From positions 3,151 through 67,150 of the IMG/VR virus record IMGVR_UViG_2887723448_000002: a DNA stretch of 64,000 nt; one strand, 5' to 3'. The notes below the pieces were generated by a model. It was not told where the DNA came from. It did not search any database and worked only from the letters and a program-made list of their open reading frames with translations. Each line of letters opens with the position of its first letter. The first letter of the stretch is position 1. Position numbers and translations under genes: made by a program. Shown here piece after piece: positions 1 through 64,000 of the stretch. The stretch comes from a virus. Lineage: Duplodnaviria > Caudoviricetes.

Positions 1-633
1 GGAGAGACGCATGCCTGTTTCGCCTATACCCAGTCGGACGAGATTTCACTTGGTTACTGGAATGTTTCTCCTGAGAGCGAGATGATGTTCGACGGCAGAA
101 TCCAGAAGCTCTGCTCGGTGCTGGCTGGCCTCGCCACGGCGAAATTCAATCAGGAAGTCGGTCATAGGATGCCAGAGAAAGCCCACCTTCTGCCGGCCTT
201 CGATGCCCGCGTATTCAACATGCCGAGCCTAGACGAGATGGTCAACTGCATCCTATTCCGGGCGCTGGACTGCGCCAAGAACTCGATCACAATGGCGGCG
301 TCGGCCTACTACAGCCACAAGGATTTACACGCCAAGAACAGTTCCGACAAACACGAGATGCTGCACGTGAAGGGCGTCAACTGGGCGAACTACCCGGCCT
401 TCTTCAAGGACGGAACGTTTCTGAGGCGCGAACTTGTGGTGAAGGAGTTATCGGCAGAAGAGTTGGCGCGAATTCCCGAAAAGCATCGCCCGGTCGGACC
501 AGTGCAGCGCAGTCAGGTGGCGGAGGTTGATATGCCACCGTTCGCTAGGATCGCCAACCCCAAGGGAGTGCTGTTCTATGGAGAGGCGCCGGTTGCCAAG
601 TCGGATCGGCTGACCGCTATAAGCGCAGGCTGA
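1..633 (+). CDS. thg1: tRNA(His) guanylyltransferase Thg1-like protein (3'-5' polymerase family), 5' end outside window
   Basis: Frame 1 is open from base 1 and reads ...AYTQSDEISL...MFDGRIQKLCS...FDARVFNMP...KNSITMAA...SHKDLHAK...NWANYPAFFKDG, matching the Thg1/TLP motifs (QSDE-x-S, FDGR, FD-x-R, NSI, SHK). Confidence 0.85.
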   Translation, partial: GETHACFAYTQSDEISLGYWNVSPESEMMFDGRIQKLCSVLAGLATAKFNQEVGHRMPEKAHLLPAFDARVFNMPSLDEMVNCILFRALDCAKNSITMAASAYYSHKDLHAKNSSDKHEMLHVKGVNWANYPAFFKDGTFLRRELVVKELSAEELARIPEKHRPVGPVQRSQVAEVDMPPFARIANPKGVLFYGEAPVAKSDRLTAISAG

Positions 634-659
634 TGGATCGTCGCCAATAGCGAGAGGAG

Positions 660-869
660 ATGAGTATGATCAAGTACTTCATCAGCTACACGAATGGGCC
701 AAAACCGGGCGATCCGGCGGCCGTGACACACGGCGTAGGCCGATGCGACATAACAACGGATGCACCGATCACGAGTTGTGACCGCGTTTTCGACATAGAA
801 AGAGCCATCATCGAGAGACATGGCTTTGCATGGTGCGTAGTCACAAACTGGCAACGCTTCGAAGAGTAA
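660..869 (+). CDS. hypothetical protein (69 aa)
   Basis: GAGGAG SD upstream; stop overlaps the next start (TAATG). Confidence 0.6.
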   Translation: MSMIKYFISYTNGPKPGDPAAVTHGVGRCDITTDAPITSCDRVFDIERAIIERHGFAWCVVTNWQRFEE

Positions 870-1528
870 TGCCCAAAGCACCCGGCATCCCCTTCGCCCG
901 CCCCATTGAAGCATCGGACCTGATGATAGCCGCAGCGCACAAGACGCCCTTCTCGGACCCGGAATTCCTGTTCGAGTGGAAATACGACGGCTATCGCTGT
1001 CTCGTGCGAAAAGGCGATCGCATCGAACTGATATCGCGCAATGGCAACTCGCTCAACGCGTCGTTCCCTGACGTCGTAGATGCTGTCGCAGCCGTACCGG
1101 GCTCATTCGTATGGGATAGCGAGCTGACCGTGGACGATGCCCGGGCCGCGTCCTTTCAGCACTTGCAGACCCGCGCTAGGACGACTCGCAATGCGCGAGC
1201 AGCGGCACGCAAACACCCGGCGAGGTTCTACGTGTTCGATATGCTAGCAACCACGCGAGATATACGGGGACTTCCGCTGATCGAGCGTAAGCGGTTCCTG
1301 CGGGACTCGTTCGATGACTCGGATGCGCTGGTCTACGCGAGTGGGATTGTCGGGGCTGGCCTAGAAGTCTTCGAGCTCGTCAAGCGGCACGGCTTTGAAG
1401 GCATGGTCGCGAAGAGGTTGCAGTCGACGTATCAGAAAGGTCGGTCGCGCGACTGGCTCAAGATCAAATGGGCCGGGTACGGTCGACAGGGGTTTGGAAG
1501 GAGCCTTACGCCGCCACTGAAACAATAG
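869..1528 (+). CDS. ATP-dependent DNA ligase, adenylation domain only
   Basis: Motifs EWKYDGYR (I), WDSEL (III), YVFDML (IIIa), EGMVAK (IV), WLKIK (V); ends about 18 aa after motif V, so no OB domain. Start set at the TAATG overlap. Confidence 0.85.
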   Translation: MPKAPGIPFARPIEASDLMIAAAHKTPFSDPEFLFEWKYDGYRCLVRKGDRIELISRNGNSLNASFPDVVDAVAAVPGSFVWDSELTVDDARAASFQHLQTRARTTRNARAAARKHPARFYVFDMLATTRDIRGLPLIERKRFLRDSFDDSDALVYASGIVGAGLEVFELVKRHGFEGMVAKRLQSTYQKGRSRDWLKIKWAGYGRQGFGRSLTPPLKQ

Positions 1529-2243
1529 GCTTGATGTCCAACGCCGCGGCAATTTTCTCACATCGAGCCTGCACCATACCCATGTCGTGATCCGAAAAGC
1601 TGCCCGCACCGGGCCACTGCTTTACTGGAATGACTTCGAAGCCAGCGCTTTGCAGCCAGACGTGATCCTGTTGCGGCCGAGCCTGCCAGCGCGGATCGAT
1701 CCACGGCCACGCCGCCCATGAGTCGGCTCCGTTGAGCACGCAGACCATGCCCGCTAGTTCAGCGGCGTACGTCGCGTAGAACTGCGCATCGCAAAACTTG
1801 GGCGCTTCAAAGCTCCACAAGCCGCCGATCTGGTGAGCCGGCAGGAACAGCGGTGTCAGGTGAGTGCGGCTCGCGCCCAAACTGTGCCCGCACACGGAGA
1901 AGACCGAGCCGGCCGGCGCAACCGACAAGGCCCAATCCCACACCTCTTGCATGCCTGATATAACGCCTTCGGTGACGGTTCCGCCTTTAACCGGATGCGG
2001 ATCAAGAGAGACGTCATCGAAGACATCCAGCAGCTTTAGACTGGATGCGCGCGTGCCCGAGATGCTGAGATGCGTTGTACCAGACGGGTCAACCGAGATC
2101 ACCGCCTGGTTATTTGCATCGCTGAAGATGGAGCTCCACACGTCGCCCAGCGCCTCGAAAGCCGCCTTCGACTGCGCGGCATCTTCGATATAGGCGGCGT
2201 TGGCCCGCTTGGCCGCGGCGGCGGTTGCGGACCAGTCAATCAT
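1506..2243 (-). CDS. class 3 lipase-like alpha/beta hydrolase
   Basis: Nucleophile elbow CGHSLGAS, FEAPK (cf. FGxPR), candidate Asp (GADSW) and His (SDHDM). Confidence 0.8.
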   Translation of the reverse strand: MIDWSATAAAAKRANAAYIEDAAQSKAAFEALGDVWSSIFSDANNQAVISVDPSGTTHLSISGTRASSLKLLDVFDDVSLDPHPVKGGTVTEGVISGMQEVWDWALSVAPAGSVFSVCGHSLGASRTHLTPLFLPAHQIGGLWSFEAPKFCDAQFYATYAAELAGMVCVLNGADSWAAWPWIDPRWQARPQQDHVWLQSAGFEVIPVKQWPGAGSFSDHDMGMVQARCEKIAAALDIKPIVSVAA

Positions 2244-2554
2244 TTTGCCGCCGACGACGCAGCGACAGGCGCCGATGCAGCGGTCGCTGCGATGGCCTTG
2301 TTCACAGCGCAGAATGCGCCGTTACTCAATGCAACAACGCTGAGCGACGGATCCGCCACCGCGGCGGCAGTGACAACGGCTTGACCGACCGGACACGCTG
2401 CATTTACTGACGCGGCGGTAGTCTGGAGCGCGCCGACTGCGGCGCTATTTACGGTCGCAACATTGGTTGCTGCGGTCTGGATTTGCGCGGCCGAGCATGC
2501 GCCGAGAGCGATAGACGCGATGAGGCCTGCCGTGAGGCACAGTTTCTTGAACAT
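2240..2554 (-). CDS. Ala-rich putative lipoprotein
   Basis: MFKKLCLTAGLIASIALGA-C lipobox; GGAG-like SD; ATGA coupling to the lipase gene. Confidence 0.7.
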   Translation of the reverse strand: MFKKLCLTAGLIASIALGACSAAQIQTAATNVATVNSAAVGALQTTAASVNAACPVGQAVVTAAAVADPSLSVVALSNGAFCAVNKAIAATAASAPVAASSAAK

Positions 2555-2577
2555 GGTGATTCCTTCGAGAGGTGGAG

Positions 2578-2700
2578 TTACTGGTAAAAATGGATGGGGA
2601 TGAAACGACAATCCCATGCGGAGACGTGCTCTACGCAGGACGTCGCGCACGCAGACAGACAGAGCACCGCGAGCGCGGCGACGAGGGCTAGGCGCTTCAT
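2578..2700 (-). CDS. small putative lipoprotein (40 aa)
   Basis: MKRLALVAALAVLCLSA-C lipobox. Confidence 0.55.
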   Translation of the reverse strand: MKRLALVAALAVLCLSACATSCVEHVSAWDCRFIPIHFYQ

Positions 2701-2731
2701 GGGAGCCTCAGGGATAAAGACTGCGGGGATT

Positions 2732-2938
2732 TCAGAAGCGCACTGTCGCGCCGACCTTGACCGCCACACCCTCGGCGCCCTTGTTCACGGCGAGCGAGAG
2801 GCTTGTCGAGCGATTCGGCTCTACCAGCAGAACGCAGCAGCCGAGCTCGGCATCCGGGCCGAGGGTGGGCAAAACTTGGGCGTGTTCGACGACCGCGCAG
2901 CCAGACAGCAGCAGTGCCGCGAGTGCGACGCGGATCAC
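2732..2938 (-). CDS. small putative lipoprotein (68 aa)
   Basis: MIRVALAALLLSG-C lipobox; ATGA overlap with the upstream gene. Confidence 0.6.
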   Translation of the reverse strand: MIRVALAALLLSGCAVVEHAQVLPTLGPDAELGCCVLLVEPNRSTSLSLAVNKGAEGVAVKVGATVRF

Positions 2939-3153
2939 TGCGCGGGCGTGGCGGGCTGCGTCGCTACCGGCTTCGCCGCACGCGACGCGAGCCAGTTATA
3001 GCCGGCATGAAGTCCCATCACGACTGCGCCGGCGACCAGCCCGGAGAGATTTGCCGGGGGCAAACCATGAAACCCGCTGATGGCCCAGTTGATCGTCGGG
3101 ACTAGATCGGTCGCGCTAACCGTGAGACCGCCGCTGATGATTGCTTTGTTCAT
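2935..3153 (-). CDS. small membrane protein (holin-like possible)
   Basis: 72 aa with hydrophobic segment LSGLVAGAVVMGLHAGYNWL and a basic/Pro-rich tail. Confidence 0.55.
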   Translation of the reverse strand: MNKAIISGGLTVSATDLVPTINWAISGFHGLPPANLSGLVAGAVVMGLHAGYNWLASRAAKPVATQPATPAQ

Positions 3154-3161
3154 AGATGCTC

Positions 3162-3794
3162 CTATGCGGGTTGGTGAGTCGATGCTCGGACCTTCGACGC
3201 TGCCAGATGCTCGGCCAGCAGCTCGGCCTGGAAGCGCGCTACGGCATCCGGATCTGTGAAGACAGACTGGGTGTTGTTCTGCGCCTTGTAGCCAACGCCA
3301 CCGGGGGCGCCCTTGACGACGAACGTGCCCTCGCCTGACGCACTCCAGTTGGTCGAGCCCTCCGCGCCGACCTTGCCATCTGCCACGAATCCCTTGGTAT
3401 GGCTGATCTGGTGCGTCGAGGACTGCCCGATCACGAAGTGCGTCGAGAAGCCGATCGGGTCTTGCGCAGCATCCGAGGCGAGCAGCTTTCTTTCGTGCAC
3501 GCCGCCGGCCTGCGACTTGTCGAGCGTGATGACGCAGGTAATCGACGGGTCGTGAACGATCTTCATGATCAGCTCGTTGAGCTCGTCGTCGTCATACCCG
3601 AACATGTTCAAGTAGAGCGAGACGGTCACGCGCGACAGGATGTGTTTGAGGATGTCGTGCACATCGTCGCGGCCGACGTAGTACAAGTGGAAGTCCTTCG
3701 ACGCGTTGGGCGAATAGGCGCCCTCCTTCGTGTACGGAGCAAGCTCGAGAAGGTCGAAGGTCTGAAGCGTCGGAGAAAGGATTTTTGTTCTCAT
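3162..3794 (-). CDS. single-HKD phospholipase D / Nuc-family protein
   Basis: SHTKGFVADGKVGAEGSTNWS = HxKxxxxD-x6-GSxN; only one copy of the motif. Confidence 0.8.
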   Translation of the reverse strand: MRTKILSPTLQTFDLLELAPYTKEGAYSPNASKDFHLYYVGRDDVHDILKHILSRVTVSLYLNMFGYDDDELNELIMKIVHDPSITCVITLDKSQAGGVHERKLLASDAAQDPIGFSTHFVIGQSSTHQISHTKGFVADGKVGAEGSTNWSASGEGTFVVKGAPGGVGYKAQNNTQSVFTDPDAVARFQAELLAEHLAASKVRASTHQPA

Positions 3795-3846
3795 GGCCTT
3801 GAACGAAAAAACCCGCCCGAAGGCGGCATGTTTGAGTGATTGGAGA

Positions 3847-4179
3847 TCAGCGCTGCTGGCAGACGATCTGCATAGAGCGCGTATCGGTGCGCCCTTGATT
3901 CGTGGTGAACTCGAAATGCACGTTGTAGGTCGCGCCGAGTGTCCCGCCCGAAAGCCAGGCGACTAGCAAGCTCGCCGGCACGCCGTTCGAATTGGCATTG
4001 ATGCTGCTATTCAGCACGCTAATCCCGTCGTCTGCCGTGACGACGAGATTCGTTACTTGCTCCCCCACTGCGAGCCACGGCTTGATGAGTTGCGTCGCGG
4101 ATGGGCTGAGATCGAACCCGTAATCAAGGTCGGCGCTCGGGTCTTTGGGAATGACCGGGATGTTCACTGGGTAGGCCAT
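3847..4179 (-). CDS. putative phage fibre-tail adaptor protein
   Basis: KDPSADLDYGFDL...W...AWLSGGT...Y.V...TNQGRTDTRS pattern typical of this small adaptor family. Confidence 0.6.
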   Translation of the reverse strand: MAYPVNIPVIPKDPSADLDYGFDLSPSATQLIKPWLAVGEQVTNLVVTADDGISVLNSSINANSNGVPASLLVAWLSGGTLGATYNVHFEFTTNQGRTDTRSMQIVCQQR

Positions 4180-4187
4180 GAAAATTC

Positions 4188-5600
4188 CTATGCGGCAACT
4201 GCGATGATTCGGGTCTCGGCCGATAGCGACAAGACGCGTGTTTCGGCTGTCATGCTGAATATTCTGGTTTCCGCGCGGACCGAGACAATGACGGGCAGCA
4301 CGGGCGAATAGTTTCTGTTGGTGGCAGCACCTGACGCAGACAGTGGCCCGAGCGCGCCCGACACCATGGCCTGCGTGGCCGCGATATCCACGGCCTGGAC
4401 GCTTGTCGACAACGCGCCGAGAGCCGATGCGCCGGCCGCGCCGGATTGCTGCGTTGCTGCGCCTGAGCCGAGAAGCAGGAGCGAGCTTGCAGCGATAGCC
4501 GAGCGAGCCTGCGCGACGCTTCCCGCCGAGCCTAATGCCCCGAATGCGCCCGAGACCGAGCCCGTGCGCCACGCTGCAACAGATCCGCTCGACGAGAGAG
4601 CCCCGAGCACGCCTGATGCCGTAGCGGCGTCCGGTACGATAGTCGAAGCGGATGCGCTAGACGACAGAGCGCCCAACACGCTTGACGAGGTGCCCGACTG
4701 CGACCGGTTCGCGGTGGCAGACGTGGACAGCGACAGCGTGCTTGAGGCAGCCGCAGATGTCGCCTGAGTGGCGGTGGCTGAACTTGCCAGTACCCCTAGC
4801 GTCGAGGAAACAGCCGCCGATCGAGATCTGGTTGCCGTTGTCGAAGACGACAGTCCGCCGAGCGACGAGATAGCAACGGCCGCTGCGGCGACTACTGCCG
4901 TGGCTTGCGATGCCACGCCGCCGAGCGAAGCGGAGCCGGTAGCTGATCGAGTGCGCGTGGCAACAACTGACGATGACAATCCACCCAGCGTAGACGCCGC
5001 AACTGCGGTAGCGCTCGAGCTAGCTAAGACCTTCGCAGCCTGGATCGCAACGTTGGAGTTGTTATTCAGGCCCGCCGCCTGCAGCGTCAGCGCGATCGTT
5101 AGCGTCTGGCCCGACGAATTGGCCGCGTAAGTGAGCGTCGAAACCTTGTCCTGCGAGACATTGGCAGCAGGCGGAGTTGGCGTGTGAGTGATGGGCGCCG
5201 CGCTTCCATCCGACAACGTCGCAGTGAGCTGACCGCCGCCACTGTAAGTCGGCCAGTAGACGACAACCGTGCGCGGGGTTGTATCGGCCAACACAGTGAA
5301 TTGCAGGCCCTGCCCCGCTGCTGCGGTCCCCGAGGAGGCGGAGGCGTAGATGCCGTCACTGGAGTTGGTGGCCGCCGCCATCGGCGTGCCGTCCGTCCAC
5401 GTGATCAGCGTGGCGTCGCCGCTGTACCACTGCGCGTTGACCGCGCCGATGACAGTCGGCAGACCAAACAGCGATCCGCCACCGGCCTTGCGATTGGGCG
5501 CCGTCCAGGACTGCGGGAACTGGATCCAGTCAGTCTGAGCCGGCGACGAGAGATTGGCAGATACCGCGCCAATAACTGTTGAGCCCGTTAATGTGCCCAC
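4188..5600 (-). CDS. Ser/Ala-rich repetitive virion fibre-like protein
   Basis: Beta-rich N-terminal domain, then about 11 imperfect ~21-aa repeats (S-x-LG-x-L-x-S) and a short C-terminal ETR-repeat segment; GTG start. Confidence 0.6.
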   Translation of the reverse strand: MGTLTGSTVIGAVSANLSSPAQTDWIQFPQSWTAPNRKAGGGSLFGLPTVIGAVNAQWYSGDATLITWTDGTPMAAATNSSDGIYASASSGTAAAGQGLQFTVLADTTPRTVVVYWPTYSGGGQLTATLSDGSAAPITHTPTPPAANVSQDKVSTLTYAANSSGQTLTIALTLQAAGLNNNSNVAIQAAKVLASSSATAVAASTLGGLSSSVVATRTRSATGSASLGGVASQATAVVAAAAVAISSLGGLSSSTTATRSRSAAVSSTLGVLASSATATQATSAAASSTLSLSTSATANRSQSGTSSSVLGALSSSASASTIVPDAATASGVLGALSSSGSVAAWRTGSVSGAFGALGSAGSVAQARSAIAASSLLLLGSGAATQQSGAAGASALGALSTSVQAVDIAATQAMVSGALGPLSASGAATNRNYSPVLPVIVSVRAETRIFSMTAETRVLSLSAETRIIAVAA

Positions 5601-5633
5601 GTCTCAACCCTCAAAGGTCAGTGCTTGTTCGAA

Positions 5634-6197
5634 TCAAACAGCCGGCATTTTCATCGTCTGCGTAAGCGAGACAGGCACGCCAAGCTGGATGATCGGATTC
5701 GAGATGAGAGCGTCGAATAGCTGGCCGGCGCCCTGGTATGTCCAGACTGCCGTACCATCGGTAAAGGTCGTCGTGCCGCTCGGCGTCGTGCCGCTCGATG
5801 TGCCCGCGGTCGTGCATTTGTAGGTGTTGCCGCCTGACAGGCAATACTGGCCCAGTACCACCGCTTGCGACGCGATCCACGCAGACCCGACCGTGAAATC
5901 ACCCTCGACCGAGGTGCCGTCCGATTTGTAGCCGCGCGCGAACGTGCATGAGCCGCCAGCAACGGGGTTATACGAGCCAGCAGTAAAGCTTGCGGTCGTG
6001 ACCATGTTCGGGGCGCTGAAAGCTGGCGCACCGTAGGCGGTTGCCGAGTAGACGCCCGTGCACAACGTCGTGTTGCCGCTCAATGCGGTTTCGGGTGTGA
6101 CGGGCATCGCGCCACTCAGCAAAACAAGCGAGCCGCTGTTGTACAACGCGCAATAGGCTGAAAGTGCGACGCCTACGCCAGCTTGAGACGGGTTCAT
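5634..6197 (-). CDS. putative virion protein with carbohydrate-binding-module-like insert
   Basis: GGAG SD; AWIASQAVVLGQY...GGNTYKCTTAGTS...DGTAVWTY resembles CBM5/12-like segments in phage structural proteins. Confidence 0.6.
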   Translation of the reverse strand: MNPSQAGVGVALSAYCALYNSGSLVLLSGAMPVTPETALSGNTTLCTGVYSATAYGAPAFSAPNMVTTASFTAGSYNPVAGGSCTFARGYKSDGTSVEGDFTVGSAWIASQAVVLGQYCLSGGNTYKCTTAGTSSGTTPSGTTTFTDGTAVWTYQGAGQLFDALISNPIIQLGVPVSLTQTMKMPAV

Positions 6198-6424
6198 ATT
6201 TGCTCCAGAAAGCAAAAAACCGCCTCAAGGGCGGCTCAGTGGTGAGGGATTACGGGGAATTAACGAGCAACTATCGTTTCGCCTAGGTAATTCGATTCGG
6301 CGCGACGGGTATTCTCTGCGTGCGCACATTGCCCCGTGCGCAAGCCTTGGACGCGCCCCACACTTTTTCCGAGGTTGGGGCGTCTTTTTATGTGGCGCAC
6401 TGTCGAGCACGAGGCGCGAAAGCA

Positions 6425-6961
6425 TCAACAACCAAGCACCTTCTTTGCCGCCGCATACAGCGCTTGCCTCGTCTCAAGCCCATTGGTGCCGCCGTTGATC
6501 CGCTTCGAGATCGTCACGAACTGCTGTTGATCGGCCAGCGCATTCAGTCCGCGATTGCTCCACCACCAGGCGGCCGAGCGCGCGGCGTTCACGGGCGTCT
6601 CAAGCAACTCTGGATGGTTCGATAGGTCGAGTTCGAGCCCCAGCGACGCGAGCAGGTAATTGCGCCGGCCCGTGATTTGAATCAAGCCTCTGCCGCGAAA
6701 GAGAAGGCCATCGCCAGGAAACGTATTGCCGAGGTCCGCCCTGCCTTCGTATCCAAGCTGTGCGGGCGTCGGTCCCCAGATTTCAGCGACGTACTCGAGG
6801 TGCTCGGACTCGCACCCGACTTGCGCGAGGAATGCGGAGAGGCGCAGCGGCGTGTTGATCTCGTAGCGATCGCAGGCGGTTTGTAGCGGGGCGACCCACT
6901 GCGCCGCGCGCAGCACCGTCGAACCGCAGGACGCAGCGATGATCGGCGCGGTGAGGTTCAT
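6425..6961 (-). CDS. glycoside hydrolase family 19 endolysin
   Basis: AFLAQVGCES...E...G...FRGRGLIQITGRRNY...AWWW...INGGTNGLETR. Confidence 0.92.
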   Translation of the reverse strand: MNLTAPIIAASCGSTVLRAAQWVAPLQTACDRYEINTPLRLSAFLAQVGCESEHLEYVAEIWGPTPAQLGYEGRADLGNTFPGDGLLFRGRGLIQITGRRNYLLASLGLELDLSNHPELLETPVNAARSAAWWWSNRGLNALADQQQFVTISKRINGGTNGLETRQALYAAAKKVLGC

Positions 6962-7179
6962 TTGAAAAACACCTCGATCACCCTCATCGCCCCATCCCGC
7001 CCAACGATGGCGATCAGCGCCAGGAAATAGAGGACGTACTCGACGCGCTGCATGCGCTTATCGCCGCGCTTGAACCTGTCGAGGATGCCTTGGTAACGCT
7101 CCGCGCAAACCGCCTCGTGGACTTCGATGCGCTTCTCGTTATCGGCGATGGCGGCTTGCGTGTCGTCGTGGTTCGTCAT
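6958..7179 (-). CDS. holin-like / XhlA-like membrane protein
   Basis: Coiled N-terminus (HEAVCAERY), C-terminal TM segment VLYFLALIAIVG; ATGA-coupled to the endolysin. Confidence 0.6.
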   Translation of the reverse strand: MTNHDDTQAAIADNEKRIEVHEAVCAERYQGILDRFKRGDKRMQRVEYVLYFLALIAIVGRDGAMRVIEVFFK

Positions 7180-7497
7180 TGGTCGATGGCCCGTGCAAAT
7201 GAAAAAGCCGCCCTGGTAGGCGGCTGGTGGTCGAAATCGTGGTGCTTGATACCCGGGTCGCGAAACCATGGCGATCCAGTGCAAAGGCTTGTGCAGCTTG
7301 GGGCCACCCCAGTCGGCGGCGCGGAAATAAAAAAGGCCCTCGGGGTTACCCGAGAGCCTTCGATCTACCTATTCCGTGCCCTCCAACTGGGCCGGAATAT
7401 GGCTTGCCACACCCCGTTAAAGAGAGTCGTGTTAGGGCGTAAATTACCAGATTTCCGGGTATTTGAATAAGTGGTTTTGGGGCACTAATTGCGGATG

Positions 7498-8082
7498 TCA
7501 GCCGGTGGGAGGCTTGCGGCGGGACTTCTGAAGCGAAAACCGCGAGTTCTTTGACGGCGGGAAGGTGCCTTCAGTGGATGCGGGGCCGACGTCTTGGGCG
7601 GGCGCGGGCTTGGCGCGAAACTTCGGCTTCAAATGCTCGTGCTCCGGCTTGACTTGACCCGTGTCGTCGAGGATGCCGGTTTGCTTGCCTATCTGGACCA
7701 TCTCCACGATGGGCTCCATCGCCTCTGCCAAGTTTCCTTGCGCGATAGCCTGCCCGAATCTTCGGGTGATATCGCGGAATTGTTGCGTCACCTTGTTTGA
7801 GGAGCTTGGGTCCAGGTCGAGTGACAGCACCATCATATTTGCCACGCGCTCAAGTAAGCGCCTCTGAACGTCGATTATTTGCTTCTGAGCCTCTGAGGCT
7901 GCCACGAATGTCTTGAGGGCAGCCTCCGTCTGCTTGTGAGCAGAGGACTCGGAGAACGAGTCCTCCAGCCTCCGAACGATTTCAAGGTTAAGCGAGCGTC
8001 GCGCGCCCTCTGAGGCTGCATCTAGCCGGCCCTTCAACTCCTGCGGCATGCGAATGTTGACCTGGGGATCGCTTCTAGCCAT
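7498..8082 (-). CDS. Arc-family (ribbon-helix-helix) regulator with long C-terminal extension
   Basis: N-terminus MARSDPQVNIRMPQELKGRLDAASEGARRSLNLEIVRRLEDS is a typical Arc-like domain. Confidence 0.8.
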   Translation of the reverse strand: MARSDPQVNIRMPQELKGRLDAASEGARRSLNLEIVRRLEDSFSESSAHKQTEAALKTFVAASEAQKQIIDVQRRLLERVANMMVLSLDLDPSSSNKVTQQFRDITRRFGQAIAQGNLAEAMEPIVEMVQIGKQTGILDDTGQVKPEHEHLKPKFRAKPAPAQDVGPASTEGTFPPSKNSRFSLQKSRRKPPTG

Positions 8083-8105
8083 TTCAGTTTGCCGTAAAAA
8101 AGTTC

Positions 8106-8162
8106 TTGCTCAAGTGCTACTACAGTAGTAGTCTCGGTCCTGTGCTAGCTAAATAGTAGCAC
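8106..8162 (+). promoter_or_regulatory. candidate promoter and two palindromic operators between divergent Arc genes
   Basis: CTACTAC-A-GTAGTAG (8117-8131) and GTGCTA-N9-TAGCAC (8142-8162); TTGCTC-17-TAGTCT overlaps the first. Confidence 0.5.
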
Positions 8163-8189
8163 GCAAGAACAGATAACCCGGAGAAACCG

Positions 8190-8360
8190 ATGGATTCCGA
8201 ACCCACCATGACGACAACGCTTCGAATGCCGGTTTCGATGAACCAGGCAATCAAGCACGAAGCGATCGACAACCGCCGCTCCCTCAACAGCGAATTGCTG
8301 CATCGCCTGCAACGCACGCTGGATGAAGACAAGCAGCCGGATGACGAAAAAGCGGACTGA
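8190..8360 (+). CDS. small Arc-family DNA-binding protein (56 aa, missing from the ORF track)
   Basis: Hand translation MDSEPTMTTTLRMPVSMNQAIKHEAIDNRRSLNSELLHRLQRTLDEDK...; GGAG SD. Confidence 0.75.
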   Translation: MDSEPTMTTTLRMPVSMNQAIKHEAIDNRRSLNSELLHRLQRTLDEDKQPDDEKAD

Positions 8361-8436
8361 AAAAGAAAAGCCCCGAACGACTTCTTGGCGGTCGACGTTC
8401 AGGGCCTTGGCGCAGCAACCCATAGAGGGCCACAAC

Positions 8437-8718
8437 ATGTCAAATACTAGCACAGCAGAATCTATCCGCAAGTCGGATGTCAACGCCAAACTCCTCGCCC
8501 TCTTCCGCGCGGAATCGAAGTACACCGCGGAACTCTGGACGATCCTTCAGGAACTGCGCCTCTGGGCCGCCGTCGAGGGTATCGCCCTACCCGACTTTGC
8601 GAAGCCGAACCGCACGCTCTACATCGACCGCTTCGACGAGGTCAATGATCGGCACACTGCGGCCGAGAACTTCCTGTCGGGCCGGAACACTGATGTTCGT
8701 TCGCTTGAGTTGCACTGA
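8437..8718 (+). CDS. hypothetical protein
   Basis: GAGG SD; stop overlaps the next start. Confidence 0.6.
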   Translation: MSNTSTAESIRKSDVNAKLLALFRAESKYTAELWTILQELRLWAAVEGIALPDFAKPNRTLYIDRFDEVNDRHTAAENFLSGRNTDVRSLELH

Positions 8719-9539
8719 TGGCTACGAAACACGAAATCGTTACCCTTCGCGCTCTTTTCGCGCTGCCGCCCATCAAAGAGTCGGTCAGCACTGCGCTCGC
8801 CGTTCCCGATATGCCGCAGCAGACAGTGACGACCGGCGACCGCGAGGTAGACGCGGTTCTTTGGTTGCAACGCGTCGTGAGTACGGGTCACCCGACTCTC
8901 ATCGCCAAGGCGCTGGAAGCTGTCAAGCTCATCGAAACCCCAATGACGAGTTTGGCAGACCGCTACGCGGACTACTTGCGTCGGTCAGGGGCTCATCCCC
9001 TGCAAGTCGCCTTCGGCACGGTCGGCTTCGGCGATCTCGACAAGCAGGCGGACCGTGCGATCGACAAGGCGCGCAATCAGCATGAAGCGCTCGCAAGATT
9101 CGGTAGCGTCGAATCTTTGTTCGCTGATACGCCGGCAGAAAAGGCCTGCAAAAAGGCGCTGCGCGGACTGAATGCCAGCGCACATGGATTCTATGACGAC
9201 GACGCCATTGCCGATCGTTTCGGCCGGTTCCCTGGCTTGGTGCCTCATACCATCGATGATTGCCTGTATGTCAGAGCCTACTGGCGGGATATGTACCGCC
9301 TCCGCCTCGCGATGGGCGACTCCGGCGACGGAACATCGCATGGATGGGCTCACGAATGCTATTGCCTCGCCATGCTGGCACGCATCAAACCGCGCGATGG
9401 CGCTGAAGCCATAGCCGCTTTCGACCACCTTTACGAAAGCGACTCGGACGATTCAAAGGAAGCGCCGGCAATTCTGCGCAATCTCGTAGTGAGTGGCTGG
9501 AACTCCAGCTATCAACCAGTTCAGCAAGAGGAGCAATAG
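8718..9539 (+). CDS. hypothetical phage protein (273 aa)
   Basis: Long ORF translationally coupled within the arc-antirepressor operon. Confidence 0.7.
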   Translation: MATKHEIVTLRALFALPPIKESVSTALAVPDMPQQTVTTGDREVDAVLWLQRVVSTGHPTLIAKALEAVKLIETPMTSLADRYADYLRRSGAHPLQVAFGTVGFGDLDKQADRAIDKARNQHEALARFGSVESLFADTPAEKACKKALRGLNASAHGFYDDDAIADRFGRFPGLVPHTIDDCLYVRAYWRDMYRLRLAMGDSGDGTSHGWAHECYCLAMLARIKPRDGAEAIAAFDHLYESDSDDSKEAPAILRNLVVSGWNSSYQPVQQEEQ

Positions 9540-9541
9540 GC

Positions 9542-10357
9542 ATGAGCAATATCATTCCGTTCCTATTCAAGGACCACGGCAGGATCCACGAAATCCGCGC
9601 CGTCATCATTGACGACGAGGACCACTTCGTCGGCAAAGATGTATGTTCAGCGCTCGCATACGCGGACTCGACGACGGCAATGCGGTCTCACTGCCGAGGG
9701 GTGCAAAAGCTGCACCCCATCCCTGACGCTAAAGGGCGTCTGCAAGATACCCGGGTTCTTACCGAGGCGGATGTGCTGCGCCTGATTGTGAGCAGCACCC
9801 TCCCCGCCGCAGAGCACTTTGAGCGCTGGGTGTTCGAGGAAGTGCTGCCCGCGATCCGAAAGACCGGAAGCTACCAAGCCCCTGGTACGCCGCAGCGCTC
9901 AGCAAAAATGGAAGCGGAGATAGCAGGCGCCGAGCTGTACGCGCGCTTGCTCAGACCCGCTCCATCAAGTCAAGTCGCCATGATCGCGAAGATCGTGGAG
10001 AACAATGGCGGCGATCCGAAATTCCTTCCGGCCTATGCCGTGGATGCCGCTCCCGATCAACTGAGCGGCAGTTCAATGCCGACCAAGCCGCTGAGCGCGC
10101 TTCTTTCCGATCACGGAATCCGCATGAGCGCCCAGGCATTCAACAAGTTGCTGGCTGAGGCGGGTTATATCGAAGAGCGTACGCGACCGAGTTCATCGGG
10201 CAAGGATGGAGTCAAGCGATTCTGGGCCATCACAGACTTGGGGCTGCGGTACGGAAAGAATTTGACGCCTCCAAACAATCCGCGCGAGACGCAACCGCAC
10301 TGGTACGTCGAGCGCTTTGCTGAACTCCATGAACTCGTTGTGACTATCGCGGCATAG
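9542..10357 (+). CDS. BRO-N domain antirepressor-like protein
   Basis: FVGKDVCSALAY...EADVLRLIVSSTLPAAEHFERWVFEEVLPAIRKTGSY (BRO-N), then a C-terminal KilA-C-like segment. Confidence 0.85.
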   Translation: MSNIIPFLFKDHGRIHEIRAVIIDDEDHFVGKDVCSALAYADSTTAMRSHCRGVQKLHPIPDAKGRLQDTRVLTEADVLRLIVSSTLPAAEHFERWVFEEVLPAIRKTGSYQAPGTPQRSAKMEAEIAGAELYARLLRPAPSSQVAMIAKIVENNGGDPKFLPAYAVDAAPDQLSGSSMPTKPLSALLSDHGIRMSAQAFNKLLAEAGYIEERTRPSSSGKDGVKRFWAITDLGLRYGKNLTPPNNPRETQPHWYVERFAELHELVVTIAA

Positions 10358-10578
10358 AAAGATGCGCCCCGGCTGGCTGTAACCAGTCGAGGCGCGATTG
10401 ATCCGAAACCCACCTCTCCACGGGAGAGCCCGAATCATGGAACATCCTAGCACGCAGCACACAAACCCCGACAGCGGGCCAGAGCCGAGTGTTCGATCTT
10501 TCCACAGCATGCTGTCGGGCGACCCCCTTTGAATTTCAGCGAGCTACAATGCCGCCTCTACCAATAAAAAGTTACGAC

Positions 10579-11694
10579 ATGGAACAACGACGCTTAGATT
10601 TCATTCAGGCGCTTCGCGGAATAGCTGCACTCGGGGTAGTAATTTGCCACGCTCGCTGGTTCCTTCACGACACTCCGAATTGGGATTCCGCAAATCGCTA
10701 TCTCATTTGGGGTGCTGGCGGGGTCGACTTGTTCTTCATCATCAGTGGCTTCATTATGGTTTATGCGACTCGCAACTTCGACGGCTCGCCTTCGTATGTC
10801 CGCAATTTTGGTATAAAGCGCTTTGCAAAGATTTGGCCGCCATACGCTGTGGCTACGATCATCTGGCTTTTAGTTGGTCGGGGCAGTGGATACCTGTCCG
10901 AATATCACACTAACTTAATAAAAAGCCTGCTCTTTATTCCTTTCGATTCGTCCCGCCCCCTGTACCTTGGCAGCGAGCAAACAACCCTATCGGTCGGCTG
11001 GACTCTGAACTATGAAGCATACTTCTATGTCGCGTTCGGCTTGTCGATGCTGTTTAAAAAGCTGCGCTGGGTTGTCTTCTCCGGCTGGATGCTGTTCTTC
11101 CTGATCGCCCTTCCGTCTATTTATGATGTGGGGACTTTGGATCCGCTCGCGCAGATGGGATTTCGATCATCCTATCTGTCCATGATGACAAACCCGATAA
11201 TTTGGAATTTCCTGATAGGAGTCATCCTCGGGCACTTCTACTTGACGGAAAAACTTCCACTGCCACGACCCCTTGCATGGTCCATCGCCCTACTGGCCCT
11301 AACGATCTGTCTTTGGGGGTACGTCGGTAACTTCTGGGCAGTCGACGGCATAAAAGGATGGGGCGGATATTCTGCTGCACTTGTCCTGGGTCTTGCTGTT
11401 CTCGCCAAGACGGAAAACCTCCGTGTTCCTAGGGTGCTCGTGACACTGGGAAACATGTCTTTTACGCTTTACCTGACGCACGAAATCGCCTTCAATCTCG
11501 TGCTTCGAGCGTATAGCGCAGTCGGCCAAAGAGAACAAGTTCATACGTGGGCGGCTTCCGTTTTGGCGGTTGGAGTTTCCCTTTCCTTAGCTATTGCAGT
11601 TTCTGGCTTGCTCGAAAATAGGCTGCATGACCTGGCCTTGAGGGTGCTTTCCCGGCGAAATCGAATGCCCAATGTCTTAACTCACCAGAGTTGA
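10579..11694 (+). CDS. acyltransferase family 3 (OafA-like polysaccharide O-acyltransferase)
   Basis: IQALRGIAALGVVICH, GVDLFFIISGFIM, KRFAKIWPPY, GWTLNYEAYFY, LGNMSFTLYLTH; about 10 TM segments; visibly AT-richer than the flanks. Confidence 0.9.
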   Translation: MEQRRLDFIQALRGIAALGVVICHARWFLHDTPNWDSANRYLIWGAGGVDLFFIISGFIMVYATRNFDGSPSYVRNFGIKRFAKIWPPYAVATIIWLLVGRGSGYLSEYHTNLIKSLLFIPFDSSRPLYLGSEQTTLSVGWTLNYEAYFYVAFGLSMLFKKLRWVVFSGWMLFFLIALPSIYDVGTLDPLAQMGFRSSYLSMMTNPIIWNFLIGVILGHFYLTEKLPLPRPLAWSIALLALTICLWGYVGNFWAVDGIKGWGGYSAALVLGLAVLAKTENLRVPRVLVTLGNMSFTLYLTHEIAFNLVLRAYSAVGQREQVHTWAASVLAVGVSLSLAIAVSGLLENRLHDLALRVLSRRNRMPNVLTHQS

Positions 11695-11792
11695 GATCAT
11701 CGGATGAGCTTAGCGCGGCGGGGGGGTACCGCGGCGTCTAAGCGACAGATTTGATCGAGATTCAGGCGGACCCCGTTTGAGCGGTGCCGGCT

Positions 11793-11821
11793 CTGACTCT
11801 ACCCGCTAGGTTTGGTACACT
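11793..11821 (+). promoter_or_regulatory. sigma70-like promoter for the hydroxylase moron
   Basis: CTGACT-17-TACACT, 24 nt upstream of the ATG. Confidence 0.5.
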
Positions 11822-11845
11822 CGCCGGCATTCATCGGAGCAAAGC

Positions 11846-12700
11846 ATGCACTTCAGCGGCAACCGTCTCACTGCGCTCTACCTTGCAACCGGTCAGCGTG
11901 TCCTGATCGCCGCAGCCGTATGCACAGTTTTGGAAGTGGCGCTTCCCGCCGCGAAACGAGATTCGTGGGGATCGAGGCTGCGCGGCCTTCTGAACTGGGC
12001 GACCTACCTCGCCGTCGCAACTCTAACGTGGGGGGCTGCCACATTAGGTTTCGAGTGGATCGGTCTGAAGCCAATCTTGCACATCGACTTGGGTTCGTTG
12101 CTTCACGCCAAAAATCCTATCGCGCATGGCGCATGGGTTATTTCTGCCGCCGTGATAGTCGCGATGATCGGGGATTTCTTCTACTACTGGTTCCACCGGA
12201 TGCAGCACAGCATCGGCTTCTTCTGGCGCTTTCATGCGGTTCACCACTCGATCCAGGAGATGAATGCGTTCAACTGCAATCACCACATCACGGAAGACTT
12301 GATGCGGCTCCCTTTCGTCGCTCTTCCGTTGACGCTCATGCAGTTCGACTCGGGCGCTGTGCCTGCGATCGCCATCTTCCTAATCGGTCTTCAACCGGTC
12401 TTTGAGCACTCATCTACTCGGCTGCACCTAGGGCCGTTCCGCTATCTCATCGGTGACCCGCGCTTTCATCGCATTCATCACTCAATCGAGCGGCGGCACT
12501 GGAACTGCAACTTCGGATCGTTCACGACGGTGTGGGACTCGCTTTTTCGCACCGCCGTTTTCCCTGAGCGCGGCCAGTGGCCGGAGGTTGGTCTCGAAGA
12601 TCAGTCGGAGCCGAGAACGCTTCGGGACTATATACTCCGCCCCTTTTTGAGCGACAAGGCCAAACCGTCCGGCACGGCTGAGCTTAACGCTGCCGGATGA
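11846..12700 (+). CDS. fatty acid hydroxylase / sterol desaturase family di-iron membrane enzyme
   Basis: His boxes YWFHRMQH, FHAVHHS, FEHS, FHRIHHS, plus NFGSFTTVWDSLFRT. Confidence 0.9.
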   Translation: MHFSGNRLTALYLATGQRVLIAAAVCTVLEVALPAAKRDSWGSRLRGLLNWATYLAVATLTWGAATLGFEWIGLKPILHIDLGSLLHAKNPIAHGAWVISAAVIVAMIGDFFYYWFHRMQHSIGFFWRFHAVHHSIQEMNAFNCNHHITEDLMRLPFVALPLTLMQFDSGAVPAIAIFLIGLQPVFEHSSTRLHLGPFRYLIGDPRFHRIHHSIERRHWNCNFGSFTTVWDSLFRTAVFPERGQWPEVGLEDQSEPRTLRDYILRPFLSDKAKPSGTAELNAAG

Positions 12701-12727
12701 TCCGCTGCGCGCCCAATCTGATCAGAT

Positions 12728-12910
12728 TCAGGTGGGCGCCAACAAATACTGCTGAACAGTGACCGATTGAGCGTTGTAGTACGTTTCCCACAGCGCATCG
12801 CTCGTATCAACTAGGCCTAGATTTGCCCACACCTTAGGGTCTTGCGGAGAGGCGAAAACACTCTGGATCGTCTGGTCCGTTGAGTCTTCAAACTGAACGT
12901 TTATTTGCAT
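12728..12910 (-). CDS. small tail-fibre-associated (assembly) protein
   Basis: 60 aa directly downstream of the tail fibre; VQFED...VFASPQD...W pattern. Confidence 0.55.
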   Translation of the reverse strand: MQINVQFEDSTDQTIQSVFASPQDPKVWANLGLVDTSDALWETYYNAQSVTVQQYLLAPT

Positions 12911-12919
12911 GAAAGCACC

Positions 12920-14686
12920 CTAGAAGATTCGATAGCTCGTAATGGCTGCTGTCACTACCCACGTGCCGCCAGCCGATGCTGTTGTCGTAAGAAATACAGT
13001 TTGCGCGGTCTGCAGCATCAAATCTCGGAACGAGGAAGTATTCGAAGATCCACCGGTTGTGTTCGAGATCGTGTTACCTACCGCGCCAATCGGAATCGCT
13101 GCCGATGCAAGGGTAATACCGGCCGTCCCGATCGCTGTGATAGTCGAAGATAGCAGCCCAGAGATGTACTTTGCATTGGGCGGCACGACCGTCGCGATAC
13201 TCGTCGACTGATTGGTGACGACCGAACTGGCAGTCACCGCAGTCGAGCCCACAATGCTGAGTGCGCCATCTTGTTGAAACCCCGCCACGAACTGCGTGCT
13301 TCCATTGAGCGGCCATACCGAGATCAACCCCGTGCAGATCCACCCGCTCGGCGGCGCTGCGCCCACATTCGGCAGCGGCGAGTTCGCGTTGGCGATGTAG
13401 GCGCCCTGCGCGCCTGTCGTCGGGTTGAATGCGGCATAGATGCCAGCGAACCCGTTTGCCGCCAATGCCGTTCCGACAACCCCGCCAATCCCCGTCGCCA
13501 CGGTCGAGACCGTCTGATTGAAGTTCGCGAGCAGGAACGATTGGCCGCCCAGAGCGGACTTCACCGCCACCTCATCGGCCGTGATCGTTAGGCTCGTACC
13601 TGCCGCCGCAAGATAGGCTCGCAGATTTCGAGCATTCCCGACAAGACCGGTGACTTGCTGAAGCTGCACCGCCTGCCCTGGTGCTACTGCGGGGGCTGTT
13701 TGGAGGGCGCCGCCTGTGCATTCGATCAGCACCCACGAGGTGATGTCCTGACGCCAGATGAGGTTTGCTCGACCATTCGCGACGAGTTCACCGCCCTGCA
13801 ATGCAGCGTGAGCAGCGCCGACCACGGGAGCCGCAGCGATAACGCCGGGGTTCGGGGTGAAGGTCGTAGCGCCCGTATTGGCCGCGGCGATCTTGACCCA
13901 GACATCCATTCCATCGACGGGTGTCGCAACGGGGATCGGGAACTTGGCCTGAATCGTGTTGGCCGAGCCGCCGTCGATGCCGTACGTCAGATTGCTCGTG
14001 AGAATCGATTGCAGCAGACCGCTCGGCAGGACCGGTGCGCCCGTGTACTGCGCGATGTTCGAGCTCGTGAGCGTGGTCGCCCCGAATGGCACTGTGACGA
14101 CCCAAAGGCCGATCCAGCCAGTGTCAGGAGATGGCGTGACTTGGGAGCCGGTCGTCGCTGCGGTGCCGGCCTTGATCTGGTAGGCGACGATGCCGTCGCG
14201 CCAGTTGTTGCTAGTCGCGCCGCTGTCGTTGGGACCGGACCACGGGGTCGCAGGAGTGGCTGCATTATAAAATTGTAAAACGACAGGGGAAAGCAAACTG
14301 GTGGGGTCGAGACTGAGATCCAGATCTTGATATTGAGCCTCGATCAAATAGTTGATCGATTGGCCGGATGTTCCCGGGGCCGCGAATGTTGCGGTGGTAT
14401 TTGTGCCGAGTTGGATCCCTTGTTTAAGTATCGAGTGCGCGGTATCTGCGGGCAGCGTGCCGCAGTTGGTTGCCTCAAGCGGTGCCGTTTGATAAATCTC
14501 CCCGGGACCAATTTGCAGGGCCATAGTTGCGGGGCTGGTCGGCGTGCATGCAAGTCCGCTGACTAGACCGTTGCTGCCGAACAATGCAGAGCAGACTTTG
14601 GCGATGCCCGTCATTGTGTACTGGGCTTGAGCACTGAACAAATATTCGTAAACTTGCTGCCCGATGTATGTCTCGACGCGTCGCAT
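12920..14686 (-). CDS. tail fibre / baseplate-attached receptor-binding protein
   Basis: Position after the baseplate genes; N-terminal attachment region, YGIDGGSANT...ANTGATT segment, TAPAVAPGQAVQLQQV fibre motif. Confidence 0.75.
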   Translation of the reverse strand: MRRVETYIGQQVYEYLFSAQAQYTMTGIAKVCSALFGSNGLVSGLACTPTSPATMALQIGPGEIYQTAPLEATNCGTLPADTAHSILKQGIQLGTNTTATFAAPGTSGQSINYLIEAQYQDLDLSLDPTSLLSPVVLQFYNAATPATPWSGPNDSGATSNNWRDGIVAYQIKAGTAATTGSQVTPSPDTGWIGLWVVTVPFGATTLTSSNIAQYTGAPVLPSGLLQSILTSNLTYGIDGGSANTIQAKFPIPVATPVDGMDVWVKIAAANTGATTFTPNPGVIAAAPVVGAAHAALQGGELVANGRANLIWRQDITSWVLIECTGGALQTAPAVAPGQAVQLQQVTGLVGNARNLRAYLAAAGTSLTITADEVAVKSALGGQSFLLANFNQTVSTVATGIGGVVGTALAANGFAGIYAAFNPTTGAQGAYIANANSPLPNVGAAPPSGWICTGLISVWPLNGSTQFVAGFQQDGALSIVGSTAVTASSVVTNQSTSIATVVPPNAKYISGLLSSTITAIGTAGITLASAAIPIGAVGNTISNTTGGSSNTSSFRDLMLQTAQTVFLTTTASAGGTWVVTAAITSYRIF

Positions 14687-14791
14687 GGCGCACCCATAAA
14701 AAAAGCCCGCGCTTGGCGGCCTTAGAAGAGAGAAGCCGCACTAGGCGGCTGTGTGGTTTTTGGTGGTGGGCTAGTTACCGGCGCATTTGGC

Positions 14792-17032
14792 CTATTTAGA
14801 CGCCCAACAGTTGTACGCGTAATTGTGGTACAGCGTGGCGCTTCCCCATGCTGGGATAGTGAGGGTCGAGCACATGCGCTGGGCTTCCCCGCCGCCGCTC
14901 GCATTTAGCGTGAGCGCAGTGCTGCTACCGTTTCCTGGCACGAAGATCCGCAGTTCTCGACCAGCCCAGTTGCCGAGGATATCGTTCACCGTAAAGGCAG
15001 AGGTGGTGACCGTCACATTCAAGCAATCAGACGATGCCGGAGCCGTGATGCTCGCCGCGGCAGCCACGGTTGCGCATGTCTGGTTGACGCCCAAATTGTC
15101 TTTAACGATGACAACATCATCGCCATTAACTCCGCCGCTTGCATACGGCGTATAGCTAATGGGGGTGTACCCGCCCGATTGCACGTCGCTGAAGTCGTTG
15201 CCGATAATGGAGATTTGGCCATTCCCAGTGGGGTGGGCAATCGACAGCGCTAAGCCTACTTGAGTCGGGGTACTTCCTCCTGGGCCGCAGTTCGATCCGA
15301 TCCGGTTGTTGTTCACCAGCACATGCGCCGCGTAGGCGAGACTGAGATTCAACGCTACCTCGCCCGTGCCAGCCGCGCCCGTCGAACACAGGGTGGAGTT
15401 GACGATAGAGAAATCGTTCGGCCCGCCCTGGCCTTGCTGTACGTTCATGATCGGCACAGTTTGGCCAGAGCCGCCATGCGCGATGATGTTGTTGAATGTG
15501 ATGTGGTTGCAAGAAGTGTTAGCGGGGCAGCTCGCGTAAATTGCGGTCTGATTGCTGGTGCTTGCGGCCCATGCCGCATCGAATGAGACGAACTGCACCG
15601 CACCACCAACGCTCGCCCCGCTCGGCACGTAAGGCGCGATTTCCAGCCCATACAATCCGCTTTGATCTCCCAGAACTCCGTGTGCGCGAAGGCCCACATT
15701 TTGGTTCTGTCCGCTGATCGAACCGGGAATGAGCGCCATCCCGATATGACACCCTAATGGACCGTTGTCCGTGCCTTCGTAATTGACCGCGCCGTCCGCC
15801 AGGAGGAATCCGATGCCATTTGCCTGGCTGGTCGAATTGATGCATAGGATGGCATTGTCATAGTAGTTATTGCCGGTCGTGTTTGCATAAACCGTATTGC
15901 GCCCATTCGCGATCCCGGCATCCGCTGGGTTCACGATGGTGTTGTTCGCGATCAGGTTGCCGTCAGCCGCCGTGCCGGCGCCGCAGCAATTTGAGCTTGC
16001 GCCTGTACCATCGATAGCAATGCCGTCATACGGGTGCAGGATCGTGTTGAATGCGATCGTCCACCCGCTGATGTAGTGCGACGCGTCCACCGGCGCGAGC
16101 TTGACCGCCGCTCCAGCGGTAGCCGAGGTAGCCGCATTGGCCGCCGTCGTGGCCGTGGCCGTGCCCGGCTGAATGCAAACGCCGGTCAATGTCCCGGTCT
16201 GAGCGTTAAGCACGAGTACATCGGTATTGCCGGTCGCCAGGATGCCCCACGCGCAGTAGCTCTGCGTGTTAGTCGAAGCCGTCTGCCACACGCCATAGCG
16301 GTACGGCCCCACGATCTTGAGCGGGGTCGACACCGTAAGCGGCGCAGTCGTTTTGTAGAGATGCTGCGCGTCGAACAACAGCGGGATTTTGGCGGCCGCG
16401 GTCGCATTGATCGTGCTCTGGAGCGCCGTCGTGTCGGTAGCCGTTCCATTCCCAGCCGCACCAAATACCATCGCCGTCACGCCTGACGCTGGCGGGCTCC
16501 AATTCCAGCAACCGCCCCCAGACGCGGGAACTTGGCTACCATTATCCCCAGCGCCCGAATTGAGCGAACAGGCGGACGAAGACCAGACGTAGTCCATCTG
16601 CCCGCCGTCGCCGGCTGCCGTGTAGCCGTCACGGTGAATCGCCGTGAAAGCCCCAAGAACCGTCGTCGTGATGCTTTGTAGCGCCGCCTGATTCGATACG
16701 TGCGTCAGGCGGTTTAGTAGACCGCTCGAGACGAACTGGGTCGTCGCGGCATTCGAGCTGCTGTCGCCGGCAGGTTGAGTGGGAGCAGTTAGCGCAGACA
16801 GGCCGGTGATCGTGCCGCCTGTGATGGCGACGCTGGGAAGTGTTGCTGCGCCTATGAGCGAAAGACTTTGCGCAGTCAGCGGGCCTGTGAGCGTGCCGCC
16901 GGTCAAAGACAGTTTTGCGGCCAGAGCGCTGTTAAGCTGCGCCGCAGTGAGGATCTGGCCGGGCGTGAATTGAGCGTGGGCGGCAGCGCTCACGAGCAAC
17001 AGCAGTACTGCAAGGAATCGTTTCATCATCAT
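14792..17032 (-). CDS. tailspike-like right-handed beta-helix (pectate-lyase fold) protein with N-terminal signal peptide
   Basis: VTAMVFGAAGNGTATDTTALQSTIN motif, N/G/I-rich beta-helix repeats; start set at the ATGA overlap with the upstream gene: MMMKRFLAVLLLLVSAAAHA-QFTPGQ. Confidence 0.8.
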   Translation of the reverse strand: MMMKRFLAVLLLLVSAAAHAQFTPGQILTAAQLNSALAAKLSLTGGTLTGPLTAQSLSLIGAATLPSVAITGGTITGLSALTAPTQPAGDSSSNAATTQFVSSGLLNRLTHVSNQAALQSITTTVLGAFTAIHRDGYTAAGDGGQMDYVWSSSACSLNSGAGDNGSQVPASGGGCWNWSPPASGVTAMVFGAAGNGTATDTTALQSTINATAAAKIPLLFDAQHLYKTTAPLTVSTPLKIVGPYRYGVWQTASTNTQSYCAWGILATGNTDVLVLNAQTGTLTGVCIQPGTATATTAANAATSATAGAAVKLAPVDASHYISGWTIAFNTILHPYDGIAIDGTGASSNCCGAGTAADGNLIANNTIVNPADAGIANGRNTVYANTTGNNYYDNAILCINSTSQANGIGFLLADGAVNYEGTDNGPLGCHIGMALIPGSISGQNQNVGLRAHGVLGDQSGLYGLEIAPYVPSGASVGGAVQFVSFDAAWAASTSNQTAIYASCPANTSCNHITFNNIIAHGGSGQTVPIMNVQQGQGGPNDFSIVNSTLCSTGAAGTGEVALNLSLAYAAHVLVNNNRIGSNCGPGGSTPTQVGLALSIAHPTGNGQISIIGNDFSDVQSGGYTPISYTPYASGGVNGDDVVIVKDNLGVNQTCATVAAAASITAPASSDCLNVTVTTSAFTVNDILGNWAGRELRIFVPGNGSSTALTLNASGGGEAQRMCSTLTIPAWGSATLYHNYAYNCWASK

Positions 17033-17775
17033 GAAATCGTCGCGGCGTCGAGAATGAATGTTTGATCGAGTGTAAAGGGCGGAATGCCGTAATTCGTGAT
17101 GCACACACCGATGTTCGTTGCGATCGGCCGGCAAGCATTGATCGCGGCATAAATGTCCGCATCCGAAGCCGCCGTGACCTCCGCCGCGAGCGAGCCGGTG
17201 TACCCATGAGATAGCGGTGTCGCGAGCGCCGACCATGCCGCTGCATTCGAATATGCTGCACCAAGCGAGCCACCGGCGACCTGCGGCCGATACGCCGTAA
17301 TCAGCGCACTGAAGGGGCAAGCGATCGATCCCATACGAGCGACACCGCAGAAGCTCGCAACACCCGTGTTCGCGCCGAGGCAACCTGTGTCCAGAGGTCT
17401 AGCAGGCTCGAAGATGATCGGGGCATTCCCGGTCAACTGGGTGAGCATGCTTTCCATCGCGGGTCGCGTGACGCGCTTCTGGAAGATCGCAAGCTGGATC
17501 CTGGCGATATAACTCGCGCCCGACTCACCCTGCTTGCGCGGCAGGCTCGTTCCGAGGAAATCAGATGCCCAGATATCGATCCATCCGCCCGACGATGTCT
17601 GTAGGCGCGTTTGCGCCCAGAAGAACATGATCAGGGTGTACATGATCGACAGCGCCGAAGCGATGCCGTTGAGGACGCCATTCAGGATCTCTGCGAGCGC
17701 GAGATCCCCGAACCATCCCCGTGGCAGATAGGACTGAAGCCTCGAAACGATGTCCTGCTGGTCGCCCTTCGCCAT
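17029..17775 (-). CDS. baseplate wedge protein
   Basis: Follows baseplate J; RLQTSSGGWIDIWASDFLG pattern of wedge subunits. Confidence 0.7.
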   Translation of the reverse strand: MAKGDQQDIVSRLQSYLPRGWFGDLALAEILNGVLNGIASALSIMYTLIMFFWAQTRLQTSSGGWIDIWASDFLGTSLPRKQGESGASYIARIQLAIFQKRVTRPAMESMLTQLTGNAPIIFEPARPLDTGCLGANTGVASFCGVARMGSIACPFSALITAYRPQVAGGSLGAAYSNAAAWSALATPLSHGYTGSLAAEVTAASDADIYAAINACRPIATNIGVCITNYGIPPFTLDQTFILDAATIS

Positions 17776-18908
17776 TACGACACCGTGATTGCGCCAGCAC
17801 GAAATGACTGCTGGAAGGTGATGGAAAGGTCTGCCGTGCCGCCATTGACGAGCACGCCGGTGACGTTCGTTACGCCGGCTACCCCGTAAGCCTGAGTGGC
17901 AATGTTCGAATATGGCAACGTGGCGCCGTCCGATGTGGTCGCAATGCTGTTGACGTATGCGCTGATTGCCGCCTGAACGAGTGCCGCAACAGTCGAATGC
18001 ACGAAGCCTGAGGCGGTCGTGATCGTCAGCGAAATCGTGACGTTAAGTTGATTCGGCGCATGCACCCCGTAGGTCGAACACAGCGGGCGCACGGCTTCAA
18101 TGGCTTTGGATGCGTTCGCGATCTCCGTCGACGTGGCCGTGCCGTTGCCATCGTTGATGATGGCCGTGAAGTAGCCGTTCTGAGATTGACCGTTGTACTG
18201 CCGGTTCTCCGCGATGATCCCGGTCATGCCGATTTGCACGCTAGCGATTGCGTTGTAGACCGCTTGGAGCGTGCCAGCATCAAGGCTTGCGATGAAGAGC
18301 ACGAAGCGCGCGCGGGCGGCAGCGTCGGACTCGGCGGCAGCGCCATTCGTTACCGCTGCGGCATTCGATACATAGTCGACACCGGAAATCGCGGTGCCGA
18401 GCGTATTCAGCGCGCCGAGCGAGACATTCCCTGCAGTCCCGGGCGTCGAGCACTGGACCGTGACATTGACGCTCGCTTGACCAGCGGGCAGCACATAGCC
18501 GTTCTGCGCTGCGCTATAGGCAGCATTCGTCGTGTCGGCAATGGCCGTGAACTGAACCGTTCCATCCGCCGTCTGCGCGATCGCGCCAACAGAGATCAGC
18601 GCCTGATTCGTCGGCGTGAACCGTCCGAAGGACTCTTGCGTGGTCGCCGCTATAGCAGGCAGACGAGCAAAGCCAAACTGCGCGAACCAGCTATCGAGGT
18701 CCGGCCCGTTCGAGGTCGCTGCGCGCGTCAAAGCCGCGACCTGAAGAATCAGGCCCTGAAGCCAGAGCGCTACGCCGGCCGTCGCTTCGTCAATCGCAAG
18801 CAGGACGGCGCCAACCGTAAAGTCGACCAGCGACGCCGCAGCGCCCTGTACTGCTGTCGCGAAATTCGAGACTAGCGAGCTAAAGGATTGGGTATTGAGG
18901 TTCGCCAT
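17775..18908 (-). CDS. baseplate J / gp47-like protein
   Basis: GTAGNV, NGAAAESDAAARARF and GT...A motifs typical of baseplate J. Confidence 0.88.
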   Translation of the reverse strand: MANLNTQSFSSLVSNFATAVQGAAASLVDFTVGAVLLAIDEATAGVALWLQGLILQVAALTRAATSNGPDLDSWFAQFGFARLPAIAATTQESFGRFTPTNQALISVGAIAQTADGTVQFTAIADTTNAAYSAAQNGYVLPAGQASVNVTVQCSTPGTAGNVSLGALNTLGTAISGVDYVSNAAAVTNGAAAESDAAARARFVLFIASLDAGTLQAVYNAIASVQIGMTGIIAENRQYNGQSQNGYFTAIINDGNGTATSTEIANASKAIEAVRPLCSTYGVHAPNQLNVTISLTITTASGFVHSTVAALVQAAISAYVNSIATTSDGATLPYSNIATQAYGVAGVTNVTGVLVNGGTADLSITFQQSFRAGAITVS

Positions 18909-19316
18909 TTATGGTTCTTGCGAAGTGTCGAACTGGACAAACTGCGGCGTCGCCGTGTTGGCGTCCGTGTACTGAATCGTTGCGCTAACTGCGTTGTTGG
19001 TTTGCGTCAGGCCGATCTGCGGTGCGGGCTGCCTGGCGACCGCCTGCTCGAGCAACATCTGGCCGCGGATCAATGCGGTCGTCGCCGGCACGTTCCCGGG
19101 CGAGCCCACCTTGCGCGGAACGCCTGCGCCGTAGGTTGGATGCCATGTGTAGTCGGGCGATGCGACAACGCCGCCCGCCGTATTCAGCAATTGAGGATTG
19201 GTGAGAAGGCGCCGATAGACGCGCTGCACGCCTGTCGTCGGCTGATCGGCAAGCAATAGATCGCCCGAGGCAGAGACACTTAAGTCGCCACCCCAATAAT
19301 GATTCAGGTCTGTCAT
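18909..19316 (-). CDS. baseplate gp25/gp46-like protein
   Basis: D...GDL...RRLLTNP...Y.WHPTYGAG...G; position just before baseplate J. Confidence 0.7.
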   Translation of the reverse strand: MTDLNHYWGGDLSVSASGDLLLADQPTTGVQRVYRRLLTNPQLLNTAGGVVASPDYTWHPTYGAGVPRKVGSPGNVPATTALIRGQMLLEQAVARQPAPQIGLTQTNNAVSATIQYTDANTATPQFVQFDTSQEP

Positions 19317-20011
19317 CAGCCGCCCTTAACCGTGCTCGTGAGTTGCGCGCCCGACATCTGCTGCGTAGGGGGCAAGGAATTGCCGCCTTGGGGGTCCGGG
19401 TGCGTGTGACCGTTGAACAGAGCGACAAACGCAGATGTCACGAACTGAAGGAGCGTTTGACCGGTCGCGCCAAGGCTGATTGAAGGAGCCGTGACGGTCG
19501 CTGTGCCTGTGGCCGTCACCGATGCGTTTGCAGCGGTCGTGCTGGCGTTTCCTGTCACGCTTGCCGTCATATCCCCGGCTACGATTGCATTCAGGTTGCC
19601 CGCGGTATTCACGTCGACATCGCCACTCGTGACTAGCTTGACGAAGCTGCCGGTGGAATGAAGCGCCCAAATCTCGCCGCTCGGCACAGGAATCGCCTGT
19701 TGCGCGACTGAGAAAATGCGCGCGACGATCGTGCCGGAACTGAAATCGCCGTGCTCATAGATGACGAGCACCTGATCGCCAATCTGCGGGCCGACAGCCA
19801 CGCCCCAGCCGTTGCCAATACCGATCGCGCCCATCGGCATCCAGTTCGATTCGGTGTTTTCCTCGCCCGGGTCGGTCGGCTCGAGTGTGACCTTGACCGA
19901 ATGCGTCGACGCGTCGTAGCTGCTGACCGTGGCGAACCGCGGTGCGGACTTGTCGTTGCCGACCATGCTGGCTTGCTGGCGGATCGCATTTGCAAGTCGA
20001 GCCATACTCAT
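19316..20011 (-). CDS. baseplate central spike (gpV/gp45-like)
   Basis: OB-like N-terminus with PQIGDQVLV, beta-helix repeats, terminal HTH metal motif FNGHTHP. Confidence 0.85.
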   Translation of the reverse strand: MSMARLANAIRQQASMVGNDKSAPRFATVSSYDASTHSVKVTLEPTDPGEENTESNWMPMGAIGIGNGWGVAVGPQIGDQVLVIYEHGDFSSGTIVARIFSVAQQAIPVPSGEIWALHSTGSFVKLVTSGDVDVNTAGNLNAIVAGDMTASVTGNASTTAANASVTATGTATVTAPSISLGATGQTLLQFVTSAFVALFNGHTHPDPQGGNSLPPTQQMSGAQLTSTVKGG

Positions 20012-21156
20012 ACGATCACCGTCGAGTCAGGTGCGTGATTTTTAGCGCTGATGGTCATCTCATATCCGCCGTCGAAGTTCATCGAGCGACTGATGCTGTC
20101 GGGGAAATACTGCTGATCGAATGCCGTTCCCGTCCCGCCGAACTGAATGATTGAGGTGATATCGAGATTGTTGTCGCCGGGCATCGTCAGCCCTTCGATC
20201 TTCATCTCATGCGCGACGAGCTGGTCATACCAACTCTTTGCGCGCTGAATCGCCTGCTCTTGCGTGAGGTTCGGGATCGTCTTCGAGTAGATCTGGCCGC
20301 CTGCCCCGACAGATGAGGATCCGACCTTGATCGTCCTTACGTTCGACGGATACGAGACCACGTACCCCTTGGCGAACTTCTTGTTCCACGAGCGGATCTT
20401 GACCTGAATGCCACGGGAAACCGTCAGTGCGCGGGTCAACTTGATCGACTCGAAATTCGCCTTCGGGCCGGAAGTCGTCGATACCGGCTGCCACACGATT
20501 TGATACGGCATGGTCGCGGTCGGGTCCGGCGCAGGTTGAAAGTAAAGCGTCTGCCCGCGGACCCAGACTTTGAAGTTCTCGAGATCGGCCAAATAGTTGA
20601 GCAAGTCCCATTCGGACCGCTCGTCGGCCACGTTGACGTGATCAATCTCGTAATACTTGCCTACCTGCGTGGTCGTTGCTGTGATCGCTGAGCTCAGCCC
20701 GTGCGCCCGCGCCAACTGCGCGGCGATCTGGCTCGACGTCTGATTCGGCCACTTCTGCGTGGTCTTGGTATCGATGAATACCCGCGTGAGGTCGCGGCCC
20801 GTCACTTCGATAGTGTTCGTGACCGGGTCAATCTCGATCGCATCTACCTGCCCATAGATCCAGCTTTCGAGGTCGGCCGCGCTGTACAGCAATGGGTTGC
20901 TCGGAAAGCCGATGAACAACTCCACGAACATGTCCTGCTGATTTGAAAACCAGATGGCATTGCGGTCCGATGGCAACAACGCCCCAGCAAACTTGCAGCG
21001 GAACGTGTCGGCCGAATAGAACGAATTGTTTTCGAGCTCAAACTCGACCCACCCTGTAATCAGCGCACCACTATCTCGGTTCCCGTTGGCATCGACCGAA
21101 TACACCTTCACCGCCCCGCGCGGCTGTCGCCCGGTCGGCTGGAGAAAAGAAGTCAT
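20008..21156 (-). CDS. baseplate hub protein (gpD/gp44-like)
   Basis: VTGRDLT...ID, SEWDLLNYLA, GQTLYF; position upstream of the spike. Confidence 0.8.
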   Translation of the reverse strand: MTSFLQPTGRQPRGAVKVYSVDANGNRDSGALITGWVEFELENNSFYSADTFRCKFAGALLPSDRNAIWFSNQQDMFVELFIGFPSNPLLYSAADLESWIYGQVDAIEIDPVTNTIEVTGRDLTRVFIDTKTTQKWPNQTSSQIAAQLARAHGLSSAITATTTQVGKYYEIDHVNVADERSEWDLLNYLADLENFKVWVRGQTLYFQPAPDPTATMPYQIVWQPVSTTSGPKANFESIKLTRALTVSRGIQVKIRSWNKKFAKGYVVSYPSNVRTIKVGSSSVGAGGQIYSKTIPNLTQEQAIQRAKSWYDQLVAHEMKIEGLTMPGDNNLDITSIIQFGGTGTAFDQQYFPDSISRSMNFDGGYEMTISAKNHAPDSTVIV

Positions 21157-21162
21157 GGTGAA

Positions 21163-22128
21163 TTACGAGGCGAGAATGCCGCCAGTCGTCTTCGGGTTGT
21201 ATGGCGGGATGACGAGCGTGTTGATGCCAACCAGTGTCGGATCCGTGAAGCCGTTCGCGTTTGCGATCTGCGTCCACGCGGTCGGATCGCCATATTCTTT
21301 CGCGGCGATGTCGTACAGGTTGCCGCCGCCGACCGTGACCGTGCGCACGCTCGAATTGACCTGGCCGAGGTTCGTTTGCATGCGGCCGAGTAGCGCGCCA
21401 ATCGAGATGTAGTTCACCTGTAGCGTCGTGGCGTTCACGATGGATGAAAACACGCCCACGTTCTGCAGCACCGGCAACGAAGGCAGGACACCGCCTGGAA
21501 CGCCCACACTCGCCAGTATTTGATCAACCCCACCGATGGCGGACGTCAGATACGAGACCGCCTGATGAATCGGCCCCAGCACAGACGCGATCGTGCTCAA
21601 CGAGGCGCCGACGAACGTCTTGACGCTTGCCGCCGCCGACGAGACATTTGCCATCAATCCCGAGAGCGCGCTGTCCCCCGTCGCAGCGGTCAGCGTGTTG
21701 GCTGAGTTCAGGTCGCCATTGATCAAGTCGTCCGCATTCGGCTGCGGGTCGATGTAGACGGGCGCCGTGAGGTCTTGCAGCACCTCGCAGGTGATCCGGT
21801 ACGGGATCCGCGCGAATCGATAATCGGGCTCGAAACTGCTGATGTAGACGAGCAGGTAAACCTGATCGAACGACAGTGCGACCGGTACGCCGGCATCCTT
21901 CATCTGCTGGATGGCCTGTGCTCGATCAAACGGCGACTGACCGTCCTGCGTCGGAAAGAAGATGCCCGACCATTCAGCCGGCCGCGGGTCGGCGCCCATC
22001 GCGTCGATGACGCGCACGCCGCCGACCAGTTTTTTAACCGAAAGTCTCTGCGAGCCACCGAACGGGATGGACTCCGGAATCTCCATGTCCTGAAAGGTGA
22101 AGTCTCCAAGGGCGAGGGTGATGCTCAT
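21163..22128 (-). CDS. tail tube initiator with C-terminal LysM domain
   Basis: C-terminal GNLYDIAAKEYGDPTAWTQIANANG...LVIP (LysM/tail X). Confidence 0.8.
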   Translation of the reverse strand: MSITLALGDFTFQDMEIPESIPFGGSQRLSVKKLVGGVRVIDAMGADPRPAEWSGIFFPTQDGQSPFDRAQAIQQMKDAGVPVALSFDQVYLLVYISSFEPDYRFARIPYRITCEVLQDLTAPVYIDPQPNADDLINGDLNSANTLTAATGDSALSGLMANVSSAAASVKTFVGASLSTIASVLGPIHQAVSYLTSAIGGVDQILASVGVPGGVLPSLPVLQNVGVFSSIVNATTLQVNYISIGALLGRMQTNLGQVNSSVRTVTVGGGNLYDIAAKEYGDPTAWTQIANANGFTDPTLVGINTLVIPPYNPKTTGGILAS

Positions 22129-22199
22129 AGAAGCTCCGGCGAATTCGATGGAGATGTATGCGGGCGCGCTATCATTCAGTTATTTCGTCCGATATCGCC

Positions 22200-22514
22200 A
22201 TGAAAATGAGAGACGTTTTCGGCTTTTTGCTTTGCATTTCGGCCATTCCGGCAAATGCCAAACCCGCTCTACTCCCCAATTACGTCGCCTGCCAGTCGCA
22301 GGAAGCGTTGCGGCAGATGGGACAGGCCATACGCAATCACGATGACAACGGTATTCGGTACCTGTCGCGTCAATGCACGCTGACAACGTCTCTCAAAGGA
22401 AGGCCGTTTTCAGTGATCGATTCGACTTTGCTCGGCGAGACCCGAATCCGTGTTTATGACGGGAGTGCTGCGACCGAGCTATGGACGCCGAGCGAGGCTG
22501 TTGAAGGGCGCTAG
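22200..22514 (+). CDS. small secreted two-Cys protein (antisense moron)
   Basis: Signal-peptide-like MKMRDVFGFLLCISAIPANA; opposite strand to the tail operon; paralogue of 49839-50141. Confidence 0.7.
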   Translation: MKMRDVFGFLLCISAIPANAKPALLPNYVACQSQEALRQMGQAIRNHDDNGIRYLSRQCTLTTSLKGRPFSVIDSTLLGETRIRVYDGSAATELWTPSEAVEGR

Positions 22515-24454
22515 TACTTCAGACCCGGCATAGGCAGGCTTACGCCCGGATCGATGCCGCCAGTGTTGGTGGAAAGGCCGGTTTGTTGCGCCAGATAGCC
22601 AGCGACGTGCTTGCCGACCTTCTTGCCGTCGAGATAGACGTCGCCAACGGTGCCGCCGCCAGCGTTGCCCCCGCCACTCGCAACAGAGCTATCGGCGTGC
22701 CCCGGAGTCTTGGAGCCGGTGAAGTGGCTCCAAGCTTGCTTCGTGAGATCAACAATCATGCCGCCTGGGTCGACCACTCCGCCGTCGTGCGCCGCGATAG
22801 TCCCGAGCGCCTTGATTAGATCGGGGTGGTCGGAGGCGAAGCTGTTAATGCTCCGCAAGAGGGCGGTGCCGCCATTCAGCATGTCCGTTATCGCGGGCAG
22901 CATATGCTGGCCGAATTCGTTCTTGAAGTCGGTCCATGCGGCAGTAAAGTTATCTTCTGCTCCGCTAGCTGACTTCTTATACGTGCCGATCACGTCATCC
23001 GAGCCCATCGCACCCTGGGCGAGCTTGTAGTCCCGTATCAGCTGAAACTGCTGCGTCGTCATGATCGACGCTTGATTCGACGCGGTGCGGTTCGACAAAA
23101 CGTCGTTGACGACCTTCAGGACCTGATCCTGCGATGTGATGCCTTTCTTGGCGAGCGCTGGCAGCAGCACTTCGTCCATCCACTTGGCCGGATCGCTTTG
23201 CAATAGCGAACTGCCTTGGATATCCGTCATCACCAGCGACTTCATCGGCTTGCCGCCAACGGATCCGTGTTCCTGCATCTGCAGCGTAGCGAGACCTAGA
23301 TCCTGCAACAGACCCATCGTCTTCTTCGGCGTGCGGCCGGCGACGAGGTTCTGGTAGATGCTCATCATCGAGGTTGCGGCACGCGCGCCGCCCTGCTCGA
23401 TCATCAGCCCTTCCATGTGCATCAAGCCCTCGTCGCTCAAGCTTCGAAATGCCGTGCCGCCTTGCTGCGAGAAGTTTCCGAGATCCTGAAACTTCAGGAA
23501 TCCGCCCGATCCCGTCACCAGCCTTTCAGCCAGATTCAGGTTCCGAGTGAACGACGCCTCATCCTTGGTGCCACCGCGCCGGTCGATGAATTTCATCAGG
23601 CTCTTGAGCCCTTCATCATCCATTCCGCCGAGCTTGTCGCCGTAAATCGCTGCGTTCGCCTTGCCGAGCGTCACCAACTGCGGCGTGAACCGTTTCACCT
23701 CGTCGAAGTTGTTGAACAGGCCGGCCGATTCGGCCATCGCGCTCATCAACTCAGTCTGCGAGACGCCATACGCCTGAGTCGCATGAGCGAACTTCTCCGC
23801 CTCTGCGTTGACTGCATCCCCAAGGTTCAGCGCCTTGAAACGCATGGTCGCGTCTTGGTAGTCCTTGGCGCTCTCGTAAAACTGGTGCCCGACATACGCA
23901 GCAACGAAGCCGGCTGCGGCTGGCACCATTAGGCTATCGGCCAAACCCATGCCGACGCCGCCGATGCCAATACCGTGCGATCCTGCGTGGATGTTGCCGC
24001 CATGAAGACCGCCGCGTCGACCGCCATGCCCGCCACCTCCGCCACCACCACCCCCGGGAGGAAGCATCGGAGGTATCACACCGCCACCGCCCGGAACCCG
24101 TGACCAGCGCATGGCGTTAAGACGAGATTCGAGCCGGACCGCTTCCGCATTGGCTGCGATCAACTCCTTCTCGATGCCCAGACCGCCAGCCGGAATCGAG
24201 CCTTTGATGCTGCCGAGCGCTTTTTCGGCCAGCAATGCTTGATCCTTAACGCCCTTCAAGCCGATATCGAGCTTGCCGGCAGCCGCAGCCAGATTCCTGA
24301 CGCCCACGACTTCCGCGCCCATCTTTTGCAGGCGCTTGTTGACCTGAAGCGCGAGCGCGTCGACCTTCTCGAACTGCTCCGACAGCTTCATCAACTGCGG
24401 CGTGATGAGGTCGGTCAGCTTGAGCGTGGTGCCAATCGAATAGACGTCAATCAT
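22511..24454 (-). CDS. tape measure protein (647 aa)
   Basis: Long helical Ala/Gly-rich protein between the tail chaperone/completion genes and the LysM/hub genes. Confidence 0.8.
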   Translation of the reverse strand: MIDVYSIGTTLKLTDLITPQLMKLSEQFEKVDALALQVNKRLQKMGAEVVGVRNLAAAAGKLDIGLKGVKDQALLAEKALGSIKGSIPAGGLGIEKELIAANAEAVRLESRLNAMRWSRVPGGGGVIPPMLPPGGGGGGGGGHGGRRGGLHGGNIHAGSHGIGIGGVGMGLADSLMVPAAAGFVAAYVGHQFYESAKDYQDATMRFKALNLGDAVNAEAEKFAHATQAYGVSQTELMSAMAESAGLFNNFDEVKRFTPQLVTLGKANAAIYGDKLGGMDDEGLKSLMKFIDRRGGTKDEASFTRNLNLAERLVTGSGGFLKFQDLGNFSQQGGTAFRSLSDEGLMHMEGLMIEQGGARAATSMMSIYQNLVAGRTPKKTMGLLQDLGLATLQMQEHGSVGGKPMKSLVMTDIQGSSLLQSDPAKWMDEVLLPALAKKGITSQDQVLKVVNDVLSNRTASNQASIMTTQQFQLIRDYKLAQGAMGSDDVIGTYKKSASGAEDNFTAAWTDFKNEFGQHMLPAITDMLNGGTALLRSINSFASDHPDLIKALGTIAAHDGGVVDPGGMIVDLTKQAWSHFTGSKTPGHADSSVASGGGNAGGGTVGDVYLDGKKVGKHVAGYLAQQTGLSTNTGGIDPGVSLPMPGLKY

Positions 24455-24485
24455 TTGGCGTTACACTCATGTTCTGGAGGTCAAT

Positions 24486-24737
24486 ATGGATTTCATCTAC
24501 CGCGCACACGAATGGCTGGCAGACCGGATTTCATGGGTTCAATACCCGAAACCGCGTGTGCGGAGCGTCAGCGGCCACGCGCTCGGGTTTAAAGCGCGGT
24601 GGCAAACGAGGCCGCCGATGAACAAGGCGTTCGCCATATGTCTACCGACGTTGCTGCTGTTCGTCTCGGATATCGGCGTCTATCTGTCGATCGCCAGCGT
24701 GATATTCCTGTTCGCCTACTTCAATCGCCGCTGGTAA
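24486..24737 (+). CDS. small membrane protein (antisense moron)
   Basis: GGAGG SD; two C-terminal hydrophobic segments; opposite strand to the tail genes. Confidence 0.65.
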   Translation: MDFIYRAHEWLADRISWVQYPKPRVRSVSGHALGFKARWQTRPPMNKAFAICLPTLLLFVSDIGVYLSIASVIFLFAYFNRRW

Positions 24738-25203
24738 TGCGCGGCTTGCGCCATCCCATGCCGGCGAGCCATGCAAACATCGTCTTACCGATGATGGCTC
24801 CGACGCGCTCCCGGCTGTGAAGTGCGGCAGCACCCAATACCGCGCGAGGCGGCTGCTTGCTGGTTCCGATATCGAACCAAACGAGATTCTGATCGTTTGA
24901 GCCGATCGCAGCCTCGGCATCAATCACCGTGCGCTCGACCGACTTCTGCATCTCGCCCGTGCGAAACCCGGGGTCGTTCTCCGAGAATCCAAGCCGCGCG
25001 CGCTCCTGCTGCGTCCTGTCGGCCAATTCTTCCCATGCCGGGTAAGGGCCGATCGCGCCTTGGTACTCGCCTATCATCCCCTTCGCGGTCTTCTGGATCT
25101 CTTCAGCCGCCTTGTCCGCAATGTGATGCGTGACTTCCGGGCCAGCAATGGCAAGACGCTCAAGGTGCGCCGCGAAGGCAGCGAAGCTCTTGAATTCCGT
25201 CAT
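24721..25203 (-). CDS. HK97 gp10-like tail completion protein
   Basis: Start at the ATGA overlap (MTEFKSF); RTGEMQKSV, GTSKQPPRAVLG pattern. Confidence 0.65.
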   Translation of the reverse strand: MTEFKSFAAFAAHLERLAIAGPEVTHHIADKAAEEIQKTAKGMIGEYQGAIGPYPAWEELADRTQQERARLGFSENDPGFRTGEMQKSVERTVIDAEAAIGSNDQNLVWFDIGTSKQPPRAVLGAAALHSRERVGAIIGKTMFAWLAGMGWRKPRITSGD

Positions 25204-25376
25204 GTGCTGGCCTCGAAGGTGCGCGATGCGAAGTTGTACTTCTTGCCGGTCGCCATCTCCGAGAAGATGATTGACCAAGCTGTACGCTTCACGTTATCGA
25301 CGGAAAACGCCACATCAAACGGCACGTTGTTTTGGACGAGCCACAACGACTGCCGAATCGGTGTGGCGTTAACTAT
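25200..25376 (-). CDS. tail chaperone C-terminal (gpT-like) segment reached by -1 frameshift
   Basis: No start codon; -1 frame reads IVNATPIRQSLWLVQNNVPFDVAFS...; slippery A-AAA-AAA just before the gpG stop. Confidence 0.7.
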   Translation of the reverse strand: MVNATPIRQSLWLVQNNVPFDVAFSVDNVKRTAWSIIFSEMATGKKYNFASRTFEAST

Positions 25377-25765
25377 TTTTTTACGGCTTCATCGCCCTCG
25401 CCGTCTTCGTCTTGCGGGAAGCGTTCGGCAATCCCCTTTTTGATGGCTGCAAAGCCTTCTTCACCAAGACGGGAGATCAATGCCCGCATCTGCGCCTTGT
25501 TGCTCGGCGCAGGAGCGATGACGCCGTCGATCGAGACGACATAGATCGCGGGGATGCACATAATCCGGTACACATCGTTCTTCGCCAGATCGCCCAATGC
25601 CTCGATCAGGTCGAACTGAGCCAGCACATCGGGCTTTTTCAGCACGAGAGTTCGTCCGCGCTCGTCCTGCACCGAAAACTCTGCCTGCACGTCCTGTATG
25701 ACGCGCTCGGACGGCGTCATGGCCTGCAATTCGCCGCCATGCGGCTTGACTGTAACTTTGGTCAT
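25373..25765 (-). CDS. tail assembly chaperone (gpG-like)
   Basis: Directly downstream of the tube gene; ends GTA AAA AAA TAG. Confidence 0.75.
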   Translation of the reverse strand: MTKVTVKPHGGELQAMTPSERVIQDVQAEFSVQDERGRTLVLKKPDVLAQFDLIEALGDLAKNDVYRIMCIPAIYVVSIDGVIAPAPSNKAQMRALISRLGEEGFAAIKKGIAERFPQDEDGEGDEAVKK

Positions 25766-26202
25766 TAGCTGATCTTGATCCGTGTGCCAGCGTCAAACGT
25801 GAAACGCTGGGTTACCTTGTCCTGCCCCTTGTACGTGCCGGAATCTTCCGGATACAGCGCCACGTCGAGGAACTGGAACTGCGACACCGAGCCATCGAGC
25901 TCATTGATAGTCTGGGTGATGATGACGGCAGTCGGCGGCAACTGCGCGTAGTAGCTCGCCTCAGCATCAGCGAAATACGCGTCGAATGATGCGTCCTGAC
26001 GGTCGATTTCGAACGTGCCCGAGTGGCCATCCGGAACCGGACGATGCTTGATGCGCCCGTTGATATCGACGCTCTTGAGCTTGACCATTCCCGGCTTCGA
26101 TTCGAAGCTGGTAATGCCATTGATCGTGACCTGGCCGACGCTCGAGTCGAAAACCGTGACCTGCGCGCCGTCGCGGCCTACGTTAAAGCTATTGATGCCC
26201 AT
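25765..26202 (-). CDS. tail tube protein
   Basis: 145 aa directly after the sheath; beta-rich with GTFEIDR pattern. Confidence 0.75.
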   Translation of the reverse strand: MGINSFNVGRDGAQVTVFDSSVGQVTINGITSFESKPGMVKLKSVDINGRIKHRPVPDGHSGTFEIDRQDASFDAYFADAEASYYAQLPPTAVIITQTINELDGSVSQFQFLDVALYPEDSGTYKGQDKVTQRFTFDAGTRIKIS

Positions 26203-26262
26203 TTACGGCTCCAGAAATGAAAACGCCCGCGCGAGGCGGGCATTGGATGCGGTAGAAGCCGT

Positions 26263-28260
26263 TTAGGCCGGCTGGACGGTGACGTTGACGGTCGATCCGC
26301 CTTGCAGCGAGATCACGAATACACGGACGATCGACAGGTACTTGACCTTGACGAGGGTTTGCATCAAACCCAGCGCCACTTGCGGGTCCGGATTGTTTGC
26401 TCCGTTCGTCTGCACCGAGAATGGAATCGACTTCGGGTTGTTGACGTCGCCGATGTACTGCAGCGTCGGGTTCTTCCAGAGGTTCATCAGGAAGCCGGTA
26501 ATGGCGTCGTTCACTTCGCCGCGGAGGTCTGTCGTCTGCGGATTGCCCACGACCCAGCCGAAGTTCGACGCCAGCGTCAGCGCCAGGAAGTTCGTCATGG
26601 TCGTGTACGCCTCACTGTTCGTCGCGGCGAACGAGGACGTATTCATGTCCGTCTGGAACGAGAAGTAATTGCCTCCCGGCGACGGGTTTGCGAGGTAATC
26701 GACGCGACCCTGCGTTGCTGCGAGCGCTTCGGGGCTCGAGTACACCAGACTCTGAATGGAGCGCTGCGTGCCGATGATGCCGTTGACCGGCTTGTTGAGC
26801 GTCGACTGGTTAGGCGAAAGGTTCGCGCGCATCGGCGCCCAGAACGTGGCCGGCCCGAGCAGGCGTTGCACGCCGTTGACCGTATCGTTCCAATACACCC
26901 AGTCGCCGACCAGATCCTTGAAGCTGTAGTTGTCGACGCCGGCCGTGGCGAGGTTCGCCGCGACCGTAGCGATCGACTGGCCCGGCGAACCCTGGCCGGC
27001 ACCGAAGATGCCGTACGTGATGCCGAACTGCGCCATCGTAGACCACTGGGACGAGGTCGAGTGGTCGACTAGATTCATCGTCAGCACGCCGGCGTTTTGT
27101 AGGGCAGACATGCCTGTCGGTGGCGTCGTGTTCGCGCCGACCAGCGTTGCATCGGTCACGCCGGCTGCGCCATCCGTACCGCCGCTGAATGCGGTCGTCG
27201 CCAACGCAGGAGCTGCAGCCGAAGTGCCGAGCGTTGCGACCACGTACTGCGACGGGCCGCGCACGCCGGACTGGCCGTTATTGATAGCGCTGACGAGGTT
27301 GGTCCAGCAGCCGGTTCCGAGGGTGTACGCGCCGCCCGTGCCAGCGCCACCGCCTGAGAGCGTCGCGGTGGCCGAGGTATAGCCTGCGCCGGGCTGAATC
27401 ACGGCCGGAGCGCCGAGACCCCATACGAGGTTGATGATCGCGCCCGCACCGACGCCGGAGGTCTGGATGGGAACGTTGCCTGCTGTCGGGGCCGAGCCGC
27501 CGCCGAGTGAGCCGGCGTTCGTGACGGACAGCGCGGTAATGACACCGGCCGATGCAGTGGCCGTCAGCACAACGCCATTCGCAAGCGTGAGCGTGTCACC
27601 AGTCACGTAACCAGTGCCGCCCGTTGCGCCTCCACCCGTGACATTGGCCGACAGCACCTTGAGCGTGGCCTGCATAACAGCCTGCGTGCCGCCAGCGGTC
27701 TGCGGAGCCGAGACCGCGACGCTCGGAACTGAGGTGTAGCCGGTGCCCGGCGTGGTCGAGCCAGGGATAATGCCGACACCCAGGTTGTCGTACACCTCCG
27801 ACGTGAAGCCGGGAAGCGCGACCGTGCACTTGAAAGTGTTCGGTTTCGTGCCGGCCGCTGGCGTAGCGGTTAGGCCATTTCCCACGACGCCCGTATAGAA
27901 GCCGGTCAGGGTGGCGCCCGTCGTGCCCGAGCCGTCCTTGAGTGCGCAGGTTGCGGCAGTATCGCTGCCGTCAGTCACGCGAACCGTCGTGTTGTTCGTT
28001 TGCTTGAGACCAAAGGCAACCGCGATCGCAGTGGCGAGATCGGATTTACGCACAGTGACAGGGCCAAGCATCAGCGCAGCCATTTGCGGCGATCCGACCG
28101 GCACCGGGCTATTGACCGGGCCCCACGAGGCGACGCCGACGTGCCCGAGACCGTTGGTCGATACGCCAGCGACGACCGCGGGTGGCGCGACGACTTGCGT
28201 GTAGACGCCCGGGGCGAGCGTGCCGGCCAAATTGAGCTGGTCAAATTGAAAAATGGGCAT
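26263..28260 (-). CDS. contractile tail sheath protein
   Basis: N-terminal LAPGVYTQ, GVASWGPVNSP, C-terminal VKVKYLSIVRVFVISL; Gly-rich GxGYT insert. Confidence 0.85.
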   Translation of the reverse strand: MPIFQFDQLNLAGTLAPGVYTQVVAPPAVVAGVSTNGLGHVGVASWGPVNSPVPVGSPQMAALMLGPVTVRKSDLATAIAVAFGLKQTNNTTVRVTDGSDTAATCALKDGSGTTGATLTGFYTGVVGNGLTATPAAGTKPNTFKCTVALPGFTSEVYDNLGVGIIPGSTTPGTGYTSVPSVAVSAPQTAGGTQAVMQATLKVLSANVTGGGATGGTGYVTGDTLTLANGVVLTATASAGVITALSVTNAGSLGGGSAPTAGNVPIQTSGVGAGAIINLVWGLGAPAVIQPGAGYTSATATLSGGGAGTGGAYTLGTGCWTNLVSAINNGQSGVRGPSQYVVATLGTSAAAPALATTAFSGGTDGAAGVTDATLVGANTTPPTGMSALQNAGVLTMNLVDHSTSSQWSTMAQFGITYGIFGAGQGSPGQSIATVAANLATAGVDNYSFKDLVGDWVYWNDTVNGVQRLLGPATFWAPMRANLSPNQSTLNKPVNGIIGTQRSIQSLVYSSPEALAATQGRVDYLANPSPGGNYFSFQTDMNTSSFAATNSEAYTTMTNFLALTLASNFGWVVGNPQTTDLRGEVNDAITGFLMNLWKNPTLQYIGDVNNPKSIPFSVQTNGANNPDPQVALGLMQTLVKVKYLSIVRVFVISLQGGSTVNVTVQPA

Positions 28261-28319
28261 CTACGAGCTCCAAACGAAAAAAGCGCCCGTAGGCGCCTTT
28301 GAAGGAATGAGAAAGTGGG

Positions 28320-28490
28320 TTACTGCGGGAAGGTCTTGCGACAGAAGTGCGCGTTTTCGCCAGCCATCACCGCGGCGATCTCTGCCGCATCCGTGATTTG
28401 CTTGCCGCGTGCGTAGTCGCCAAACGGATGCACCACGATCAGGTTGAAATCGGGCTTGCCCGGAGCGACCGGCAGTTTCTCGTCAGCCAT
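28320..28490 (-). CDS. small hypothetical virion protein (56 aa)
   Basis: GGAG SD; hand translation MADEKLPVAPGKPDFNLIVVHPFGDYARGKQITD... Confidence 0.6.
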   Translation of the reverse strand: MADEKLPVAPGKPDFNLIVVHPFGDYARGKQITDAAEIAAVMAGENAHFCRKTFPQ

Positions 28491-28499
28491 TGCGGCTCC

Positions 28500-29342
28500 T
28501 TAATATGTGCGCGAGGCGATCACATCGCCCTGCATGTCTTCGAAAATTACTTGAGCAGCCACGACCGTTGCGACTGTCTGGCTTACCGTCGTTGCGTACT
28601 CGACGCAGTAGAACAAGTCATGCCGGTACAGCTTTTCCTTCTGCATCGAATCCAGAGGGATGCTGCGCTGGTACTTGATGTTTGCCCCAAAGCCATCGGC
28701 CATCGTCAGATCGTGGATCTGCGAGAGTGCATTGCGGATCGTGCTGCCGATCGCCTTACGCGAGGCCGGATCGTTCGCCCACACGATGATCTGAAAGGAC
28801 TGTTCCTGCCGCTCCCATTCGGTCGTCACGGTGCCGGTCGTGCCGACGCGTGCCGCGGTGACGCTTACGCCAGCGGGCAGCGTGATAACCGGCCCTGCGC
28901 TCGTCGTGCCGGGATATTTCGCCGCGATGAGCGTTGCCAGCCCCGTTGCGATGCTCGTCAGCGTGTCATTCGACTGCGCGGGGTAGATAAACGCGACCCC
29001 CGCAATCAGTGCGGCCACGTTGTGCGGCGTGAACGGCGAGGGCATTGCGCCGCCGACCGTCAGTTTTGAGCCTGCTGACGTCAACGTGATCGTCGCGGGC
29101 TTGATCGACATCACATGCTGTTTCGGGGCGTAGCGCGTCGTGTTGCGCTCTTCCGGTCGCGGGTAGACGGTGATGTGCGCTTTGCCGATTCTCAGGTCGT
29201 CATCGAGTTGCGATTCGGTTGGCCATCCCGGATATACCTTGCAAACATTCCCGACAATCGATGGTTGACCGGTTCCGTTCGGATAAAGCGCCGAGTTCAC
29301 ACGCCCAGCCAGCACATCAGCAACATCCCATACGCTTGCCAT
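28500..29342 (-). CDS. tail terminator / neck protein
   Basis: Position before the sheath; VYPGWP and FQIIVWA patterns. Confidence 0.65.
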   Translation of the reverse strand: MASVWDVADVLAGRVNSALYPNGTGQPSIVGNVCKVYPGWPTESQLDDDLRIGKAHITVYPRPEERNTTRYAPKQHVMSIKPATITLTSAGSKLTVGGAMPSPFTPHNVAALIAGVAFIYPAQSNDTLTSIATGLATLIAAKYPGTTSAGPVITLPAGVSVTAARVGTTGTVTTEWERQEQSFQIIVWANDPASRKAIGSTIRNALSQIHDLTMADGFGANIKYQRSIPLDSMQKEKLYRHDLFYCVEYATTVSQTVATVVAAQVIFEDMQGDVIASRTY

Positions 29343-29354
29343 CGGGCATCTCTC

Positions 29355-29996
29355 TCATGTCTGAGCCTGCTGCGAAGTGCACCGCCACCCCAAATCCGTG
29401 AGTTCAGCGCTCGAGATCACATAGCGGCGATCCAGATCATCCGTGATGATGTCCGCGGTGCGCAGGTTGACGCCCAGGAAAGCCGGGAAAAGCATCTGCC
29501 ACCAAGGATTGCGCACGTCACCAGGCAAATTCACTTCGCCCTTCTCACCCTTCGTGCCCTGAAGCACCGAAGCAGGCCAGCCCGTCATCAACGGCGTCTC
29601 GTTTGCATCCGTGTCGCCACCATATCCGAGCAAACCTTCGCCCGTTTGTTGCTGCGGGCGAAGCACATTGATCGTGCGATTACAGTCGACCGCCAGAATC
29701 GGCAGGATCGGCTGCATCGCAGCGATGAAAAACGTCTGCGAATCGTTGATCAGGTAGTCACCGACCTGGGTTTGCGTGCCGTCGACCAGACAGAACCACG
29801 TCGGCTTGCCGTACTTGTTCGGCCGGCCGTAGGTCATGTCCTCGGCGTTGAAACTGGCGTTCAGCGAGGCGACAGGTCCGTACTGAAACGGGTTGATAGG
29901 CGATGAGGGGCGGTATAGGTCGAAGACAGGGCCGATGCGGAGGGCCGCCTTGCCATACCCGGCATATACCTTCTGCTGAAGCTTGGTGGAGTCCAA
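29355..29996 (-). CDS. head closure / neck protein
   Basis: Position; C-terminal ADIITDDLDRRYVISSAELTDLGWR typical of head-tail joining proteins. Confidence 0.65.
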   Translation of the reverse strand: MDSTKLQQKVYAGYGKAALRIGPVFDLYRPSSPINPFQYGPVASLNASFNAEDMTYGRPNKYGKPTWFCLVDGTQTQVGDYLINDSQTFFIAAMQPILPILAVDCNRTINVLRPQQQTGEGLLGYGGDTDANETPLMTGWPASVLQGTKGEKGEVNLPGDVRNPWWQMLFPAFLGVNLRTADIITDDLDRRYVISSAELTDLGWRCTSQQAQT

Positions 29997-29998
29997 TT

Positions 29999-30394
29999 TC
30001 AGCCCCGCACTAGCGAGATGCCGCCGTTACCGAGCCCCGGACCCGGTGCGAACCCGATAAACCCGCACATGCGACGGCGCCACGAATCGAACAGCCGATC
30101 GCGGTCAGCCAGTTCGCGCGCGTTGTGTTTCCAGACCGCGGCTTGATCGGTATCGAGGTTGGCGCTCACTGCGGGAATTGCCGTCTCAAGCGCGTAGAGA
30201 TTCGTCAGATACGTGTTGATGAGGACGGATTCCTCGCTCGCGGAAAGCGTCGTCAATCGCGCGTACAGCGACATGATGACCATCCCGAAGCGGCCATAGA
30301 CGAGATCCTGACTGCCCGTAATAGGCATTGTTGTACCGACGAGCTGATAACCCATGAATCGGCGCACGTCCGTCATTTGGGCATCAGTCAACAT
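29999..30394 (-). CDS. head-tail adaptor protein
   Basis: MLTDAQMTDVRRFMGY start; first conserved gene after the coat gene. Confidence 0.65.
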   Translation of the reverse strand: MLTDAQMTDVRRFMGYQLVGTTMPITGSQDLVYGRFGMVIMSLYARLTTLSASEESVLINTYLTNLYALETAIPAVSANLDTDQAAVWKHNARELADRDRLFDSWRRRMCGFIGFAPGPGLGNGGISLVRG

Positions 30395-30395
30395 T

Positions 30396-30587
30396 TCACT
30401 TGTCCGTTTTCTTCGTGTATTTACGCTTTGCGGGTACCTCGCCAGCCGGCTCGCCGTCCGACGTTTCGGATGCGGCTTCCTCAAACACTTCGTGATCTTC
30501 GGTCAAGTCCGACTCGTTGATCACGATGTAGCCATGCGGGTTATCGTCTGAAACTGGCGACGCCACTTTTACTGTCGGACATTCCAT
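30396..30587 (-). CDS. small hypothetical protein after the coat gene
   Basis: GGAG SD; TVKV...GYIVINESD...HE pattern with a basic tail. Confidence 0.6.
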   Translation of the reverse strand: MECPTVKVASPVSDDNPHGYIVINESDLTEDHEVFEEAASETSDGEPAGEVPAKRKYTKKTDK

Positions 30588-30641
30588 GGAAGCTCCAATA
30601 GAAAAGGGCGGCCAAAAAAGCGCCGCCCCGATACCGCCAGT

Positions 30642-31913
30642 TTATCCAAGCAACGTGGCGATGTGATTGCTCTTGATCGCCTGTGTGCCCCAAGCCAAGC
30701 GAACATGGTAGACAAGTTGCATGAACTGGCGATACACGGCCACGTCGAACACCAGACCGCTAACCGGGTCCGTGATCTGCGCCACGTCGTCGGCCATATC
30801 CATCGCCTTGCCATCCGGACCGACCGGCATTTTCGGCGCGCGCGTGATCAACTGAATCGCGGAGCGGCTGAAGCCGATGTTCGGGGTTGCAGTCGCGCCG
30901 ACCGTCGCAGCGGTTGCCGACGTGGCGATAGCGACTTTCAGGCCCGGCGCCGCGATGGTGATCGCGCCCGGAGCAGCAATGCCCCCCGTCACGACGTATT
31001 TGTTCGTGTCGCCCGCGAACGTGACCGTATCGCCAGCCAGCACAGTGCCCGTACCGGTGATCAGGTTGATCATGGTCGCGCCGACAGCATAACCAGCGGT
31101 GTCGGTCGTGTAGCTCGCACCCGTACCCTTCGTGACTGCCTGAATGGCGTTCGAGTTGTGGAGCATCTGGCCTTCCAACTCGCCGATAACGCCGCGGCGC
31201 AGGAGTTCGTCCGTGCCCGCTTCGTTCACCTTGAACAGCACGTTCTGCTTACCACGCAGGTTCGCGATTGCAGCCGAGCCAAGCACCAGTTGCAGATCGG
31301 TTTGCGGCGCGCCGTTGTCGTCCAGGATCTTGCGCTGCTGGGCGATGTCCGACAGATCACCAGCAACGCCGAACGGTGCTGTGCCGGGCGTACCGTAAGC
31401 GCGCGAGGCGTTCTGATACGCGGTCGTGAACAGATCCACTTCGACTGCGTTACAGATCGTGCGGAACGCTTGCGCGAACTGATTCATCAGCAGGCCGCCG
31501 TAACTGCCGGCGTTGATCAGGCCCGTTTGCTCTTCGCCGTTCCAGCGAATCGGGTAGTGCTTCGACTTGCTGATCGTCATCGTGACGTTGCCAACCGTTT
31601 CGTCGCCTTCGTTCGGCGCAGTAACAGCAGGCGTGTTGTCGGCCAAGCTGGCTTGCGGCGCGATCGGGATCATGATCGTCTGGTTGAGAGCCGCGCGTTC
31701 GCCCGAGCTATTGCGGGAGACCGCGGGGATGAAGCCGACCTGTTCGCGCGAAACGACATCGAGCGCTTCGTAAATGGTCGGAATCAGGCCAGTCAGGGTA
31801 TTGGCGCCGAGAACGAGGCCTTGGCGCGCCATGAAGTCGAACAGATGAGCATGCGCGATCAGCGCATAGGCATGAATGCGCAACTTGGCTTTGGAAAGGA
31901 AAGACGTTTTCAC
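30642..31913 (-). CDS. major capsid protein, P22 coat-like
   Basis: ANTLTGLIPTIYEALDVVSRE, FAQAFRTICNAVEVDL, RKILDDNGAP; follows the scaffold gene; GTG start with an AGGA SD. Confidence 0.85.
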   Translation of the reverse strand: MKTSFLSKAKLRIHAYALIAHAHLFDFMARQGLVLGANTLTGLIPTIYEALDVVSREQVGFIPAVSRNSSGERAALNQTIMIPIAPQASLADNTPAVTAPNEGDETVGNVTMTISKSKHYPIRWNGEEQTGLINAGSYGGLLMNQFAQAFRTICNAVEVDLFTTAYQNASRAYGTPGTAPFGVAGDLSDIAQQRKILDDNGAPQTDLQLVLGSAAIANLRGKQNVLFKVNEAGTDELLRRGVIGELEGQMLHNSNAIQAVTKGTGASYTTDTAGYAVGATMINLITGTGTVLAGDTVTFAGDTNKYVVTGGIAAPGAITIAAPGLKVAIATSATAATVGATATPNIGFSRSAIQLITRAPKMPVGPDGKAMDMADDVAQITDPVSGLVFDVAVYRQFMQLVYHVRLAWGTQAIKSNHIATLLG

Positions 31914-31995
31914 AGGAATTAATCCTATAGGTGAGTGAAGTGAATTAGCGAAACAGGTAGGCCATCCAGCCCGAAGCGCCTTTCCTCATCCAAGG
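31914..31995 (-). promoter_or_regulatory. GGAU-tetraloop hairpins in the coat gene leader
   Basis: mRNA sense CCUU-GGAU-GAGG (31984-31995) and GGCU-GGAU-GGCC (31960-31971); a third GGAU forms the SD (31922-31925). Confidence 0.6.
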
Positions 31996-32025
31996 TCTGG
32001 CTATGGGTAATGCGGTAATGCGTGT

Positions 32026-32835
32026 TCAATCGGCGAGCGATGCTTTGCCGGTTCTCACTTCAGCAGCAACAGAGGCCTGCCTGGCGGGGTCGAAGGCATT
32101 GAATTCGGCGCGCGAATAGGCTTTCTTGCCCCCCGAGCCGGCGCCACCGCTCGCACCCGAACCGCTCGCACCCGAACCTTTCATGATCTGGTCGCGATGC
32201 GGGTAGCTTTCAACGAGCGTTTCAAGCGCTTCATCGAAGTTGGCGAGTTCGCCGATGCGCGTGCGGGAGAAAATCTTGTTGCCAGTGGCGTCATAGGCCA
32301 CCGTCTTGCCGTCCTCGATCTTGAATGCGCGACCGAAGGCGGCCTTGGCCATGTCGCCCGGGATTGCCAACTTCTCGGCGATAAACTTCGAGCGGTCGAA
32401 ACTGCCGCCGATCTTTTCGTCGTAAAGCTGGTTTTGCAGCGTGTCGCGCTCACCCTTGGTCTTGGCGAGTTCGGAGACGAACTGCTTGTTGGCTGCCTCG
32501 ACCTGTTCTTCCGCTGTGCGCCTCGCTGCTGCCTTGATTTCCTCGACCTTGCCGGCCGCGATCAGGTCGCCGTCCTTGATGTTCTTCACGGTCTCGAGCG
32601 CTTTGCGTGCTGCTTCAGCGTCCTCGATGCCTTCGAACGCTTTTGCGATCTTCTCGGCTGCTTCTGCGCGCTCGCGATGACCCTTTGCCTCGCCATTGAG
32701 GCGCGTAATCGTGCCGATCGTGCCGTCCCCGTCGAAGGGTGATTCTTTGCCGTCCGCGTGAACGAAAACGGGCAACTTCGAACCGTTGACCTCCTGAACA
32801 ACAATGCGACCTTCAGCGTCGTACTTAAATGGCAT
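32026..32835 (-). CDS. capsid scaffolding protein
   Basis: Between portal and coat; coiled-coil core, EKIGGSFDRSKFI, Gly-rich linker, basic C-terminal helix. Confidence 0.8.
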   Translation of the reverse strand: MPFKYDAEGRIVVQEVNGSKLPVFVHADGKESPFDGDGTIGTITRLNGEAKGHRERAEAAEKIAKAFEGIEDAEAARKALETVKNIKDGDLIAAGKVEEIKAAARRTAEEQVEAANKQFVSELAKTKGERDTLQNQLYDEKIGGSFDRSKFIAEKLAIPGDMAKAAFGRAFKIEDGKTVAYDATGNKIFSRTRIGELANFDEALETLVESYPHRDQIMKGSGASGSGASGGAGSGGKKAYSRAEFNAFDPARQASVAAEVRTGKASLAD

Positions 32836-32846
32836 GGTGTTTCCCT

Positions 32847-32908
32847 GGTCATCCGACCGTTTTGCGAGCCATCCGGCTCAAGACGCCGTGCCTATCCAGG
32901 CGAGCGGC
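32847..32908 (-). promoter_or_regulatory. three GGAU-tetraloop hairpins in the scaffold gene leader
   Basis: mRNA sense GCCU-GGAU-AGGC, GAGCC-GGAU-GGCUC and GGUC-GGAU-GACC immediately before the SD. Confidence 0.65.
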
Positions 32909-32911
32909 AAT

Positions 32912-32945
32912 AAAAAAGCCGCAGGACCGTGAGGCCGTGCGGCTT
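32912..32945 (-). terminator. intrinsic terminator between portal and scaffold
   Basis: AAGCCGCA...TGCGGCTT stem with a U6 run on the - strand. Confidence 0.6.
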
Positions 32946-32965
32946 GCGACTGCATATGAAGCGAA

Positions 32966-34363
32966 TTACGTGTCTTTGATCTGAACCTGGGCGGCCGTAA
33001 CCTTGACGGCGTTCTGCTTGATGCGCAACTTCTCGTCTTCCCACTTGCGCTCTGGACTGATCACGCCGCGGCGCTGCGCCTCGGCAAAGAGTGACTCATC
33101 TGAGAATGTGCCGTCGACGTTCATGTCGCGCAGCAGCTCAAGGGATGCCTCAGCTAGGGATGCAACACCGAAATCGTTGAATATCTCGATGTGGCCGCCT
33201 TCGGGCTCCTTCACCCATTCAGCGGCCAGTGCGAGCGCCGCGTCAGTCGCGTCCTCCAGATCCTGGATGATCCGCTGCAGCGTGCACATACCGGCTTCGT
33301 TGTCGGCAACCGTGTGCGCGACGGTCATGTTGCCGGGCTTGATCACCAGCAACTCGGCGCCAACCTGGCGCATACGGTCTTCGAGGGCCAGTAACTCGTC
33401 AGATCCGGCTTTGATTGCCTGCCCGGTATGCTCGACGAATTTCAGATCACCTTCCGGATCATCCGACTTCACTGCAGTTGCGGCGCCGACCGTGATCGGG
33501 TTGTCGCCAAGCATCTTCGCGAACAGGATTGGCACACGCGCAATGTGCAGGATCGTCTGTTGATCAGATTTGCTCTGCCAGTGCTCCACGTTCATGTGGG
33601 CGAGCTCGACGAGGGGCGGCGCAGCCTGCATGAAACCAGTTCGTCGTCCATACACCGGCACGAATGGGATTTTCTGCAGAGTGGTCTCGCCTTCGTCATA
33701 CAGAACCCAGTCTTTCTTGCCTGATGCATCGGCTTTTTCGGACTCACGCCAGACCTGCCACCTGCCAGGGTATAGCACGCGAACCTGCTCAACCTCTTTC
33801 TCGCCGAATTCGCCATCCGGCTCAGAGACGACCTCGAGGAACCGGAATTGCGTTAGCGTCTGGACACCGTTAATCCGTTCCGCGCGCCAGCCAAGAATGC
33901 TTTGGGCGTGAATGTGGACGAAGTAGGGGCGCACGCCGGCCGCGACTTCCTCGGCTTTTGTGCGCAGGGCGCCTGCATTCGGGAAATCGACCAGAATGCC
34001 GCACATACCGTATGAAATCACATGAAAACAGACGGCCGCGGCGAACGCATGCAGGTTATGCCCCTGCAGATCAATGTCGTCGCACCACTCAACAATGCGC
34101 GGCGGAACATCTTCTCCCAGCGTGACTGGCTTCGAAAACGGCTTCCCAGTCAAAACCTCACAAGTGCGCCCGAAGGCAGGGAAAAGCGTGGCCGTCTTCA
34201 CGCGGTTGGCGTAGGCGTCGTCGTCCTCGTTGGGCCACTGAGGCAGATAGGTTGATCCAGCCTTGCGCATGGCCGTCGTACCACCAAGCAGCGCTGCGAC
34301 GATCGGATAGTCTTCCGCCATCGTCTCGACTGCAGGCGTTTGATCTCGTACGGTCGATGTCAT
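32966..34363 (-). CDS. portal protein (DUF4055-like)
   Basis: Follows TerL; GGTTAMRKAG.TYLP, RPYFVHI, PPLVELAHMN, VPILF motifs. Confidence 0.88.
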   Translation of the reverse strand: MTSTVRDQTPAVETMAEDYPIVAALLGGTTAMRKAGSTYLPQWPNEDDDAYANRVKTATLFPAFGRTCEVLTGKPFSKPVTLGEDVPPRIVEWCDDIDLQGHNLHAFAAAVCFHVISYGMCGILVDFPNAGALRTKAEEVAAGVRPYFVHIHAQSILGWRAERINGVQTLTQFRFLEVVSEPDGEFGEKEVEQVRVLYPGRWQVWRESEKADASGKKDWVLYDEGETTLQKIPFVPVYGRRTGFMQAAPPLVELAHMNVEHWQSKSDQQTILHIARVPILFAKMLGDNPITVGAATAVKSDDPEGDLKFVEHTGQAIKAGSDELLALEDRMRQVGAELLVIKPGNMTVAHTVADNEAGMCTLQRIIQDLEDATDAALALAAEWVKEPEGGHIEIFNDFGVASLAEASLELLRDMNVDGTFSDESLFAEAQRRGVISPERKWEDEKLRIKQNAVKVTAAQVQIKDT

Positions 34364-34379
34364 GCGGGTTTGGCTCTTG

Positions 34380-35666
34380 CTAGGCGTTGAGGCTGGTTAC
34401 GGTGGCGGTGCGCTTGACGATCGGCCACCGCTTCACGATGAAATAGCCGTTGGCGTCGTTCGGGTGGTCATGGCCGCTCGTCTTGTCGGGCTTGCCATCG
34501 GGCGCCCAAACCTGCTGCTCGAGCGCCTCGGTCGTAACCGGGCAGGCATCCGTGTTGATGAGAAAGCGGCGCTCACCAGCGGCATTCAGGATCATCGCGC
34601 TGTAGGCGTTGACCCGATCTTTCACCGCTGGATTGGCTGGGTTCACTTCGACCTTGAATCCGGCTTGCTTGAGAATCGACAGGTCTGATTCGCTGGCATT
34701 CTTGCTTGTCGTATTGCCGCCCGATGCGTCGGGGTAGATCACGACTTGATGCCCTGCGTCGACAAAGTCTTCCTTCAGAATCTTCGCCATTGCCGGCGTG
34801 TCGCGCACCTTCACGCGCTCCGCAAGCGTCCTCGGCAAGCCGTTGCGGACCACATTGACTGTGGCCGTCATGTTCAGGACGTTGAAGTCCAGCCCGACGT
34901 GAAGCGTTTCTCTCGGCGCGATCGTCTCAGCCGTGTGATTCAGCTTTCGATCGAAGTCGGCATAGACGCTTCCGCTTGCCAGATTCACGAACTGGCCTTT
35001 CAGGTACGCCTCGATCAGCTGCGGAGGGTAATCCTCTCGTAGCGTCTCAACGTAGTCATCAGGCAGAAACGGATTCGATTCCGTCTCGGCCTGGATCATC
35101 TCGTAGCCGGGCTTCGGACTCTTCGCCCACTTCTCGTAGACGAAATTGAAGCCTTCCGGCGTCGTGTAAACCGATACGCGGTTATACGGGTTCTTGATGC
35201 CTCGCGGCTTCTGCCGATTCCGCGCGATGATCTTTCGCCACGCCAGAGTAGCCAGCGCTTTCTTCAGCGTGTCGATCTCATCCACATGAGACCGGTAGGC
35301 CTCGTAACCGATGATGCGCGCTGGATTCTCAAGCGTGCGCATCACGAAGTCGCCGCAACTCGGCGAGCTCACGTAGATGATGTTTTCCTGCTTGTTGTAC
35401 TTGTAGCGCAGTCCGAGGTCAGTGAGCTTCTCTTCCATCCGAGGCGCCAGGATTAGGCGCACGAGGTCGTATGTTGGCTCGTAGAGGGCGATCAGTGCAT
35501 TCGGGCCGTCCAGTGCATCGCGGATCGCGCAATTCGCGAGCGTCTCCGTCTTCCCTGCTCCGAACCCGCCAACGAATGCGGGGAACTTGCAATCCTTCTG
35601 GAAGAACCTAGCCTGCGGGTCCGTCATCTGAAGGGTTAGTGTTCTTCCTTCCACCGATGACCTCAA
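34380..35666 (-). CDS. terL: terminase large subunit (start uncertain)
   Basis: Walker A FVGGFGAGKT, Walker B SHVDE, nuclease motifs GLDFN and HDHPNDA. Confidence 0.92.
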   Translation of the reverse strand: MRSSVEGRTLTLQMTDPQARFFQKDCKFPAFVGGFGAGKTETLANCAIRDALDGPNALIALYEPTYDLVRLILAPRMEEKLTDLGLRYKYNKQENIIYVSSPSCGDFVMRTLENPARIIGYEAYRSHVDEIDTLKKALATLAWRKIIARNRQKPRGIKNPYNRVSVYTTPEGFNFVYEKWAKSPKPGYEMIQAETESNPFLPDDYVETLREDYPPQLIEAYLKGQFVNLASGSVYADFDRKLNHTAETIAPRETLHVGLDFNVLNMTATVNVVRNGLPRTLAERVKVRDTPAMAKILKEDFVDAGHQVVIYPDASGGNTTSKNASESDLSILKQAGFKVEVNPANPAVKDRVNAYSAMILNAAGERRFLINTDACPVTTEALEQQVWAPDGKPDKTSGHDHPNDANGYFIVKRWPIVKRTATVTSLNA

Positions 35667-36183
35667 TCTGAATTTTCGTGACTGGCAGATCCTCTGGCGG
35701 GTTGTCCTTGAGCATGTCCTTGCGCGCCAGCTCCAGCTTCCGGATCAAATCAATCTGCCGAATGATCAGATCGGCGTAGTCAGGAGCCGCGGCCTTGAAT
35801 TCTTTCTTGTCGTACGGCGCCATGTCCTCGATCAACGGGTCGTACGCCATGCCGATCTTGCGCGTGACTTCAAGTGCGCCATCAACCATGTCCTGCAACT
35901 CAAGCGAACCTGACAGCCGTACAAACCGATGCAGCTTGACCCGAGCCAGACGAATCTCGTCGTCCAGGCTGCCGACTTCGGCGCGTTCGTATAGCAAGCG
36001 CTCTTCGGGGAGCAGGGCGTCGGAGTAGAAGCCGTGCTTGACGGCGTTCGTGTTGCCGGGGCGGGCTGCATCAGTCTTCGGCCCGGTGCTCTTGCCGCCG
36101 TGCACTCGGCACCTACCGTTAGCCATCGCCGGGGCTTTGCATTGACCTCCCGCGCGCGTCTTAGCGCCGCACCAGTTGGCCAT
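35608..36183 (-). CDS. terS: terminase small subunit (HGGxSTG type)
   Basis: CGAKTRAGGQCKAPAMANGRCRVHGGKSTGPKT, GNTNAVKHGFYS. Confidence 0.85.
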   Translation of the reverse strand: MANWCGAKTRAGGQCKAPAMANGRCRVHGGKSTGPKTDAARPGNTNAVKHGFYSDALLPEERLLYERAEVGSLDDEIRLARVKLHRFVRLSGSLELQDMVDGALEVTRKIGMAYDPLIEDMAPYDKKEFKAAAPDYADLIIRQIDLIRKLELARKDMLKDNPPEDLPVTKIQIEVIGGRKNTNPSDDGPAG

Positions 36184-36255
36184 GCCCGTCTCCGCTTATG
36201 GGGTTGCGTTTCAGCAATCCGGCACAGATGGCGGATAAACCCCGTGAAATAGTAC

Positions 36256-36284
36256 TTGCGTTAGGCACATTGTGCCGCTATGAT
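36256..36284 (+). promoter_or_regulatory. sigma70 promoter with palindromic operator in its spacer
   Basis: TTGCGT-17-TATGAT with GGCACA-T-TGTGCC (36264-36276). Confidence 0.6.
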
Positions 36285-36332
36285 TCTTTCCATGCCGCTG
36301 CGCTTCGCAGAAGGCGAACCCGGAGAAACGAA

Positions 36333-36647
36333 ATGATCAAGCGCACCCAACAAGACTGGACCATCGGCAGCGTCGTCAAGGTCGGCTTCCTGAGCCTCAC
36401 CGTCAAAGCGGCTATCGCCACACCGGGCGACTTCAAGCCGGATGCCTACATCCTCTCCAACGCAGCAGGCACGCAGCTTTACCGCTTCGTTCCTCACAAT
36501 GGCGTCGAGAAGATTAGCCTGGTCGAGGCTCGCGAAATGATCGCGGACAACATGCACCGCGCCGAGCAACTTGCCGCGAAGGTTCTCGCTAAGGCGCAAG
36601 CTGATGCGAAGGCAATCGCGGCGATCAACGACATCCTCTTTCAATGA
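36333..36647 (+). CDS. hypothetical protein (cassette 1, gene A)
   Basis: GGAG SD; antisense to the late genes; ATGA-coupled to an HTH gene. Confidence 0.7.
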   Translation: MIKRTQQDWTIGSVVKVGFLSLTVKAAIATPGDFKPDAYILSNAAGTQLYRFVPHNGVEKISLVEAREMIADNMHRAEQLAAKVLAKAQADAKAIAAINDILFQ

Positions 36648-36895
36648 TCCCTGACGCCACAAAACACCGGAAAGACCCTAAATACGTCCGCGCGCTGTAT
36701 GAGCGCATCGGCAAGTCTCAGAAGTGGATTGCGGATCGCATCGGCATCAGCGAGCGCCGCTTCCGGTACTTGATCGCTGGATCGCGAGAGGTTGAGGGCA
36801 AGACCGTCGATGTAGTGCTGTCCTACCCTGAGCAATTCGCGCTCGAGTGTTTGGCAGAAGCAGCCGACATGGCTGGCGCTATGTCCATCAAATAA
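36644..36895 (+). CDS. XRE-like helix-turn-helix protein
   Basis: SQKWIADRIGISERRFRYLIAG helix-turn-helix. Confidence 0.75.
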   Translation: MIPDATKHRKDPKYVRALYERIGKSQKWIADRIGISERRFRYLIAGSREVEGKTVDVVLSYPEQFALECLAEAADMAGAMSIK

Positions 36896-37192
36896 AAAAG
36901 CCACCCATCGGGCGGCAATCAGGCGGGGCACCTGAAGGAGGAAATAGAGGGTGCCGGTGCTAATCCCCGGCTTGATAGCCTCACTGGCCGCAATCGATGA
37001 TCTCAACCGCGCGCGTCACCGCTATCCGACGAACCGGGAGCGACGCGGCATCCGTGCAGGTCAGCATCCTGCAAACCCTCTGCGAAGCCGCCAACCCGTT
37101 CTCCGACGATGGGGGATGGAGCGCTTAGCCGACCAAGTCGGCGGTCTGCGGCTTCGCGGAAGGTTCTAGGGGTACTCCCCATCGAATGCCGC

Positions 37193-37221
37193 TTGATCTA
37201 TCTTTGATTCGTGCGTATATT
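37193..37221 (+). promoter_or_regulatory. sigma70-like promoter of cassette 2
   Basis: TTGATC-17-TATATT; overlaps the GTG used by the ORF track, so the true start is probably downstream. Confidence 0.5.
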
Positions 37222-37261
37222 TCAACTTATCAACAACGCAGCACGAACAGGGGATCGGGAA

Positions 37262-37570
37262 ATGTTCATTCTGGCCGGCAACTTCGAAAACGGTTCTTGC
37301 AACGCGCTTCATGCGGGCTTGTTCGATTCCCGCGAGGAAGCAGACTTTTGGATTGATCGGGCTCGCGGCGGAATGGATCTCGTGCTCACGCGATTCGCAG
37401 ATGCTCGTGTCGTCGAGACGACCGCTGAACTGGATGCTGCCGTCACAGAGGCTCGCCAGAACCCCGACTATTTTGCGGGCTGGTTCGAACGGAAGTTCAC
37501 ATTCGACGGCGACCGTGTATCCGTTTTCCCGAATCTTCCCGAAGATACGCCGATGCCCGCTTTTGACTAA
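37262..37570 (+). CDS. hypothetical protein (cassette 2, gene A)
   Basis: ATG after GGGA; acidic 102-aa ORF. Confidence 0.6.
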   Translation: MFILAGNFENGSCNALHAGLFDSREEADFWIDRARGGMDLVLTRFADARVVETTAELDAAVTEARQNPDYFAGWFERKFTFDGDRVSVFPNLPEDTPMPAFD

Positions 37571-37580
37571 ACGCGCAGCC

Positions 37581-37754
37581 ATGAAGCCAGCCAAACCAAC
37601 ACACGGCGGCGCTCGCGAGGGCGCGGGCCGCAAGACCTCGGATGGCGCGAAAGGCGTTGTGCCCGTCAATATCACCCTTACGCCCGAGGAGCGCGAAAAG
37701 CTCAAGGCGCTCGGCGGGAGTGCTTGGGTGCGCGCTCAGTTGCGCGGGGCCTAA
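37581..37754 (+). CDS. small ribbon-helix-helix-like DNA-binding protein
   Basis: HGGAREGAGRK followed by VNITLTPEEREKLKALGGSAWVRAQL. Confidence 0.65.
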   Translation: MKPAKPTHGGAREGAGRKTSDGAKGVVPVNITLTPEEREKLKALGGSAWVRAQLRGA

Positions 37755-37879
37755 GCCGTCAACGCCCGAAGCCGGTCCAACTTCGCGACGAGCGACGTCT
37801 TCAGCGGCCCGTCGATACGCATGCGTTGGATGTCTTCTTCGATGCTGTCGATCAGCGACTGGATTTCTGCGTTAGTCAT
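37751..37879 (-). CDS. small hypothetical helical protein (42 aa)
   Basis: Hand translation MTNAEIQSLIDSIEEDIQRMRIDGPLKTSLVAKLDRLRALTA; ATGA-type coupling upstream. Confidence 0.45.
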   Translation of the reverse strand: MTNAEIQSLIDSIEEDIQRMRIDGPLKTSLVAKLDRLRALTA

Positions 37880-37985
37880 GCTGCCCGCCAGTATTGAGCC
37901 AACGCCATCAGCAACTCCGCCCATGCCTCAGCGCACTCGGCCATATCAGCGAGGATTGAGGTGTACATGGTGGGCTCGGAAACGG

Positions 37986-38022
37986 AAAAGCCCTGCTCGG
38001 AATTAACCGGCAGGGCTTTTTT
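37986..38022. terminator. bidirectional intrinsic terminator (tR'-like position)
   Basis: AAAAGCCCTGC...GCAGGGCTTTTTT. Confidence 0.65.
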
Positions 38023-38047
38023 AGACATGGCGCTAGGACCACGGTGT

Positions 38048-38464
38048 CTACTCTGCCACACGTTTCACTGGGTTGCAATGAATTTTGTATGCTCGATGCG
38101 ATTTAGCCTCGGCATATGGATCGTTCCTCCCCCAGTACCTATCGGCTTGCTCCTGCTTGCGCTGCTTCTCGGCATTGCGAGGCGCATGGTAGTCGCGAGC
38201 GTTTCCTAGATGCGTGGTTAGGTAAACATTCCCGACTTTGTACGACCCCATGTCGCCAGTTCTCGCCATGCAAAGGTCATTTGTCCCTCGACCGCGCATG
38301 TGGAAATATGGCTCCCAGATCGTCCACCATTCATCGAATGTCATATCCCATTCGATACCGCGCTCTTTCGCGTTGTTGCGCTGCGACTTAAACGCGTGAC
38401 CTGGGTCTCTCAGCCCGCGCTCCTTGCAATATGCTCTCGCCTTCTCTACTGGCACCCTACTCAT
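38048..38464 (-). CDS. HNH-like (beta-beta-alpha-metal) endonuclease
   Basis: AKERGIEWDMTFDEWW...MARTGDMGSYKVGNVYLTTHLGN pattern seen in phage homing endonucleases. Confidence 0.65.
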   Translation of the reverse strand: MSRVPVEKARAYCKERGLRDPGHAFKSQRNNAKERGIEWDMTFDEWWTIWEPYFHMRGRGTNDLCMARTGDMGSYKVGNVYLTTHLGNARDYHAPRNAEKQRKQEQADRYWGRNDPYAEAKSHRAYKIHCNPVKRVAE

Positions 38465-38918
38465 GCACGCCTCTCCACGCCATGCTGACCGCGCTGGATG
38501 CTGATCCGCCAACGCTTTTCACGATGGGCTCAGGCTTAATGAGTCCTCTCGAGAAAAGCATCGGGAACAACAGGTCCTTCGCTTCCTGATACAGGCGGTG
38601 CGATTCCTCGGCCGACAACCGCGCGTTGCCCCAGACCGAAACGCCGACGCGCTTGTTCTTCATGGAGACTTGGATTGCCGCGCGATGCTGCCAAGTCAGC
38701 GTGTCCACGCACACCTCCACGATCTCGCTATTGGCCTTCCAAATCTTCGCGTCCGCAATCTCCGCGCGCTCCTTCGCGTCGAGCCATTGATTCCCTGAGC
38801 GATACTCGCGGCACGTTGGATCGCAGCGGCCGGCGCCGAGCGCCGGGAAATAGGAGCTCTGCCACCTATGCCACTCGATCAGTAAAGTCTCGACCTGTTC
38901 GGATTCATCAAGCGTCAT
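38457..38918 (-). CDS. late antiterminator Q-like protein
   Basis: Last gene of the delayed-early operon before the late genes; LLIEWHRWQ...VEVCVDTL...AAI pattern; start at an ATGA overlap. Confidence 0.6.
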   Translation of the reverse strand: MTLDESEQVETLLIEWHRWQSSYFPALGAGRCDPTCREYRSGNQWLDAKERAEIADAKIWKANSEIVEVCVDTLTWQHRAAIQVSMKNKRVGVSVWGNARLSAEESHRLYQEAKDLLFPMLFSRGLIKPEPIVKSVGGSASSAVSMAWRGVHE

Positions 38919-39121
38919 TCGCCACTCCTTTCGTAAAGATCGCACTTCCGCATCCGCCAAACATCCGGCTTCCATTGCTCCGTAACCGCGCATGTGACGT
39001 ATTCCACTCCAAACACCCTCGCGAAAATCACGTTGCGACATCCGATGCAGCTTCCGTTTTGGCGCTCCTCGCAGATCAACATCGGATCGCGGCAGTAGTC
39101 GGAGCGGCGCAACCCACTCAT
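38915..39121 (-). CDS. small Cys-rich hypothetical protein
   Basis: CRDPMLICEERQ...CIGC; coupled to both neighbours. Confidence 0.55.
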   Translation of the reverse strand: MSGLRRSDYCRDPMLICEERQNGSCIGCRNVIFARVFGVEYVTCAVTEQWKPDVWRMRKCDLYERSGE

Positions 39122-39372
39122 GTCAGCGTCCGGCTTGCCCAATCGTTCCATGCCTGACGCGGGGTTCCTCCAAACCCGGGATACCCCGATCCATTCGTGC
39201 AGACCCAGCTTGGAACCAAGCCTTCGATTGAGTAATAGATGCGGGGCTTTTGGATTTCGAAGGTCCGACGAAGGGGCCAATATTTCCCGATGGTCACACT
39301 CATCATTTTTGGCGGCGGCGGCAACCATACACACCCGGATTCATCGAAATAGGCGCGGTTGAAGGGCTTCAT
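39118..39372 (-). CDS. hypothetical protein
   Basis: GAGG SD; ATGA coupling. Confidence 0.5.
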   Translation of the reverse strand: MKPFNRAYFDESGCVWLPPPPKMMSVTIGKYWPLRRTFEIQKPRIYYSIEGLVPSWVCTNGSGYPGFGGTPRQAWNDWASRTLT

Positions 39373-39833
39373 GCTTTCACCTCGGCTCGTGCCGCATCGA
39401 TGGCGTCGGCGTATGTGTCGCCCGACGCGATAAGAATGCCGCCGCGGTGAATGAGGCATCGGCTTTCTATGCCCACGAACATGATCGCCACGCGTGGGTT
39501 ATTTCGGAGCCTCATTTCGGTACGCCAGCGCTCCGCATCCTCCCGCAGCGCCTCGTTTTCCTCCGTCAGCAACGCATTCATGGCGCGCTCGGATGCGATC
39601 ACCTCGGGCGACGACTCGGCGCGGGCCTGCTCGGCTAGCTGCAACTGAATAGTGCTGGCGCGCTTGGCGGCATCCATGCCCATGTGAGCTGCGGCAGCCT
39701 GGCGCTTAATCTCCTCCCGTAGTCTCCGAGCCTCTGCGAGAAGCGCCTCATAGTCTTCATGCTTGACCCAATCGCCGCCACTCACAGTAGGCACGATCGC
39801 GCCAGTGAGTAGGGCGTATCGTTGAATGGTCAT
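39369..39833 (-). CDS. hypothetical coiled-coil phage protein
   Basis: GGAG SD; GDWVKHEDY motif, then a coiled coil. Confidence 0.6.
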   Translation of the reverse strand: MTIQRYALLTGAIVPTVSGGDWVKHEDYEALLAEARRLREEIKRQAAAAHMGMDAAKRASTIQLQLAEQARAESSPEVIASERAMNALLTEENEALREDAERWRTEMRLRNNPRVAIMFVGIESRCLIHRGGILIASGDTYADAIDAARAEVKA

Positions 39834-39846
39834 TTCGTCTCCCGGC

Positions 39847-40119
39847 TCAATAAAGGTTCTCGGAGTACAGCGTGCCGCCGGCTGTGTCATCACCACCCAC
39901 GCGACGGATGATCTGCCCCGCGGCTTCTGCGACTTTCCATGCCTCGACGCGACTGAAGAAAGTACCGCGGTTGTCGATAAAGCCTTGGTCGACCGGATCG
40001 CCTTCGGTTTCCAGTCCGCGCATGAAGGCATCCCAATGGCGGATGCCGAGCACGACTTCGCCTGTGAATCGCTTGCGGTTCGCGGCACAGACAATTCGGT
40101 GAATAGCCCCCTCACTCAT
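39847..40119 (-). CDS. conserved hypothetical phage protein
   Basis: IVCAAN...GIRHWD...QGFIDNRGTFFSRVEAWKVA...LYSENLY. Confidence 0.65.
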   Translation of the reverse strand: MSEGAIHRIVCAANRKRFTGEVVLGIRHWDAFMRGLETEGDPVDQGFIDNRGTFFSRVEAWKVAEAAGQIIRRVGGDDTAGGTLYSENLY

Positions 40120-40288
40120 GGCTCTCAACCCTCCTCGCGCACTCGCAAACAAAACTCCCGCGCGTATCGGGCGCGCTCCCGCAATCCATACAGCGTCGCT
40201 CCGGCTTCTCCGCAGTGCGCTCGATTTCGGCGTGGAGGGCATTGGCGCGGGCGCTGGCGGTGTGCCAGTGGGTGGGGTCTTGGTTCAT
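40112..40288 (-). CDS. small hypothetical Zn-ribbon protein
   Basis: GGAG SD; CMDC...CEC. Confidence 0.45.
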   Translation of the reverse strand: MNQDPTHWHTASARANALHAEIERTAEKPERRCMDCGSAPDTRGSFVCECARRVESHE

Positions 40289-40446
40289 GGTTGCTCCTTT
40301 TGGCCGACGTTCTTTTCCAGTTGATCGCGAATTAGTTGGACGCAATGACCAATCTCATCGGCTGGAGCATTCCCGAACGCGAGGCCGGCAAGATGGCCTA
40401 GCGCGTAATCAGCGTCTTCAGGCCACTCATCCTTCGGCGTGGTCAT
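40285..40446 (-). CDS. small hypothetical protein
   Basis: GGAG SD; MTTPKDEWPED...; ATGA coupling. Confidence 0.5.
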   Translation of the reverse strand: MTTPKDEWPEDADYALGHLAGLAFGNAPADEIGHCVQLIRDQLEKNVGQKEQP

Positions 40447-41576
40447 GCTGCTATCTCCATTGAAATGAGGTCGTCGACAAGTTGAATGCGCCGGCCGATC
40501 CAAGCCATGCACGGAACGGCCATTGAGTTGCCGAGCGCCTTGTATCGCGGTCCGTCTGCGGCAGGCTTGCCGCGCACAGTGATTCGCGTGTAGTCGTCGG
40601 GAAATCCCTGTAGGCGCTCGCACTCCATTGGGGTCAAGCGCCGAACGGCACTGTCGTGCATGACGGCCTGGTGACCACCGCCGTTCTGATGCGAATTTGA
40701 ATGCCCCATGCTGCGCATCGTCGAGGCGATCTCGCCAATGCCGAAGCCGTTCTGTCCGGATGACTTGCAATCGAATGCCACCGGCACGAGCGGTGTGCCG
40801 CGCCCAGTTCCATCCTCGCTAGCGTCAAAACCTTCTCCGCGAAGCGAATGCGCAACAAGCCGATTCGTGTATGCGTCTTGGCCGCTATATCCGCCAGGGT
40901 GCGAGTCAGAGCACAACGTGCCAGCGATCAGGCCGCCATCGCACTCGAAGTCGGTTCCGAGTCCGCCACCGCCTTTAGTGCGAGCGCTAAGGGTCGGGGC
41001 AATTCCTTCCCGCGATTTCCTGCTCGGCGCAGAATCCCCGCGCATGCTCTCGCGCTCAAAAAGTACTGCGGCGGCAGGTCGCCAGTCTCCAAGATGTCCG
41101 ATAACGAACACACGGCGGCGTCGCTGGGCCACTCCGAAGTACTGAGCGTCAAGAACCCGGTAGGCGAACCCATACCCGAGTTCTGCCAGCCCTCCGAGGA
41201 GGGTTCCAAAATCCCTTCCGCCGTTTGATGACAGGACGCCGGGGACGTTTTCCCAGACCAGCCAGCGGGGAGCGTAGCGCTCAGCAATGGCAAGATAGGT
41301 GAGCATGAGGTTGCCACGCGGATCAGCCAGTCCCTTTCTGAGTCCGGCGACGCTGAAGCTTTGGCAGGGAGTTCCGCCGACGAGAAGATCGATAGCTGCA
41401 TCAGGCCAATCCTTGAATTTAGTCATGTCGCCCAGATTCGGCACATGCGGGTAGTGGTGAGCCAGCACGGCTGACGGGAACGGCTCGATCTCACTCAGGA
41501 ATTCAGCGCGCCATCCGAGTGGATGCCAGGCGCAGCTCGCCGCCTCGATGCCGCTGCAAACGCTACCGAAGATCAT
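40443..41576 (-). CDS. DNA (cytosine-5)-methyltransferase
   Basis: Motifs I (SVCSGIE), IV (GGTPCQSFS), VI (WENVPG), VIII (QRRRRVFVIG), IX (RRLTPMECERLQGFPD), X (ALGNSMAV). Confidence 0.95.
   Translation of the reverse strand: MIFGSVCSGIEAASCAWHPLGWRAEFLSEIEPFPSAVLAHHYPHVPNLGDMTKFKDWPDAAIDLLVGGTPCQSFSVAGLRKGLADPRGNLMLTYLAIAERYAPRWLVWENVPGVLSSNGGRDFGTLLGGLAELGYGFAYRVLDAQYFGVAQRRRRVFVIGHLGDWRPAAAVLFERESMRGDSAPSRKSREGIAPTLSARTKGGGGLGTDFECDGGLIAGTLCSDSHPGGYSGQDAYTNRLVAHSLRGEGFDASEDGTGRGTPLVPVAFDCKSSGQNGFGIGEIASTMRSMGHSNSHQNGGGHQAVMHDSAVRRLTPMECERLQGFPDDYTRITVRGKPAADGPRYKALGNSMAVPCMAWIGRRIQLVDDLISMEIAA
40928..41401 (-). CDS. nested alternative-frame ORF inside the methyltransferase (candidate second subunit)
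   Basis: 157 codons, same strand, shifted frame, AAGGA 8 nt before the ATG; carries SLSDILETGDLPPQYFLSARACAGILRRA. Confidence 0.65.
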   Translation of the reverse strand: MQLSIFSSAELPAKASASPDSERDWLIRVATSCSPILPLLSATLPAGWSGKTSPASCHQTAEGILEPSSEGWQNSGMGSPTGFLTLSTSEWPSDAAVCSLSDILETGDLPPQYFLSARACAGILRRAGNRGKELPRPLALALKAVADSEPTSSAMAA

Positions 41577-42004
41577 GCTGCCTCCCGTTGTTGTTCGATC
41601 TCAATTCCAAGCTTCGCCGCCCGCGCCGGCTCCCACCGCTCATATGCGTCATCCCAGACCTTGAACTTGAATTCGCGAGTCGCCGGCCCTTGGTCGATAA
41701 AAACATGGCACGCACGGCATCCGGGTACGGAATATTCGTGCTTCGCTTTGATCCCCATGCCCTTGCCGTGGCGACTCTGATTCGAATGACAGGGAACTAC
41801 CGTGGCTGAGTCGTGCAGGCACACGCCGAACACGCTCAGGAAGCAAGGCTCACCGCGGCACGCCGCGAGATACTTCGACCCGTCGGCCACGGTCGGCTTC
41901 TTCCGCTTCGGCTTCCCCGAGAACGGCTTCCCGGGCTTGAATGACGAGAGGGGCGCACCCTGCTTGCGCTTGAATCCCGTACGCGCGAGTCCTGAGCGCC
42001 TCAC
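41573..42004 (-). CDS. DUF1364/YbcO-like nuclease-fold protein
   Basis: ACRGEPC...VVPCHSNQ...GKGMGIK...PGCRACH; GTG start overlapping the upstream stop. Confidence 0.7.
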   Translation of the reverse strand: MRRSGLARTGFKRKQGAPLSSFKPGKPFSGKPKRKKPTVADGSKYLAACRGEPCFLSVFGVCLHDSATVVPCHSNQSRHGKGMGIKAKHEYSVPGCRACHVFIDQGPATREFKFKVWDDAYERWEPARAAKLGIEIEQQREAA

Positions 42005-42285
42005 CCGATCACCCGATAGTGCTTGCCAGCGATGTGCTCCAACACCGGCTGCGGCTCTTCTTCCCAAACGCAATCGATACCGTTCAGCCGCTTACCGCCC
42101 TGATCCCATCGCGTGACGGCGTGCCAGAACGGCGATCGCTCGCCCGGTTGCGTCGGTACGGGGTCAAGCGATTTATTCAGCACAATCGGCCCGCAGTAGT
42201 AGTGCATCTCGAATGTCCAGCGCTCGCCCTTGGCGTCGGTGATCGTGCGCGTCGGGCCGGCAAACGATATGTGGATCAGATTCAA
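42001..42285 (-). CDS. hypothetical protein (start uncertain)
   Basis: ORF tiles between its neighbours with 4-nt overlaps. Confidence 0.5.
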   Translation of the reverse strand: MNLIHISFAGPTRTITDAKGERWTFEMHYYCGPIVLNKSLDPVPTQPGERSPFWHAVTRWDQGGKRLNGIDCVWEEEPQPVLEHIAGKHYRVIG

Positions 42286-42497
42286 AGCACACTCCACGCA
42301 TGTTGCGCAACGATGACCCCAATAGCACCGCATACCGCGCCATATGCTATCCACAGGAATATCCACGACGGGCTGCGCAACGAGTCTCGCTCAGCCGTTA
42401 CGATGGCGGCTTCATAGGCACACGCGCTTAGCTCTGGGTCGTGATATGCCTCGGCGCGGTGTTGGATGCGGCCTTCGAGTGTTTGGGAGGGGTTCAT
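42282..42497 (-). CDS. small membrane protein
   Basis: C-terminal TM segment WIFLWIAYGAVCGAIGVIV; ATGA coupling. Confidence 0.5.
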   Translation of the reverse strand: MNPSQTLEGRIQHRAEAYHDPELSACAYEAAIVTAERDSLRSPSWIFLWIAYGAVCGAIGVIVAQHAWSVL

Positions 42498-42625
42498 AGA
42501 TTCTTCCCGGCAAGGAAGATCGAGGCCACTGCCAGGGCCAGTCCTATGACTCCTGCCACGGGATGCGGAACCGTAGGAGCTATCCAAATTGCGCCCAAGA
42601 GCGCTAGAAAATCGCTTCGTTTCAT
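42494..42625 (-). CDS. small membrane peptide (43 aa)
   Basis: MKRSDFLALLGAIWIAPTVPHPVAGVIGLALAVASIFLAGKNL; ATGA coupling on both sides. Confidence 0.5.
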   Translation of the reverse strand: MKRSDFLALLGAIWIAPTVPHPVAGVIGLALAVASIFLAGKNL

Positions 42626-43080
42626 AGAAAGCTCACCATGCGGTCGACAACTTCATCCAGATCCGCCCGCGAGTAATTCCGCAGGACCTTTTGCAGTAGC
42701 ACGTTTGCTACGGCTGAATAGACGCGCTCGAATTCCTCGTCGTCCATGCTCGCGAAGCTGATGCTGTGCGCCTCAGCGCGAACTTCGCCCTTCAGATTGG
42801 CCACAGCGTCGTAGAAGCCGGCTGCGATGATGCAATCCTTGCGGAACCGCTCGCGGCTCTTTTGCACCGGTAGCCCTCGATGCTCGGTCTCGGGCGGCTC
42901 GAAGGCATCGAAGCCGATATCCAGCATCGCGAAGAATTTCCGATGGAACTTCGAATTGCGCATGAACGAGACTTCAGCGCGCACCGTGGCTCCGACTTTG
43001 AAGCGGCGGCACTTGTCGGCCTCGCCTTCACCGAGCGGGATCAGGTAGCCTTGGGGCGTCTTGGTGAGCAGGACTTCCAT
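42622..43080 (-). CDS. DUF1367 family (NinB-like) protein
   Basis: RNSKFHRKFFAML, SISFASMDDEEFERVY. Confidence 0.8.
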   Translation of the reverse strand: MEVLLTKTPQGYLIPLGEGEADKCRRFKVGATVRAEVSFMRNSKFHRKFFAMLDIGFDAFEPPETEHRGLPVQKSRERFRKDCIIAAGFYDAVANLKGEVRAEAHSISFASMDDEEFERVYSAVANVLLQKVLRNYSRADLDEVVDRMVSFL

Positions 43081-43286
43081 CAGGCCTTCGCTCCCGTGAA
43101 GAAACGAAAGACACGCTGGTGGAAGGGCTTGCGCGGCTCCCACAATCGAAGCTCAGCCCCGCGCGAACAGCGGCCGCCGTATTGCAGCTCTGTCGAGCAG
43201 TAATACCCAGTCACCTGGCAGCGCCAATACTCGCGGGGATATCCATACCGATGCGCGCATGTGTTGCAATTGCGTTCGTCGCTCAC
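43080..43286 (-). CDS. Cys-rich hypothetical protein
   Basis: CNTCAH...C...C...C; GTGA overlap. Confidence 0.5.
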   Translation of the reverse strand: MSDERNCNTCAHRYGYPREYWRCQVTGYYCSTELQYGGRCSRGAELRLWEPRKPFHQRVFRFFTGAKA

Positions 43287-43630
43287 GATTGAATTCCCCT
43301 CCCCTTGGCGACCATTTGATTCACTGCAGCCCACAGCGCGGGATAGACATCTGCCTGTGGAGTGCGATAGCGGGGCTTGGCCTGCTCGCGCTTAACTTCT
43401 TCTGTGCGCCAGTCAAGCGGCTTGCCGGTCCACTTGTAGAAATTCTTCGCGGGGCTGCCCTGTCGAGCTTTCACGGTGCGCGAAATCTTCAAATACCCCT
43501 CGGTCAGGAGCGACATCGCCGCATTACCCGCACCGCTTACGCTGCACCCGATCTCCTCGGATAGCGTGACAGCGCACCATTCGCTACCGTTTTGTACAGC
43601 GGCGAGGACTAGGCGTTTGAGTGGGCTCAT
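43283..43630 (-). CDS. winged-helix hypothetical protein
   Basis: AVTLSEEIGCSVSGAGNAAMSLLTEGYL wHTH-like pattern. Confidence 0.55.
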   Translation of the reverse strand: MSPLKRLVLAAVQNGSEWCAVTLSEEIGCSVSGAGNAAMSLLTEGYLKISRTVKARQGSPAKNFYKWTGKPLDWRTEEVKREQAKPRYRTPQADVYPALWAAVNQMVAKGRGIQS

Positions 43631-43944
43631 TGCGCATCCCCCACTTCCATCTGCGCGGTGTCGAGGTGGCGCAGGATCAGTTGGTCTGCGAGCTCTGCGG
43701 CGTATGGTTCGTCAGTCGTGATCTCGTCTTCAATGGGGGCGCCGCTGATCGGGCGGAGTGCAAAATCCTCCCCGTGAACCAGATCGGGCTGGCTGGCAAC
43801 GCTTTGCGGAACAACACCGGCAAACGCGATGTGCCATGCCGAAGGCGGGACAAATTCGCCTATCTCCACAATGCGACCGATGCAGTCGGAATATTCGGGA
43901 AGCGCCCAAGTGACATATGCGAGATCGCCTTTCTTGACGTTCAT
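43627..43944 (-). CDS. hypothetical phage protein
   Basis: MNVKKGDLAYV...GRIVEI...LRPI pattern; coupled to neighbours. Confidence 0.6.
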   Translation of the reverse strand: MNVKKGDLAYVTWALPEYSDCIGRIVEIGEFVPPSAWHIAFAGVVPQSVASQPDLVHGEDFALRPISGAPIEDEITTDEPYAAELADQLILRHLDTAQMEVGDAQ

Positions 43945-44279
43945 ACAGCCTCCAAAGCTTGTTCGATGACCCGAAGCGCTTCACCAGACCGGATCATTCT
44001 TCCTGTGAATCTGAAAACCTTGAAACCCATCAAGGTCGCCGTGTTGTACTTGATTGCGTCAGCCTCGAAACCTATGCCGCGCGTATGCCGGCCGCCGCTG
44101 AAGATGCCACCCTCAATCTCAGCCAGCACGCGTTGATCGGGCCAAGCGAAGTCGGCTCGCCAGCGACGGGGCGGGGCAAAGCGAAACTCACGCGTCGGCT
44201 CCGGAAGCTTCGCGGCGCGGACGTGGATATCGAAGAGTTCTTCGATGGGGCTGAGGCGGGATTTCGGGACGGCGGCCAT
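43941..44279 (-). CDS. PD-(D/E)XK endonuclease (VRR-NUC/DUF559-like)
   Basis: EFRF...RRWRADFAWP...AEIEGG...GRHTRG.GF..D..KYN.A...GF.V.RFTG. Confidence 0.8.
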   Translation of the reverse strand: MAAVPKSRLSPIEELFDIHVRAAKLPEPTREFRFAPPRRWRADFAWPDQRVLAEIEGGIFSGGRHTRGIGFEADAIKYNTATLMGFKVFRFTGRMIRSGEALRVIEQALEAV

Positions 44280-44533
44280 CAGTCGTTCACCCCATCCAAA
44301 CCGCCCACGTACGGATACGGCAACCCGTGTTGGACGCAGTACATCGAAAGCCCGGCGCATCCGCTTCCTTCGTAGCCGTTGCGGTGAGCCGAAGCGAGCA
44401 CCCCGAAAAAGTGTGTGAATTCGGTAGGCGATTCGTTGATCGCAAACTTGATCCGCTGCTTCATGTCGTCGGTCCACTTGTAGAGCCAAGCGAGGTACTT
44501 CAGATCCGCGAGAAACTGAGGGGAAACGTTCAT
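44279..44533 (-). CDS. hypothetical protein
   Basis: Coupled to the helicase stop; MNVSPQFLADLKYLAWLYKW. Confidence 0.55.
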   Translation of the reverse strand: MNVSPQFLADLKYLAWLYKWTDDMKQRIKFAINESPTEFTHFFGVLASAHRNGYEGSGCAGLSMYCVQHGLPYPYVGGLDGVND

Positions 44534-45492
44534 CAAAACTCCTCGAGCGAAACAGCAACACCATCGACCGGGTACTTGCGCGGATGCTGTCCGCGGTGCT
44601 CCACGTACTGCATCGAAGGGCCATCGAACCAAAGGCCGAAGACGCCCTCAAAATCGCCGTTGCGCTGCTTCTCAAGAGACAGGAAGCAATCTGGCTCTGC
44701 CTTCACGTCTTCAGCTTCGGACGCCTTGAGCTTCAACTTCTCGCTCATCACGGCTTCCTTGCGCTTGTTCCGGAAGACGATGAACAGGTTGTCCGCGAGG
44801 TCGGTGATCGACCCACTCCCCTTCACGTCGAACTTGCCAGGCCTGTCGTACTCACTGCCGGCCTTCTTCACGTGCGCGATCAGGTGGATGTGACATCCGG
44901 TTTCCTGCGCGATCGACGTGAGCGAATTCACGAAATCCTTCTGGCCGTTGTAGTCGTCATCGCCCGGGACACACTTCATGAGGTTGTCGATGAAAAAATG
45001 CTGGATCGCAAAGTTGTCGACCGCATACCGCACGACCGCGAGCATCGTCTTCGGCTTGATGCTTCCGGTATGGTCGTAGAGCCAAAGCCGCTCATCCGTC
45101 CACGAGTGCATCAGGTTGATGAAGTCGCGTTGCGGCATCGCATCACCCGAAGCCTGCTTGGTCATGCGAAGCATGGTTTTCTCAGGCTTCATTTCGAGCG
45201 ACGCGATGCAGACGCGCTCGCCTTGCACGCACAGGTCAAGAGCGACTTGGCTTGTGAGCATCGACTTTCCATGACCATTAATTCCGCCCCAGATCGTCAC
45301 CTCGCCCTTACGCATTTCGAACCGGCCCTCGCACTTCTGCCAGCCGAGTTGAATCGCAGGAGCCAAGCTGCGCTTGTAGAGCGCGTCGATAACCATGCTC
45401 GCCCACTCGCTTGCGGGGCGAATTTTGTGCGCCTCTTCGGACTCCGCCATGTAGTCCGTGAGGTCAATCTTTGCGCCTCGAATGGTCTTCAC
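44533..45492 (-). CDS. DnaB/T7 gp4-like replicative helicase domain
   Basis: Walker A IWGGINGHGKS, SLEM, FFIDNL, HLIAHVKK, KGSGSITDLADN, LEKQRNG. Confidence 0.88.
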   Translation of the reverse strand: MKTIRGAKIDLTDYMAESEEAHKIRPASEWASMVIDALYKRSLAPAIQLGWQKCEGRFEMRKGEVTIWGGINGHGKSMLTSQVALDLCVQGERVCIASLEMKPEKTMLRMTKQASGDAMPQRDFINLMHSWTDERLWLYDHTGSIKPKTMLAVVRYAVDNFAIQHFFIDNLMKCVPGDDDYNGQKDFVNSLTSIAQETGCHIHLIAHVKKAGSEYDRPGKFDVKGSGSITDLADNLFIVFRNKRKEAVMSEKLKLKASEAEDVKAEPDCFLSLEKQRNGDFEGVFGLWFDGPSMQYVEHRGQHPRKYPVDGVAVSLEEF

Positions 45493-45493
45493 G

Positions 45494-45904
45494 TCAGAAC
45501 CCCCTGCGCGCGAATTCTTCGCACTGCTGCGGCGACCACTCGATCAGTTCAATGCCGAGCGTTCCGGTCCGGGCGCGGCGATGCGCCTCGGCATGTGCGG
45601 CAGGGAAATCAAAGCCGATCGACGCGCCAGCCTTCAGGTCCACATCCCACAGGTCAAGCGACTTCGGGGAAGCATTGCGAATGCGCTTGAGCGAGTCCGC
45701 TACGCCGCTTCCTTTGCGAGCAAAGGCAACCAGATCCAGCCCGACGACCCACCGCCAGTCGTACTCGGCATCGGGTTGTGCGTAGACCGTAAAGCCGTCG
45801 TCCTTGTCGCCAGCACGCCCAACGAACGAGATCAGAACCCATGAGGCCGGGTGTTGACCTTCCTTCCGTAGCTCGGCAATGCGAGCAGCATTCGTAGCCA
45901 TCAC
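45494..45904 (-). CDS. hypothetical protein between initiator and helicase
   Basis: ATGA-coupled to the initiator. Confidence 0.6.
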   Translation of the reverse strand: MMATNAARIAELRKEGQHPASWVLISFVGRAGDKDDGFTVYAQPDAEYDWRWVVGLDLVAFARKGSGVADSLKRIRNASPKSLDLWDVDLKAGASIGFDFPAAHAEAHRRARTGTLGIELIEWSPQQCEEFARRGF

Positions 45905-46623
45905 AGGTATTTTTCCCCCGATCCAGATGCGCTTTCACTGCGCGGTTTGCTCGGCTTGTCCTGCTCCTTCGCCAGCCAGGAATTCGCAAACGCCATCACG
46001 CCCCGGCGAGTCTTGCGCTTTGTCGGATTGGCGATGCTCCACTGCCGCATCTGGCGAAGTTGCTGCGTCACGTCAACGTTCGGGTAGGTCGAGCTCCACT
46101 CCTCAACCTGTGATGCAGAAATGCCATGCTCGGAGCCGTCGTTCAGCGGAATCGCGACGACGGGAGGCGGAGCATCAGCGCCTTGAGCTTGAAGTTCAAG
46201 CTCGGCGCAAGTTTCTTTAATTCCTTTCCCTTCCCTTCCCTTCCCTTCCGTCAATGAGCCATCAATGACGAGATCAGGAGTACTCACTGAGCCATCAGTG
46301 AAAACGGGCTTAGGAAGGCCGGTCTTAGATGGCCGGTTGATTACTTGATGCTTCTCAAAACCCTTTACATGCAAGTACTTATCGCCACTCACTGAGTACT
46401 CCATGAGCAATCCGTGAGTCATCAGCTCTTGAATCAGCGGCTCGCACTCGATCGCATCCGCCGGGAAGATTTGCATCTTCAGTTTCTTTGCTGAGCGCTG
46501 GGTATTTCCGTTGTCGTCAGCAAAATTCCAGCACCCGATGAAAAACAACCGAGCACTCACGGAGCACTCAGTGATCTTCTCATCGGTCCAGAAGTCCGGT
46601 TTGATGGTGCGGATACGGGCCAT
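45901..46623 (-). CDS. phage replication initiator protein
   Basis: MARIRTIKPDFWTDE N-terminus, FEKHQVINRPS, C-terminal W...NP.KRKT..G...F...WL..EQD. Confidence 0.8.
   Translation of the reverse strand: MARIRTIKPDFWTDEKITECSVSARLFFIGCWNFADDNGNTQRSAKKLKMQIFPADAIECEPLIQELMTHGLLMEYSVSGDKYLHVKGFEKHQVINRPSKTGLPKPVFTDGSVSTPDLVIDGSLTEGKGREGKGIKETCAELELQAQGADAPPPVVAIPLNDGSEHGISASQVEEWSSTYPNVDVTQQLRQMRQWSIANPTKRKTRRGVMAFANSWLAKEQDKPSKPRSESASGSGEKYL
46221..46301. repeat. candidate replication origin inside the initiator gene
   Basis: (TTCCC)-type pentamer run 46221-46250; repeats TCAATGAGCCATCAATGA (46251-46268) and TCACTGAGCCATCAGTGA (46284-46301). Confidence 0.45.
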
Positions 46624-46638
46624 GTCTTGCGCGGTTCC

Positions 46639-46818
46639 CTAGTGCTGTTGCTCAGGCGACTTCATGACGTCCGGGTGCATCTCAACAAAATGCTGCAGCT
46701 TCGTAATGGCATTGCGGGCCATCCACTGAACCGGCTCGCGTGTATTGCACTCGGCCATGCGATGCAGCAGCTCAGAGAGTTCAGCAAGGTCGGTGTCAGC
46801 GATGGGGAAGTTGTTCAT
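46639..46818 (-). CDS. small hypothetical protein
   Basis: Hand translation of 59 aa; ATGA-coupled. Confidence 0.45.
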   Translation of the reverse strand: MNNFPIADTDLAELSELLHRMAECNTREPVQWMARNAITKLQHFVEMHPDVMKSPEQQH

Positions 46819-46991
46819 GCCGGCCCCAACTCATCCGTGCGCTCACTCGCCACGCAATGCAGCCGCGCAGCTCTCGGCGCATCTGTGACGCCAGCGAGAT
46901 ATTCATGGACGTCGCGTTGGTCGCGCAGGAGCGGGCTGAGCTTGGCGAGGATGCTGTCTGCTGTAGCGGGGGTGTTGATAGCGGGGGTCAT
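46815..46991 (-). CDS. small hypothetical protein
   Basis: GGAG SD; 58 aa; ATGA-coupled. Confidence 0.45.
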   Translation of the reverse strand: MTPAINTPATADSILAKLSPLLRDQRDVHEYLAGVTDAPRAARLHCVASERTDELGPA

Positions 46992-47857
46992 TGCGGGGCT
47001 CCGGTGGGGGAGTGGGCAGGCGCGGCGGTCAGTAGTCCGAGAACAAAATCAGCCACGTCCTCATATGCGTTCTTTTCAGAGATCGGATAGGCCAGCCATT
47101 GCGCAAGAATCTCGTCTCTCGTCAGCGCAACAGGGGCTTGCGCATTGGCTGCGAGAACTGTGCGGGCGAACTTGATTAGGCCGGGTGCGCCAGCGTGGTA
47201 TTGCGTTCCGTGACCGGCCTCTGGAAACCGTGTCGGCGTTTCGCTGAAAAACACTTCCCCGGCATTGAGCGCGATGATTTGCTCATCTGTCAGCGCAGCG
47301 GTGCTCGTGTTGACAGCAAGCAGGCCGCGCGCCTTGATGCGGAACTGCGTGATATCGCCTTGAGCCGCGTAGAACAGGTCTACGAGCAGGGTATCGGGGA
47401 TGGCGGCATGCTCAGGTGTCAAGCATCCCTTGACGGCTGGAGCGGCGCTCGTGTTGGCTGCGAGGAGCGCGCGAGTGTCTTTAATCGCAAGCGCGATGGA
47501 AAGGCTGATGGTGTTGATGCGGTGAAAGTGACCCGCTGCGCGCCAGCGTTCTTTCTCGTCGGCGTCTTTGGGATATGCGGCGTCAAGCGCTTTCCGCAGA
47601 TCGGCAAGGCGGCTATCTGCTTGCCCGAGCTCGTGCGTCGCATCCTCGATCCAGTCAGCGCGGGGCTCATCGACTCCGCTCACCGGCTGGCGGGCGGCTT
47701 GCCACATGAGCCAGCCATCCTGAGCGCGCGTGCTGGCATAGCACTCGGGATCGAATCCGCTGCGCATGAAAGTCGTGCTCGGATGCAGCGGATGTTCTTT
47801 CGTCCATGCCGCTTCGAACGCAGCACGGTCGCTTGAATCAGGTTGCGGGGCGGTCAT
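46988..47857 (-). CDS. mosaic Ea22/Eaa-like hypothetical protein
   Basis: Modules joined by repeated LLA-x-NTS-x-A / ALT-x-x-(Q/E)I linkers. Confidence 0.7.
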   Translation of the reverse strand: MTAPQPDSSDRAAFEAAWTKEHPLHPSTTFMRSGFDPECYASTRAQDGWLMWQAARQPVSGVDEPRADWIEDATHELGQADSRLADLRKALDAAYPKDADEKERWRAAGHFHRINTISLSIALAIKDTRALLAANTSAAPAVKGCLTPEHAAIPDTLLVDLFYAAQGDITQFRIKARGLLAVNTSTAALTDEQIIALNAGEVFFSETPTRFPEAGHGTQYHAGAPGLIKFARTVLAANAQAPVALTRDEILAQWLAYPISEKNAYEDVADFVLGLLTAAPAHSPTGAPQ

Positions 47858-47878
47858 TGTCTGCCTCCTAGTTATGCC

Positions 47879-48049
47879 CTACTTCACGTTTATGGCGGCC
47901 AGCCCGACGATCACAAATGCCTCTCGTACTGTCCGGTCCTGCTCGCAGCGTCTCGTTACTTCCTTGAGCACCGCTTCTTCAGTCCATTTCGGAATCCTGC
48001 CCCCGTGTAACACCTCGAGACATATTCCCCGAGCCTCTTCTTCTGTCAT
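47879..48049 (-). CDS. small hypothetical protein
   Basis: ATGA-coupled to the CII-like gene. Confidence 0.5.
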   Translation of the reverse strand: MTEEEARGICLEVLHGGRIPKWTEEAVLKEVTRRCEQDRTVREAFVIVGLAAINVK

Positions 48050-48420
48050 GCGACCGCCTGTGCCTGTTGCGAGATCATTTCTTCCATCAAATGCAGTGAT
48101 GCTTGTCGGATCAGGAATTGCGTCACTGCTCTGTTTCCGACCACGGCTTCGAAAGTTGCGATCCGCTCGGCCGGAAGGCATCGTCGTCGCTGGCCCTTGG
48201 GATTCACGTCGTCGGGGCTCAGGTAGTCCGACACGTGCTGCGGATACCACTCGCACAACTCGGAGAGGCCGCGCTGTGTCATGCCCTTGCTGCGACGCTG
48301 GCGCCATGCAAGGCAGACGGCATCGCGATAGCTCCGGCATTCCGTCATCAGATCGTTCGCGAGAAAGGCGGGCCCACTTACCGATCCGCCAAGCATTCGA
48401 AGCTCGTTTTTGGTGTTCAT
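48046..48420 (-). CDS. CII-like HTH regulator
   Basis: Position after cro; MTQRGLSELCEWYPQHVSDYL HTH; FEAVVGNRAVTQF. Confidence 0.65.
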   Translation of the reverse strand: MNTKNELRMLGGSVSGPAFLANDLMTECRSYRDAVCLAWRQRRSKGMTQRGLSELCEWYPQHVSDYLSPDDVNPKGQRRRCLPAERIATFEAVVGNRAVTQFLIRQASLHLMEEMISQQAQAVA

Positions 48421-48593
48421 ATAGTGAAATTCAATCGAATCACCGGTTTCATCACCGGTTCGTGAGCAGTCAAATTAGAGGGGTCCGAAGACCCCTATCT
48501 CAAGAGAACATGCCAACGAACCGCACGCCCTCGCTTTGCAAATCAGTCCGGCAACTTCGCCGGGAACGCCGCGCTCTAAGCAGTACTAAAGCC

Positions 48594-48881
48594 CTACCTC
48601 GACTTCTTTTTGCGGCTCGACTGGCCGACTGGCGGCTGTGTGTCGTCCGAGGAAATCATCCGATCGAGCTTTCCGTTACCTGTGGGCGCGTAGATGGAAT
48701 CGAACGAAACATCGAGGCCCTTGGATCTCGCGAACTCAACGAGCTTTCGGACGACCTCGGGGTTTGGAACGATCTCGCCCTTCTCGTATTGGGAGATGGC
48801 CGACTGGGTGACCTTAAGGGCCGCGCCAAGCTCGGTCTGAGAGACCTTGAGGCGCTTTCGAATTCGGAGGATCGGGTTCAT
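48594..48881 (-). CDS. cro: Cro-like repressor
   Basis: ILRIRKRLKVSQTELGAALKVTQSAISQYEKG; divergent from cI. Confidence 0.85.
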   Translation of the reverse strand: MNPILRIRKRLKVSQTELGAALKVTQSAISQYEKGEIVPNPEVVRKLVEFARSKGLDVSFDSIYAPTGNGKLDRMISSDDTQPPVGQSSRKKKSR

Positions 48882-48888
48882 GTGGCAA

Positions 48889-48953
48889 ATATTAGTCCGA
48901 CTGTTTGGATAAGTCAACAGTCCGGCTGTTTGCCAAAAATTAGTCAAACTTAT
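48889..48953. promoter_or_regulatory. OR operators and PR promoter
   Basis: 15-bp sites ATTAGTCCGACTGTT (48891), AACAGTCCGGCTGTT (48916), ATTAGTCAAACTTAT (48939); - strand TTGACT-17-TAATAT (48917-48889). Confidence 0.75.
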
Positions 48954-48964
48954 AAGGTGCGCGC

Positions 48965-49828
48965 ATGCCAGCAAGCCCACTAACCGAAGCCCGCATAGCA
49001 GACGCAAAACGCCTGCGGGAAGCGTTCGCCAAGTGGCAAAAGGATCGAAGGAAGCTTGGGGAGCCGTCGTCGCAAGAGGCTGCGGGGGAGACGATCGGGT
49101 TCAGCCAAAGCACGATGAGCCAGTACTTGCTGGCGAAAATCCCGCTGAACCCAGAGGCCGTTGCGAAATTTGCGGCACTGCTCGGGTGCTCGGGTCGGGA
49201 CATTAGCCCCGAACTGGCAGGCCAAATTCGATCGTTGGACAAGAAGCTTTCCGCGCCGGAGGATCGCAAGCACGGTTCCGCGCCGGATGATCCCCCGAGC
49301 ACCGGACAGAATGCCGACGTTATTAAGCGACTGCTCCCTAATGACAAGGGTAACGTGGTCGCTTGGGAGAACGAAGGCGATCTACCGCATGACCCTGAAA
49401 GGGTGTGGATTGACCGCTACGACTATCATTTCAGTGCGGGGTCCGGTGTGATTCAGTGGGAAGTGAGAGAAAAAAAGGCGCTACCGTTCGACGCAGGCTT
49501 TTTCAAGGCGATCGGTTCGAAGCCGAAAGATTGCAAGCTCGTTGTAGTGCGGGGAGACAGCATGGAGCCGTTCCTGTTCAACAGGGACATGATGATGATC
49601 GACTCGTCGCGCACGGCCATAAAAGAGGGGCACATTTACGCGATCCATTTTGAAGACGAGGCCCTAGTTAAGCTGATCTTCAAGCAGGCGGGCGGCGGCC
49701 TGCTCCTTCGCTCGTATAACTCAGCGAAGTATCCGGACAAGATCATTGGCCCGGACCAGTCGGAGTTCGTCACGATTGCGGGCGAGCTGATCTATAGGTC
49801 CGGCTCTGGGCCGGCAGGCGGCAATTAA
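48965..49828 (+). CDS. cI: CI repressor (HTH + S24 autopeptidase)
   Basis: SQEAAGETIGFSQSTMSQYL HTH; SAGSG cleavage site, VRGDSMEP serine, ALVKLI lysine. Confidence 0.92.
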   Translation: MPASPLTEARIADAKRLREAFAKWQKDRRKLGEPSSQEAAGETIGFSQSTMSQYLLAKIPLNPEAVAKFAALLGCSGRDISPELAGQIRSLDKKLSAPEDRKHGSAPDDPPSTGQNADVIKRLLPNDKGNVVAWENEGDLPHDPERVWIDRYDYHFSAGSGVIQWEVREKKALPFDAGFFKAIGSKPKDCKLVVVRGDSMEPFLFNRDMMMIDSSRTAIKEGHIYAIHFEDEALVKLIFKQAGGGLLLRSYNSAKYPDKIIGPDQSEFVTIAGELIYRSGSGPAGGN

Positions 49829-49838
49829 TGGAGACCAC

Positions 49839-50141
49839 ATGCATAAAAAGCACGCCGCGCTTCTGCTGTTTGCGCTGACCGGAATAGCGCACGCAGACAC
49901 CAAAACCATTACAGAGAACAGCTTCGGCTGTGTGAGCGAACAAGCGTTCAAAGACGGCGAGAGCTACCTGTTCAACCACGAGACGGAATTGCTCCAGCAG
50001 GAGTTAAATTCAGGCCAGTGCGTCATGCTGCATAAGGGGCAGCAGGTTATTTTGGTTGACGTCTCCTTCCTGTCGTACGCCGTCGTGCGCATCCCCAATG
50101 ACCCGACAAAACTCTACACGTTCTTCACAACGATAAAGTAA
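49839..50141 (+). CDS. small secreted two-Cys protein co-transcribed with cI
   Basis: GGAG SD; signal peptide MHKKHAALLLFALTGIAHA; paralogue of 22200-22514. Confidence 0.75.
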   Translation: MHKKHAALLLFALTGIAHADTKTITENSFGCVSEQAFKDGESYLFNHETELLQQELNSGQCVMLHKGQQVILVDVSFLSYAVVRIPNDPTKLYTFFTTIK

Positions 50142-50151
50142 GCGCCGCCTC

Positions 50152-50180
50152 AAAGAACCCGTTCCTGCGGGTTTTTTATT
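50152..50180. terminator. bidirectional intrinsic terminator
   Basis: AACCCG-TTCCTG-CGGGTT followed by a T run, between convergent genes. Confidence 0.7.
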
Positions 50181-50433
50181 GCCCGCGCGCCCGGCGCAGC
50201 AGCTCGAGCATTTGCGCCGACGACTCAGCCTCCTTCATCTCCGCTCGCCAGAGCAGCCCGCCGACATAGGCGATCGTCTCCCAATCGTCAGGGTCCATCG
50301 TCGGGTGCGCGCGCGTCAGCATCTCGGCCAAGGCTAGCAGCGCCTCGGCCGGCGACATGTCTTCGTCTGCCATCTTCGAGAACTGGCGGAACACCTGAAA
50401 CACCAACTCCTCTGAAATTCGGCTTTGAGCCAT
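50176..50433 (-). CDS. hypothetical protein in the immunity region
   Basis: GGAGGG SD; 85 aa; convergent with the cI operon. Confidence 0.6.
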   Translation of the reverse strand: MAQSRISEELVFQVFRQFSKMADEDMSPAEALLALAEMLTRAHPTMDPDDWETIAYVGGLLWRAEMKEAESSAQMLELLRRARGQ

Positions 50434-50502
50434 GGCGCCCTCCCTCTGTTGGCTGAAGTCTAGGAAGGCGGGCCCCTGTACGCCAAATATTTCTCTCTAA
50501 TT

Positions 50503-50544
50503 ATTAGTCGGGCTGTTGACACGTATCAACAGTCCGACTACTAT
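50503..50544 (+). promoter_or_regulatory. PL promoter and OL operators
   Basis: TTGACA-17-TACTAT (50516-50544) flanked by ATTAGTCGGGCTGTT (50503) and AACAGTCCGACTACT (50528), same consensus as OR. Confidence 0.8.
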
Positions 50545-50584
50545 CCTTCCATCCGCACAGCAAGTGCGCCAGGTGGAGAGAGCG

Positions 50585-51370
50585 ATGCAAGCCGAAGCCG
50601 TCAATCAGTTGGTGCCGTTCCAGTTCGAGAGCATGACCGTTCGCGCCGTGATGGGTGACGATGGCGAGCCGTGGTTCATTGCGTCAGACATTTGCGCGGT
50701 GATCGACGTGGATGCTACCGCCGTCCGCAAGCTGGATGACGATGAAAGGGGTCTGCGCTCAGTGCAGACCCTTGGCGGCGCACAGCAAGTGTCTATCGTG
50801 TCGGAGTCCGGCATGTACACGCTGGTGCTGCGTTGCCGCGATGCGATGAAGTCGGACACGCGTCCGTACCGGTTCCGCAAGTGGGTCACGGCCGAAGTGC
50901 TGCCGACGATCCGCAAGACGGGTTCGTACAACGCCGCGCCCGCCATCGACCTGAACGACCCCGCGTTCCTGCGCTCCACTCTCCTGACCTACACGGAGAA
51001 GGTGATCGCGCTCGAAGCGAAGATCATCGAGCAAGAGCCCAAGGTCAACGCACTGCGCCGCATCGCTGAGGCCGAAGGTTCGTTCTGCATCAGCGACGCC
51101 GCAAAGATGCTTCAGATGCCGCCGAAACAGTTGTTCACTCGCCTGAATGAAATGCGCTGGATCTTCAAGCGCCCCGGCTGCGCAGTCTGGCTCGGCTATC
51201 AGGACAAGACGCAAGCCGGATTGCTGGTCCACAAGTCGACACTCGTCACGCGCGAAGACGGAACCGAGAAAGTGGCTGAGCAAGTGCGCATCACGGGTCG
51301 CGGCATTGCGCGAGTGGCGACGATGCTTGGTGCGACCGTGGTCGAGGTTGCTGAAGCTGCTGTCGCTTAA
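50585..51370 (+). CDS. antirepressor (BRO-N + KilA-C/ANT)
   Basis: GEPWFIASDIC, VSESGMYTLV, FRKWVTAEVLPTIRKTGSY; C-terminal PKVNAL...ISDAAKML...QVRITGRG. Confidence 0.9.
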   Translation: MQAEAVNQLVPFQFESMTVRAVMGDDGEPWFIASDICAVIDVDATAVRKLDDDERGLRSVQTLGGAQQVSIVSESGMYTLVLRCRDAMKSDTRPYRFRKWVTAEVLPTIRKTGSYNAAPAIDLNDPAFLRSTLLTYTEKVIALEAKIIEQEPKVNALRRIAEAEGSFCISDAAKMLQMPPKQLFTRLNEMRWIFKRPGCAVWLGYQDKTQAGLLVHKSTLVTREDGTEKVAEQVRITGRGIARVATMLGATVVEVAEAAVA

Positions 51371-51412
51371 TACCCGAATTTCGGGCATTTCAAAAAGTAA
51401 CCCGGAGACACC

Positions 51413-51736
51413 ATGAGCGAGCACCTGAAAGCGTTTTTGACTGCGTGGCTGGAATGGGTTGATACGGGCGCGGTGGATGGTGAGCCGTTCGAACGTCGCC
51501 GCGGTCTGTGCTCAAGTTTCGAGTATTGGATGGACGCTCGGAATATCGATTGCGAACACCAGGAAGAAGAATGCGACGGACTCACCAGAGCCTTTCGCGC
51601 GGCCGGCCTCAATAGAGTCTATCCGTTCGGCGGAGCGGAAGAATTTTATGAAGACTCGGATGCAAACGAAATGCACCTCAACCCCGCCCGCATCGCCTGG
51701 GTCCGCTCGAAGGTTGCGCAACACGAAGCAGCCTAA
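51413..51736 (+). CDS. hypothetical protein
   Basis: GGAG SD; FLTAWLEWV...GLC...YPFG...NPARIAWVR. Confidence 0.65.
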   Translation: MSEHLKAFLTAWLEWVDTGAVDGEPFERRRGLCSSFEYWMDARNIDCEHQEEECDGLTRAFRAAGLNRVYPFGGAEEFYEDSDANEMHLNPARIAWVRSKVAQHEAA

Positions 51737-51798
51737 CTGTCTGTAGCGCAGAGCTTACGGGTTCTGCAGTGCAGATAGATGAATAGCTAAGGAGTGGG

Positions 51799-51942
51799 AT
51801 GTTCAAGGTTCAATACCTCTCGATTTTGACTCCTGAACTATGGGTCGATGCATCGTGGCTCGGCGCTTTTAGCTCTGAGAGGCGCGCCCAGAACGCGGGC
51901 TGCCAGATTCAGGGATACGAGATACGGATCGTCAGGGTGTAA
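51799..51942 (+). CDS. small hypothetical protein (47 aa)
   Basis: AAGGAG SD; hand translation MFKVQYLSILTPELWVDASW... Confidence 0.55.
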   Translation: MFKVQYLSILTPELWVDASWLGAFSSERRAQNAGCQIQGYEIRIVRV

Positions 51943-52137
51943 GCACCGAAGTACCGCAGCAATGCGCATGGCCGCGCAAAACAAGACGCCCGTGAAGTCC
52001 GCCCGCGTGAGAAGGAAATGCGACCACTGGCTGTAACAGTGGAGACCTGATGACCCAGTGAAGGAACTGGCGAGGCGACAGAGCCGATGGGCGCCGTGTC
52101 GATGAGATGCGGTGCCCGTGTAGTTCAGTTTTGATGA

Positions 52138-52257
52138 ATGACGGTGGCGAAATTGGTAGACGCACTCGTGGACTAGGTATCGCGCTATATCCCGAGAACT
52201 GAGGGTGCCGACAGTGCGACGTCGGGCGCCGTGCGGGTTCGAGTCCCGTCCGTCATT
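52138..52257 (+). ncRNA. tRNA-like RNA with non-canonical enlarged anticodon arm
   Basis: Acceptor ATGACGG/CCGTCAT, Leu-type D arm GCG-AAATTGGTAGA-CGC, T arm GCGGG-TTCGAGT-CCCGT; no 7-nt anticodon loop. Confidence 0.65.
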
Positions 52258-52268
52258 CATGAAAGCTG

Positions 52269-52395
52269 TTGCAGTTTTACGGGAAGGGAATGCGCAGGCT
52301 GATGCGCGCTGAGGTGCACAGGTGATGCAGGCGGCAATGTAGTCGTAACTGTTTCATGCCGGAGATTGCACCGGCCCCTTCCCGTAAGGCTGCAA
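52269..52395 (+). ncRNA. second cloverleaf-like structured RNA
   Basis: About 19-bp closing stem enclosing hairpins GCGCA-GGCTGA-TGCGC and GCCGG-AGATTGCA-CCGGC. Confidence 0.55.
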
Positions 52396-52464
52396 TCAAC
52401 CCCTCCTGCGCCGCTATATGTAGCGTACAGAGGAATCCTACTCACTAACGCACTGGAGACTCGC

Positions 52465-52803
52465 ATGGACTCGATGGCGGCCTTCGCAATGGGCGAAGCA
52501 AATCGCGGCAATGAGCGGATGGTTTTCGATTGGGAGAAGGCAGCGCGCCTGATAGCAGAGCGTAAGCCCGAAGAAGCCTCTGCCGGCCTGCAAGGCGATT
52601 GGGATTGCACCGGCGACGTGATCTTTCGCGACGGCAAGCCGTATCTCGGCGGATACACCTATCTCGCTTCGACGTGGGCGACGCCAGAACTCGACATGGA
52701 TGGCGATGTTGTCCCTTGCTATCGCATGGAGTCAGAAGTTCCGGATTGGGACGAGTCCACCAAGTGGCCGGAACAAGTCCTCCCGCTGCTCACCGCCGCC
52801 TGA
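52465..52803 (+). CDS. conserved hypothetical phage protein
   Basis: GGAG SD; MVFDWEKAARLI...AGLQGDWDCT...YLASTWATPEL. Confidence 0.7.
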   Translation: MDSMAAFAMGEANRGNERMVFDWEKAARLIAERKPEEASAGLQGDWDCTGDVIFRDGKPYLGGYTYLASTWATPELDMDGDVVPCYRMESEVPDWDESTKWPEQVLPLLTAA

Positions 52804-52804
52804 A

Positions 52805-52951
52805 ATGCCCTACGAACAAGCCTTCCCGTACCCCAAATGGCTCGCCCACCTTGAGCGCTTGATCGGCCCTGTGCCTGAGGGTGCACGCGAGATGTACGAA
52901 GCCAATCTGAGTGTGGTTGAGGCGGCTGAACTGCTGCGGAAAGCGGCATAG
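52805..52951 (+). CDS. small hypothetical protein
   Basis: 48 aa, tiled between neighbours. Confidence 0.45.
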   Translation: MPYEQAFPYPKWLAHLERLIGPVPEGAREMYEANLSVVEAAELLRKAA

Positions 52952-52960
52952 GAGATAGAG

Positions 52961-53137
52961 ATGGCGATCACTTATCAAGCCGATGAGTTCAAGACCGATG
53001 TGCGGCTCGACGGCAAGAAGATTGGCGAGATCCGCAAGGTCCCCGATGGTTTTCAGTACTTCCCCAAAGGTCAGAAGAAGGGCGGCTTCATTTACTCCAC
53101 CCAAGACAATTGCCGCAAATCGCTGGAGGAGTCCTGA
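52961..53137 (+). CDS. small hypothetical protein (58 aa)
   Basis: AGGAG SD; hand translation MAITYQADEFKTDVRLDGKKIGEIRKV... Confidence 0.55.
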   Translation: MAITYQADEFKTDVRLDGKKIGEIRKVPDGFQYFPKGQKKGGFIYSTQDNCRKSLEES

Positions 53138-53207
53138 GCCATGACCCTTCTCGCAATCTATGCAGCCTGCGTTGTGCTGGCGCTGGTTTTTAACCGTGGA
53201 GCCCACC

Positions 53208-53582
53208 ATGAAGCCGTTTGATCTCGAAGCCGTGAAGCGTGGCGAGCCGCTGGTTACGCGAAAAGGCAAGGCAGCGAAATTTATCGTGCACGTTCCCGAA
53301 TGCGACCCCGCATATCGCGTCATCGCCCTGGTCGAGGGTCAGCACCTCACAAACTCGTACTACGAGGACGGCAGGATCGGTCGTCCGGGAGATAGCGATA
53401 TCGACCTCTTCATGGCCCCGAAGAAGCGAACGGTCTATGTGAACGTGTATGGCAATCGGAACGATCTGGACAGTGGTCCGAAGTTGGGCGGTTTCGACAC
53501 CGAAGATCTGGCGCGCGAGAACTCGATCGGAACCGTATTCCGGGTTGTCGCCGTCGCCGTCCCCATCGAAATCGAGGACTGA
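53208..53582 (+). CDS. conserved hypothetical phage protein
   Basis: GGAG SD; MKPFDLEAVKRGEPLVTRKG...DIDLFMAP. Confidence 0.7.
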   Translation: MKPFDLEAVKRGEPLVTRKGKAAKFIVHVPECDPAYRVIALVEGQHLTNSYYEDGRIGRPGDSDIDLFMAPKKRTVYVNVYGNRNDLDSGPKLGGFDTEDLARENSIGTVFRVVAVAVPIEIED

Positions 53583-53583
53583 C

Positions 53584-53880
53584 ATGCTCGCCTTCACCCA
53601 ACAGCATTCCCAGGTCGAGTTCGATACCTCTCTCGCAGTCGGCGCCGAACTAGTTGACCTACATGTGTGGGCCACTGTAACCGGCGAACTGACAGATGAA
53701 GGCGCCGTCTACACGGCCGAGATCGAGCGGATTGAGCCGATGCGCAAGAACGTACTGCGGCGAGATCGCGCGATGTTGGAGGGTGAAGCGATCGACGTCC
53801 ACCTCGGCCGGTACAGAACGAAAACGATGAGGCTCGGAAACGTGGTCCTCGGCGATGAGATTGAGAGGAGAGCAGCGTGA
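53584..53880 (+). CDS. hypothetical protein
   Basis: GAGG SD; coupled to neighbours. Confidence 0.55.
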   Translation: MLAFTQQHSQVEFDTSLAVGAELVDLHVWATVTGELTDEGAVYTAEIERIEPMRKNVLRRDRAMLEGEAIDVHLGRYRTKTMRLGNVVLGDEIERRAA

Positions 53881-54110
53881 GCGAAGTTACTGAGTGGTTT
53901 GCGGCAATGACCGATCCAGTTCACGAGGGCTGGTATGAGGTCCGATATTCATGGGAAGAGCCTGAATGCACGCACCTCTGTCGTTACTACTGGAACGGCA
54001 ATGGGTGGTCGTTTGGTGAATTGGGTATCGAGGGCGGCCTCGCTTGGGGCGATAAATCCGATAGGTACATCACCAGCGAATTCTGGCGCGGCCTTCGGAG
54101 TCCAGCATGA
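53877..54110 (+). CDS. hypothetical protein (Trp-rich)
   Basis: TEWF...PVHEGWYEVR...YWNG..W...FWRGL. Confidence 0.6.
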   Translation: MSEVTEWFAAMTDPVHEGWYEVRYSWEEPECTHLCRYYWNGNGWSFGELGIEGGLAWGDKSDRYITSEFWRGLRSPA

Positions 54111-54313
54111 CCACCGAACAAAAGCCCTGGATGAATCGCACGCCCTATCAAGTGTACTTCGAGGCACTGTGGTCCGCACCCGAAGGCTATGCGCTGGTGC
54201 CGATTGAGCCGACTCCCGACATGTTCAATGCGGGCCAAGCCTGCGGCGGATATGCGGATCGCGTCTACCGCGCAATGCTCGCCGCCGCTCCCTCACATGC
54301 GGAGACAAGATGA
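54107..54313 (+). CDS. hypothetical protein
   Basis: PEGYALVPIEPTPDM...YRAMLAAAP module common in lambdoid early genes. Confidence 0.6.
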   Translation: MTTEQKPWMNRTPYQVYFEALWSAPEGYALVPIEPTPDMFNAGQACGGYADRVYRAMLAAAPSHAETR

Positions 54314-54582
54314 ACACCGAAATAGAACGCGCAATGTGCCAGCGCTACCTCTCCGGACTAGCCGCCCGCGATCACGCCTCCCCGCTCGTGCTGGCCGAAC
54401 TGGCTTGGCAGAGGCGCGCTGAGATCGAGGCGAGGCATCAGAAGGAGTTAGTCGAGGCGCTGACCGAGCTTGTCGGATGGGTTCCCGGCCGCGCCGGATG
54501 GCATACGGATGCGCCGTTGAAAGCGGTCGAGCGTGCGCGGGAAGTTCTCGCCAAATTTTCAGATCAAGAGGTAACGGCATGA
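54310..54582 (+). CDS. hypothetical protein
   Basis: ATGA-coupled; ELVEAL...A.ERAREVLAK. Confidence 0.55.
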   Translation: MNTEIERAMCQRYLSGLAARDHASPLVLAELAWQRRAEIEARHQKELVEALTELVGWVPGRAGWHTDAPLKAVERAREVLAKFSDQEVTA

Positions 54583-54782
54583 GCACAAAAGACGCATACC
54601 AACGCGGCTATGACGCGGGCCGGCAAGGTTTCAGCTATTTCGCCTGCCCCTACTCGCCTTCGCATCACCGCTTCGACTATGACAAGTGGATGCGCGGCCA
54701 CGCAGATGGCATGCGCGACGTGAGCATCCACGAGGAGCCTGAGTATGGGCTTGGCTACATGCAGGGGCGAGGTGCGGCATGA
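54579..54782 (+). CDS. Rmf/CrpP-like small protein
   Basis: AYQRGYDAGRQG...CPY...KWMRGH resembles ribosome modulation factor. Confidence 0.55.
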   Translation: MSTKDAYQRGYDAGRQGFSYFACPYSPSHHRFDYDKWMRGHADGMRDVSIHEEPEYGLGYMQGRGAA

Positions 54783-55171
54783 GCGATATCGAGAACGGCG
54801 GCCAAGCGTTCCCATGGTGTGGCGACTTGAATGAAACGCCATTTATCAGCTTAGGCGCGACGCTGCGCGACTACTTTGCCGTGCGTGCGCCGGCGGAAAT
54901 CCCCGACTGGTTCAAGCATGCACCCGCTACGTCGCGTCCAGTCATACCGGTTCCACATGCATCCCTCACCAGCGAGCAGTACAAGGAGTGGGATGGACTG
55001 GATGAGTGGCTTGAGTTGAGCGACGTAAGCAATGAGGTGCGCGAGTTTCACGCGAAATACAAGGCCGCGATTGACGCAGCGTATGCGTGGGACCGCGATC
55101 AGGAGATAGCCCGCTACTTCGCGTGGCGCTGGCGCTACGCCGACTCGATGCTCAAGGCAAGGCAAGCATGA
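54779..55171 (+). CDS. conserved hypothetical phage protein
   Basis: NGGQAFP...GATLRDYFA...YADSMLKAR. Confidence 0.7.
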   Translation: MSDIENGGQAFPWCGDLNETPFISLGATLRDYFAVRAPAEIPDWFKHAPATSRPVIPVPHASLTSEQYKEWDGLDEWLELSDVSNEVREFHAKYKAAIDAAYAWDRDQEIARYFAWRWRYADSMLKARQA

Positions 55172-55274
55172 CCTGCCCCGCCCGCGCCGAATCCCTCGCC
55201 GCCTGCATTCGATTCGCAGCCGCGTTTGCGGCGCTAGTGGCTGGGGTCTTCCTGCTGCGCCTGCACTGAATTTC

Positions 55275-55860
55275 AACGGAATGGCGAATCCGGGTCGGCC
55301 GAATATCCCGGGCATTAACTAAGGAGAGCGATATGCGAAGTTGTCAATCCCCCACAAATTCGAGAGCGTAAATCGTCGGCGGCCGTCCAGGCATAGGTGA
55401 ATTGCGCTAGCTGGAACAGTCCCGCTAGCGCCGAAAGCAGCAAAGCGAAGCCGGGGCGCTTTGTCCCGGGCCTTGATGGCTGGGTAGCGTGGAGCTTAGG
55501 CGGGTGAAGTCAGTACGAGTAAGCCGTCGATCTATGAAGCGCTTGAAAACTTAGGGACATGACAGGCCCTAGGTCCCAGCCATGAGGGCGAAAGCTGATG
55601 CTGTCAAACGATCCTGAGCCGCTATTGCGCCGTTGACCGTAGGCGGAACTACTCAGGTGAGAGGCAGTGGTGCGAGTAGTTCTCCAAAACAGCTACCGAA
55701 CTCAACGCGACACCTGCCGGGCCTGTAGTGGGCGCAAGGAGTGGTGTGACAGCCGGAGAGTACGGCCCCCCCCGCCAGGGTGACGGCGTGTTGCTTGTCC
55801 AGCCAGCGCGGTCATAGCGCCTTGTCGGGTGGGATGCCCGATCCAAACAAAAGGAGCCGC
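55275..55860 (+). ncRNA. extended structured non-coding region
   Basis: No credible long ORF; several perfect stems (55404-55431, 55441-55463, 55476-55484 with 55575-55583, 55646-55682). Confidence 0.45.
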
Positions 55861-55861
55861 T

Positions 55862-55999
55862 ATGCGCTACGGCAACAAGACGCTTAAGCAGTCCGAGACG
55901 CTGCACGAGATCGTTGCCGCCATAGCGTGTGCGGGCATTGTGATCGCGTTGACAACCATGCTGTTTTTCACTGCTACGGGGACACGATGGCTTCGCTGA
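55862..55999 (+). CDS. small membrane peptide
   Basis: AGGAG SD; MRYGNKTLKQSETLHEIVAAIACAGIVIALTTMLFF... Confidence 0.45.
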   Translation: MRYGNKTLKQSETLHEIVAAIACAGIVIALTTMLFFTATGTRWLR

Positions 56000-56109
56000 T
56001 CGACAAGGGGATTCGCCGGCTGGATCGCATCGGCAGGAAGTATCCGAACCGCACGGCGGTAATCATGGCGCTGGCTGCTGTGGTGCTGATCGTTATCAAG
56101 AATAGCTAA
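55987..56109 (+). CDS. small membrane peptide
   Basis: MASLIDKGIRRLDRIGRKYPNRTAVIMALAAVVLIVIKNS. Confidence 0.45.
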   Translation: MASLIDKGIRRLDRIGRKYPNRTAVIMALAAVVLIVIKNS

Positions 56110-56119
56110 AGGAGGCGCT

Positions 56120-57073
56120 ATGGGCGCAGATGAATCGAAGGGGCTGGGCCGGCCGGTGGATCGCTCGCTTTTCGTCGGTGGGTCGGACGTAGCCGCGATC
56201 TTAGGCGTGAGCCCGTGGAAGACGCCCTACGAATTGTGGCTCGAGAAAATGGGCCGCGCGATCAAGGAAGAGATCGACCCGGCACGCCAGAAGCGCTTCG
56301 ACCGTGGCCATCGTCTTGAGCCGATTGTGCTCGACATGCTGATCGACCGCCTGAAAGACGAGGGTCGCGACGTGGAGTTGATCCGCCGCAACGAGTATTA
56401 CACCGACGCCGAGCACCCGTTCATGAAGTGCGAGATCGACTTCGAATTGATGCTCGACGGCGAACACGTCAACGGCGACTGCAAGACGGTCCATCCTTTC
56501 GCGGCTAAGAAGTGGGGCGAGGAACTGACGGACGAAGTACCGATCGAGTATGCCGCACAGTTCATGCACGGACTCGGAATCACGGGGCGCCGCCGCTGCA
56601 TCGTGGCGACCCTGATCGGCATGGACGACTTTCTGATCTACGAGATCGAGCGCGACGACGAGACGATATCCGGCATCCGTAGCCGCGTGGTCCAGTTCTG
56701 GAATGAATGCGTGCTGGCTGACATGGCACCCGATCCGATCGACTTTGACGACGCCCGGACGATTTACGCCAAGGCCGACGGCACGAGCATCGAAGCTGAT
56801 ACCGAAACGCGTGATGCCGTGTTCCAACTGGCCGATGTGAAGCGCCGTATCAAGTTGCTGGAAGAGCAGGAAGAAGACCTGTCGTTTCGCATTGTCGACT
56901 TCATGCGGCCGCATGCCTTCCTGAAGGTCGGTGGCCACGATCTCTGCTCATGGAAGAACCAAAACGACACTCGCCTAGACCAGAAGGCCCTCGAAGCCGA
57001 GTTACCCGAAGTCTTCGCAAAGTTCAGGCGCACCAAAGAGATTCGCGTGCTTCGGCTGAAGAAGCAGAAGTAA
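56120..57073 (+). CDS. YqaJ/lambda-exonuclease family 5'-3' exonuclease
   Basis: VGGSDVAAILGVSPWKTPYELW, RGHRLE, IDF...DCKT, YAAQFMHGL. Confidence 0.92.
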   Translation: MGADESKGLGRPVDRSLFVGGSDVAAILGVSPWKTPYELWLEKMGRAIKEEIDPARQKRFDRGHRLEPIVLDMLIDRLKDEGRDVELIRRNEYYTDAEHPFMKCEIDFELMLDGEHVNGDCKTVHPFAAKKWGEELTDEVPIEYAAQFMHGLGITGRRRCIVATLIGMDDFLIYEIERDDETISGIRSRVVQFWNECVLADMAPDPIDFDDARTIYAKADGTSIEADTETRDAVFQLADVKRRIKLLEEQEEDLSFRIVDFMRPHAFLKVGGHDLCSWKNQNDTRLDQKALEAELPEVFAKFRRTKEIRVLRLKKQK

Positions 57074-57097
57074 GCACCCTAACCCACAGGATCAACT

Positions 57098-58054
57098 ATG
57101 ACTTCCGCCGCATTGAAGCAAGTCGCCACGGGCAAGAAAGAAAACCCCGTTGCATCGTTTAGCAAGTTCCTCGACACGTTCAAGCCACAAATGGCGCTGG
57201 CATTGCCCAAGCACTTGACCGCTGACCGCATGGCGCGTCTGGCATTGACCGCATTCAGCACCACGCCAAAGTTGCAGGGGTGTGAGGCAAAGTCTATCGC
57301 CGGAGCGATCATGACGGCGGCGACACTCGGACTCGAGATCAATGTGGATGGCCAGGGCTTTCTCGTCCCATACGGCAAGACCTGCAATTTCGTACCTGGC
57401 TGGAAGGGCTTGGTCGATCTGGTGTCGCGAAGCGGCCGTGCAACGGTCTGGACAGGCGCCGTGTTCGACGGCGACGAGTTCGACTATGCGCTGGGTGACT
57501 CGCCATTCATCCGGCACCGTCCGGGCGAAGAGAACGACCCGAACAAGATGACGCACGTCTATGCGGTCGGCCGCGTGAACAACTCGCAGCACCCGGTGAT
57601 CGAGGTCTGGACTGTCGGCAAGGTGAAGAAGCATCGCGACAAATACAACAAGGTCGGCGGCAGTCACTACAGCTTCCGCGATTGGGAAATGTACGCCCGC
57701 AAGGTGCCGCTGCTTCAGGTGCTCAAGTACATGCCGAAGTCGATTGAGTTGTCGAATGCCATTGCGGTTACCGAGGCGACCGACCAAGGAAACCACGCGA
57801 TCATCGACGGCGATTTCGTCCATGTGACCGAGCCGGAAATGAGCAGCCCGAGCAGCCCGATCGGCGCTGTTGATCCGAGCACGGGCGAAATTAGCAGCGA
57901 AGCATATCAAGACATGCTCGACCGGGTGATGCGCGCCACGGATCTGGACGATCTCGGCGTGATCGCAGACGAGATTCGATCTTTCCCGGACAGCGATCGC
58001 GTCAAGCTCGAGGAAGCGTACCGCGAGCGTAAAGAGACGCTGGAAGCCGCCTAG
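57098..58054 (+). CDS. recT: RecT single-strand annealing recombinase
   Basis: ALPKHLTADRMARLA, LGLE, FLVPYG, GWKGLVDLVSRSG, MYARKVPL...LKYMPKSIE. Confidence 0.92.
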   Translation: MTSAALKQVATGKKENPVASFSKFLDTFKPQMALALPKHLTADRMARLALTAFSTTPKLQGCEAKSIAGAIMTAATLGLEINVDGQGFLVPYGKTCNFVPGWKGLVDLVSRSGRATVWTGAVFDGDEFDYALGDSPFIRHRPGEENDPNKMTHVYAVGRVNNSQHPVIEVWTVGKVKKHRDKYNKVGGSHYSFRDWEMYARKVPLLQVLKYMPKSIELSNAIAVTEATDQGNHAIIDGDFVHVTEPEMSSPSSPIGAVDPSTGEISSEAYQDMLDRVMRATDLDDLGVIADEIRSFPDSDRVKLEEAYRERKETLEAA

Positions 58055-58142
58055 TTTCACCGCCGCTGCCCGCCCGGATTGGCGAAAGCGTATTCCCGAG
58101 CGCCCCAATAGGCAGCGGCATCCAACACCATAAGGAAGTGTC

Positions 58143-58628
58143 ATGGCATCAGTGAATAAAGTGATTTTGGTGGGGAATCTCGGCGCCGATCCTGAAACTC
58201 GCTACCTACCGAGCGGAGACGCCGTGACCAATATCCGGCTCGCAACAACGGACCGGTTTAAGGACAAGGCGAGTGGCGACATGAAGGAGTCGACCGAGTG
58301 GCATAGGGTCGCGTTCTTCGGCCGGCTTGCGGAGGTGGCCGGCGAGTACCTGAAGAAGGGCTCGTCGGTTTACGTTGAGGGCCGCATTCGCACGCGCAAG
58401 TGGACTGATCAGGCTGGCGTCGAAAAGTATTCGACCGAGATTGTCGGGGAGCAGATGCAGATGCTCGGTGGCAAGCAGGGAGACGGCTCTAAGCAAGAGC
58501 GTTCTGCTGCGTCGGCTCGGACGGGTCGATCGGAACCCGCGGCACCGGATGATGGCGGGTTCGGCGGCATGTCAGAGGACATCCCGTTTGCCCCAGCCTA
58601 CGCACGCGCCGCTTGGTCTGCGATCTGA
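58143..58628 (+). CDS. ssb: single-stranded DNA-binding protein
   Basis: [45 protein letters not shown] (followed by an extra 11 aa). Confidence 0.95.
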
Positions 58629-58720
58629 GCCCCTTCCTGCATAACGAATCGAGGCACCGCTGCCGAGCCGTGGTCTGAGTCAATGGCTTAATCGGCGGCA
58701 CCCCTATTACTGGAGATACC

Positions 58721-59131
58721 ATGAACGCAAAAGAACTTGCCCAGAAACTCAACGGTTCTCAGTACCCTTTTGAAGTTGGTTCGGTCATCCGGGCTGAAGC
58801 CAAAGCGGCAGGCTTGGTTATCGTCTACGGCGCGAGCGACGACCTGATGGAGTTCGACGGCGCGATCCGCGATGAGTTGGGCGCGTACGAAGGAACGACG
58901 GCTCATCTGGATTCGACGGGCCTACTGGAAAACGGCTGTGACAACGACGAGTGCCCGCACTTCGAGAAGCTGAAGGCGAAGGCGGCGACTATCGAGGCGG
59001 TTTGGGATGATGGCACGTACTCGTGGACCTACCAGACGGCCATTCCGCACGAGACGTTCGAGGTGCTGGAGGGCGACGAGAAGTATTGCCGCGGCATCGT
59101 GTTCGCTCTGGCTGATGTGGTGGCAGCATGA
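58721..59131 (+). CDS. conserved hypothetical phage protein
   Basis: GGAG SD; GLVIVYGASDDLMEFDGAI...IPHETF...YCRGIVF. Confidence 0.75.
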   Translation: MNAKELAQKLNGSQYPFEVGSVIRAEAKAAGLVIVYGASDDLMEFDGAIRDELGAYEGTTAHLDSTGLLENGCDNDECPHFEKLKAKAATIEAVWDDGTYSWTYQTAIPHETFEVLEGDEKYCRGIVFALADVVAA

Positions 59132-59325
59132 CCAACACCACTCCCACCCAAGCCGCGCCAGCTAAGTGCCCTTACTGCACTCAGGCTATCACGACCCCGC
59201 ACACGATGAAGATTATCGATCGCGCTTACGACCACGTCATGCGCAAGCAATACGTGCGGACACGGGCGATGGATTTCTGCTCGTCAAAGTGTGGCGGCAA
59301 TTACCAAATGGGGTGCGAAGGATGA
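59128..59325 (+). CDS. Zn-ribbon protein
   Basis: CPYC...FCSSKC. Confidence 0.6.
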   Translation: MTNTTPTQAAPAKCPYCTQAITTPHTMKIIDRAYDHVMRKQYVRTRAMDFCSSKCGGNYQMGCEG

Positions 59326-60674
59326 GCGCCGAACTTTCATTCAGCCGGATGTGCGAAATCCTGCCGCCTGAGTTTTCATGGGGCGACGCACTGACGCCCG
59401 ATGTCATGAAGCACATCACAGGCGCCCTACTCGCCACCCGTGCCAGCGATGCAGCGCCCGCAGCGGTGGATGGTGCGACGCGAGGCGTGACTGATCAGAT
59501 GATCGATGCAGCTCTGCGATCGATCAGAGCCAGTGAATCCGCGATCAGGGATTCGGAATCGCGCTCAATGATGAAAAAAGCGATCGAGGGCGCTCTCGAA
59601 GCGTCAGTCGTCAAGCATCCCTTGACACCTGAGCAGTCGCACAGCATGCCGGGCGACGCCAGCCCATCGCAGCACGCGGCTGTGGGTGCGACGCGCATGG
59701 CACACCTTGAAAAGGCGCTTGTCTACGTTGCACATCATCTGCATGCGGAGCCGCAATATCACCTCTGCGAAGGCGTGATGTTGATCGACCACGATGGTGT
59801 GCGCGTGAAGATAGAAGGCGTCGACGTTGAGGTAGGTCCTTGGGTCGCTCCCCTTCCGCGCGCCAGCGAAGCTGTCAAGGAAAGCTTGACAGCTGAAAAC
59901 TTTGCCAGCGATGCGCCAGCCACCGCAGCGCATGCAGGGGCGACGATAGCGCCAGGCGCGCATTTGTGGCACCCCGCTGATATTCCGGCGATCACGGAAA
60001 TCCCCGCCGACTTTTTGCAAGGCGACCGGAAAGCCTATGCGTTCAAGAACCCCGGTGCTGGTGAGCACGATCCCTGGTATGTCGTATTGCCGCGAGGCGA
60101 GTCGCTGAAGCTCGGCTACCACGCCGACGATGCAATCGATAAAGCGCACGCCGTATTCATCGCGAGCGCGATCAATGCGGCTCTCGCCGCCGCCCCTACA
60201 TCCGTAGCTGATAGTGGGGCGACGTTGACGGACGGCCCGCGCCTGCCCGCAATGCCGGAACACGTTTTATCGGACATTCAGGCCGCCACCAAATACATGG
60301 AAATGTGGGCCAAGGGCGAGGCCTTCTACGCTCCGAAGAATGGTTATGACGAACCCGGTATCAAAACCGCGACCATAACTGACGTGAAAAAGACCGCTGC
60401 GTACATCGCACCGCGTCTGCGAGCGTCCAGCATTGCATTGCAAGACTATTTCGCCGAGATCGACCTTCTCGCCGCCGCAAAGCCGGTCAGCGTGGATGAG
60501 CTGTCTGCGCTGATGGAGCGGTACCGCATCGCTGTCACCCCCGAGCACGAAGCCAGCCTATGGCACGCGGACCTGTACGGCGACGTATCTGAAGAGCCGA
60601 TCGCATACGGCCAAGGATCGACGCCGATCGAAGCTGCCCGCGCTGCTCTGGCCGCTACTGGAGATAAGTCATGA
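59322..60674 (+). CDS. mosaic multi-module hypothetical protein
   Basis: ATGA overlap start (MSAELSF); modules joined by repeated ...GAT linkers. Confidence 0.7.
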   Translation: MSAELSFSRMCEILPPEFSWGDALTPDVMKHITGALLATRASDAAPAAVDGATRGVTDQMIDAALRSIRASESAIRDSESRSMMKKAIEGALEASVVKHPLTPEQSHSMPGDASPSQHAAVGATRMAHLEKALVYVAHHLHAEPQYHLCEGVMLIDHDGVRVKIEGVDVEVGPWVAPLPRASEAVKESLTAENFASDAPATAAHAGATIAPGAHLWHPADIPAITEIPADFLQGDRKAYAFKNPGAGEHDPWYVVLPRGESLKLGYHADDAIDKAHAVFIASAINAALAAAPTSVADSGATLTDGPRLPAMPEHVLSDIQAATKYMEMWAKGEAFYAPKNGYDEPGIKTATITDVKKTAAYIAPRLRASSIALQDYFAEIDLLAAAKPVSVDELSALMERYRIAVTPEHEASLWHADLYGDVSEEPIAYGQGSTPIEAARAALAATGDKS

Positions 60675-61195
60675 GCGAACAAGACTACAAGGCCGCGTTC
60701 AAGAGCCTCTGCGCTGACATGGGTGTGATCACTGCGCTGCTCGGGCTCGAAGGCTACACCGGTGTCGATCTGGTATTGCGCGCCATTACCGACTTGGTAG
60801 CCAGCCGCACCGCTGCCGAAGCTGAAAGCGCGGTGCTGGTTGCTGAAGTCGAGTCATGGACGAACGGAAGCTATCACCGCAACTACAAGATCAAGTGGTT
60901 GAGGGACGTCCCGGCCGGTACGATGCTTTACACCGGACCAGTCAGCGTTGCTGGTAAAGAGGCGGTGGCGCTGAGCGATGAGGTGCGAGCTAACATCGAA
61001 TCCGTCGACGTGAAGACGGCGCTTGAAGTCTACCGAAAGGAGAGCGAGAAAAATCAGCGTTGGTGGACGAATTCTGACCCGTCAAGAGAGGCTGGATTCG
61101 TTTATGGATTCCGGTGCGCGCTGGCCGTCGTAAAGGACCGGCTGGGCATCGACGCTCAACGCGACGCCAGTAAAGCGGAGGGGCAATCGTCATGA
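60671..61195 (+). CDS. hypothetical protein
   Basis: GGAG SD; VPAGTMLYTGP module; coupled to neighbours. Confidence 0.6.
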   Translation: MSEQDYKAAFKSLCADMGVITALLGLEGYTGVDLVLRAITDLVASRTAAEAESAVLVAEVESWTNGSYHRNYKIKWLRDVPAGTMLYTGPVSVAGKEAVALSDEVRANIESVDVKTALEVYRKESEKNQRWWTNSDPSREAGFVYGFRCALAVVKDRLGIDAQRDASKAEGQSS

Positions 61196-61536
61196 TGACC
61201 CTATCGCAATACTTCCTCGTCAAGATCGCAGAAGAAGCGGCCGAGGTTGCACAGATCGCGCTGAAGGCCGCGCACTTCGGTCTGTCGGAAGTCCAGCCGG
61301 GCCGCGACGAGTCGAACGCACAGCGCATCTATGCCGAAATGAACGACCTGCTCGCCATGGTGTATGAGCTTGGTAATGTTGCCAATGGCGAATTCGATTT
61401 CATCGAAGACGACTCCGCCCAAGTGAACAAGATGGAAAAGGTAGCGAGCTATCTCGGCTACTCGCAATCGCTGGGCCTGGTCGCCACCCCTTCTACTGAC
61501 GCCAGTGGTGCAGACAAAAGGAACGGCAATGTTTAA
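61192..61536 (+). CDS. MazG-like NTP pyrophosphohydrolase
   Basis: KIAEEAAEVAQIALK...YAEMNDLLAM (EExxE...ExxD). Confidence 0.7.
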   Translation: MMTLSQYFLVKIAEEAAEVAQIALKAAHFGLSEVQPGRDESNAQRIYAEMNDLLAMVYELGNVANGEFDFIEDDSAQVNKMEKVASYLGYSQSLGLVATPSTDASGADKRNGNV

Positions 61537-61807
61537 GAACACGTCTAGCGGTATCCGCCTCTCGCCGCCACCAGGAGGCAAGAAGAACGCTGACTGGATG
61601 GGCCTCCGCGTCCGCCTCGTGACTGAGGTGAAGACTCAATGCCAGTCTGTTCCGATCGGCGCGGAAGGTGAGGTTTCAGACACGCGCGTCGGGAAGGGCT
61701 TGCGCGTGACGTTCGATGCATGCCCGCACTGTGGCGTATCGGCAATTGTCGGCGGCCTAGAGGCGAGCGATGTTGAGATTATCGAACCTGCGGGCTATCG
61801 ATCATGA
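61529..61807 (+). CDS. hypothetical protein
   Basis: AGGA SD; MFKNTSS...CPHC. Confidence 0.5.
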   Translation: MFKNTSSGIRLSPPPGGKKNADWMGLRVRLVTEVKTQCQSVPIGAEGEVSDTRVGKGLRVTFDACPHCGVSAIVGGLEASDVEIIEPAGYRS

Positions 61808-61834
61808 TCGCACCCACACAGCAAGGAGAGCGCA

Positions 61835-62071
61835 ATGAAAATTGACGTCGATGAGGCAATCGCGACGATCCAGGAATGGCGCGCGCTGAACAAGCCCGAA
61901 CTGGCCGACATGCAGTTTGTGCGGAATGGTGAGCCTGTGGTTATCGATCCCGAGATCGTCGAAGAATTCCGGTTCATAGGCCTCAACAACACGGACTTCA
62001 TTCGATCCCATTTTATGGGCGAGGAGTTCTATACGACGCTGACTTTCGAGAAGGGAAAGCGCGATGCCTGA
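61835..62071 (+). CDS. hypothetical protein
   Basis: AGGAG SD; 78 aa. Confidence 0.6.
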   Translation: MKIDVDEAIATIQEWRALNKPELADMQFVRNGEPVVIDPEIVEEFRFIGLNNTDFIRSHFMGEEFYTTLTFEKGKRDA

Positions 62072-62321
62072 CACCAAATTCGAGTCCCACATCCGCACTA
62101 CCGCCTGGCATCGGGTGCTATCCGAATCCGCCAAAGACGGCGACGATGGCGCGAGCGTCTTTCGAATGGCGCGCATGGCAGCTAGTGAGGCATGGCAAGC
62201 ATCCCGACGCGCCGCGCTGGAGGAGGCGGCCCGCGAATGTGAGAAGCGCGTGGGGCATGACTTTTCCGCCACCGAATATGCCGAGTTAATTCGTGCCCTT
62301 GCCAATGGAGACACGAAATGA
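62064..62321 (+). CDS. hypothetical protein
   Basis: AWQASRRAALEEAARECE...IRAL module. Confidence 0.6.
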   Translation: MPDTKFESHIRTTAWHRVLSESAKDGDDGASVFRMARMAASEAWQASRRAALEEAARECEKRVGHDFSATEYAELIRALANGDTK

Positions 62322-62451
62322 TCCGCACCGCGCTAGCCATTGTTGGTGCCGTCACCGTTGCACTGTATGCACTCGGGTCCTTCGGCATCGGCAATTTCCG
62401 CATCTACTACGGCAGCGATTTACCCGCGCAATGGTGCGCAAAGGGGCAACT

Positions 62452-62895
62452 GTGACCACCCATGACCTGATTAAGCGCCTGCGCGCGCAGGAAACGGTAG
62501 ACGGAACGCCGCAAGAGATCGAGCAGATCACCGACGAAGCTGCCGATGCGATCGAAATCCTCCAGCGCGAGCGCGAAGCGATCCTCATGCAAGCCCGGAT
62601 CTGGGCGCAGGAAGCGAAGACCCAGAAATCGACGGTTGACGAAGTGGGCGCCATCCTCGGCGGCATTCCGGATTGGGGGCCAATAGCGGCGGGCGTCGAA
62701 GCGCTCCAGCGCGACGCGGCGCGGTATCGGTGGTTGAAGGACAACTGCTTCGATTGGGCGGCCCCTGGAGATGGCGACTCGTTCGACTATATCGCCCTCC
62801 ATTTTGAACACGAACTTCTGGGCCGGGATGACTCTACGGTAGACGCCGCCATCGACGCCGCTCTGTCAGCCACCAATGCAAAGGAGCGGGGATGA
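62452..62895 (+). CDS. hypothetical protein (Ead/Ea22-like)
   Basis: GTG start MTTHDLIKRLR; EAADAIE, RDAARYRWL, DAAIDAAL modules. Confidence 0.6.
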   Translation: MTTHDLIKRLRAQETVDGTPQEIEQITDEAADAIEILQREREAILMQARIWAQEAKTQKSTVDEVGAILGGIPDWGPIAAGVEALQRDAARYRWLKDNCFDWAAPGDGDSFDYIALHFEHELLGRDDSTVDAAIDAALSATNAKERG

Positions 62896-63140
62896 AGACC
62901 GCAATCTACATCGAGGACGGCGTGGTGCAACTCGTCCTGACGCCTGAGGGCGAGTTTGAGAAGAACACGATCCGGTCATTCGAAGACAAGCCCGTTGATG
63001 CCAAGGTATTCGCTGGCTCGTTCTATGACTGCCGTGGCGGCTGGACTCGCCAGAAGGAGCATTTCACGTCGCCCTATGGTAACGATAACGAGGTCCGCTC
63101 GTTGATCTTGCGGATTGATTCAGCGAAGACGCCGACATGA
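62892..63140 (+). CDS. hypothetical protein
   Basis: AGGAG SD; MKTAIYIEDGVVQLVLTPEGEFEK. Confidence 0.65.
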   Translation: MKTAIYIEDGVVQLVLTPEGEFEKNTIRSFEDKPVDAKVFAGSFYDCRGGWTRQKEHFTSPYGNDNEVRSLILRIDSAKTPT

Positions 63141-63346
63141 AACGCAAACCATCCGATATCCGCCCCGCAGCCGAGCGCTACGCCGACAAGGTTGAACTAG
63201 CGCTCGTGGAGAAATTCAACCGCTCGCAAGAATGCGCCGGCCAATGGGTTTCGGAAGAGATCGATTGGGCAATGGAAATGCTGGACGAGGGAGCGCCTGC
63301 CGATCGAACGGCGCATGAACTGTTTATGAAGAGGGCTGAGATATGA
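63137..63346 (+). CDS. hypothetical protein
   Basis: ATGA-coupled on both sides. Confidence 0.55.
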   Translation: MKRKPSDIRPAAERYADKVELALVEKFNRSQECAGQWVSEEIDWAMEMLDEGAPADRTAHELFMKRAEI

Positions 63347-63684
63347 AGACGTGGAAGCTGAAGCGCACGGCGCAGTGCGAAAAGTGCCCATGGCTGAAGG
63401 ACGTCGATCCGCACGACATCCCGAATGGATATTGCGAGACCAAGCACCGGAACCTCGCGGATACGATTGCCGAGGAAGGCGACCTGTCGGCGCTATCCGG
63501 CCCACTAAGGGCGATGGCCTGCCATGAAACCGAGGGTGCTCATTGCATCGGATGGCTCATGAATCAGGCGGGACCTGGCAACAATATCGCATTGCGCATC
63601 CATCTGATGACGTGCGAGAACTTCGAAAAGATTCGACTCCGCGGCGAACAGCATGCGCGGTTCGAAGACACGTTACCGGGTTAG
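63343..63684 (+). CDS. Cys/His-rich hypothetical protein
   Basis: QCEKCPW...MACHE...HCIGWL.NQ.G.GNNI.LR. Confidence 0.65.
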   Translation: MKTWKLKRTAQCEKCPWLKDVDPHDIPNGYCETKHRNLADTIAEEGDLSALSGPLRAMACHETEGAHCIGWLMNQAGPGNNIALRIHLMTCENFEKIRLRGEQHARFEDTLPG

Positions 63685-63754
63685 GTGGATTGAGACTGAT
63701 GGAAGCAGCAGCAGAACGAATATTGGCTACTACGCGCAGATATTGGGGTGTGAA

Positions 63755-64000
63755 ATGAGCGAAATCGAAGAACTGGCGAGCAAGATTGCGGCGGCACTGA
63801 ACCCGAACGCCCTGTGGGATATCGCGGCCGTGGCCGTGTACCTGCACCGCAGCGAGCAGCACACGAAGCAATGGATCGTGAAGCAAGACGGATTCCCGCA
63901 CCCGCTACGCATTCCGTCCGGGAAGGGCGCAGAGAAGCCGCGGCCCCTCTGGCGCGCCAAAGACGTGACGGCGTGGGCTGAGTCTCACGTCGAAGTCTGA
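63755..64000 (+). CDS. excisionase / AlpA-like winged-helix protein
   Basis: LWDIAAVAVYL...GFPHPLRIP...PLWRAKDVTAW; last gene of the PL operon. Confidence 0.7.
   Translation: MSEIEELASKIAAALNPNALWDIAAVAVYLHRSEQHTKQWIVKQDGFPHPLRIPSGKGAEKPRPLWRAKDVTAWAESHVEV

What the first reader, a model, noticed from the sequence alone, without database searches (positions are those of the whole stretch)
40928..41401. Complete second ORF nested in a shifted frame inside the C5 methyltransferase
Seen: 157 stop-free codons on the same strand as the MTase, spanning motifs IV-VIII, with an AAGGA SD 8 nt before its ATG. Its C-terminus SLSDILETGDLPPQYFLSARACAGILRRA resembles the L-x-DIL...Y-x-LS segment that follows motif VIII in many single-chain C5 MTases; the main frame lacks this segment after motif VIII. 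Known: M.EcoHK31I needs a beta polypeptide encoded in an alternative frame within its alpha gene. Inference: a heterodimeric, overprinted phage MTase. Unlike the reported EcoHK31I split, the main frame here still carries the motif IX-like RRLTP...QGFPD.
Basis: partly seen in the sequence, partly recalled or inferred. Interest (0 to 1): 0.7.

Follow-up and report, generated by a model that had tools for sequence, protein, structure and literature searches.

The report
Hidden gene inside phage methyltransferase
A second, 157-residue protein is encoded one base out of step inside this prophage's DNA cytosine methyltransferase gene; selection keeps it in phages of many bacterial phyla, it is almost never annotated, and it probably works with the enzyme, though that was not tested here.

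Summary
ORF 40928-41401 (-) lies at +1 inside the C5 methyltransferase gene 40443-41576 (-), with AAGGA 8 nt before its ATG. Its length alone is unremarkable in this 61% G+C gene (P=0.30). The comparative evidence shows a real gene:
- The frame sits at the same +1 offset in 11 of 11 phage records and 64 of 65 bacterial genome loci.
- It stays open in low-G+C phages (0 of 5000 shuffles for MM1 and Brochothrix).
- Synonymous sites of the methyltransferase are frozen only inside the overlap (codon identity 0.80 against 0.47-0.54).
- The start codon is kept by synonymous choice (Asp59 is GAT in 59 of 59).
- One relative carries an insertion that codes only in the nested frame.

Function is inferred, not shown. 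I favour an accessory chain of the enzyme. In recurrent natural variants the whole nested domain is fused to the enzyme's C-terminal half, giving overlapping alpha/beta genes. Its N-terminus (QLSIF) matches the beta-clamp-binding consensus and is kept over unrelated main-frame contexts.

It is not EcoHK31I-like in detail: motif IX stays in the main frame.

The GenBank record of pneumophage MM1 already annotates a homologue as 'beta subunit', and this scan found the gene before on other DNA.

The parts
40443..41576 (-). Host gene: single-chain C5 cytosine DNA methyltransferase, 377 aa, motifs I, IV, VI, VIII, IX and X all in this frame
   Evidence: ORF list. Pfam PF00145 E 2.6e-52. TIGR00675 E 3.9e-51. 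AF2 model is confident for residues 1-175 and 311-377, and below pLDDT 50 for 176-310.
40928..41401 (-). Nested +1-frame gene, 157 codons plus TGA (stop at 40928-40930), overlapping MTase codons 59-216
   Evidence: Homologues at the same +1 offset in 11/11 phage records and 64/65 genome loci. Synonymous-site constraint is confined to this span. Alt-frame aa identity is 0.72-0.84 inside against 0.30-0.48 outside.
41410..41414 (-). Shine-Dalgarno-like AAGGA, 8 nt upstream of the nested ATG (main frame Lys55-Asp56)
   Evidence: Sequence. ttcAAGGAatggcccgATG is kept in about 70 of 80 IMG/VR loci. Lys55 is AAG in 57/62. MM1 and Brochothrix phages have AGGAG / GGAGG before their nested ATG.
41399..41401 (-). 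Nested start codon ATG, made from Asp59 GAT plus the G of Ala60
   Evidence: Asp59 is GAT in 59 of 59 Asp-bearing non-redundant homologues, against 37-43% GAT elsewhere in the same genes.
41384..41398 (-). Nested residues 2-6, QLSIF: N-terminal motif matching the beta-clamp-binding consensus QL[SD]LF
   Evidence: Q[LMI][ST][IMLF][FLW] at residue 2-3 in most homologues. It is held by rare synonymous codons: Ala60 GCA 54/54, Leu64 CTT 55/55. It is kept over unrelated main-frame residues in phages Dove (QLDLF), MM1 (QMTLF), Brochothrix (QLTLF) and TC7 (QLTLL). Consensus taken from PMC9690074.
40958..41110 (-). Nested residues 98-148, the universally conserved core (CSLSDILE..YFLSxxACxGILRRAxxRGKxLPxxLxxAL). 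It overlaps the MTase linker after motif VIII.
   Evidence: Nearly invariant columns L100 S101 L104 E105 L115 A119 G122 I123 L124 R125 R126 R130 P135 L138 L142. This is the only confidently folded part of the nested model: helices 117-130 and 136-148, pLDDT 89-97. Here the alt frame is better conserved than the main frame: 0.78 against 0.59 at MTase codons 181-200.
40596..40643 (-). Motif IX (RRLTPMECERLQGFPD) in the main frame, outside the nested ORF
   Evidence: Translation. Invariant or near-invariant columns R312-D327 in alignment A3.

Best explanation
The nested ORF is a real protein-coding gene overprinted on the catalytic core of a prophage C5 cytosine methyltransferase. It is translated from its own AAGGA/ATG inside the MTase mRNA. 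Its 157-residue product has three parts: an N-terminal QLSIF peptide, a conserved Ser/Pro/Trp/Gly-rich middle that has no fold on its own, and a basic C-terminal helical hairpin. I propose that it is a non-catalytic partner chain of the MTase, with the hairpin and middle region docking on the enzyme near the junction between motif VIII and the target-recognition region. Shown here: the gene is real and under purifying selection, it is very widespread, and in some relatives it is covalently part of the enzyme's C-terminal half. Inferred: that the free protein binds the single-chain MTase of this window, and what that binding does (assembly or stabilisation of the small domain, and possibly tethering to the sliding clamp through QLSIF).
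For: Real gene:
- The +1 offset is conserved in 11/11 phage records and 64/65 GTDB genome loci from many phyla.
- The frame is open far beyond synonymous shuffles in low-G+C phages: MM1 161 codons 0/5000, Brochothrix 156 codons 0/5000, Javan105 P=0.002, Vibrio K453 P=0.001.
- Codon identity among same-residue pairs is 0.80 inside the overlap, against 0.54, 0.47 and 0.47 in the flanks, with steps at the ORF ends.
- The start codon and motif are held by rare synonymous codons.
- An insertion of about 80 codons in L089 reads as protein in the nested frame and as junk in the MTase frame.
- There are 3754 clusters at 50% identity with E<=1e-3.

Link to the enzyme:
- The nested gene was found only inside this MTase subfamily.
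- 63 of 104 longer or variant proteins are nested domain + TRD + IX-X fusions, and 54 of the 63 keep the nested part to residue 130 or beyond. Random frameshifts would scatter the junctions.
- At DNA level, L194 and L225 have an alpha ORF (motifs I-VIII) overlapping a beta ORF (nested + TRD + IX-X).
- P0209 carries the C-terminal segment in frame after motif VIII.
- The structured and unstructured parts are complementary. Nested 110-150 is confident where MTase 176-216 is not, and nested 1-100 is weak where the MTase core is confident.
- Analogy: the N-terminal 42-67 residues of EcoHK31I beta mediate association with alpha (PMC2836561).
Against: No test of binding, translation or activity was possible. 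The main frame is a complete single-chain MTase with all motifs, so nothing obviously needs complementing. The nested protein has no detectable similarity to any MTase model or solved structure. The fused forms are a small minority, and some may be pseudogenes or assembly errors; L296 and about 6 simple-frameshift proteins look like that. Sharing DNA does not prove that two proteins interact. The poor AF2 model of MTase 176-310 may only reflect a shallow, indel-rich alignment.
Confidence: 0.55

Rival explanations
1. A real gene whose product acts independently of the MTase, for example by binding the host beta sliding clamp through QLSIF to disturb or redirect host replication, or as an anti-defence protein. 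On this view the overlap only gives co-expression in the early operon.
For: The N-terminal Q-L-[STD]-[LIMF]-[FLW] motif is conserved over different main-frame contexts and matches the QL(S/D)LF consensus. The protein is largely unfolded alone, as short-motif adaptors and inhibitors often are. One metagenomic ORF joins a Pol I-like polymerase to the nested frame (P0172).
Against: The universally conserved part is the C-terminal hairpin, not the N-terminal motif. Firmicutes-phage and P1/K453 versions lack a clear QLxLF. Recurrent fusions are to the MTase C-terminal half. The gene was never seen away from this MTase subfamily.
Confidence: 0.25
2. One reading: an obligate heterodimer in which the nested chain supplies the canonical post-motif-VIII segment missing from the main frame, so that neither chain alone methylates DNA (EcoHK31I-like).
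For: The conserved C-terminal segment lies on the same nucleotides as the stretch just after motif VIII. It is found in frame after motif VIII in P0209 and directly before the TRD in the fused beta forms. EcoHK31I sets the precedent.
Against: No HMM or profile similarity to canonical C5 MTases at that segment. The main frame keeps its own conserved post-VIII motif (AAVLFERES, near-invariant in A3) and motifs IX-X.
Confidence: 0.15
3. Not a gene: the open frame and the frozen synonymous sites are by-products of a highly conserved catalytic core, G+C-rich codon usage, an RNA or DNA element, or recent mosaic exchange of this segment.
For: In the window itself the open frame is expected by chance (P=0.30). 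The +1 frame of these MTases is intrinsically fairly open, with shuffle means of 57-145 codons. Terrisporobacter, Ruminococcus and Providencia phages are not individually significant.
Against: MTase codons 1-58 are as conserved in protein (0.81) as the overlap but have free synonymous sites (0.54 against 0.80). The frame is stop-free at 39-42% G+C. Start codon and SD are conserved by synonymous choice. Alt-frame identity exceeds main-frame identity at codons 181-200. There is an insertion that codes in the nested frame only, and the +2 frame is never unusual.
Confidence: 0.05

Closest known systems
M.EcoHK31I (E. coli HK31, YGGCCR), a heterodimeric C5 MTase
   Same: A second polypeptide is encoded entirely within another reading frame of the MTase gene on the same strand. 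In EcoHK31I the N-terminal 42-67 residues of beta mediate association with alpha (PMC2836561), which is the role I infer for the nested domain.
   Different: EcoHK31I beta carries motif IX and alpha lacks it. Here motifs IX and X are in the main frame, and the nested product has no recognisable MTase motif. Sequence homology to EcoHK31I beta could not be tested, because no sequence was available in the tools.
Pneumophage MM1-1998 orf13/orf14, annotated 'C5 methyltransferase alpha subunit / beta subunit' (GenBank DQ113772)
   Same: orf14 (141 aa) is nested at +1 in orf13. The window's nested protein matches it in frame (38.8% identity, E 5e-5). It is the same gene family in a phage region of about 39% G+C.
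   Different: This is an annotation only. I could not read the MM1 paper (not held) and know of no experiment. The MM1 version ends earlier, lacking the RRAxKRGKxLP tail.
Split C5 MTases with separate alpha (I-VIII) and beta (IX-X) chains, such as M.AquI (own knowledge)
   Same: Relatives L194 and L225, and 63 metagenomic proteins, split the enzyme after motif VIII into alpha and beta chains. Mycobacteriophage Dove splits it into genes 107 and 108.
   Different: In these relatives the beta chain begins with the nested domain, encoded in the +1 frame over about 480 nt of alpha. The window's own enzyme is not split.
Phage P1 Dmt (bifunctional Dam/C5 methyltransferase)
   Same: P1 dmt contains a homologous +1 ORF (163 open codons, shuffle P=0.02; 36% identity over residues 24-146). 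531 plasmid records, mostly Escherichia and Salmonella, match under the same Dam-family methyltransferase annotation.
   Different: The nested ORF starts between motifs IV and VI, has a different N-terminal half, and is not annotated in NC_005856.
DNMT1-PCNA tethering through a PIP box (eukaryotes)
   Same: A works-like analogy only: a short Q-x-x-hydrophobic clamp-binding peptide attached to a cytosine MTase system. DNMT1 is listed among PCNA partners in PMC9690074.
   Different: The kingdom and the clamp differ. The motif would sit on a separate small protein, and binding is wholly untested.

Membership tests
EcoHK31I-type heterodimeric C5 MTase | Second polypeptide encoded wholly inside the MTase gene in another frame, same strand | tested here: met
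   40928-41401 lies inside 40443-41576, offset +1.
EcoHK31I-type heterodimeric C5 MTase | Beta chain carries motif IX and the alpha chain lacks it | tested here: not met
   RRLTP..QGFPD is in the main frame at residues 312-327. The nested product has no PF00145 or TIGR00675 match even at E<=1-10.
EcoHK31I-type heterodimeric C5 MTase | Both chains are required and associate | not testable with these tools
EcoHK31I-type heterodimeric C5 MTase | Sequence homology of the nested product to EcoHK31I beta | not tested
   The EcoHK31I sequence is not in the phage, plasmid or PDB collections searched, and no supplement is held.
MM1 orf14-type nested 'beta subunit' ORF family of phage C5 MTases | Homologous ORF at +1 within a PF00145 gene, retained under selection | tested here: met
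   In-frame match to MM1 orf14. +1 offset in 11/11 phage records and 64/65 genome loci. Synonymous constraint. phrog_16143 E 6.9e-8.
C5 cytosine DNA methyltransferase (PF00145), the host gene | Motifs I, IV (PCQ), VI (ENV), VIII (QRRR), IX and X in one chain | tested here: met
   Pfam E 2.6e-52, TIGR00675 E 3.9e-51, motifs read directly.
Bacterial beta-clamp-binding proteins (QL[SD]LF motif) | Consensus pentapeptide at a terminus or in a flexible region | tested here: met
   QLSIF at residues 2-6, pLDDT <50 (flexible). Variants QLDLF, QLTLF, QMTLF occur in distant phages. Consensus from PMC9690074.
Bacterial beta-clamp-binding proteins (QL[SD]LF motif) | Binding to the hydrophobic cleft of DnaN | not testable with these tools
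Overlapping (overprinted) protein-coding gene | Suppressed synonymous change in the host frame limited to the overlap, plus conserved start and absence of stops across lineages | tested here: met

The most novel reading that the evidence does not exclude
The nested protein is a clamp adaptor. [quoted passage not shown] The phage enzyme would then ride on clamps left on freshly replicated DNA and methylate it before host restriction enzymes can cut. This would be a bacterial-virus counterpart of DNMT1-PCNA coupling, encoded as a gene within the methyltransferase gene.
Probability: 0.3. Interest if true: 0.85.

Novelty: new variant of a known kind. Interest (0 to 1): 0.68.

Why it matters
Long same-strand overlapping genes are thought to be rare in DNA phages and bacteria, and annotation pipelines discard them. 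This one is about 150 codons long and is conserved in phages and prophages of at least seven bacterial phyla. It is present in model phage P1 and in hundreds of P1-like plasmids, yet it is missing from nearly every annotation. If the product is a subunit or adaptor of orphan phage methyltransferases, work on the specificity, kinetics and anti-restriction role of these enzymes has probably overlooked a component, because cloning the gene expresses both proteins. The overlap also shows how the family moves between single-chain and split alpha/beta enzymes by one-base frame changes. It gives a tractable system (P1 dmt in E. coli) for studying dual-coding constraint. A clamp-tethered methyltransferase would be a new principle in phage counter-defence.

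Tried and rejected
Tools that could not be used:
- The MM1 genome paper PMC151507 is not held, and the EcoHK31I paper has no supplement held.

Searches that found nothing for the nested product:
- Pfam and NCBIfam at E<=10.
- phmmer and profile search against all PDB sequences at E<=10.
- Foldseek against PDB.
- VIA wide search: best Z 4.1, on a generic helical hairpin.
- ESM Atlas gives only viral 'hypothetical protein' clusters.
- Literature searches found no paper on this nested gene.

Ideas considered and rejected:
- A chance ORF in G+C-rich DNA. This is true for the window alone but is contradicted by relatives.
- RNA structure or mosaic exchange as the cause of frozen synonymous sites. 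The steps coincide with the ORF ends, the start codon is kept, stops are avoided at low G+C, and one insertion codes in the nested frame only.
- A hybrid protein made by programmed frameshifting, main to +1 and back. This needs two shifts over overlapping nucleotides. No slippery site was looked for, so it is rated unlikely rather than excluded.
- A second copy elsewhere in the genome. There is none.

Full report
**What is there**

On the minus strand, 40443..41576 encodes a 377-residue C5 cytosine methyltransferase (PF00145 E 2.6e-52; TIGR00675 E 3.9e-51). All canonical motifs are in one frame: PCQ 70-72, ENV 109-111, QRRRR 151-155, RRLTP..QGFPD 312-327 and GNSMAVP 349-355.

The gene sits in a lambdoid-type early region. 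Upstream are a YbcO-like nuclease gene, whose end overlaps the MTase start, and a DUF1367 gene. The host is a Burkholderiaceae bacterium, judging by its DnaN.

Inside the MTase gene, one base out of step, lies an ORF of 157 codons at 40928..41401. It starts at position 2 of Asp59 and runs to MTase codon 216. AAGGA lies 8 nt upstream of its ATG.

**Is it more than chance?**

Not in this window alone. The gene is 61% G+C, and synonymous-codon shuffles give a +1 open run of 145 codons on average, so the observed 164 has P=0.30. The evidence comes from relatives.

- The translated ORF finds 158 phage records by tblastn. Hosts include Vibrio, Streptococcus, Mycobacterium, Escherichia, Caulobacter, Pseudanabaena, Akkermansia and Ruminococcus.
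- It also finds 531 plasmid records, mostly Escherichia and Salmonella, where the listed matches lie under Dam-family methyltransferase genes as in P1 dmt, 425 IMG/VR stretches, 65 GTDB genome loci from many phyla and 3754 protein clusters at 50% identity.
- In all 11 phage records whose annotation I inspected, the match lies at +1 relative to the annotated MTase. The same holds for 64 of 65 genome loci. The exception, L296, is a frameshifted gene.
- In low-G+C phages the frame stays open far beyond expectation. MM1 has 161 codons and Brochothrix phage 156, each matched by 0 of 5000 shuffles. Javan105 has P=0.002, Vibrio K453 P=0.001 and P1 P=0.02. The +2 frame is never unusual.

**Selection**

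I aligned 62 non-redundant homologues and measured codon identity among pairs that share the MTase residue. It is 0.80 across the overlap (codons 59-216). It is 0.54 for codons 1-58, which are equally conserved as protein, and 0.47 for each of the two regions downstream of the overlap (codons 217-300 and 301-377). The steps fall at the ORF ends.

Amino-acid identity in the nested frame is 0.72-0.84 inside the overlap and 0.30-0.48 outside. At MTase codons 181-200 the nested frame is better conserved than the MTase frame (0.78 against 0.59).

The start is held by synonymous choice. The table gives usage at four codons against the background for the same amino acid in the same genes.

| Main-frame codon | Usage at this site | Background |
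|---|---|---|
| Asp59 GAT | 59 of 59 | 37-43% |
| Ala60 GCA | 54 of 54 | 23% |
| Leu64 CTT | 55 of 55 | 11% |
| Gly68 GGA | 61 of 62 | 17% |

Gram-positive phages have AGGAG or GGAGG before their nested ATG.

In L089, an insertion of about 80 codons between WPD and motif IV reads as Cys/Arg-rich junk in the MTase frame. In the nested frame it reads as a protein-like N-terminal extension. Together these results exclude a by-product, an RNA element or mosaicism. This is a genuine overlapping gene.

**The product**

It has no Pfam, NCBIfam or PDB relative, by sequence or by fold.

AlphaFold2 with 97 sequences gives mean pLDDT 66. Only residues 110-150 are confident, forming two helices at 117-130 and 136-148. 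That segment (CSLSDILE..YFLSxxACxGILRRAxxRGKxLPxxLxxAL) is the universally conserved core.

The MTase model is the mirror image. It is confident for 1-175 and 311-377 and below pLDDT 50 for 176-310. So the nested protein is ordered where the host frame is not, and the reverse. This is consistent with overprinting on an older catalytic core.

The N-terminus carries Q-[LMI]-[STD]-[LIMF]-[FLW] at residue 2 in most homologues. The motif persists where the underlying MTase residues are unrelated:

| Phage or window | Nested-frame motif | MTase residues beneath |
|---|---|---|
| Window | QLSIF | AAIDLL |
| Dove | QLDLF | LRSAGF |
| MM1 | QMTLF | SDDTIR |
| Brochothrix phage | QLTLF | TVDVIC |
| TC7 (ORF starts after motif IV) | QLTLL | not tabulated |

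This matches the bacterial beta-clamp-binding consensus QL(S/D)LF (PMC9690074). Firmicutes-phage, P1 and K453 versions lack it, so it is a lineage feature rather than the core.

**Link to the enzyme**

Among 104 longer or odd-length database proteins, 63 consist of the nested domain followed in frame by TRD + IX + X. In 54 of the 63 the nested part is kept to residue 130 or beyond. Random frameshifts would scatter the junctions.

At DNA level, L194 has an alpha ORF (218 aa, motifs I-VIII, PF00145 E 7.9e-45). It overlaps by 482 nt a beta ORF of 429 aa, made of the nested domain, TRD and IX-X. L225 is similar.

Mycobacteriophage Dove splits the MTase into genes 107 and 108, with the nested ORF inside 107. 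One protein, P0209, carries the conserved C-terminal segment in frame after motif VIII.

So the nested domain recurs in three forms: free, fused to the N-terminus of the C-terminal half, or fused to the C-terminus of the catalytic half. In both fused forms it sits at the motif VIII / TRD junction. This is the best evidence that it is part of the enzyme assembly.

It also parallels EcoHK31I, whose beta N-terminus mediates association with alpha (PMC2836561). It remains inference.

**Comparison with the known**

It works like EcoHK31I in having a second chain from an alternative frame. It fails EcoHK31I's defining feature, because motif IX is not in the nested chain.

The closest precedent is the GenBank annotation of pneumophage MM1-1998. 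Its orf14 is nested at +1 in orf13, is labelled 'C5 methyltransferase beta subunit', and matches our ORF in frame. I could not read the MM1 paper and found no functional study.

Earlier agents of this scan reached the same conclusion on other genomes and raised the clamp idea. I re-derived the selection evidence independently. I added the context-independence of the motif, the split alpha/beta architecture and the order/disorder complementarity. I could not test clamp binding.

**Verdict**

- A real, widespread and almost unannotated overlapping gene: about 0.9.
- It acts as a partner chain of the methyltransferase: about 0.55.
- It acts as a clamp adaptor: about 0.3.
- Novelty: a new variant of the EcoHK31I kind of dual-frame methyltransferase gene.

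Noticed in passing
L089:2652-3812 (MTase frame) and L089:2827-3537 (nested frame): An insertion of about 80 codons between the WPD motif and motif IV reads as Cys/Arg-rich junk in the MTase frame. In the nested frame it reads as a protein-like N-terminal extension resembling a TRD module (LMFTLNTADRHAVAV). The top representative clusters P0214-P0219 carry such extensions.
   Followed up: partly
L194:2326-2982 / 2501-3790; L225:1562-2224 / 1716-3158: Natural split methyltransferases. An alpha ORF (motifs I-VIII) overlaps by about 480 nt a beta ORF made of the nested domain plus TRD plus motifs IX-X. The junctions differ between loci, so the fusions arose more than once.
   Followed up: partly
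P0209 (294 aa, metagenome): A diverged MTase alpha-like protein carries the nested C-terminal segment (LSDILE..YSLSARACQGILNRAAKRGKELP) in frame about 30 residues after motif VIII, after an LFE-like motif. This is an un-overlapped version, seen on a single short contig only.
   Followed up: no
P0172 (850 aa, metagenome): A Pol I-like DNA polymerase ORF has no stop and reads on into the nested frame of the downstream MTase. This gives a polymerase-nested-domain fusion on paper; it may be an artefact.
   Followed up: no
window 41573-42073 (-) and 41574-41576: The upstream YbcO-like nuclease gene (PF07102, E 4.8e-7) ends at 41573 and overlaps the MTase ATG by four bases (ATGA), which suggests translational coupling. 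A DUF1367 gene lies at 42622-43143. This is a lambdoid nin-type region.
   Followed up: partly
window 40647-41051 (MTase residues 176-310): The whole region between motif VIII and motif IX of the MTase (135 residues, Gly/Ser-rich, with repeated modules such as AFDCKxSGxNGFG) gets pLDDT below 50 in AF2. This may reflect a shallow, indel-rich alignment, or a domain that folds only with DNA or a partner.
   Followed up: no
L296:1132-2795 (Collinsella sp.): An MTase is broken by a +1 frameshift after motif VI, so ORF1 reads motifs I-VI and then the nested frame, while ORF2 carries motifs VIII-X. It is probably a pseudogene or an assembly error, and it is the only genome locus with offset 0.
   Followed up: partly
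L003:1811-2929 (Mycobacterium phage Dove genes 107, 108): The MTase is split by an in-frame stop into genes 107 and 108, both annotated as DNA methyltransferase. The un-annotated nested ORF (159 codons, QLDLF near its start) lies inside gene 107.
   Followed up: partly
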